A stretch of 31,885 bases of DNA, from NCBI GenBank assembly GCA_023336855.1, contig JAMBLK010000224.1, positions 1 to 31,885 of the forward strand. The letters are read 5' to 3'. A model generated the notes under the pieces. It ran no database searches, was not told the DNA's origin, and worked only from the letters and a program-made list of their open reading frames with translations. A program made the translations under genes and the position numbers. This DNA is from Actinomycetes bacterium (lineage in GTDB: Bacteria; Actinomycetota; Acidimicrobiia; Spongiisociales; UBA5794). Position 1 is the stretch's first letter, and the number at the start of each line of letters is the position of its first letter. Positions 1 through 31,885 of this stretch are shown one piece after another.

Positions 1-270
1 ATGCAGTTGGAAGAGATCGAGATCCACGACATTCTGACGAGGCTTCGCCGCGTCGAGGGTCAGATCCGTGGAATTCAGGGGATGCTGGAAGAGGGGCGGG
101 ATTGCTCCGATGTCATCACCCAGTTCTCGGCTTCGATGCGGGCGCTCGAACACGCCGGCTACAAGTACTTCGCAGCGACGATGGCCATGTGTGCGACCGA
201 CCCGGATCGGGCGGCGCTTGAGGGCTACGACCCGGTGCGGCTTGAGAAGCTGTTCATGCAGCTCACGTGA
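1..270 (+). CDS. CsoR/RcnR-family (CstR-like) transcriptional repressor
   Basis: 89 aa; RLRRVEGQIRGIQGMLEEGRDC..V..Q family signature; Cys35 and Cys64. Starts at the window edge, so the RBS is not visible. Confidence 0.88.
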   Translation: MQLEEIEIHDILTRLRRVEGQIRGIQGMLEEGRDCSDVITQFSASMRALEHAGYKYFAATMAMCATDPDRAALEGYDPVRLEKLFMQLT

Positions 271-584
271 TCGGGGATGGACCGGCCTCGGTCGTGCATC
301 TCGTCCCGGCGCGCGATTGGGAGGCCTGGAGCACGACGAACGACGCCGTGATCGTTGACGTGCGCGAACCGTTCGAGTGGGCGATGGGGACACTCCCCAA
401 CTCCGTCCTGGTCCAACTCGGATCTCTGCCCGACAAACTCGATGACTTCGACCACGACCGTGCCATCCTGCTCGTGTGCCGGTCCGGGAATCGGTCGGGA
501 GTAGCAGCGGAGTATTTGGCCCGACGCGGTTTCAGTGTCGTCGCGAACCTCACCGGCGGACTCGTTGATCTTGGAATGGCTTAA
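267..584 (+). CDS. Single-domain rhodanese/sulfurtransferase
   Basis: IVDVREPFEW, active loop LLVCRSGNRS, C-terminal NLTGG; GTGA overlap with the upstream stop codon. Confidence 0.9.
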   Translation: MIGDGPASVVHLVPARDWEAWSTTNDAVIVDVREPFEWAMGTLPNSVLVQLGSLPDKLDDFDHDRAILLVCRSGNRSGVAAEYLARRGFSVVANLTGGLVDLGMA

Positions 585-624
585 GACGCCGGTGCGCCGG
601 CGAACACAAAGGAGAAACACCACC

Positions 625-1038
625 ATGAAATCAGCGATGATGCGAAGCCTGCTCGTATTGGTCCTGGCGCTCTCGGTTCTTGTGGCCGCTTGCTCATCGG
701 ACACGACCACCCAGAGCATTGAACTGGTCTCTCCTGCGGACGCCGCCCAGGTGATCGCCGATGACCCGGCAGGTCTCGTGGTTCTCGACATCCGCACGCT
801 GGAAGAGTTCAACGAGGCTCGCCTTGCCGACGCGATCATGGTCGACTTCTACGCCGACGACTTCGCCGCCCAACTCGACACGCTCGACAAAGACGTGCCG
901 TACGTCTTGTACTGCAACAGCGGCAACCGTTCCTCCGACGCCGTCAAGACGATGAAGGACCTCGGTTTCGTCGAGGTCTACGAGATCGACGGCGGGATCG
1001 TGAATTGGTACGACCAGGGTTTCCCGATCGAGAGTTGA
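625..1038 (+). CDS. Rhodanese-domain lipoprotein (PspE-like)
   Basis: Start re-called at ATG 625 behind AAAGGAGA; signal peptide with lipobox LVAAC; LDIRT..EF, YCNSGNRS, IDGGIVNW motifs. Confidence 0.88.
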   Translation: MKSAMMRSLLVLVLALSVLVAACSSDTTTQSIELVSPADAAQVIADDPAGLVVLDIRTLEEFNEARLADAIMVDFYADDFAAQLDTLDKDVPYVLYCNSGNRSSDAVKTMKDLGFVEVYEIDGGIVNWYDQGFPIES

Positions 1039-1041
1039 TCG

Positions 1042-1905
1042 TCACCCGTCGAGCCATTCGCTGACGGTGGATAGGAATCGATCGGTCGCTTCGAGCATCG
1101 GCACGTGCCCGACGTCGTCCATCTCCACATAGGTCCAACAGGGCCTCTCGGATGCCGCCCATCGGGCGGAGTCGACCGACACCAGTCGATCCGCCGCTCC
1201 ATGGATGAGCAGGGTCGGGGCCCCGATCCGATGGATGAGCTTCCGGTAGCGACGGGGACGTAGGACATAGCGGGCGATCGACCGGTCGGCTTCGAGGAAC
1301 GCCGGTATCACCCAGTCGTGACCGCGTCTGCGCCGGTTGGCCTCGGTGAGTCGTTCCTTCGCCAATTCCGAAACGGTTGATGGGTCGGCCGTGATCATTC
1401 GCAGTGTCTCCGTGGTTTCCTCCTCCGGCGAGTGCGAGGCCCGGTAGGCCTTGAACGCCGGCACCCCGATTCCGGGAACGAGTGGGCCGAGGAGCTTGGT
1501 CAGAACTTCGAGGTCGGGAGGGTGTCTCCTGCTCACCGGGAGGGCAGGGTTGACGAGCACGATTCGCTCCACGCGGTCGGCATGCTCGGCGGCTGCGATG
1601 ATGCTGATGAGGCCGCCCATCGAGTTGCCAACCAACGTGGCGTTCTCGTATCCGAGGAGTTGGATCACCTCGGCGACGAGTCGTGCGTTGTCTTCCACGC
1701 TCGGTCTGCGGTCCCCGGGTTCAGATTCGCCGAAGCCGATGAGGTCGATCGCTACCGCATGACCCGACTCGGAGAGGTCGGGGCCGACGATGTCCCAATT
1801 CTCGGTTGAGCCGCCCAGACCGTGAATGAGCAAAAGGAGCGATCCTTCGCCACCGTAGTCGGTGACGCGGACGGGTCCACCGATGTTGAGCATCGTGTCG
1901 TTCAC
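1042..1905 (-). CDS. Alpha/beta-fold hydrolase
   Basis: HGLGGS oxyanion motif, GNSMGG nucleophile elbow, HGAADRLV acid, GHVPMLE His. Start is GTG 1905 or ATG 1893; the longer track ORF overlaps the LLM gene. Confidence 0.88.
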   Translation of the reverse strand: MNDTMLNIGGPVRVTDYGGEGSLLLLIHGLGGSTENWDIVGPDLSESGHAVAIDLIGFGESEPGDRRPSVEDNARLVAEVIQLLGYENATLVGNSMGGLISIIAAAEHADRVERIVLVNPALPVSRRHPPDLEVLTKLLGPLVPGIGVPAFKAYRASHSPEEETTETLRMITADPSTVSELAKERLTEANRRRRGHDWVIPAFLEADRSIARYVLRPRRYRKLIHRIGAPTLLIHGAADRLVSVDSARWAASERPCWTYVEMDDVGHVPMLEATDRFLSTVSEWLDG

Positions 1906-1924
1906 AAGCCCAACGGTACCCGAG

Positions 1925-2848
1925 TCAACTCCCCAGAGCGTCGACGAGCTCGCTGCGATAGGCGGCGTCGTGAACGCCCTGGATGTAGAAGCGGGTGATA
2001 CCGAGGTCCTCCAGCTCTGTGAAGCGCTCCCGGAGTTGGTCGTAGGTTCCCATCGGTGCGTTTCTCTGTCGCCGCCTGAACTGTTCCGCCAGTTCGTCCT
2101 TCGGCACACCGACGGCTGATGCGACCACGCCAAGCCTGTGGTCGAGATCCGACTCCGTCGCACCCCCGATGATCTGGCCGACACTCGAGAGCGTCAGAGC
2201 ATCGGGATCACGTCCGGCCGCTGTCGCTGCCGTATGAGCTCGGTCGATTCGGATCGCGAGGTCATCTCCGAGGGAGATGTTGAACTCATCGGCGTATGTT
2301 CCCGCAAGACGAGGCGTCTTCGATGCGCCACTGCCGCCGACGAGGAGCTTGACCTTGCCGGTGGGGCGGGGCGAGATGGGAAAGGCTTCGAGCGTGAAGT
2401 GATCTCCCGAGTAGCCGACGGGATCATCCGAGAGCGCGGCCCGGGTGTATGCCAGCGCTTCTTCGAGCATGGCGAATCGTTCTGACAGCTGGGGATAGTC
2501 GAAACCGAACACTTCGTGCTCCCGGTCCATCCAACCCGTTCCGATCCCAAGCGTGAACCGCCCTCCGGACATCCGATCGATCGTGATCGCTGTTTTCACC
2601 AGAACGGCCGGATGCCTGAATGTGATCGGAGAGACCAGGACCACGAGGTCGAGATCACTGGTTTCGCGAGCCAGACCAGCGAACTGGATCAGCGCATCGG
2701 ACGCAGGGGTGGTCTTGGCCTTCTCTTCGTCCATCGCCATGAGGTAGTGGTCGGGGAGGGCGATCGCCGCGAGACCGTTGTCTTCGGAGAACCGGGCTAC
2801 CTCGAGTACGTCCTCGTAGAGGCCGAAGGTTTGAAAAGCGAATTCCAT
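1925..2848 (-). CDS. LLM-class flavin-dependent oxidoreductase, probably F420-dependent
   Basis: PDHY motif, VSPITFRHPAVLVKTAITIDRMSGGRFTLGIGTGW, LLVGGSG..T.RLA..YADEFN. Confidence 0.9.
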   Translation of the reverse strand: MEFAFQTFGLYEDVLEVARFSEDNGLAAIALPDHYLMAMDEEKAKTTPASDALIQFAGLARETSDLDLVVLVSPITFRHPAVLVKTAITIDRMSGGRFTLGIGTGWMDREHEVFGFDYPQLSERFAMLEEALAYTRAALSDDPVGYSGDHFTLEAFPISPRPTGKVKLLVGGSGASKTPRLAGTYADEFNISLGDDLAIRIDRAHTAATAAGRDPDALTLSSVGQIIGGATESDLDHRLGVVASAVGVPKDELAEQFRRRQRNAPMGTYDQLRERFTELEDLGITRFYIQGVHDAAYRSELVDALGS

Positions 2849-2946
2849 CTGATGTCCCGTCCGTTCCTGTCGCGGCTTCGGAGTTGATGGTAAGGCGGTG
2901 AAGAATCGCTTGTTCCGCTGAGCAGTATCGCTTGATGCTCAGGCAG

Positions 2947-2988
2947 CGATAGAGCCGGTAGCCCTCGTAAAGGCCACCGGCTCTATCG
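2947..2988 (-). terminator. Stem-loop, probable terminator or mRNA-stabilising hairpin
   Basis: CGATAGAGCCGGTAGCC (2947-2963) / GGCCACCGGCTCTATCG (2972-2988): 17-bp stem with one mismatch, just downstream of the 2997-3344 stop; no U-tail. Confidence 0.65.
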
Positions 2989-2996
2989 ATGAGTTC

Positions 2997-3344
2997 TCAG
3001 CCCCAGATGGTTGCGTCGTTGACGTTCTTGAGGAGGAACTGGCTGTAGCCCGCTCCCTTTTCGAAGTCGCCGAAGGTCATAGCTTCACCCATGATCCGGG
3101 CGAACTCGCCGCTCTTGCCTGCCTCTGCGAGGCGATCCTGAGCACCGTATGAGTCGAGTCGGTAGATCGTGAAGAACGATCCGGCATCCTTCTCTGATGA
3201 GGAAACCACTGCATACGTTCCGACGTACTCAGTGCCCTCCGGCATGGCCGCTTTCCAGGCGTCTTCGTTCGCTGCCAACCATTGCTGGTACTCGGCCGCC
3301 CTTCCATGGGCGATGTCGTATCCGAAGGATTGGATGAATTCCAT
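2997..3344 (-). CDS. Hypothetical protein, possible dimeric alpha+beta barrel (NIPSNAP/ABM-like)
   Basis: 115 aa, strong SD (GGAGGGG), normal codon pattern, own downstream hairpin. Fold guess comes only from the beta-alpha-beta-beta-alpha pattern. Confidence 0.7.
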   Translation of the reverse strand: MEFIQSFGYDIAHGRAAEYQQWLAANEDAWKAAMPEGTEYVGTYAVVSSSEKDAGSFFTIYRLDSYGAQDRLAEAGKSGEFARIMGEAMTFGDFEKGAGYSQFLLKNVNDATIWG

Positions 3345-3445
3345 CCGCGTCCCCTCCCTGTTGTGAGCGGCCTCTCCGCAGGCCGGGCGCCGGCGGCGCC
3401 GTCACCGAACCTACGCGTGCGGGCCCATTGGCGGAAGGGGTAGAT

Positions 3446-3997
3446 CTACCGCCGGCACTGGGCGACGGCGAACCTCGCGTGCTTGGCGAAGTCGAACGAC
3501 CGGTCGAGGACCCATCGGAACGCCAGTCCGTCGAGGGCGCCAAGCAACACTTCGGCTTTCGCCGTCGTATCCGCAGGTGACGCTTCGGACTCGCGAGCCA
3601 TGGCATCGGCGAATCGCTCGACCCGCCGGACGTGGTGACGGAGGAACCGTCGCGCCACCGAGTCGTCGTTGCTGCTCGAGACGGCGATTTGGAGGTAGAT
3701 ACGTGCAAGGTCTGACTGGTCGGTGACGAATCGGATGTAGGCATCCACGAGGTCGTCGAGCGTTTCGGTACCGGAGTCCTCGGGGTCGGGGTCAACCGCC
3801 TGGATCGCCTCCCGGGCGACCTGCATGACGGCCTGTTCCTTGGAAGGGAAGATGTTGTAGAACGAACCGGCTTGCACACCGGCCCTGTCACAGATCGCCT
3901 TGAGCGTCGCGGCATCGAGACCGCCCTCGGAGAGCAACTCGCGAGTCGCCTCGAGGATCTTCCGTTCTGTTCTGATGCCGACCTGGTAGCGGGCCAT
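3446..3997 (-). CDS. TetR/AcrR-family transcriptional regulator
   Basis: N-terminal HTH RKILEATRELLSEGGLDAATLKAICDRAGVQAGSFYNIFPSKE; SD AAGGAGG. Confidence 0.93.
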   Translation of the reverse strand: MARYQVGIRTERKILEATRELLSEGGLDAATLKAICDRAGVQAGSFYNIFPSKEQAVMQVAREAIQAVDPDPEDSGTETLDDLVDAYIRFVTDQSDLARIYLQIAVSSSNDDSVARRFLRHHVRRVERFADAMARESEASPADTTAKAEVLLGALDGLAFRWVLDRSFDFAKHARFAVAQCRR

Positions 3998-4018
3998 CTC
4001 GGGCCTCCTTCGAAGCCG

Positions 4019-4067
4019 ATCATACTTCGATCTTGAGTGAGCACTCCAAAATGGAGTGTATACTCAA
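4019..4067. promoter_or_regulatory. Divergent promoter region with two palindromic TetR-type operators
   Basis: GAGTGAGCACTC (4035-4046) and GAGTGTATACTC (4053-4064); -10-like TATGAT on minus (4019-4024) and TATACT on plus (4059-4064). Confidence 0.7.
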
Positions 4068-4147
4068 AAAGTCGGACGACCGGTGGTCCGCCCCCGGAAT
4101 CGTTCGCCACCAGGAACACGATGGCGACACCAGCCGGGGAGTGAGCA

Positions 4148-5950
4148 ATGAGCCACTACAAGAGCAACCTTCGAGATCTCGAGTTCAACCTTTTCGAGGC
4201 CTACGGAGTCGACGAGTATCTCGGCAAAGCACCGTTCGAAGAGATCGATCACGACACTGCGATGGACATTCTGCGCGAGGTCGAGCGCCTCGCCACCGAG
4301 GACTTCGCTGAGAGCTTCGTCGAAGGCGATCGCGTCAAACTCAAACTGATCGACGGCAACGTTGAGCTGCCGCCCGGTATGAAGAAGAGCCTTGACGCTT
4401 TCAACGATGGTGGCTGGCATCTGGTCGGTCTCCCGAAGAGCCTCGGCGGCTTTGGCGCCCCGGAGACGCTGCGTTGGGCCTCAGGCGAGTTGTTCGCCGG
4501 TGCGAATGCTGCCGCTTACCTTTTCGCGACCGGTGTTCTCATGGCGCGGGTGATCGAATCTGTCGCAACCCCGGAACAGGTCGAGCGTTTCGCGGTACCG
4601 ATGGTCGAGCGGAACTGGGGCGGGACGATGGTGCTCACCGAGGCCGACGCGGGTTCGGATGTGGGCGCAGGCATCACAAAGGCCTTCCACGTCGAAGGTG
4701 ACAAGTGGCACATCGAAGGGGTGAAGCGGTTCATCACGTCGGGTGAGAGCGACTACAACGAGAACATCATCCACCTCGTCCTTGCCCGGCGTCCGGACGC
4801 CGAACCGGGGACGAAGGGTCTATCGATGTTCATCGTCCCGAAGTACCTCGTGAACGAGGACGGCTCGCTCGGTGAGCGCAACGGTGTTGTGGCGACGGGC
4901 CTCGAGGACAAGATGGGAATCCGCGGTTCGACCACCTGTGAGCTCACGTTCGGGATGGACGAGCCCGCGGTGGGCTACCTCGTTGGCGATGTGCACGAAG
5001 GTATCCGGCAGATGTTCCTCGTCATCGAAGATGCCCGCATGTCGATCGGTGTCAAGGCAGCGGCGACGTTGTCGACGGGATATCTGAACGCACTCGAGTA
5101 CGCCCAGGAACGCGTCCAATCTGCCGATCTCACAGAGAGCCGCAACAAGACGGCACCACGCGTGACGATCATTCACCATCCTGCCGTCCGGCGCATGCTG
5201 ATGACGCAGAAGGCGCACGCTGAGGGAATGCGGGCGATGGTGATCTACGCGGCGTGGGTGCTCGACATGGCGCACCTCCATCCCGAGGAGCCGTACTGGG
5301 CGAAGCTCAACGACCTGCTCCTTCCGCTGGTGAAGGGGTACTCATCCGAGAAGGCGTACGAACTGTTGGCACAGTCGCTCCAGGTTCTCGGTGGCTCCGG
5401 CTACTCACGCGACTATCCGATGGAGCAGTACATCCGCGACGCGAAGATCGACACGATCTACGAGGGGACGACCGCGATCCAGGGTCTCGACCTCTTCTTC
5501 CGGAAGATCGCCAGGGATCAGGGCGCGACACTGATGCGTCTCGGACAGGACATCCTCGAGACGGTCAAGGGTGGTTCCGAAGAGATGGCCGTCGAGCGTG
5601 AACTGCTCGGCAAGGCGCTCGAGGACCTTCAGATGCACGTCGGAGCGCTCGTCGGCTACTCGATGGGTGCGATGCAGGATCCACCCTTGATCTACAAGAC
5701 GGGCCTGCACACCACATCGCTGCTCGAGAGCCTTGCCGAGGTGGTTATCGGGTGGCTCCTGATCCGTCACGCGGACATCGCCCTCGAGGCGCTGCCCGAC
5801 GCGAGCGACGCCGACCGGGCGTTCTATGAGGGCAAGATCGCTTCGGCGCGGTACTTCGCCTTGACGGTGCTCCCGAAAGCCCATCTGCGCCGCACGCTCG
5901 CTGAGACCGAAGACGGTGCGCTCATGGATCTGCCGGTCGAGTCGTTCTAG
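4148..5950 (+). CDS. Acyl-CoA dehydrogenase (long, FadE5-like class)
   Basis: MSHYKSNLRDLEFNLFE N-terminus, TMVLTEADAGSDVG, GVKRFITSGE, KMGIRGSTTC, QVLGGSGY, IYEGTTAIQ. Confidence 0.95.
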   Translation: MSHYKSNLRDLEFNLFEAYGVDEYLGKAPFEEIDHDTAMDILREVERLATEDFAESFVEGDRVKLKLIDGNVELPPGMKKSLDAFNDGGWHLVGLPKSLGGFGAPETLRWASGELFAGANAAAYLFATGVLMARVIESVATPEQVERFAVPMVERNWGGTMVLTEADAGSDVGAGITKAFHVEGDKWHIEGVKRFITSGESDYNENIIHLVLARRPDAEPGTKGLSMFIVPKYLVNEDGSLGERNGVVATGLEDKMGIRGSTTCELTFGMDEPAVGYLVGDVHEGIRQMFLVIEDARMSIGVKAAATLSTGYLNALEYAQERVQSADLTESRNKTAPRVTIIHHPAVRRMLMTQKAHAEGMRAMVIYAAWVLDMAHLHPEEPYWAKLNDLLLPLVKGYSSEKAYELLAQSLQVLGGSGYSRDYPMEQYIRDAKIDTIYEGTTAIQGLDLFFRKIARDQGATLMRLGQDILETVKGGSEEMAVERELLGKALEDLQMHVGALVGYSMGAMQDPPLIYKTGLHTTSLLESLAEVVIGWLLIRHADIALEALPDASDADRAFYEGKIASARYFALTVLPKAHLRRTLAETEDGALMDLPVESF

Positions 5951-6068
5951 GAAGGCAGTAAAGCGAACGTAGACCACTAGGGTTCATGCCACAGGCGATG
6001 CCTGCGGGACAGGCTTTCTCGCGGGCCCCGTCACTGCAAACGGTCAACCAACGTAGAAAGAGGTTCCT

Positions 6069-6467
6069 GTGCCGCTTATTGCCGAGTCTTCCTATCCACT
6101 GCTCAACGTCTTCTGGTGGATGTTGTGGTTCTTCCTATTCGTCATCTGGATCTGGCTCCTCATCACCGTCTTCGTAGACGTGTTCCGTAGCCACATATCC
6201 GGATGGGCGAAGGCCGGGTGGACGCTCTTCATCGTCTTCCTGCCGATGCTCGGCGTGCTCGTGTATCTGATCGCCCAGGGCGGCAAGATGCAGGAGCGCC
6301 AGGTTGAGCACGCTGCGGCTGTTCAGAAGGCGCAGAACGCCCACATCCGTGACGTTGCCGGTAACGAATCGACTGCCGACCAGCTGACGCAGCTTTCGGC
6401 GCTGCACGATGCCGGCAAGCTCACCGACGAGGAATTCGCCGGTCAGAAGGCGAAGCTTCTCGGCTGA
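6069..6467 (+). CDS. Small membrane protein with PLDc_N-like TM hairpin and C-terminal SHOCT domain
   Basis: GTG start behind AGAAAGAGG; two hydrophobic segments (..AKAGWTLFIVFLPMLGVLVYLIA); SHOCT-like ADQLTQLSALHDAGKLTDEEFAGQKAKLL. Confidence 0.85.
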   Translation: MPLIAESSYPLLNVFWWMLWFFLFVIWIWLLITVFVDVFRSHISGWAKAGWTLFIVFLPMLGVLVYLIAQGGKMQERQVEHAAAVQKAQNAHIRDVAGNESTADQLTQLSALHDAGKLTDEEFAGQKAKLLG

Positions 6468-6486
6468 ACCGACACAAACCGTTGAT

Positions 6487-6519
6487 AGAAAGGGACCGGG
6501 TTTACCCCGGTCCCTTTCT
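6487..6519. terminator. Intrinsic terminator
   Basis: AGAAAGGGACCGGG-TTTAC-CCCGGTCCCTTTCT, a perfect 14-bp stem, 20 nt after the SHOCT gene stop. Confidence 0.8.
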
Positions 6520-6537
6520 CGTGGGTACGCTGACGCT

Positions 6538-7047
6538 ATGACTACCAACGATCACTACGACCGCATCCTCTCTCTTCGTGCCCTCCGCTCGTACCGCGAC
6601 GATCCACTGCCGGATGCCCTGATCGAGCGCCTGCTCGAGACGGCTCGATGGACCGGGAGCAGCAAGAACCTCCAGAACTGGTCCTTCATCGTCGTCGACG
6701 GCGATCAGAAGGAGCGGTTGGCCACATGCGGGGACTTCACCATTCCCCTCAGCGCGGCCCCGGTCGCATTCGCTCTCGTGGAGGAGAGCGCCGGCTACGA
6801 GTTCGATACCGGTCGCGTCGCACAGAATGTGATGCTCGCAGCCGACGCTCTCGGTCTGGCATCGTGTCCGATCACCCTGCATCGCGAGGCCGACGCTCGT
6901 GCCATTCTTGGCCTCCCCGAGGGAGCCAGATGCCGGTACGCCGTCGCCCTCGGTTATCCGGCGGACGATGCGGCGCCACGGAACTTTGGCGGTCGCAAGC
7001 CGATGGGCGATGTCGCCTATCGCAATCGGCACGGTGAATCCTGGTGA
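6538..7047 (+). CDS. Nitroreductase-family protein
   Basis: Start re-called at ATG 6538; RALRSY...PLP, ARWTGSSKNLQNWSFIVV, GRVAQNVMLAADALGLASC motifs. Confidence 0.9.
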   Translation: MTTNDHYDRILSLRALRSYRDDPLPDALIERLLETARWTGSSKNLQNWSFIVVDGDQKERLATCGDFTIPLSAAPVAFALVEESAGYEFDTGRVAQNVMLAADALGLASCPITLHREADARAILGLPEGARCRYAVALGYPADDAAPRNFGGRKPMGDVAYRNRHGESW

Positions 7048-7820
7048 CCGCAGGTTCGATCGGGATCTTCGACTCGGGTGTCGGCGGTCTTGGAATCCTG
7101 AGAGAGGTGCAATCGCTTCTCCCGTCGACCGAAATCGTATATGTGGCAGATCAAGCGCACTCCCCGTACGGCGAGCGGGGGCTCACCGCTGTACGAGCGC
7201 GAGCGTTTGCAGTCAGCGAGTACCTGATCGACGCGGGAGCGACCACCGTCGTTGTTGCCTGCAACAGTGCATCTGCCGCCGCACTCCACGAGCTTCGGGA
7301 TCGGTTTCCTGCGGTGTCGTTCGTCGGCATGGAACCAGCCGTCAAACCGGCGGTCGGCGCCACACAGCGCGGAACCATCGGTGTGCTTGCCACCGAGGCC
7401 ACGTTCCAGGGGGAGCTCTTCTCGTCGGTTGTCGACCGGCACGCCCGGGGAGTCTCCGTTGTCGCACGGGCGTGTCCCGGTCTTGCCGCAGCGATCGAAG
7501 ACGGAGACGACACCGATGACCTGATCCGGCGATTCACAGCAGACGTCGTCGGGCGAGGCGCCGACACAATCGTGCTGGGCTGCACGCACTACTCGTTCGT
7601 CGCCGACCAGATCCAGGCCGCTGCCGGGGACGGTGTCACCGTCATCGATCCGGCACCCGCCATTGCCCGGCAAGTCGTTCGGGTGCGACCTGGTCACGAC
7701 GACACCGACAACGGTGTGACGCGGTATCTGACGACGGGCGACCCGGAACGTTTCGCATCGCAGATTGAGCGGCTGACGGGTTCGACCCAATCGACCTCGA
7801 CCGTAGAGATCGAAGGCTGA
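7044..7820 (+). CDS. murI: Glutamate racemase
   Basis: IGIFDSGVGGL, YVADQAHSPYG, VVACNSAS, GMEPAVKPA, VLGCTHY (both catalytic Cys present). Confidence 0.96.
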   Translation: MTAGSIGIFDSGVGGLGILREVQSLLPSTEIVYVADQAHSPYGERGLTAVRARAFAVSEYLIDAGATTVVVACNSASAAALHELRDRFPAVSFVGMEPAVKPAVGATQRGTIGVLATEATFQGELFSSVVDRHARGVSVVARACPGLAAAIEDGDDTDDLIRRFTADVVGRGADTIVLGCTHYSFVADQIQAAAGDGVTVIDPAPAIARQVVRVRPGHDDTDNGVTRYLTTGDPERFASQIERLTGSTQSTSTVEIEG

Positions 7821-7821
7821 G

Positions 7822-8349
7822 ATGGAGGGGCGGATCGAGGTCGTACGAGGAGATATCACAAAGCAGGACGTGGACGCGATCGTCAATGCAGCCAATGCTC
7901 ACCTGGCACATGGTGGTGGCGTCGCTGCGGCGATCGCTGCGGCCGGGGCGCCGGCGGTCGATATCGAATCCAGCGCATGGGTCGACGCCTTCGGGCCGGT
8001 GCCACTCGGGAGCGCTGCCGTCACCTCGGCCGGTTCGATGTCGGCCGATCACGTGATCCACGTGGTGGGGCCGGTCTATCGGGACGGCCGGGACAACGAG
8101 GTGCTGCTGGGCGAGGCAGTGAGGGTGGCGCTCGACGCCGCCGTCGCACTGGGCGCCCGCTCGATCGCCATGCCGGCTATCTCGTCCGGGATCTACGGGT
8201 ATCCACCAGCGGAGGCATGCCGGGTGATCGTCGAGTCGGTTTCGACGTGGCTCAGTGGAGGGGGAGACCTCGACGAGATTCGTCTCGTCGCGTTCAGCGA
8301 TGACATCACCGACTATTACGTAACGGCCCTGCGAGACCTGGGTTCGTGA
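7822..8349 (+). CDS. Macrodomain protein (MacroD/YmdB-like)
   Basis: IEVVRGDIT...DAIVNAAN..L.HGGGV, VIHVVGP, IAMPAISSGIYGYP. Confidence 0.92.
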   Translation: MEGRIEVVRGDITKQDVDAIVNAANAHLAHGGGVAAAIAAAGAPAVDIESSAWVDAFGPVPLGSAAVTSAGSMSADHVIHVVGPVYRDGRDNEVLLGEAVRVALDAAVALGARSIAMPAISSGIYGYPPAEACRVIVESVSTWLSGGGDLDEIRLVAFSDDITDYYVTALRDLGS

Positions 8350-8370
8350 GGTCGTTGTAGAGTTGAGGCT

Positions 8371-9195
8371 ATGAAACCGACTGTTGCCATTCTCGGAGCC
8401 GGGGCGATGGGAGAGACGTTCAGTGTCGGCTTGCTCCGTGCGGGCTGGGAGACGAGCGACCTCTCCATCGCCGACCGTCGGCCCGAGCGGATCAGAGAGG
8501 TCGAGTTCCTCACCGGGATTACCGCGACCCTTGATGCCGCGGAGGCGGCAGCAGGGAAGAGGGTGATCGTGGTCGCGGTCAAGCCGAAGGACGTGCCGGG
8601 ACTCATAGAGTCGATTCGCGAAGCTCTCACGCCGGACCAGGTCATCGTCTCGATAGCCGCCGGTGTAACGATCGACTCGTATGAGAAGGCGCTCCCGGAT
8701 ATCCCGATCGTTCGCTCCATGCCGAACACGCCGGCTGCGATAGATGAGGGCATGACCGCCTACTGCGGCGGCGCGCATGCCGATGCCGAAGCGATCAGTG
8801 ACGCCGCAGCGGTCCTCGGGGCCGTCGGCGAAACGATCGAATTGTCCGAGGACCTGCTCGATGCCGTGACGGCCGTGTCCGGGACCGGTCCGGCGTATGT
8901 ATTTCTCCTGGCCGAAGCCATGACTGAGGCGGCGATTCGCGAGGGACTCCCGCACTATGCAGCCGAGCGCCTCGTCCACCAGACCCTGCGAGGAGCGGGC
9001 ATGTTGCTCGCCGGATCCGAGAAGAGTGCGTTCCGTCTGCGAGGAAATGTGACCTCACCTGGTGGGACGACCGCTGCCGCCATCTACGCCCTCGAAGAGG
9101 GTGGGTTCCGCACGCTGATGGAGGACGCGATCCGTGCAGCAGCGCGGCGATCCCGCGAACTCGGCAAGCGTGCGTCTGGGGATTCCACAGAGTGA
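8371..9195 (+). CDS. proC: Pyrroline-5-carboxylate reductase
   Basis: ILGAGAMG Rossmann motif, AVKP, SIAAGV, RSMPNTPA, AVSGTGPAY, VTSPGGTT. Confidence 0.96.
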   Translation: MKPTVAILGAGAMGETFSVGLLRAGWETSDLSIADRRPERIREVEFLTGITATLDAAEAAAGKRVIVVAVKPKDVPGLIESIREALTPDQVIVSIAAGVTIDSYEKALPDIPIVRSMPNTPAAIDEGMTAYCGGAHADAEAISDAAAVLGAVGETIELSEDLLDAVTAVSGTGPAYVFLLAEAMTEAAIREGLPHYAAERLVHQTLRGAGMLLAGSEKSAFRLRGNVTSPGGTTAAAIYALEEGGFRTLMEDAIRAAARRSRELGKRASGDSTE

Positions 9196-10103
9196 ACATC
9201 GTCGGTCGCAGTGTGCTCGCGGTCACCGGTCGTTCATCAGTCAGGAAGCTCTTCTCCGAGTCTGGAGCGGGGCGTCGTCTGTCGCTTCGTTTCGTCGCAG
9301 GAGAAACCATCGATGAAGCGGTCGCTGCCGCGCGAACTCTGAACGAGATGGGGGCTCAGGTTTCGCTTGATCATCTTGGAGAACACGTGACCGATGTGGC
9401 GGCTGCCGTTGCCGCTCGTGACGACTACCTGCAGTGTCTTGACAGGATCCACGAAAGTGGCATCGATGCCAACATCTCCGTGAAGCTGACCCAACTCGGA
9501 CTCGGTCTCGACGATGATCTCACCGTCGAATCCCTGGACGCGCTTGCAGCCCGAGCTGCCGATGCCGGGACGACGGTGACCGTCGACATGGAGGAGTCTG
9601 AACTCGTCGAGAAGACCGTCGCCGCGTTCGAGACGGTTCAGGACCGACATGGAAACGTGGGTATCGCCGTCCAGAGCTACCTCTATCGCACCCCAGCCGA
9701 TCTCGACCGCATCGTGGTGCACGGCGGTCACGTACGGCTCTGCAAAGGGGCCTACGCCGAACCGGCGGAGGTCGCTCATCAAGACAGAGATCGAGTCAAT
9801 GCCGCTTTCGATACGCTCACCCGACGACTGATGGCCACCCCGGGGATCACTCCGGCGATCGCTACTCACGACGACGAGCGGATCGACCTTGCGAAAGGAC
9901 TCGCTGAGGGCCGTTCGCGCCCGTGGGAATTCCAAATGCTCTACGGCGTGCGTCGGAACCTGCAACGATCGCTTCTCGACGAAGGGCATCCGGTCCGTGT
10001 CTACGTGCCATACGGCTCTGCCTGGTATCCGTATCTCACACGAAGGATGGCCGAGCGTCCCGCCAATGTGGCGTTCTTCGTGCGGGCCGCAGTCGGGAAG
10101 TAG
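9192..10103 (+). CDS. Monofunctional proline dehydrogenase
   Basis: RFVAGET, SLDHLGE, ISVKLTQLG, VDME, VRLCKGAY.EP, IATHD, EFQMLYG, RVYVPYG..WYPY..RRMAERPAN. Confidence 0.95.
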   Translation: MNIVGRSVLAVTGRSSVRKLFSESGAGRRLSLRFVAGETIDEAVAAARTLNEMGAQVSLDHLGEHVTDVAAAVAARDDYLQCLDRIHESGIDANISVKLTQLGLGLDDDLTVESLDALAARAADAGTTVTVDMEESELVEKTVAAFETVQDRHGNVGIAVQSYLYRTPADLDRIVVHGGHVRLCKGAYAEPAEVAHQDRDRVNAAFDTLTRRLMATPGITPAIATHDDERIDLAKGLAEGRSRPWEFQMLYGVRRNLQRSLLDEGHPVRVYVPYGSAWYPYLTRRMAERPANVAFFVRAAVGK

Positions 10104-10138
10104 GCGGTCGTCTCGATGATTGCCGGTACCCTCATCTC

Positions 10139-11209
10139 ATGAAACGCCTGATCCTCGCTGCCGTCGCACTGGTCTTCCTCGTTGCCGCCGCTCAACCTGC
10201 CGACGTCGCTCCGATACTCGAAGTTCAAGGATTTTTCGTCGAAGACGGGTCGGATGCCGACCCGGATGCCATTGAAGACGCAGTTGCCGCGGCCCGGTTC
10301 GAAGGAGGGCGCCTCTCGATTGCGGTTCTCGCCGTCGAGCCCTCCGGAGGCGCCACGATCTACGCCGAGAACACACTCGATGCAATGGGCGGGACGGGCA
10401 CCGTTCTCGTTGTCGCTCCCGAGACGGTGGGATGGGGCTCCGAGGGGGACATCTACACACGCGAGCAACTCGATGAGGCCACCGATGTCTCTCTCAACGG
10501 AGCATCGGACATCGAGGTTGTAGAACTGTTCGTCGCGACGCTCATCGGCCAGCCGGTCGGGGGCTCCGATCCCGGAGGGGCCGGTGCGCTTCCCTTGGGA
10601 TGGATATTCCTCCTGATCGTCATCGCGGGCGGAGCACTCGTTCTCTGGCTGTCCTCCCGGTCCTCGAAGAAGGACGCAGCGCGAGCGATCGAGGATGCAA
10701 GGGTCGAGGTCAAGAAGCGCCTCGACGCCGTTGCGAACGACATCATCGATCTCGAAGACGAAGTCAGAGCTTCGACAGATCCGGCCGTCGAGGTCCTCTA
10801 CGAGTCCGCGACCGTCGCCTATGCCCAAGCGCTCGATACATACCAAGGGGCGGCTTCGCCGGAGGAACTCATCGCCACGGCAGAGGAATTGGACATGGCG
10901 ATCTGGCGACTCGACAGTGTGGAGGCACTCCTCGACGGCGAAGAGCCTCCACCGAAGCCGGTGAAGCCTCAACCGGCGGCTCCCCCACGAGGAGCCGCTC
11001 CGTCATTGACGCCTCCTCGTGTCCCGGCGCCCGTCTATCGGCGGTCTGAACACCGTCGATCTTCCGGTACGACGGCGATGATGACCGGCCTGTTGATGGG
11101 ATCGATGGCGTCGGCGCGTCGCTCTCCCCGCCGTTCGTCGAGTTCCGGCTCACGCTCAAGATCGACGGGCAGAACACGGATGCGAGGCGGAGGCCGTCGT
11201 AGGGGCTGA
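10139..11209 (+). CDS. Secreted/membrane protein: signal peptide, TPM-like extracellular domain, one TM helix, cytoplasmic helical region, Pro- and Arg/Ser/Gly-rich tail
   Basis: Start re-called at ATG 10139 (MKRLILAAVALVFLVAAA); TM LPLGWIFLLIVIAGGALVLWL. TPM assignment is from overall architecture only. Confidence 0.7.
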   Translation: MKRLILAAVALVFLVAAAQPADVAPILEVQGFFVEDGSDADPDAIEDAVAAARFEGGRLSIAVLAVEPSGGATIYAENTLDAMGGTGTVLVVAPETVGWGSEGDIYTREQLDEATDVSLNGASDIEVVELFVATLIGQPVGGSDPGGAGALPLGWIFLLIVIAGGALVLWLSSRSSKKDAARAIEDARVEVKKRLDAVANDIIDLEDEVRASTDPAVEVLYESATVAYAQALDTYQGAASPEELIATAEELDMAIWRLDSVEALLDGEEPPPKPVKPQPAAPPRGAAPSLTPPRVPAPVYRRSEHRRSSGTTAMMTGLLMGSMASARRSPRRSSSSGSRSRSTGRTRMRGGGRRRG

Positions 11210-11254
11210 TATCGCACCTAATATCCGGGGCACCGCAAATACCACAAGAGAGGG

Positions 11255-12028
11255 ATGCGAATGTTCAAGAAATGGTGGCTGTACATCCAATCATGGTTCA
11301 AGTCGACCTCCGACGATATGATGAATCCCGAAATCGAGATCCAGGTGGCGATCGATCAGGCAAAGAAGAAGAACCAGGATCTTCGGAACCAGGCCGCCAA
11401 CATCGTGGCACACCGCACCCAACTCGAGACCAAGATCGAGAAGGCCGCGGACGAGGTCGGCGAGACCCGGGAGATGGCCAAGCAGGCGATCCTCAAGGCT
11501 GAGGAGTCCAAGGCTGCCGGGGATTCTGCCGGAGTTGCCAAGTGGACGAACATCGCTCAGGCCCAGGCGACGAAGCTGCAGGGTGCAGAGAACAATCTGA
11601 CGTCCCTCAAGGGTCAGTACGGGACGGCGATCACACAGGCCGACGAGGCCAAGCGCGCCGTGCAGGCCAACGCCGTGAAACTCCAGGAACTCTCCGCGAA
11701 GCAGATGGAACTGCTTGGTGCACTCGAGCAGGCGAAGATGCAAGAGACGGTCAATGCTGCCGTCCAATCGATGTCGGCGACGCTTGACGACGAACTGCCA
11801 ACCCTCGAGTCGGTTGAGGACAAGATCGAGAAGCGCAAGGCACAGGCGATGGCGAAGGCCGAGATCTTCGAAGCAACACCCGAAGGTGGCGAAGCCGAGT
11901 TGCGTCAGGCAATGAACGAGGCACAGGCAGACGCCAAACTCGAAGAGTTGAAGGCCGAGTTGGGTCTCACGACCGGTGGAGAAGCCACACAGTCCGACAG
12001 TGGAGAAGCCACGGGACTCGAGGCGTAG
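11255..12028 (+). CDS. pspA: PspA/IM30 (Vipp1/ESCRT-III-like) family protein
   Basis: Amphipathic N-helix MFKKWWLYIQSWF, long coiled coil (PE..I..AI.......L...AA.IVA....LE), LL..LEQAKMQE motif. Start is 11255 or 11261. Confidence 0.9.
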   Translation: MRMFKKWWLYIQSWFKSTSDDMMNPEIEIQVAIDQAKKKNQDLRNQAANIVAHRTQLETKIEKAADEVGETREMAKQAILKAEESKAAGDSAGVAKWTNIAQAQATKLQGAENNLTSLKGQYGTAITQADEAKRAVQANAVKLQELSAKQMELLGALEQAKMQETVNAAVQSMSATLDDELPTLESVEDKIEKRKAQAMAKAEIFEATPEGGEAELRQAMNEAQADAKLEELKAELGLTTGGEATQSDSGEATGLEA

Positions 12029-12077
12029 GTACAACCCGTTCGAGTCGCTGCCAAGGCGCTCGAAGGAGCGTGAGTTG

Positions 12078-13772
12078 ATGACCATGCCAACAGATCTCGA
12101 GATCGCACGCGGTGCGAATCTTCGACGGATCGAGGACATCGCCGAGGAGATGGGTATCCCGTCCGACAGCGTCGAACATCACGGCCGCGAAATGGCAAAG
12201 ATCTCGCTGTCGGCGATCGACCAGATGGGTCCTCCCCGGGCGAAGTACGTGCTGGTCACTGCAACGAACCCGACTCCGCTCGGTGAGGGCAAGACAACGA
12301 TCGCAATCGGCCTCGCTCAGGGGTTCAAGCACATCGACCGGCAGGCGGTGGTGACGCTGCGACAACCGTCGCTCGGGCCCACGTTCGGGATCAAGGGTGG
12401 AGCGGCCGGAGGCGGCTTCTCGCAGGTCGTGCCGATGGAAGAGATGAACCTTCACCTCACCGGAGACTTCCACGCCATCACGGCGGCGAACAACCTCATC
12501 TCAGCGCTCATCGACAACCACATCTACAGGGGCAATCAGCTATCCCTCGGCGCCGATGACGTGACGTGGAAACGTGTGCTCGACATGAACGACCGGGCGC
12601 TGCGGGACATCGTCACGGGATTGGGCGGGAAGATCAACGGTGTTCCACGAGAGACCGGATTCGATATCACCGCGGCGTCGGAGGTCATGGCCATGCTCGG
12701 TCTCGCCACGAGCCTTCAGGATCTTCGGGAGCGGCTCGGGCGCACCGTAATCGGATACGACCGCCACCGAGAACCTGTCACCGCCGAAGACCTGAAGGCA
12801 GCCGGTGCGGCGGCGGTGCTTCTCAAGGACGCGCTGTCTCCCAACCTGATGCAGACGCTCGAGGGCACACCGGCCATCGTGCACACCGGCCCCTTCGCGA
12901 ACATCGCCCATGGCAACTCGTCGGTCGTGGGCGACTTCGTCGGCATCCGAGGCGGGGACTACCTGATCACTGAAGCGGGCTTCGGCTCGGACATCGGGGC
13001 CGAGAAGCTTTTCAACATCAAGAGCCGCGTCTCGGGTCTCGAGCCGGATGCGGCGGTGATCGTGACCACGGTTCGCACGATGAAGTTCCACTCCGGCAAC
13101 TACGCGATTCGAGCCGGCCGGCCGCTCCCCGACGAGTTGCTCCGTGAGAATCCGGATGATGTCGCCGCCGGGACGGCGAACCTCAGGCGGCACATCGCAA
13201 TCGTGCGGCGCCATGGCGTCACTCCCGTCGTTGCGATCAATGCGTTTCCCACGGATCACCCGTCCGAGCATGAGGCGATCAGTCGCGTCTGTGACGAAGA
13301 GGGCGTTCGGTGGGCGGTTGCTCAACCGCACGCTGAGGGTGGTCCCGGCATGGCGGATCTGGCCAGAGCCGTCGAAGACGCTGTGGCTGAGGACTCGCAG
13401 TTCGAACTGCTGTATCCCGACGAGATGCCCTTGCGGGAGAAGATCGAAACGATCGCTACCGACGTCTACGGTGCCGGCGGAGTGAAGTTCGATGCGAAAG
13501 CCGAGCGCCAACTCGCTCGCTACGAGGAACTCGGTTGGGGACACCTCCCGATCTGCATGGCCAAGACCCAGTACTCGTTGAGTCACGACGCATCGCTCCT
13601 CGGTGCTCCCACCGGTTGGATCCTCCGGGTCCGAGAGGTGCAGGCTTCAGTCGGCGCTGGTTTCATCCTCCCCCTGACGGGGACGATCAACCGCATGCCC
13701 GGCCTCGGATCTCACCCCTCGGCTCACAGCATCGACATCGACGAAGACGGGAAAGTGGTGGGGCTGAGCTGA
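12078..13772 (+). CDS. fhs: Formate--tetrahydrofolate ligase
   Basis: Start re-called at ATG 12078 behind AAGGAG; TATNPTPLGEGKTT, RQPSLGPTFGIKGGAAGGG, HTGPFANIAHG, TEAGFG, CMAKTQYS, MPGL. Confidence 0.97.
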   Translation: MTMPTDLEIARGANLRRIEDIAEEMGIPSDSVEHHGREMAKISLSAIDQMGPPRAKYVLVTATNPTPLGEGKTTIAIGLAQGFKHIDRQAVVTLRQPSLGPTFGIKGGAAGGGFSQVVPMEEMNLHLTGDFHAITAANNLISALIDNHIYRGNQLSLGADDVTWKRVLDMNDRALRDIVTGLGGKINGVPRETGFDITAASEVMAMLGLATSLQDLRERLGRTVIGYDRHREPVTAEDLKAAGAAAVLLKDALSPNLMQTLEGTPAIVHTGPFANIAHGNSSVVGDFVGIRGGDYLITEAGFGSDIGAEKLFNIKSRVSGLEPDAAVIVTTVRTMKFHSGNYAIRAGRPLPDELLRENPDDVAAGTANLRRHIAIVRRHGVTPVVAINAFPTDHPSEHEAISRVCDEEGVRWAVAQPHAEGGPGMADLARAVEDAVAEDSQFELLYPDEMPLREKIETIATDVYGAGGVKFDAKAERQLARYEELGWGHLPICMAKTQYSLSHDASLLGAPTGWILRVREVQASVGAGFILPLTGTINRMPGLGSHPSAHSIDIDEDGKVVGLS

Positions 13773-13775
13773 GCG

Positions 13776-13800
13776 GGCAACAGGCAACAGGTGACAGGCA
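13776..13800 (+). repeat. Tandem heptamer array, left arm (GGYRACA x3.5)
   Basis: GGCAACA GGCAACA GGTGACA GGCA, beginning 3 nt after the fhs stop codon. Confidence 0.85.
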
Positions 13801-13865
13801 GATCCAGCGCTGAGGGTCGATCGAACCTATATGGGTGAAGGTGTTGTTGTGGTAGTTGTGAGGGC

Positions 13866-14221
13866 GTGCGGAACTATCGACAGTACGAGATCTGGAAGCT
13901 GAGCCACGAGCTCGCCCTCTCGTCTATCGCGTTGTCCGATCATTCCCCAGCGAAGAGCCTTACGGGATGTCGAGCCAAATGCAGCGGGCGGCGGTGTCCG
14001 TGCCTGCCAATATCGCTGAAGGATCTGGCCGCCCTTCGTATGCGGACTTCGCTCGGTTCCTCGGAATCGCTCTGGGGTCGCTAAGCGAAGTGGACTACTA
14101 CACGCTGATGGCCAAAGATCTCGGGTACATCGACACGGCAACTGCGGATGGCCTGAGTCCGTGTATCGCCGACCTGCACCGGATGATGACACGCTTCCGT
14201 GCGACGGTGATCGACCGGTAG
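13866..14221 (+). pseudogene. Four-helix-bundle protein (23S rRNA IVS protein / bAvd-like family), split by a 1-nt frameshift
   Basis: Frame 1: MRNYRQYEIWKLSHELAL. After 2 orphan bases (13920-13921) frame 2 continues VYRVVRSFPSEEPYGMSSQMQRAAVSVPANIAEG...F.RFLGIALGSLSEVDY..LMAKDLGYI, the family consensus. Confidence 0.88.
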
Positions 14222-14227
14222 GTCGAA

Positions 14228-14264
14228 CCTGTCGCCTGTCGCCTGTCGCCTGTCGCCTGTCACC
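14228..14264 (-). repeat. Tandem heptamer array, right arm, inverted relative to the left arm
   Basis: (CCTGTCG)x4 CCTGTCA CC; reverse complement is GGTGACA (GGCGACA)x4 GG, the same GGYRACA unit. Confidence 0.92.
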
Positions 14265-14325
14265 CCGTGGCTGGCCCCTCTGTCCCGTTCTCTACACTGA
14301 CCTCCGAACCCACAGGAGGCATGTG

Positions 14326-16506
14326 TTGACCACCACTGAGACGCCGCCGGACAGCGACGAGAAGCGCGACGGGTGGAAGGTCATGCCGAGCCGGATTCTT
14401 GCGATTCTGGCCGGGTTGTCGGTCGTGGGGACGCTGATCTTCTGGTGGCTGGGGTCACTTCCGGAAGAGCCTCACTTCGACATCGGCCGTCCGATCTTCG
14501 GGAACATCCCCGCTGTGATCGTTGCCCTTTTCTACGTGACGATCGCCACGTTCCTCGGTGTCATGTTCTACCTCTTCGCCCAACGGGCGAGGAGTTGGGA
14601 GCGGGGACTCTGGGAGAGCCGATCGGGCATGTGGAAGCAGCGCCTGATCGGATTCCGCGATGCCCTGCTGATGCGCACAGTCCTCGAGGACCGCCAAGCC
14701 GGTCTCATGCACTCGATGATCTACTGGGGATTCATCGTCCTCATGATCGGGACCGCCACGCTCGAACTCGACCACATCCTCCCGAGCAGCATGAAGTTCC
14801 TCCACGGCTGGTTCTACCAGGGCTACTCGGCGGTGCTCGATCTGGCAGCGGTTGTGTTCGTCGCCGGAATCGCGTGGGCCTTCGTACGCCGATACGTGCA
14901 GAAGCCGTGGCGCCTCAGGACCAAGACGCGCCCAGAGGATGGCTGGATACTCTTCACCCTCGGATTGATCGGTGTGTCCGGTCTCCTCACCGAGGCTGCC
15001 CGGATTTCGCTGATCGGCCAGCCGTCGTTCGAGGTCTGGTCGTTCGTCGGTTACCCCCTCTCCTATCTGGTCCCGTCGGCGACGGCGGCCGGCTGGCATC
15101 AGACGTTCTGGATCATCCACGCGGTGGCGTTCGTCGCTTTCCTCGTCATACTTCCAACGACAAAGCTCCGCCATGTCGTCACCACGCCGACGAACCTGGC
15201 ATTGGCACCCCGCGATCGGCCGAAGGGTGCCATGAGCGCGGTGCCGAACCTCATGGAGGCGGAGGACATCGAGGTCATCGGCGCATCCACGGTCGCTGAG
15301 TTCACCTGGAAGCAACTCTTCGACACCGATGCGTGCACCGTGTGCGGTCGTTGCACCGATGTCTGTCCCGCGAGCCAGACGGGCAAGCCACTCGATCCGC
15401 GGGAGATCGTTCTCAAACTGGGACAGGTCGCTGCGCAGACGACTGCCGACCCCGTCTCGCCGACGGTGAGCGTCGACGGCGATCTCACCGTCTCGTCGGA
15501 TCTCGTGTTCGAGAGGATCACTTCCGAGGAGCTGTGGTCCTGCACGACCTGCCGAGCCTGCGATGAGGCCTGTCCGGCAGGCCTCGAGATCGTCGACAAG
15601 ATCCTCGACATGCGCCGATACCTCTCGCTGATGGAGGCAGAGTTCCCGTCGGAGCTCGGCAAGGCATACGTCAGCCTGGAGAACTCCTCCAACATCTACG
15701 GGATGGATCAGACGACCCGTGGGGATTGGGTCAAGGAGCTCGATTTCGAGGTCAAGTTCCTCGACGACCCGGGAGTCACAGCGGAGTACCTCTACTGGGT
15801 GGGCTGCGCCGGATCGTTCGACGACCGGAACAAGAAGGTCACGATCGCAACGGCGAAGCTCCTCCACGAAGCCGATGTCGACTTCGCGATCCTCGGGAAG
15901 AAGGAGCTCTGCACGGGCGACCCCGCCCGTCGAACGGGCAACGAGTACGTGTTCCAGGGTCTCGCACTGCAGAACATCGAGACGCTGAACGATCTCGGGG
16001 TCACCAAGATCGTCACCCAGTGCCCGCACTGCTTCAACACCCTGAAGAACGAGTACCCGCAGTTCGGAGGGGACTACGAAACGATCCACCACTCCGACCT
16101 GCTGATGCGTCTCGTCGACGACGGAAGGATCAAGCCGAAGTCGAACGGGCAGACCGTGACCTTCCACGACCCCTGCTACCTCGGCCGCTACAACGACGTC
16201 TATGAGCAGCCCCGGGAGATCGTCGATGCGGTGGGGACGCGAGTTGAGATGCCGCGTGCCGAGAGCGACTCGTTCTGCTGCGGAGCCGGCGGCGGGAAGA
16301 TGTGGTTCGAGGAGGACACCGGCAAGAAGATCAACATCGAACGCACCGAGGAGGCCATCGCGTGCGGCACCGACGTCGTTGCGACGGGCTGCCCGTTCTG
16401 TTTTGTCATGATCGACGACGGTGTGCGCGACCTTGGCGTCGAAGAGACCGTCATCGTCAAAGACATCGCGATGCTCCTCGAGGAGAGCATCCGCTCTGAC
16501 GGGTGA
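14326..16506 (+). CDS. Membrane-bound Fe-S oxidoreductase (NarI-like TM + 2x[4Fe-4S] + 2 CCG domains; FadF/EtfD/HdrD-like)
   Basis: Start re-called at TTG 14326 (or GTG 14323) behind AGGAGG; CTVCGRCTDVCP and CTTCRACDEACP; YWVGC, ELCTG, TQCPHC, FHDPC.LGR, FCCGAGGG, TGCPFC; several TM helices with HSMIYWGF and HAVAF. Confidence 0.92.
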   Translation: MTTTETPPDSDEKRDGWKVMPSRILAILAGLSVVGTLIFWWLGSLPEEPHFDIGRPIFGNIPAVIVALFYVTIATFLGVMFYLFAQRARSWERGLWESRSGMWKQRLIGFRDALLMRTVLEDRQAGLMHSMIYWGFIVLMIGTATLELDHILPSSMKFLHGWFYQGYSAVLDLAAVVFVAGIAWAFVRRYVQKPWRLRTKTRPEDGWILFTLGLIGVSGLLTEAARISLIGQPSFEVWSFVGYPLSYLVPSATAAGWHQTFWIIHAVAFVAFLVILPTTKLRHVVTTPTNLALAPRDRPKGAMSAVPNLMEAEDIEVIGASTVAEFTWKQLFDTDACTVCGRCTDVCPASQTGKPLDPREIVLKLGQVAAQTTADPVSPTVSVDGDLTVSSDLVFERITSEELWSCTTCRACDEACPAGLEIVDKILDMRRYLSLMEAEFPSELGKAYVSLENSSNIYGMDQTTRGDWVKELDFEVKFLDDPGVTAEYLYWVGCAGSFDDRNKKVTIATAKLLHEADVDFAILGKKELCTGDPARRTGNEYVFQGLALQNIETLNDLGVTKIVTQCPHCFNTLKNEYPQFGGDYETIHHSDLLMRLVDDGRIKPKSNGQTVTFHDPCYLGRYNDVYEQPREIVDAVGTRVEMPRAESDSFCCGAGGGKMWFEEDTGKKINIERTEEAIACGTDVVATGCPFCFVMIDDGVRDLGVEETVIVKDIAMLLEESIRSDG

Positions 16507-16997
16507 CCGCCGAAACGCTGCTCGTCATTGTGGTCGCAGTCGTCATGGTGATCGGCGTCGCCGGGACCGTGCTGCCGATTCTGCCCGGCCTGTGGGTGAT
16601 CTGGCTCGCAGCCGTGGCCTACGGGATCCTCGCCGGGTCCACTACCGGAGGATGGGTAGCGATGGCGCTGATCACGGTGCTGGCGATTACCGGCACAGCC
16701 TCGGCGTTCTATCTCCCCCAACGCACGGCATCGTCGGTCGGTGTTCCCTGGTGGGGCCAGTTGATTGCCCTCGGCTTCGCCGTGGCCGGATTCTTCGTGG
16801 TCCCGATCGTCGGAGCCCCGCTCGGATTCGTGGTCGGGATCCTGGTAACGACGATCGTCCGGGAGCGTCACATCCCCGGCGCCCTCGGCGCGACCTGGGC
16901 GACGCTCAAGGCGATGCTCCTCGCCTCCGGAATTCAGTTCGCGGTCGGCTTGGCGATGATGGCGATCTGGGTGATGTGGGTCTGGGCGGAGATATGA
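16503..16997 (+). CDS. DUF456 (YqgC-like) membrane protein
   Basis: IGVAGTVLPILPG N-terminal motif, PIVGAPLGFVVG, strongly hydrophobic; GTGA overlap with the upstream stop codon. Confidence 0.82.
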   Translation: MTAETLLVIVVAVVMVIGVAGTVLPILPGLWVIWLAAVAYGILAGSTTGGWVAMALITVLAITGTASAFYLPQRTASSVGVPWWGQLIALGFAVAGFFVVPIVGAPLGFVVGILVTTIVRERHIPGALGATWATLKAMLLASGIQFAVGLAMMAIWVMWVWAEI

Positions 16998-17050
16998 GGA
17001 GTCTGGCGTAGAAAACGGCCGAATCGTGCCGTTTTCTACGCCAGACTCCT
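16997..17050. terminator. Perfect 23-bp inverted repeat between convergent genes (bidirectional terminator or REP-like)
   Basis: AGGAGTCTGGCGTAGAAAACGGC - CGAATCGT - GCCGTTTTCTACGCCAGACTCCT. Confidence 0.8.
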
Positions 17051-17064
17051 GGAGGGAGGGGGGG

Positions 17065-18051
17065 CTAGCCTTTGACGGCGCCGCCGGTGAGACCGGACAC
17101 GATCGCCCGCTGTGCCACGAGGAACGTGAGGACGATCGGCAGGGCGGCGATCACCACCGAGGCGCTCAACAGTCCCCACTTGGCGCCGTAGTCGGCGTTC
17201 GTGAACAACTGGAGGCCGACGGCGAGCGTGAAGTTGTCCGTGCTGGACAGCAGTGTTCGTGCCAGAAGGAACTCGCCGAAGAGGCCGATGAAGCTGATGA
17301 TGAAGATCACGGCGAGTGCCGGCCGGGCGAGGGGGAGGATGATCTTCCAGTAGATCGTTCCGACACCGGCGCCGTCGACGCGTGCCGACTCGTCGAGCGA
17401 CTCCGGGACCGAGTCCATGAAACCCTTGATCAAGAACGTGTTGAACCCGATGGCACCACCCAGGTAGACGAGGGTGAGGCCGGCGAGTGTGTCGAGACCG
17501 ATCGCCGGGAAGACGTTCCCGATCTCGATCATGATCAGCAGGATCGCGACGAAGGCGAGGAACTGCGGAAAGATCTGAACGAGGAGCAACCCGAGCAGGC
17601 CCGATCGACGACCCTTGAACCGGAACCGGGAGAACGCGTATGCCGCCATGGCGGCCAGGGCGACGTTGAGCGATGCAGCGACGAGCGAGACGATCCATGT
17701 GTTGCGCAGCCACGTGGTGAAGGGGGTGATGTTGGGATTCTCCGGGTTGAAGAACTCCCTGTAAGAATCGAGCGAGAACTCCTTCGGGATGAGGCTCGCT
17801 CCGGAGAGGTTGTCCTGAGCACTTAGCGACGATGACACGATGTACAGGACCGGGTAGATCGCGAAGATCGACGCCATGATCGCGATGAGGTGGCGCCATC
17901 CGACCGTCTTGAGCCACATCTTCGGGCTCTGCGGCGGATAGACGACCTTCTGTTTCTTCGCCCGACGCCACGCGAAGGGCATGCCGCGCTGGCCACCCGT
18001 CTTGGCGGCTATATCGACCCTGGCCTCAAGCTCTTTGTCAGAGGCTGCCAT
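17065..18051 (-). CDS. malG: Maltose/maltodextrin-type ABC permease
   Basis: EAA loop KGFMDSVPESLDESARVDGA, AAYAFSRFRFKGR, QRAIVSGLTGGAVKG. Confidence 0.88.
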   Translation of the reverse strand: MAASDKELEARVDIAAKTGGQRGMPFAWRRAKKQKVVYPPQSPKMWLKTVGWRHLIAIMASIFAIYPVLYIVSSSLSAQDNLSGASLIPKEFSLDSYREFFNPENPNITPFTTWLRNTWIVSLVAASLNVALAAMAAYAFSRFRFKGRRSGLLGLLLVQIFPQFLAFVAILLIMIEIGNVFPAIGLDTLAGLTLVYLGGAIGFNTFLIKGFMDSVPESLDESARVDGAGVGTIYWKIILPLARPALAVIFIISFIGLFGEFLLARTLLSSTDNFTLAVGLQLFTNADYGAKWGLLSASVVIAALPIVLTFLVAQRAIVSGLTGGAVKG

Positions 18052-19672
18052 AGATCTCCTCCAGCCGTTTTGTGAAGCGGAAACTGAACGCCGATATCAC
18101 CAGCACGATGAGGAAGATGAACATCGTGATCGCCGCCGCCAGGCCGAAGTTGTTCCCGCGGCCCGAAGCGGAGGCGAGGTTGAACGTGAACGAAATGAGG
18201 ATGTCGGTGTGTCCGACCGGGACGGCCGCTCCAAGGACGGGCGGGCCACCGCCGGTGAGCAGGAAGATCAGGTTGAAGTTGTTGAAGTTGAAGGCGAACG
18301 AACCGATCATGAGGGGCGCCAGGGCGACCATCAGCAGCGGGAAGGTGATCTTCCAGAACACTCTCATCCCACTGGCGCCGTCGGTGCGGGCCGCCTCCTG
18401 GATGTCCGATGGGATCGACTGGAGCGCGCCGGTAGCCAGGAGGAACATATACGGGAAGCCGAGCCAGAGGTTGACGAGGAGGATGGCAATCTTCGCCCAC
18501 GTGGGATCCGACAACCAGCGGATCGGATCCATCCCGAGGAGGTCGTAGAGAGGAGCGAGCGTGGCGTTGACCACGCCAAACGCAGGGTTGAGGAGACCGC
18601 GCCACACAAGGATCGACAGGAACGCGGGGATCGCATACGGGATGATGAACACCGACCGATAGAACTTGAGGCCTTTCATCCGGTAGTGATGGAGAACGAT
18701 CGCGAGCGTCAGACCCATTGCGAAGGTGAATACGACCGTGAGAAGGGCGAAGGCCATGTTCCAGACGAAGACTCTGAAGAATGCTTCACGGATCAACGGG
18801 TTCGTGGCGACCCTCGTGTAGTTCTCGGCGCCGATGAATGCGACCCAACCGGGGATGAGGATCTCTCCGTCGTCGCAGACGAAGTTCCCCTTCGTGGCCG
18901 TGATATCTCCGGGGATACAGACCCGGTTCTCAACCGTGTCGATCAACGCGTCCTGTTCGGCGTCGTAGACGTAGCGCTGGCTCGCAAGGACGACGCGCCC
19001 CTGAGAGAGGCCAAGGATGACGATCTCACCATCGGGCGTATCGATGACGAGTTGTTTGAAGTCCAATGAGTTCGCAAGGGCGAAGACCTCGCGTTTGGCC
19101 ATGAGACGGAAACCGTTGAACTCTGGGGGAGGGACTTCTTCGCCGGCGTCGAAGGTCCCCTCACCCTCAATGGCGTCCTCGACCGGTGGTTCGGAACGCA
19201 AGCGAGGCTGACCGAAGAAGTAGGCGCCGTCGTCGTTCGCCAGCAGGAAGCGATACTCCCCGGCGTCGTCGGTGTAGACGAAGAGATCGAAGAGTTGGCC
19301 CTCGGCATCCGGATCCACGTGCACCTTGGCTTCCCAGAAGTCGATCGTCTGCTCTTTGGCTGTGAGGTTCCCTGTCCTCTGGTTCGTCAGTGAGACGTAG
19401 ACGGTGTAGAAGATGGGCAGCACGACGAAGATCGTCATGAAGATCAGACCCGGCGTGATCCACCGCAGTGCCATCGTTCGGGGCCAGAGGTACACCCAGT
19501 TGATGAAGACGGTGCCGATGATCAGGCTGATGAGCATCAGTACTGCGCCATCCCCGATCAGGATGAACGTGGCGTACAGGGCGAGTGCATCGAGGACGGC
19601 GATGCCGATGAGGCGGAACCAGAACCCGCGATCCCAGTCGTTCAGAGTGCGTCGTGTGGGTTCGCCGACCAT
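18038..19672 (-). CDS. malF: Maltose/maltodextrin-type ABC permease with large extracellular loop
   Basis: LQSIPSDIQEAARTDGA EAA loop, SFAFNFNNFNLIFLLTGGGP, TDILIS; 544 aa with a MalF-P2-like insert. Confidence 0.88.
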   Translation of the reverse strand: MVGEPTRRTLNDWDRGFWFRLIGIAVLDALALYATFILIGDGAVLMLISLIIGTVFINWVYLWPRTMALRWITPGLIFMTIFVVLPIFYTVYVSLTNQRTGNLTAKEQTIDFWEAKVHVDPDAEGQLFDLFVYTDDAGEYRFLLANDDGAYFFGQPRLRSEPPVEDAIEGEGTFDAGEEVPPPEFNGFRLMAKREVFALANSLDFKQLVIDTPDGEIVILGLSQGRVVLASQRYVYDAEQDALIDTVENRVCIPGDITATKGNFVCDDGEILIPGWVAFIGAENYTRVATNPLIREAFFRVFVWNMAFALLTVVFTFAMGLTLAIVLHHYRMKGLKFYRSVFIIPYAIPAFLSILVWRGLLNPAFGVVNATLAPLYDLLGMDPIRWLSDPTWAKIAILLVNLWLGFPYMFLLATGALQSIPSDIQEAARTDGASGMRVFWKITFPLLMVALAPLMIGSFAFNFNNFNLIFLLTGGGPPVLGAAVPVGHTDILISFTFNLASASGRGNNFGLAAAITMFIFLIVLVISAFSFRFTKRLEEIYGSL

Positions 19673-19720
19673 GGATCGGGAGTGTAGACCGTCGCTCGCA
19701 AGGGGACCCGGACGCGGAAA

Positions 19721-19743
19721 AGGGAGGGCCGATGGCCCTCCCT
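19721..19743 (-). terminator. Hairpin plus U-run between malE and malF
   Basis: Minus strand AGGGAGGGCC-ATC-GGCCCTCCCT followed by TTT; typical of elements that raise SBP over permease expression. Confidence 0.7.
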
Positions 19744-19788
19744 CGGTGCGTGCTCGTGCACGCGGTTCCGTCTAGTTGTTGGACGTGA

Positions 19789-21096
19789 TCAGCCTTCGGC
19801 GATGACGGTCGCAACCTGATCGGCCATGTTCGTCGCGGCTTCTGCAGCGCCGATGTCTCCGTTGCGGAGGGCGAGGAAGTTGTCGCCCACGGGACCCCAG
19901 ACCGCACCCATTTCGGGAACGTTGGGCATGAACTGACCGGTGGCGGCCGACAACGCGAACGTCGCGTTGACGGGATCGCTCTTGATCTCGTCGAGGGTGG
20001 CGAGATACGCCGAACCACGGGGGTCGGCCTCGAACAGGGCGAGCATCGTCTCAGGTGTGGCGATGTAGTTCAGGAGGAACTCCTCGGCCACGGCCTGGTT
20101 CTCGGAGAAGGCGCTCATGTAGAAGCCCTGAACTCCGACGAACGGACGCATGGGGTTGCCATCGACCGTCGGGAGCATCGTGACGCTCCAGTTGACGTCG
20201 CTCTGGTCCTGCAACGTGCCGAGCTCCCACGGGCCGGTGAGCCAGTAGGCCTGGTCGCCGGCGAGGAAGAGGTTCTTCGCGTCGTCGTAGTTCGTCGAAG
20301 CGACGTACCCGTTGGTGATGAGGCCCTCGAGGACGGCGATCCCTGCAACGGCTTCGGTTGAGTCGAGACCGATGTCTTCAACATCGAAGCCGGTGCCGAC
20401 GTCGTAGCCGAAGATGTAGCCGCCCGCGGCGGACAGGAACGGGTAATGGTGGTACGCATCGCCACCGTCGTTGCCGCCGGGGATGCCGAGGCAGTTCTCA
20501 ACCTCAACCGCGTCACACGTGGCCGTGAGCTCTGCGAGCGTCGTCGGGGCGATCGGAACGAGGTCGGTGTTGTAGTAGAGGGCGACGGCTTCGGTCACGT
20601 AGGGGAGTCCGTACTGCTGACCGTCCCAGCGCAGCGCTGCGAGGCCACCGAGGGTGAACTCGTCGGCACGGCCGCCAAGGTCGATCGGCGCAACGGCGCC
20701 GTTGTCGGCCAACTCGCCAACCCAGTCGTGGGCACCGATAAAGATGTCGGGACCTTCGCCGGCGGGACCCTTCGTGGTGACTTCGTCCTTCATGTCTCCG
20801 AAGTCGACGAGGGTCACCTGGATCTCAACGCCGGTCGCTTCGGTGAACGCCGGAGCGATCTCTTCGATGACGGGAGCGCGCTTCTCATCGGCCCAGATCA
20901 CCAGCGGGGGCAGGTCTTCTGCCGGCACGGTCGTGGTCGGTGCGGCGGTCGTCGTCGTGGTTGGTGCTTCGGTCGTGGTCGTCGTTGCTTCGGTGGTCGT
21001 TGTGCTCTCTTCACCGGTGTCGTCGCTGCTGCAGGCAGCGCCAACGAGGGCGAGGACGAGTACGAGACCAACGAGGGCGATAAATCGGCTCCTCAT
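19789..21096 (-). CDS. malE: Maltose/maltodextrin-binding lipoprotein
   Basis: Start re-called at ATG 21096 behind AGGAGG; lipobox VGAAC, Thr-rich linker, GPDIFIGAHDWVGEL, LYYNTDLVP, GPWE, PFVGVQG, MPNVPEMGAVW. Confidence 0.9.
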   Translation of the reverse strand: MRSRFIALVGLVLVLALVGAACSSDDTGEESTTTTEATTTTTEAPTTTTTAAPTTTVPAEDLPPLVIWADEKRAPVIEEIAPAFTEATGVEIQVTLVDFGDMKDEVTTKGPAGEGPDIFIGAHDWVGELADNGAVAPIDLGGRADEFTLGGLAALRWDGQQYGLPYVTEAVALYYNTDLVPIAPTTLAELTATCDAVEVENCLGIPGGNDGGDAYHHYPFLSAAGGYIFGYDVGTGFDVEDIGLDSTEAVAGIAVLEGLITNGYVASTNYDDAKNLFLAGDQAYWLTGPWELGTLQDQSDVNWSVTMLPTVDGNPMRPFVGVQGFYMSAFSENQAVAEEFLLNYIATPETMLALFEADPRGSAYLATLDEIKSDPVNATFALSAATGQFMPNVPEMGAVWGPVGDNFLALRNGDIGAAEAATNMADQVATVIAEG

Positions 21097-21151
21097 ATCG
21101 GGAGTTCCTCCTGTAGGTGAATCTCGGACCGCTGGACTGCGATCGTCGGAG

Positions 21152-21179
21152 AGTGTATGGGGCTCTCCCAATAAGTCAT
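21152..21179 (-). promoter_or_regulatory. Probable housekeeping-sigma promoter of malEFG
   Basis: Minus strand ATGACT-16 nt-TACACT. Confidence 0.5.
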
Positions 21180-21185
21180 CACAAA

Positions 21186-21215
21186 CTTGCAGAAATCTTG
21201 CAAGGATTCTGCAAG
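21186..21215. promoter_or_regulatory. MalR-type operator array (CTTGCA boxes)
   Basis: CTTGCA (21186-91), CTTGCAAG (21197-204), TGCAAG (21210-15); the whole 30-mer is a near palindrome. Confidence 0.75.
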
Positions 21216-21246
21216 AAGGTTCGAAGCCGCCGTACGCTTGAAGGCG

Positions 21247-22266
21247 ATGAGACCAAAACTTGCCGAAGTAGCACAGCTCGCAGACGTCAGTGAAGCGACG
21301 GTGAGTCGCGTCCTGAACGGTCGTCCGGGCGTGGCGGAAGCAACCCGCCGCCGTGTACTCGATGTGATGGGGGATCTCGGCTATCGAGACGTACCCTCAC
21401 GGTCGAACACCTCCGGCGTCGTCGGGATCATCACACCCGAACTTGAGAACCCGGTCTTCGCTCTCTTTGCCCAATCCCTTCAGACCCATCTCGCAAGCCG
21501 CGGAATGCTTCCGGTGGTCTGCTCAGCGACGTCGGAGACGGTGAACGAGCAGGACTACCTGGAACACTTCCTGTCGACCCACGCGGCAGGTGTGGTCGTC
21601 GTCAACGGTAGGTACTCCCAGCCGGAGATCGGGTACGAACCGTATGTCGCTCTGCGTGACCAGGGTCTGCCTCTCGTGCTCATCAACGGCATCCACGCTC
21701 CAAGCCCGTTGCCCGCTGTGGCCGTCGATCTGAAGGCCGCCACCGCATCTGCGGTCCGTCATCTCGTGACGCTCGGGCACCGGAGAATCGGCATGCTCAT
21801 CGGACCGATGCGCTACTCGACCTCATTGGACATGATGGAAGGCTGTCGCGTCGCGGCAACTCGTCTGGGGGTTGAGTGTGACGAGAGCATCGTGTCAGAG
21901 ACCGTGTTCACCTTCGAGGGGGGACAGGCCGGGAGTGCCCAACTCCTGGAGGCCGGGATCACCGGGATCATCGCAGCGAACGACCTCATGGCGGCCGGGG
22001 CGATCTCTGCCGTTCGTGGTTGGGGCGGCGAAGTGCCCGATGACGTGTCCGTGATCGGATTCGACGGAACACCGGCGATGTCCTATACGGCGCCGAAACT
22101 GACAACGCTGCGCCAACCGGTCGACCGCATGTCGGCGGCCGCAAGCGCGTTGCTGGTGGATGCGATCGATGGCAACGGCGTCAGCCAAACCCAGGTATTC
22201 GCTCCAGAGTTGGTCGTGGGCCGATCGACGGGAACGGTGAAACAAGTACTGAGTACTGAGTACTGA
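21247..22266 (+). CDS. LacI-family regulator (MalR-like)
   Basis: Start re-called at ATG 21247; KLAEVAQLADVSEATVSRVLNG HTH, VPDDVSVIGFDG, LTTLRQP. Confidence 0.94.
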   Translation: MRPKLAEVAQLADVSEATVSRVLNGRPGVAEATRRRVLDVMGDLGYRDVPSRSNTSGVVGIITPELENPVFALFAQSLQTHLASRGMLPVVCSATSETVNEQDYLEHFLSTHAAGVVVVNGRYSQPEIGYEPYVALRDQGLPLVLINGIHAPSPLPAVAVDLKAATASAVRHLVTLGHRRIGMLIGPMRYSTSLDMMEGCRVAATRLGVECDESIVSETVFTFEGGQAGSAQLLEAGITGIIAANDLMAAGAISAVRGWGGEVPDDVSVIGFDGTPAMSYTAPKLTTLRQPVDRMSAAASALLVDAIDGNGVSQTQVFAPELVVGRSTGTVKQVLSTEY

Positions 22267-22279
22267 GTACTCAGTACGG
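22245..22279. repeat. Head-to-head heptamer array overlapping the LacI stop codon
   Basis: AGTACTG AGTACTG AGTACTG AGTACTC AGTACGG; contains the perfect palindrome GTACTGAGTACTCAGTAC (22260-22277). Confidence 0.85.
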
Positions 22280-22329
22280 AGCAGCGACCGACGACACCCG
22301 CCGACATCTCGAGCAGTACGCTGCTCCTC

Positions 22330-23673
22330 ATGAAGATCTTGTTTGCTGCTGCCGAGTTCTTGCCATTTGTCCGTACCGGGGGGTTGGGGAACGCTGTTGC
22401 CGGACTGGCCCATGCTCTCTCCGTCGATCACGACGTCACGGTCGCCGTCCCCGGGTATCAGGATGCCGATGCACCGGGCCGGAAGGTCACGGGGAAGCCA
22501 TGGAAGATGCACAAGGACCGCGAGGTCGAAGTCCTCTTCTGGCTCGATCCATCCTTCGATCGGCCCGGTATCTACGGACCCGACGCGTCTTCTTCGTACG
22601 ACGACAACTGGGAGCGATTCGCCCGTTTCTCGGTCGCGGTTGCTGAGATCGCTGATGGATTCGACGTTGTCCATCTCCACGATGGCCACGTCGGGGCGGT
22701 GGCGTTGAAGACGACGGTGCCAACGGTGTTCACGATCCACAATGCGTCATATCCGATGGTCGGACCACTCGGACCTGCCGTGGAGGTACTCGGCCTCGGC
22801 CCGAAGGCGTCTGTGCTTGGTGGCGATATGGAGTGGTTCGGCGAGGCGAACTTCCTGAAGGCCGGCATCGTTGGTGCAACCCAGGCAACAACGGTGAGCC
22901 CGGGTCACGCCAGGGAGCTCGAAATAGATGAGACGTCCTTTGGTCTCGGTGGGGTCATCCGTGGGTTGTTCCGGCCGATCGTCGGGGTCCTCAACGGCAT
23001 CGACACCGATGACTGGAATCCGGGCCGCGATCCGGGTCTCCCCAAAGCGTTCACCGCAGGCAGTCTTGTGGGGCGCTCGGCGTCGAAGAAGGTGCTGTTG
23101 GCTGAGTATGGACTGGACGACGGGTTCATCCTCGGCAACGTCGGCCGGATGTCGGGGCAGAAGGGCCTTGGGCTCGTCGACTACGACATCGATGCTCTCG
23201 TCGCCGAAGGCGTCCGCTTTGTGTTCATGGGGAACGGTGATCTCGATCCGCTTGTCGACGGTTGGGCTGATCGCCATCCCACAGCCGTGGTGCACGTGCC
23301 CTTCGACGAATCGGGATCTCGGATCATCTTCGCCGGGTCCGATGCCTACCTCATGCCGTCTCAGTACGAGCCCTGCGGGCTCGGGCAGATCTACGCCATG
23401 CGCTACGGGACCCCGCCGATCGTCCACTTCACCGGTGGACTCGAGGACACCGTCTTCGATATCGACGAAGATCCCGAGAACGGCACGGGATTCGTGTTCC
23501 GTTCCTTCCAGCATCCGTCCCTCACGAAGACCATCCGGCGTGCGATGCACTATCAGTCGTCCATGCCGAAGCTTTGGAAGACGATTCAGGTCAACGGAAT
23601 GACCAGGGACTGGTCGTGGGACGCCCGTGCCGTTGAGTACGAGGCGATCTACGAATCGGTGGTTGTGGAGTAG
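22330..23673 (+). CDS. glgA: Glycogen/starch synthase (GT5)
   Basis: AEFLPFVRTGGLG, HLHD, FTIHN..Y, NFLKAGI, TVSPGHAREL, NGID...WNP, MPSQYEPCGLGQIYAMRYGT, TGGLEDTV, M..DWSW. Confidence 0.9.
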   Translation: MKILFAAAEFLPFVRTGGLGNAVAGLAHALSVDHDVTVAVPGYQDADAPGRKVTGKPWKMHKDREVEVLFWLDPSFDRPGIYGPDASSSYDDNWERFARFSVAVAEIADGFDVVHLHDGHVGAVALKTTVPTVFTIHNASYPMVGPLGPAVEVLGLGPKASVLGGDMEWFGEANFLKAGIVGATQATTVSPGHARELEIDETSFGLGGVIRGLFRPIVGVLNGIDTDDWNPGRDPGLPKAFTAGSLVGRSASKKVLLAEYGLDDGFILGNVGRMSGQKGLGLVDYDIDALVAEGVRFVFMGNGDLDPLVDGWADRHPTAVVHVPFDESGSRIIFAGSDAYLMPSQYEPCGLGQIYAMRYGTPPIVHFTGGLEDTVFDIDEDPENGTGFVFRSFQHPSLTKTIRRAMHYQSSMPKLWKTIQVNGMTRDWSWDARAVEYEAIYESVVVE

Positions 23674-23688
23674 ACGGACTCCCGGCTA

Positions 23689-24650
23689 CTACGCCGGAGT
23701 TCTCGAGGCCCACGCGCTCGAGACGATGGCGTCGAGGTCGGGATGCTGCGGAACCCAGTCCAGAATCAATCGTGCCCGATCGGCCGAAGCGACGAGGACC
23801 GGCGGATCTCCAGGTCGACGAGCACCGAACTCGAACGGCACCTCGCGGCCGGCGACACGGGAGACCGACTCGATCACCTGCATCACCGAATACCCCTCAC
23901 CGTTCCCGAGGTTGAGTGCCTCGGTTGCCCCACCGCCGTGCAGGTAGTCGAGAGCGCGGAGGTGAGCGTCGGCAAGGTCGATCACGTGGACGTAGTCACG
24001 AACGGCCGTGCCGTCGGGTGTGTCGTAGTCGGTGCCGAAGACGGTGAGCGGGTCACGGAGAGCGAGGGCTGCATCGATCGCCAGTGGGATGAGATGGGTC
24101 TCGGGTGTGTGACGCTCCGACCTGCCCGGCGCGGCGCCCGCAGCGTTGAAGTAGCGGAGCGAGACGGAACGGATCATCCCCGTGAGGTCGTACTGGGCAA
24201 GAATCTGTTCAACGATCGACTTGGTGGAACCGTACGGGCTGGTCGGTCGATGAGGATGGTCCTCGGTGATCGGGATCTGATCGGGTTCGCCGTAGACGGC
24301 CGCCGACGATGAGAACACGACGTTGTTCACGCCGTTGGTGGCGAGCACGTCGAGAAGGTCGATCGTCTGGGAGACGTTCTGCTCGAAGTAGAGGCCCGGC
24401 TGCTCGACCGACTCGCCGACGGCGATGAGTCCGGCGAAGTGCAGGCAGGCTTCGATCTCATGGTCTCGCACGATGCCGGCGATCGCCTCCCGATCGCCGA
24501 TGTCGGCCTGGTAGAAGGGGACACCGGGAGGCAGTGCACTGTCGGGGCTCCGGCTCAGGTTGTCCACTACGACCACGGCTTCGCCCTGCTCGATCAGATG
24601 ATCGACGACGGCGCCGCCGACGTATCCGGCCCCGCCGGTGACAAGAATGC

Positions 24651-24654
<4 letters not shown>
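23689..24654 (-). CDS. galE: UDP-glucose 4-epimerase
   Basis: LVTGGAGYVG, HFAGLIAVGESV, FSSSAAVYG, SPYGSTK, LRYFNAAG, DGTAVRDYVHV.DLA.AH, RRPGDP. Confidence 0.96.
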
Positions 24655-25795
<1,141 letters not shown>

Positions 25796-25799
<4 letters not shown>

Positions 25800-26821
25800 C
25801 GTGCGTCTGGCTGCGAGTAGTGGGTGGAAGAGAGCTCGCGGAGGCGGGTGGCCGCCTCTTCCGGGGTGAGGTCTCGTTGAGCCTCGGCGAGGAGTTCGTA
25901 TCCGACCATGAACTTCCTGACGGTCGCTGATCGCAGCAGCGGCGGGTAGAAGTGGGCGTGGAGCTGCCAGTGGTCGTGGTCGTCATCTCCGATCGGCGCC
26001 CCGTGCCAACCCATCGAATAGGGGAAGGGGTGCTCGAACAGATTGTCATACCGGATCAGGAGCTCGTTCAGGACAGCGGCGAGCGAGGCGCGTACGGTTC
26101 CGTCGACCTCGGTGATGCGACGGATCGGCGTCTTGGGCACGACGAGCGTCTCGAACGGCCATGTTGCCCAGTACGGCACGAGAGCGACCCACTCTTCACC
26201 ATCCACGACGACGCGTTCGCCGCCGTGTTCCTGATCCAAGTAGTCGAGGAGGAGCGAAGAATCGTTGTCTCGGGCGTAGCGGCGTTGCGTGATGTCCTCG
26301 CGCTCGGGGAGTGTCGGCAGAGCGGTCCCGGCCCAGATCTGTCCGTGAGGGTGGGGGTTCGACGCCCCCATCGCTTCACCGTTGTTCTCGAAGACTTGGA
26401 CCCATTGGTACTGCTCTCCCAGTTCGGCGGTCTGGTCGCTCCACATGTCGATCACCGATTCAATCTCGGTCGGTGTCATCAGCGACAACCGGAGGTCGTG
26501 GCGAGGCGAATAGCAGACAACCCGACACGTTCCCTGCTGGGTTTCAGACCGGAGGAGGCCGTCCTCGCTGTCTGTCGGCTCGACGTCGGGCCGGAGGGCG
26601 GCGAAGTCATTGGTGAACACATATGTGGATTCGAAGGCAGGGTTCGTGTCCCCGCTCATCCGTTCGTTCGTCGGGCAGAGGTAGCAGCGGGGGTCGTAGG
26701 GAACCGGATCTGCGACTTCGATGGACTCGGTGTGGCCGAGCCACGGCCGCTTCGCCCGGCCGGGTGACACGAGAACCCACTCGTCGGTGAGCGGGTTGTG
26801 CCGCCGGTGTGCCGCCGTCAT
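25796..26821 (-). CDS. galT: Galactose-1-phosphate uridylyltransferase
   Basis: HRRHNPLTDEWVLVSPGRAKRPW, CYLCP, FENNG..MGASNPHPHGQIW (HPH catalytic motif), RKFMVGYE. Confidence 0.97.
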
Positions 26822-27642
26822 GTGGCCACGGTGGTTTCCACACCCAGATTCTGGATCTGGCCGAGCGTCTCCGACGGGGCCGAGTCGGTCGTAATCAGCC
26901 GATCGACATCTTCGATACGGGCGATCCTCGCAACACTGGCTTTGCCGACCTTGGATCCGTCGGCGACGACCACGACCTGATGGGCTGCCTCGATCATCCG
27001 GATCTTGATCTGAGCTTCGGGCAGATTGATGTTGGTAACTCCGTCGGTGGGGTGAATCCCGTTGCAGCCGATGAACGCCGTCGTGACGTTGATCTGATCC
27101 AGAATCCCGCTGCCCATGGGATTAACGAGGGAGTGCTGGCGAGGGCGGAGCTTGCCTCCGGTCAGAATCACGGTGAACCGGGGAATCGCAGATTCCAATT
27201 CCATCGCGATCGTGAGGCCGTTCGTGAAAACGACGACGTCGTCGAGATCCGCGCGCTCCGTCAAGGCGTGAGCAACGGCGGTAGCGGTCGTACCGACATC
27301 GATGATGAGCGAGTCCCCGGATGAGACGAGTGATGCTGCCGCCCTGCCGATGGCCGCTTTCTCCACGGCCAGCTTGTCGGTGGACTCCTCGAACGTTGGC
27401 TCGGTCTCTTCGAGCGACGGCTCGTTCCCAGAGACCCGGCTCCGCGTCATTGCTCCACCGTGGACTCGTTCGACCAGCGACATACGAGCGAGTTGGTCCA
27501 GGTCCGATCGCACCGTGACTTCGGAGACCTCGAACATGTCGCTGAGGTCGGCCACGCGCATGAAACTGTGCTCTTCGATCAGCGCGAGCATGCGGTCTCG
27601 ACGGACCTCGCCAGGCATGACTTTCGATCGCATCCGATCCAT
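26818..27642 (-). CDS. DeoR/GlpR/AgaR-family regulator
   Basis: V.DLSDMFEVSEVTVRSDL HTH, RVHGGA, EKAAIG..AA.LV, IDVGTT, VFTNGL, ADGSKVG. Start is 27642 or 27618. Confidence 0.93.
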   Translation of the reverse strand: MDRMRSKVMPGEVRRDRMLALIEEHSFMRVADLSDMFEVSEVTVRSDLDQLARMSLVERVHGGAMTRSRVSGNEPSLEETEPTFEESTDKLAVEKAAIGRAAASLVSSGDSLIIDVGTTATAVAHALTERADLDDVVVFTNGLTIAMELESAIPRFTVILTGGKLRPRQHSLVNPMGSGILDQINVTTAFIGCNGIHPTDGVTNINLPEAQIKIRMIEAAHQVVVVADGSKVGKASVARIARIEDVDRLITTDSAPSETLGQIQNLGVETTVAT

Positions 27643-27675
27643 GAAGCAGCTTTCCCTATCTTGCGGTTCTTTACG

Positions 27676-27704
27676 ATTCTAGGTCGTATCTTCCGGGTTG
27701 ACAA
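27676..27704 (-). promoter_or_regulatory. Sigma70/HrdB-type promoter of the deoR-galTKE operon
   Basis: Minus strand TTGTCA-17 nt-TAGAAT; its -35 overlaps a plus-strand TTGACA (27698-27703). Confidence 0.7.
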
Positions 27705-27779
27705 ACTAACACAAGAAGTCGTGACCTGGGTTCGTTGGGCGAGCGTCGCCCGGTAGATCGCTAGGAGGAGCAAAGTCTC

Positions 27780-29093
27780 ATGAAGAGAAAGACATTGACG
27801 TTCCTCGGTCTCCTGCTCGTGCTGGCCATGGTGGCTGCGGCATGTAGTTCGGATTCCGAAGACACGACGACGACCGCCGCAGGCGGAACAGAGGAGACCA
27901 CGACCACGGCAGCTGTCGCTATGGACAGCCAGGTTGAGGTGTTCTCTTGGTGGACCGGTGGTGGTGAAGCAGCCGGCCTCGACGCGATGATCGTCGTGTT
28001 CAACGCTGCCTATCCCAACATCGAGTTCGTGAACTCGGCCGTCGCCGGCGGTGCCGGCACCAACGCACGGGCCGTTCTGGCATCCCGGTTGCAGGCCAAC
28101 GACCCGCCGGACAGCTGGCAGGGCCACGCGGGACAGGAACTCATCGGCACGTACGTCGCCGCTGATCAACTCGAAGCACTCAACTTCCTCTATGACGAAA
28201 TGGGCTGGCTCGACGTGATGCCCGAGACACTGATCCCGCTCATCTCGAAGGACGGCAACATCTACTCGGTCCCGGTGAACATTCACCGTTCGAACGTGCT
28301 CTGGGCCAACCCCACGGTTCTGGCCGACGCAGGCATCGAGATGCCGGCGACGCTCGACGACTTCTTCACAGCGCTTGAGGCGCTGAAGACCGGTGGTATG
28401 GAAGCACCGCTCGCCATGGGTGAGCAGTGGACAACGATGCACCTGTTCGAGACGATCATGCTCGCTTCGATGGGACCGGATGCCTGGACCGGCCTCTGGG
28501 ACGGCAGCGTCGCATGGGACTCTGCAGAGGTCACGCAGGGACTCGACGACTTCGCCAAGATCCTGACCTACACGAACGAGGATGCGGCGGCGCTTGCGTG
28601 GCAGGATGCCGGGCAGTTGGTGCTCGACGGTTCGTCCGCTTTCAATATCATGGGCGACTGGCAGGAGGGCTTCTTCCGTGAGGTCGGTTCCGAACCGCAG
28701 ACGGGCTACATCTGGGCAGCCACTCCAGGTACCGACGGCAACTTCCAGTTCCTCTCGGACAGCTTCGTGCTGGCCAAGAGCGCACCGGATCGCGACGCCG
28801 CTATCGCATGGCTGACCGTTGCCGGTTCCCTCGAGGGGCAGGACGCGTTCAACCCGGTCAAGGGTTCGATCCCTGCCCGTAGCGACGGCGATCGCTCGCT
28901 CTACGGCGAGTACCTGTTGTCAGCGATGGACGACTGGGCAACCGACACGGTTGTCGGCAGCCTCACCCACGGCGTTGTTGCAAACGACTCGTGGAAGTCG
29001 GAGATCGACACGGCCATCGGCCTCTTCCTCATCGACGGTGATGTTGCCGGGTTCCAGGCGGCTCTGGTTGCCGCGCAAGAAGCATCCGGCTGA
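27780..29093 (+). CDS. Sugar ABC transporter substrate-binding lipoprotein (glucose/galactose-binding, GtsA-like)
   Basis: SD AGGAGG; lipobox AAAC; VEVFSWWTGGGEAAGL, VAGGAG, PVNIHRSNVLWAN, IMGDW, FNPVKGSIPAR, SLTHG. Confidence 0.9.
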   Translation: MKRKTLTFLGLLLVLAMVAAACSSDSEDTTTTAAGGTEETTTTAAVAMDSQVEVFSWWTGGGEAAGLDAMIVVFNAAYPNIEFVNSAVAGGAGTNARAVLASRLQANDPPDSWQGHAGQELIGTYVAADQLEALNFLYDEMGWLDVMPETLIPLISKDGNIYSVPVNIHRSNVLWANPTVLADAGIEMPATLDDFFTALEALKTGGMEAPLAMGEQWTTMHLFETIMLASMGPDAWTGLWDGSVAWDSAEVTQGLDDFAKILTYTNEDAAALAWQDAGQLVLDGSSAFNIMGDWQEGFFREVGSEPQTGYIWAATPGTDGNFQFLSDSFVLAKSAPDRDAAIAWLTVAGSLEGQDAFNPVKGSIPARSDGDRSLYGEYLLSAMDDWATDTVVGSLTHGVVANDSWKSEIDTAIGLFLIDGDVAGFQAALVAAQEASG

Positions 29094-29119
29094 TCAAACC
29101 AACCATCGATTGAGCTAGC

Positions 29120-29162
29120 GTGAACGGCCCGTTCCCCCCGATTGGAGGAACGGGCCGCTCAC
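29120..29162 (+). terminator. Intercistronic stem-loop after the SBP gene
   Basis: GTGAACGGCCCGTTCC / GGAACGGGCCGCTCAC, 16-bp stem with one mismatch. Confidence 0.65.
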
Positions 29163-29187
29163 ATTCCGTAGGGAGTGCGACAAGGCC

Positions 29188-30132
29188 GTGACCACAATGC
29201 AGACCGAGAGGGAGACACCGGCCGACATTCCTGTGCCGAAGCGCAAGCGCTTTCGCATGGAGAACTGGTGGGGTGTCCTGTGGGTGCTCCCATCCTTGCT
29301 GGCCGTGATGGTGTTCGTCTACGGCTTCATCATCTGGACCGCCCGCGTGTCGGTGAGCGCGTGGAAGGGTCTGACCCCCGACTACACATATGTTGGCGCC
29401 GAGAACTTTGTGAACCTGGCGTCCGACCGCCGGTTCCATATCGACATCACGAATACGGCGATCTTCACAGTCGTGTTCGTCCTCGGCTGCCTGTTGATAG
29501 GCCTCGGTCTTGCGCTCCTCCTCGACAAGGGAATCCGGATGGAGGGTTTCTATCGCAGCCTCTTCCTCTTCCCGATGGCGATCTCCTTCATCGTCACAGG
29601 TGTTGTGTGGCGCTGGCTGATGAATCCCGCACAGGGTGACCGCCTCAGCGGCTTGAACCTCCTTTTCGACAATCTTGGCCTGGATTTCCTGATCAACCGT
29701 TGGTACGCGACACCGACATGGGGTATCGCCGCAGTGGCGATTGGCGCGGTGTGGCAGATGTCCGGCTACACGATGGCTCTCTATCTGGCCGGCCTGCGGG
29801 CCGTGCCCGAGGCCCTTCGCGAAGCCGCTCGGGTCGACGGTGCCAGCGAGTTCCAGGTCTATCGCAGTGTGATCATGCCCCTCCTCTGGCCGGTGACGTT
29901 GTCCGCCGTCATCATCCTCGGTCACAGCTCACTCAAGGTCTTCGATCTCATCATCGCGATGGTCGGCAAACAGGTCGCCCTCGATGTGCCCGCGATCTAC
30001 ATGTGGACGACCACGTTTGACGGGTTCTTCTTCGGTCGGGGCGCCGCCATCGGCATGGTGTTGTTGGTATCCGTCGCGGTGCTCGTGATTCCGTATCTCT
30101 GGTACTCCTTGCGTCAGGATTCGGACGGATGA
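29188..30132 (+). CDS. Carbohydrate ABC permease
   Basis: EAA loop YLAGLRAVPEALREAARVDGA, LFPMAISFIVTG..WRWL, SLKVFDLI. Confidence 0.92.
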   Translation: MTTMQTERETPADIPVPKRKRFRMENWWGVLWVLPSLLAVMVFVYGFIIWTARVSVSAWKGLTPDYTYVGAENFVNLASDRRFHIDITNTAIFTVVFVLGCLLIGLGLALLLDKGIRMEGFYRSLFLFPMAISFIVTGVVWRWLMNPAQGDRLSGLNLLFDNLGLDFLINRWYATPTWGIAAVAIGAVWQMSGYTMALYLAGLRAVPEALREAARVDGASEFQVYRSVIMPLLWPVTLSAVIILGHSSLKVFDLIIAMVGKQVALDVPAIYMWTTTFDGFFFGRGAAIGMVLLVSVAVLVIPYLWYSLRQDSDG

Positions 30133-30962
30133 CCGCGCAGACGGCCGGCGTGCACCGGAGCAGGAAATGGGTGTACATCCCGCTGACGATGATGGCGCTC
30201 TTCTACCTCCTCCCGATGTTCGTGATGCTCAACACGGGGTTCAAGAGCTTCGAGGAAGTCAGCCTCGCAACGATGTGGGAACTCCCGTCGGCACTGTCTC
30301 TTGACAACTTCACCGCGGCCTGGGAGATCCTCAGCCCCAACGTGTGGAACTCTCTGAAGATCGTCATACCGGCCGCCACGATCTCGTCGATCCTTGGATC
30401 GATCAACGGATACGTGTTGTCGAAATGGAAGTTCCCCGGCGCCAACATCGTCTTCCCTGTCCTGCTCTTCGGGATGTTCATTCCGTACCAGTCGATCCTC
30501 ATCCCCCTCGTGGATGTCATGTCCAGGATCGGGCTCGCCGGGAGCATCTGGGGCCTGGTGCTCGTGCATGTCATCTACGGCATACCGATCACGACGTTGA
30601 TCTTCCGTAACTACTACGCCGCGGTGCCGGACTCGTTGATCGAAGCCGCGACCGTCGATGGTGCCGGGATCTGGCAGGTCTACTGGCGGGTTCTCCTGCC
30701 GCTTTCGATTCCCGCGTTCGTGGTCGTCTACATCTGGCAGTTCACCTCGGCTTGGAACGACTTCCTGTTTGCGGTCTTGCTCACCAGCACGCAGAACTGG
30801 CCGGTGACGGTGGCCCTCAACAACATGGCGGGGAGTCAGATCATCGCCTGGAACGTCCAGATGGCCGGATCGTTCCTCGCCGCGGTGCCGACCCTGCTGA
30901 TCTACATCTTCCTCGGCCGCTACTTCCTGAGGGGCATGATGACCGGAGCCCTCAAGGAGTAG
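30129..30962 (+). CDS. Carbohydrate ABC permease
   Basis: FRNYYAAVPDSLIEAATVDGAG, FTSAWNDFLF, YFLRGMMTGALK; ATGA overlap. Confidence 0.92.
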   Translation: MTAQTAGVHRSRKWVYIPLTMMALFYLLPMFVMLNTGFKSFEEVSLATMWELPSALSLDNFTAAWEILSPNVWNSLKIVIPAATISSILGSINGYVLSKWKFPGANIVFPVLLFGMFIPYQSILIPLVDVMSRIGLAGSIWGLVLVHVIYGIPITTLIFRNYYAAVPDSLIEAATVDGAGIWQVYWRVLLPLSIPAFVVVYIWQFTSAWNDFLFAVLLTSTQNWPVTVALNNMAGSQIIAWNVQMAGSFLAAVPTLLIYIFLGRYFLRGMMTGALKE

Positions 30963-30976
30963 TCGTTTCCGACCCC

Positions 30977-31885
30977 TCAGCGGTCGGGAGGGTGCTTGCC
31001 GTTGTGGACGGCGGTGTGGTGCTTGCGGCAGAGGAGCATCAGATTGATCAGGGCAGTGACGCCGCCATCGGCCCAGTGGATGATGTGGTGGGCGTCGCAC
31101 CAGGACGCCGGAGCGGTGCAACCGGCCCAGGTGCAGCCCCCGTCTCTCGATTCGAGTGCTCGGCGCATGGCGGGAGTCACAGTTCGGACTCTTCGTCCGA
31201 CGTCGAGGGGCTGACTCTCGCCGTTGGTGACGATTCGGACGATGCCTGCGTCGCATGCGAGCCGTCGGATCGTCTCCGGGTCGACAGCATTGCCGTCGAT
31301 CTCTCCAAGACGGCGCTCGTCGCGTGTCAGAATCTCATATGGCACGGCGACGGTGATGTGGGGCCGCTCGCCGCCGCTGATGGAGGTGTCGTTGTTGTGA
31401 TCGAGCCAGAACCGGCAGATGTCGGTGAGGGCGTCGGCATTCCGCTGCGGCATGGAACGGTTGTCGTCCCGGTCGAGGTTGGCCGGATCGGTGTGGCTGT
31501 GAAGCGCTGTCGAGATGACGTGCCCGGACTCGGGGTCGATGTCACCTGACGTGCTCCACATGCCCTCGTAGGACTGGTTGAAGTAGAAGCGGCGTCGCTC
31601 CCGTGCTGATCTGGTGCCCTCGAGAGCTGTGGTGTAGTCGACCTGCTGTTCCCAGTAGGACACTGCTTGTCGGAGCTCCCGTGGGTCGAGGTATGTAGCG
31701 ATGTCGGCGAACACGTTCTCATGAACGGAGAACTCCTCGGGGTGCCTGTCCCGGGCCTGGGCGAGGAGTTTGACGGCGTTCGGCGTGATGCTTCCCTTGA
31801 CGGCTTTCTCAGCAACCTCGGGCATCTCGGCCAGGGCTCTCGCGGTCTTGACGACACCCGAGGCCTCGGTCGCCGCCATGCGGCA
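30977..31885 (-). CDS. DUF222 (13E12-repeat) + HNH endonuclease protein, 5'-partial
   Basis: RNADAL, RPHITV, IRRLACDA, LDVGRR.R, RRAL..RDGGC...GC......CDAHHIIHWADGG.T...NL.LLCRKHH. The frame stays open to the window edge. Confidence 0.92.
   Translation of the reverse strand, partial: CRMAATEASGVVKTARALAEMPEVAEKAVKGSITPNAVKLLAQARDRHPEEFSVHENVFADIATYLDPRELRQAVSYWEQQVDYTTALEGTRSARERRRFYFNQSYEGMWSTSGDIDPESGHVISTALHSHTDPANLDRDDNRSMPQRNADALTDICRFWLDHNNDTSISGGERPHITVAVPYEILTRDERRLGEIDGNAVDPETIRRLACDAGIVRIVTNGESQPLDVGRRVRTVTPAMRRALESRDGGCTWAGCTAPASWCDAHHIIHWADGGVTALINLMLLCRKHHTAVHNGKHPPDR

What the first reader, a model, noticed from the sequence alone, without database searches (positions are those of the whole stretch)
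13776..14264. Four-helix-bundle gene enclosed by inverted heptamer arrays: candidate IVS-like mobile or excisable cassette outside rRNA
Seen: 3 nt after the fhs stop come 3.5 copies of GGYRACA; 6 nt after the four-helix-bundle stop come 5 copies of the same unit in reverse orientation. The arms can pair in several 7-nt registers, giving a stem of about 25 bp (with A-C mismatches on the plus transcript that become G-U on the minus) that loops out the whole gene. Established: this family includes proteins encoded inside RNase III-excised 23S rRNA intervening sequences and is related to the RNA-binding DGR accessory protein bAvd; most members have no known function. There is no rRNA, reverse transcriptase or transposase here. 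Inference: a self-contained unit whose repeat arms fold it into an IVS-like stem-loop. It may be cut out of the host mRNA so that insertion is nearly neutral, or the arms may be binding or recombination sites for spread or inversion. This would be a minimal protein-plus-simple-repeat element.
Basis: partly seen in the sequence, partly recalled or inferred. Interest (0 to 1): 0.82.

Follow-up and report, generated by a model that had tools for sequence, protein, structure and literature searches.

The report
Repeat-armed four-helix-bundle gene cassette
A small gene of the family known from ribosomal-RNA "intervening sequences" sits between two ordinary genes, enclosed by mirror-image runs of a 7-base repeat; relatives carry the same cassette flipped, decayed or cleanly lost at this site, and the build is shared by the gene family across many bacterial phyla.

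Summary
A left array of 3.6 GGYRACA units (13776-13800) starts 3 nt after the fhs stop. A right array of 5 inverted units (14228-14264) starts 6 nt after the stop of a PF05635 four-helix-bundle (4HB) gene. The arms are 24 nt long, 88% complementary, and pair in the predicted RNA fold.

- The ORF carries a 1-nt deletion at 13921/22.
- The gene has its own leaderless promoter inside the arms.

This is not a local oddity:
- 16 of 24 copies in this bacterial order, and 30 of 77 in other phyla, lie between inverted 7- or 8-nt arrays. The unit differs from locus to locus but matches left to right.
- Within the genus, the fhs site holds the cassette sense (here), antisense (3 species), gutted, as a gene-less mini-hairpin, or cleanly empty. 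The four copies form one clade.
- Genomes with PF05635 hold about 8-21 such arrays per 100 kb; those without hold 0-5.
- The published Coxiella 23S IVS has tandem heptamers at its RNase III cut site.

I read it as an IVS-type cassette outside rRNA, here inverted and probably decaying. RNA excision and a role of the protein on the arrays are inferred, not shown. This scan has reported the same build in at least 60 other genomes. I found no paper that describes it.

The parts
13776..13800 (+). Left (5') arm: 3.6 tandem units GGCAACA / GGTGACA, starting 3 nt after the fhs stop codon
13850..13858 (+). Promoter-like extended -10 (TGG + TAGTTG) ending 7 nt before the GTG start, with no Shine-Dalgarno sequence: a leaderless start. 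The motif TGnTAnnnN sits at this fixed distance in most copies of the order.
   Evidence: Alignment of upstream regions anchored on the start codon. A sigma-70 consensus scan finds nothing here, so this rests on conservation only.
13866..14221 (+). Four-helix-bundle gene (PF05635, 23S rRNA intervening-sequence protein family). Intact it would encode 118 codons. Here it is broken by a 1-nt deletion at 13921/13922: the first 19 codons are in the frame of 13866, the rest in the frame of 13922.
   Evidence: 104.5 bits for the C-terminal part. Intact orthologues in G019, G006 and G020. Contigs of two other metagenomes carry an extra G after 13921, which restores the frame.
14228..14264 (-). Right (3') arm: 5 units, the reverse complement of GGCGACA x4 + GGTGACA, starting 6 nt after the TAG stop. 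The contig of the probable source run has one unit fewer.
22245..22281 (.). Gene-less heptamer array AGTACTG x5.3 whose unit is self-complementary (a hairpin). It overlaps the last codons of a LacI-family gene. It is one of 293 period-7/8 arrays in this genome.

Best explanation
What it is. The segment 13776-14264 is an IVS-type four-helix-bundle cassette lying between protein-coding genes. From left to right it holds a 5' array of 7-nt units, the gene's own leaderless promoter, a PF05635 gene, and a 3' array of the reverse-complement unit.

Shown here:
- The arms are complementary and pair in silico.
- The same build surrounds most sampled members of the gene family, in this order and in other phyla. 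The unit is specific to each locus, matches left to right, and has a fixed polarity: AGY-phased units in the 5' arm, RCT in the 3' arm.
- The copy at the fhs site is orthologous in four species of the genus. In the window's lineage the whole segment between the arms has been flipped. Most simply this happened by recombination between the inverted arms.
- The ORF has since lost one base and evolved faster, so this copy is probably decaying.
- Sister species have gutted the cassette, reduced it to a gene-less mini-hairpin, or lost gene and arms cleanly.
- Unit number varies by whole units.

Inferred:
- In transcripts that read through from fhs, the two arrays would form a duplex of about 25 bp. 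RNase III is encoded in this genome. It would cut that duplex as it cuts the heptamer-bearing stem of the Coxiella 23S IVS, detaching the cassette from the host message.
- The pentameric toroid protein would recognise the phased units.
- The dispersed gene-less hairpin arrays would be derivatives of such cassettes.
For: Build and statistics.

Family-wide enclosure. The best inverted match between the 250 nt upstream and the 200 nt downstream of each gene averages 17.3 in 24 own-order loci (16 at 15 or more) and 14.0 in 77 loci from other phyla (30 at 15 or more). Cross-locus pairings average 8.1 (6 of 299 at 15 or more). The arms have period 7 in 50 of 64 loci and period 8 in 7.

Polarity. AG outnumbers CT in the 5' arm in 49 loci against 8.

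Orthology and inversion. The 4HB tree puts the four fhs-site copies in one clade (99/99). The window copy is sister to G019 and has a branch of 0.35 against 0.07. The gene is antisense to fhs in G019, G006 and G020, and sense in the window.

Loss and decay. G018, with a clean empty site, is sister to G006, which has the cassette (100/100). G010 keeps a mini-hairpin of the same unit. G007 keeps the promoter remnant and one array.

Frameshift and unit-number change.

Link to the rRNA IVS. The Coxiella IVS has 2-3 tandem GACAGAT units just upstream of its S23p ORF, with the RNase III cut at the first repeat (PMC4990558).

rnc is present. The protein family forms a pentamer: 2gsc has 5 chains, E 5e-38.
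Against: - No RNA data: all runs found are kept as contigs.
- The internal promoter means the gene's own mRNA lacks the left arm.
- There is no G-U over A-C excess among arm mismatches on the sense strand, as RNA-level selection on one strand would predict.
- The fold z-score is only -1.98.
- Inversion is inferred from differences between species. Independent insertion in either orientation into a palindromic site is less parsimonious, given the clade, but it is not excluded.
- The frameshift is seen only in the window and in the probable source run, so an assembly error is not excluded.
Confidence: 0.6

Rival explanations
1. Selfish repeat system of the REP/RAYT kind. The cassette is the 'master' copy of a family of hairpin elements. 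The 4HB protein acts in trans on its cognate arrays, binding them and propagating or stabilising them. The dozens to hundreds of gene-less array hairpins are its non-autonomous copies. This overlaps with the best explanation and differs in giving the protein the causal role.
For: - The unit flanking a 4HB gene is a dominant and genome-specific dispersed family in several genomes. AGTAGATC/AGTAGAGC has 72 arrays in G000 and forms the arms of the intact C195 copy. GAGTAGCC gives 165 hits in G018, 19 in G009 and 0 in three others. CCAGTCT gives 210 hits in G044, and its variant CCAGTCG occurs in G009, whose own arms carry it. ACCGCCC is the top unit in the G057 sample and forms the arms of L004.
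- Array density tracks the gene. Eight PF05635-negative genomes have 0-4.6 arrays per 100 kb, including a congener with 0. Ten positive genomes have 0-21, and eight of those have 7.6 or more.
- The AGY polarity is shared by the gene-less hairpins, 25 to 0.
Against: - A 118-residue helical bundle has no recognisable nuclease or recombinase domain.
- Each genome has many unit families but only 1-4 genes.
- The unit of the window copy is rare, with 3 arrays in the genome.
- The G031 arm unit is not dispersed.
- G041 has the gene but no arrays in 64 kb, and G022 is at background level.
- No target-site duplication is seen at the fhs site.
- The genomes compared are kin and the samples are small.
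Confidence: 0.3
2. Expression control or insulation. The arrays are operator, attenuator or terminator-like sites that regulate the 4HB gene or shield it and its neighbours from read-through. They play no part in mobility or excision.
For: The arrays sit immediately after stop codons and just upstream of the promoter. A tandem array of sites suits a multimeric binder (pentamer).
Against: No T-run or terminator-like site is present. The same arrays occur in hundreds of gene-less hairpins beside unrelated genes. Regulation alone does not explain why the whole segment flips or is lost together with its arms.
Confidence: 0.12
3. Programmed invertible switch (phase variation). The inverted arms are recombination sites, and flipping turns the 4HB gene or the downstream gene on and off within a population.
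For: Both orientations exist at one site among species. One metagenome contig joins 13846 to 14310 on opposite strands.
Against: The two orientations belong to different species whose fhs is 82-86% identical. The contig comes from a mixed community at 85% likeness. No recombinase lies beside the cassette. The promoter flips together with the gene, so expression of the gene itself would not be switched.
Confidence: 0.05
4. Coincidence. Slippage-prone microsatellites are common between genes in this genome, and the gene merely lies between two of them.
For: The genome has 293 arrays of period 7/8. Ordinary genes on C154 and C191 do lie between arrays.
Against: - Those ordinary genes lie between separate complete hairpins, not between the two arms of one.
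- The GGYRACA unit is otherwise almost absent from the genome.
- Matched left and right arms recur at most family members in many phyla, against a cross-locus control.
Confidence: 0.03

Closest known systems
ORF-bearing intervening sequences (IVS) of 23S rRNA (Coxiella burnetii helix 45, Leptospira; 'S23p'), Warrier et al. 2016, PMC4990558
   Same: The gene family is the same (PF05635, four-helix bundle, pentamer). The ORF sits in the loop of a long stem made by inverted flanks. There are tandem heptamers just upstream of the ORF (GACAGAT x2-3 in Coxiella, with unit number varying between strains). The ORF is prone to decay.
   Different: - The window's cassette is not in rRNA; it lies between fhs and an Fe-S protein gene.
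- It has its own leaderless promoter.
- RNase III excision, shown for Coxiella, is untested here.
- The paper describes direct heptamers in one IVS. It does not describe inverted arrays as a family-wide feature, nor dispersed gene-less arrays.
Dispersed heptameric tandem repeats of bacteria: cyanobacterial STRR; GGGAATC repeats of Xanthomonas with 70-75 convergent pairs (Rehm et al. 2015, PMC4692102); TAACTGA repeats of Beggiatoaceae (MacGregor 2015, PMC4679880)
   Same: They are intergenic tandem 7-mers in tens to hundreds of copies, often as convergent (inverted) pairs. The units are genome-specific, and their origin and function are unexplained.
   Different: Neither of the two papers read here mentions four-helix-bundle, S23p or IVS genes (0 occurrences), although the solved S23p structure 2gsc is from X. 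campestris. In the window's genome the arrays include 8-mers, and some enclose a gene.
REP elements and their RAYT genes (established knowledge, not tested against papers here)
   Same: A single- or few-copy gene is flanked by inverted copies of the genome's own dispersed, hairpin-forming repeat. Repeat families differ between related genomes.
   Different: The gene is not a Y1/HUH transposase. The repeats are tandem arrays of short units, not unit palindromes. The window copy's unit is not dispersed.
bAvd, accessory protein of diversity-generating retroelements
   Same: A related four-helix-bundle pentamer that binds nucleic acid and a reverse transcriptase.
   Different: The bAvd profile scores below its cut-off (17.4 against 40 bits). 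The adjacent genes are fhs and an Fe-S protein, with no reverse transcriptase or template/variable repeat next to the cassette.

Membership tests
PF05635 / 23S rRNA intervening-sequence protein (S23p, four-helix bundle) | Match to the family profile above the curated cut-off | tested here: met
   104.4-104.5 bits for window 13922-14191, against a cut-off of 33.8. The G019 orthologue scores 129.8 bits. The family profile matches PDB 2gsc with E 5e-38.
PF05635 / 23S rRNA intervening-sequence protein (S23p, four-helix bundle) | Intact reading frame of about 118 codons | tested here: not met
   A 1-nt deletion at 13921/22 splits the frame. Related strains carry the extra G. An assembly error is not excluded.
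ORF-bearing 23S rRNA IVS | PF05635 ORF in the loop of a stem formed by inverted flanks | tested here: met
   Arms of 24 nt, 88% complementary, enclose the ORF. They pair in both the MFE and the centroid folds.
ORF-bearing 23S rRNA IVS | Tandem heptamers in the stem next to the ORF (as in Coxiella) | tested here: met
   compared with PMC4990558
ORF-bearing 23S rRNA IVS | Inserted in a helix of the 23S rRNA gene | tested here: not met
   No Rfam family in the window. The flanks are FTHFS and a CCG/4Fe-4S protein gene.
ORF-bearing 23S rRNA IVS | Excised from the precursor RNA by RNase III | not testable with these tools
   rnc is present in the genome. No raw RNA reads are available.
REP/RAYT-type system | Gene flanked by inverted copies of the genome's own dispersed repeat family | tested here: inconclusive
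   Met for the second copy on C195: its 8-mer AGTAGATC/AGTAGAGC forms 72 arrays. Also met in G018, G044, G009 and G057. Not met for the window copy, whose unit forms only 3 arrays, nor for G031 L011.
REP/RAYT-type system | The gene encodes a Y1 (HUH) transposase-like enzyme | tested here: not met
   Only PF05635 matches.
Transposon / MITE with terminal inverted repeats | Target-site duplication flanking the arms, and a transposase for autonomous copies | tested here: not met
   Comparing filled and empty sites shows no flanking direct repeat. No transposase lies beside the cassette.
DGR accessory protein (Avd) | bAvd profile match with an adjacent reverse transcriptase and template/variable repeats | tested here: not met
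   bAvd scores 17.4 bits against a cut-off of 40. The neighbours are metabolic genes. The rest of the window was not scanned for a reverse transcriptase.
Dispersed heptamer tandem repeats (STRR-like) | Intergenic tandem 7-mers in many copies and unit families per genome | tested here: met
   293 arrays of period 7/8 with 2.8 or more copies in 2.04 Mb; 26 lie at contig ends.

The most novel reading that the evidence does not exclude
PF05635 four-helix-bundle proteins are the trans-acting partners of the dispersed 7-8-nt tandem-array hairpins of bacteria. The pentamer would read the AGY-phased units of its cognate arrays and would be needed to create, spread or stabilise them. That would make gene plus arrays a selfish repeat system of a new kind. 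The 23S rRNA IVSs would be a special case of it, and it would explain the long-noted excess of heptamer repeats in bacterial genomes.
Probability: 0.3. Interest if true: 0.85.

Novelty: new variant of a known kind. Interest (0 to 1): 0.6.

Why it matters
Three things have each gone unexplained for decades: a widespread protein family of unknown function (S23p/PF05635, related to DGR Avd), the origin of rRNA intervening sequences, and the excess of heptamer tandem repeats in many bacterial genomes. This locus, with its relatives, ties them together in one architecture.

It also offers a natural series at a single site: sense, antisense, frameshifted, gutted, mini-hairpin and clean empty. That series shows what the arms do at the DNA level. 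They recombine, they change unit number, and they are lost together with the gene.

The conserved AGY phase of the units, and the co-occurrence of gene and arrays, give concrete binding and deletion experiments in culturable hosts such as Xanthomonas and Bacteroides.

Tried and rejected
- **G-U versus A-C asymmetry of arm mismatches on the sense strand.** This tests for RNA-level selection. Result: 67 against 75 over 74 loci, no bias. It does not discriminate between DNA- and RNA-level function.
- **Overall purine richness of the 5' arm.** None found, 31 loci against 26. Only the AG/CT dinucleotide polarity is real.
- **Sigma-70 consensus and intrinsic-terminator scans of 13600-14450.** Nothing found. 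The promoter call rests on conservation of TGnTAnnnN at a fixed distance from the start.
- **Rfam scan of the window.** No family found.
- **Naming the organism.** Only hints remain: an Rv1476-like protein, leaderless promoters, 63% GC, and a marine, cold-seep or vent sediment habitat. I do not name a taxon.
- **Sequencing runs.** All are kept as contigs, so there is no test of within-population inversion and no RNA ends.
- **Exceptions to the cognate-unit test.** CAGATCC in G031 is not dispersed. G041 and G022 carry the gene with few or no arrays in the samples.
- **Other gaps of 400-800 nt between inverted arrays in this genome (C154, C191).** These are ordinary genes lying between separate hairpins, not cassettes.
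- **The CRISPR-association mention of the 23S rRNA IVP domain (PMC10910872).** It concerns adaptation modules and is unrelated.
- **Literature searches for a description of heptamer arrays around PF05635 genes.** None found. The library lacks most subscription journals, so this is not proof of absence.

Full report
**1. The observation**

The fhs gene (FTHFS, 806 bits) ends with TGA at 13770-13772. After GCG come GGCAACA GGCAACA GGTGACA GGCA at 13776-13800.

A gene of the 23S-rRNA-intervening-sequence protein family (PF05635) ends with TAG at 14219-14221. After GTCGAA come CCTGTCG x4, CCTGTCA and CC at 14228-14264, which is the same unit inverted.

- Tandem Repeats Finder reports both arrays.
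- The arms are 24 nt long and 88% complementary, in several 7-nt registers.
- Two adjacent units occur 6 times in the window, all in these two arrays; shuffles give 0.14.
- In the whole assembly (2.04 Mb, 349 contigs, 62.7% GC, 83% complete) the unit forms arrays only here and once on contig C253.
- Folded as RNA, 13765-14275 pairs the two arrays in both the minimum-energy and the centroid structures. The energy is -218.2 kcal/mol and the z-score is a modest -1.98.

**2.

The ORF is broken. From GTG 13866 the frame gives 19 residues (VRNYRQYEIWKLSHELALS). The rest of the protein reads from 13922 in another frame. Intact 118-codon orthologues show that one base is missing between the codons for S and V. 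Contigs of two other sediment metagenomes (X2, X3) carry an extra G after 13921, which restores the frame. The contig of the probable source run X1 agrees with the window. So this is either a real deletion in this population or an error of that assembly; the data cannot tell which.

The gene has its own promoter inside the arms. In the copies of this bacterial order, a motif TGnTAnnnN ends 6-8 nt before the ATG or GTG start, with no Shine-Dalgarno sequence, and a TTCCAA-like box lies about 17 nt further upstream. In the window the motif is TGG TAGTTG at 13850-13858. That is the build of a leaderless transcript with an extended -10. A sigma-70 consensus scan does not find it, so the call rests on conservation alone.

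**3. The build is a property of the gene family**

The genome has a second, intact copy at C195:63-380. It is enclosed by inverted arrays of an 8-mer, AGTAGATC/AGTAGAGC.

In 61 genomes searched (the window's own and 60 relatives), 19 of 20 other genomes of the genus carry 1-4 copies. Most other genera of the family carry none.

Nearly every copy has an upstream array and a downstream array of the reverse-complement unit. The unit differs from locus to locus:
- ATTCGCA / TGCGAAT
- CGGTATT / TACCGAA
- GTAGAAA / TACTTTC
- GACACGA / TCTCGTG
- CCAGTCT / ACTGGAG
- the 8-mer GAGTAGCC / CTCGGCTA

I scored the best ungapped inverted match between the 250 nt upstream and the 200 nt downstream of each gene:

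| Set | n | Mean score | At 15 or more |
|---|---|---|---|
| Own order | 24 loci | 17.3 | 16 |
| Other phyla | 77 loci | 14.0 | 30 |
| Cross-locus control (upstream of one locus, downstream of another) | 299 pairings | 8.1 | 6 |

The other phyla are Bacteroidota, Chloroflexota, Acidobacteriota, Verrucomicrobiota, Planctomycetota and others.

The arms have period 7 in 50 of 64 loci and period 8 in 7.

There is a fixed polarity. AG outnumbers CT in the 5' arm in 49 loci against 8 (p = 3e-8). Of the 50 consensus 7-mers, 42 contain AG, followed by a pyrimidine in 34. The units therefore read AGYNNNN on the strand that runs towards the gene, on both sides. The gene-less hairpins of this genome show the same polarity, 25 to 0, though one family dominates that count.

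**4. One site, many states**

In the genus, the interval between fhs and the Fe-S protein gene takes these states:

| Genome | State at the fhs site |
|---|---|
| G000 (window) | cassette sense to fhs, frameshifted |
| G019, G006, G020 | cassette antisense to fhs; G019 also has a toxin-antitoxin-like pair beside it |
| G007 | ORF deleted; promoter remnant and one array left |
| G010 | gene-less mini-hairpin of the same unit (about two units per arm, 18-nt loop) |
| G012, G014 | tiny remnants |
| G018, G001 | clean, short interval with no arrays |

The four proteins at this site form a clade (99/99). The window copy is sister to G019 and has a branch of 0.35 against 0.07. That points to one ancestral insertion, later inversion of the whole segment between the arms (promoter plus ORF) in the window's lineage, and relaxed constraint since.

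In an fhs tree, G018 (clean empty) is sister to G006 (cassette) with 100/100 support. So gene and arms can be lost together without a scar.

Metagenome contigs add further alleles in relatives: one like an empty site (13772 joined to 14302) and one inverted (13846 joined to 14310 on opposite strands). The source-run contig also differs from the window by one unit at 14228.

**5. Gene-less arrays and the gene**

The genome holds 293 arrays of period 7 or 8 with at least 2.8 copies. The largest families are:
- the 8-mer AGTAGATC/AGTAGAGC, 72 arrays, the same unit as the arms of the C195 copy
- AGTACTS, 35 arrays
- AGCTRCC, 42 arrays

Twenty-seven neighbouring pairs are head-to-head hairpins with short loops. 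Twenty-six arrays lie at contig ends.

Ordinary genes can lie between two complete hairpins (C154, C191). Only the 4HB genes lie between the two arms of one hairpin.

The arm unit of a 4HB gene is a dominant, genome-specific dispersed family in several genomes:
- G018: 165 hits, against 19 in G009 and 0 in three others
- G044: 210 hits
- G009: its own variant CCAGTCG
- G057

It is not dispersed in G031, and it is not dispersed for the window copy.

Period-7/8 arrays per 100 kb in sampled stretches:

| PF05635 status | Genomes | Arrays per 100 kb |
|---|---|---|
| Negative | 8 (incl. one congener) | 1.0, 2.0, 2.0, 0 (congener), 3.7, 0, 0, 4.6 |
| Positive | 10 | 14.3, 14, 17, 8, 21, 15, 10.7, 7.6, 5.0, 0 |

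These genomes are kin and the samples are small. The association is strong but not proof.

**6. How it most likely works**

*Shown at the DNA level.* The arms are recombinogenic inverted repeats: the segment between them has flipped. They change length by whole units. They are deleted together with the gene.

*Inferred at the RNA level.* A transcript reading through from fhs carries both arms and should form a duplex of about 25 bp around the cassette. The genome encodes RNase III. In Coxiella, the IVS of this same gene family has 2-3 tandem GACAGAT units directly upstream of the ORF, and the RNase III 5' cut maps to the first repeat (PMC4990558). By analogy the stem would be cut here, detaching the cassette from the host message.

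Two findings temper this:
- The gene's own leaderless mRNA would contain only the right arm.
- Arm mismatches show no G-U over A-C bias on the sense strand (67 against 75; 207 are other mismatches).

That arm similarity is kept by recombination and slippage, and not by selection on RNA pairing, fits the data at least as well.

*The protein.* The family forms a pentameric toroid (2gsc has 5 chains; Lin 2006 as cited in PMC4990558). The AGY-phased tandem units look like an array of binding sites. This is inference only.

**7. Comparison with what is known**

In build, the cassette matches the ORF-bearing 23S rRNA IVS. It fails the defining feature of lying in rRNA, so I do not file it as a member of that class.

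The dispersed arrays match what the literature calls STRR or heptameric SSRs. Rehm et al. 2015 describe 70-75 convergent GGGAATC pairs in Xanthomonas (PMC4692102). MacGregor 2015 describes TAACTGA repeats (PMC4679880). Neither paper mentions this gene family.

The relation of a few-copy gene to a dispersed hairpin repeat resembles REP/RAYT, but the protein is no transposase.

It is not a DGR Avd: the bAvd profile is below its cut-off and the adjacent genes are metabolic.

**8. Novelty and standing**

I reached the family-wide result before consulting the scan's notes. Those notes show that earlier agents reported the same build and the link to gene-less arrays in at least 60 other genomes. Within this scan it is therefore a recurrent finding. 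In the searchable literature I found no description of it.

This window adds:
- the within-genus series at one site: inversion, frameshift, gutting, mini-hairpin, clean loss
- the conserved internal leaderless promoter
- the AGY polarity statistics
- the negative G-U/A-C test
- a presence/absence comparison of arrays and gene among relatives

**Verdict.** This is a real feature, a new variant of a known kind, and here probably a decaying copy.

Noticed in passing
window 22245-22281: AGTACTG x5.3 array whose unit is self-complementary. It supplies the last codons and the stop of a LacI-family gene (21187-22266) and lies 50 nt before a glycogen-synthase-like gene. It is a gene-less member of the same repeat class.
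   Followed up: partly
G000 contig C195:1-480 (locus L001): Second, intact PF05635 gene of this genome, between a LuxR-type regulator gene and secA. It is enclosed by inverted 8-mer arrays of the genome's most abundant unit. At the same site G018 has an orthologue with another 8-mer, and G009 has a different 4HB subfamily with a 7-mer.
   Followed up: partly
window 13815-13828 and 14217-14230: A direct repeat inside the arms: GGTCGATCGAACCT and GGTAGGTCGAACCT. The first lies 15 nt after the left array. The second overlaps the stop codon and runs into the right array. Its meaning is unknown, and I did not check whether other loci have it.
   Followed up: no
L115 (G019 contig C65, just after the fhs stop): A two-gene module resembling an antitoxin plus a PIN-like toxin lies between fhs and the 4HB cassette in G019. 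G007 keeps only its upstream leader. This intergenic site collects small accessory genes.
   Followed up: no
window 14214-14281 in runs X2-X4: Summed contig depth over the right array is 1,300-41,000, against 5-100 beside it. CCTGTCG-type arrays are therefore very common in cold-seep, vent and sediment communities.
   Followed up: no
L127 and L128 (G043, G046; downstream of fhs): In these genera of the same order, fhs is followed by a formate-dehydrogenase-like gene with an in-frame TGA in the motif CNRT-TGA-HAPS, which looks like a selenocysteine codon.
   Followed up: no
G000 contig ends: 26 of the 293 arrays sit at contig ends, so these repeats break the short-read assembly. Copies of the gene or of the arrays may be missing from the MAG.
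   Followed up: partly
G031 (control column): The reversed control pattern (TCTGACC x3) gave 55 hits in G031. That genome therefore has an abundant array family of that unit. I did not check whether it forms the arms of G031's second 4HB copy (C8:220098-220412).
   Followed up: no
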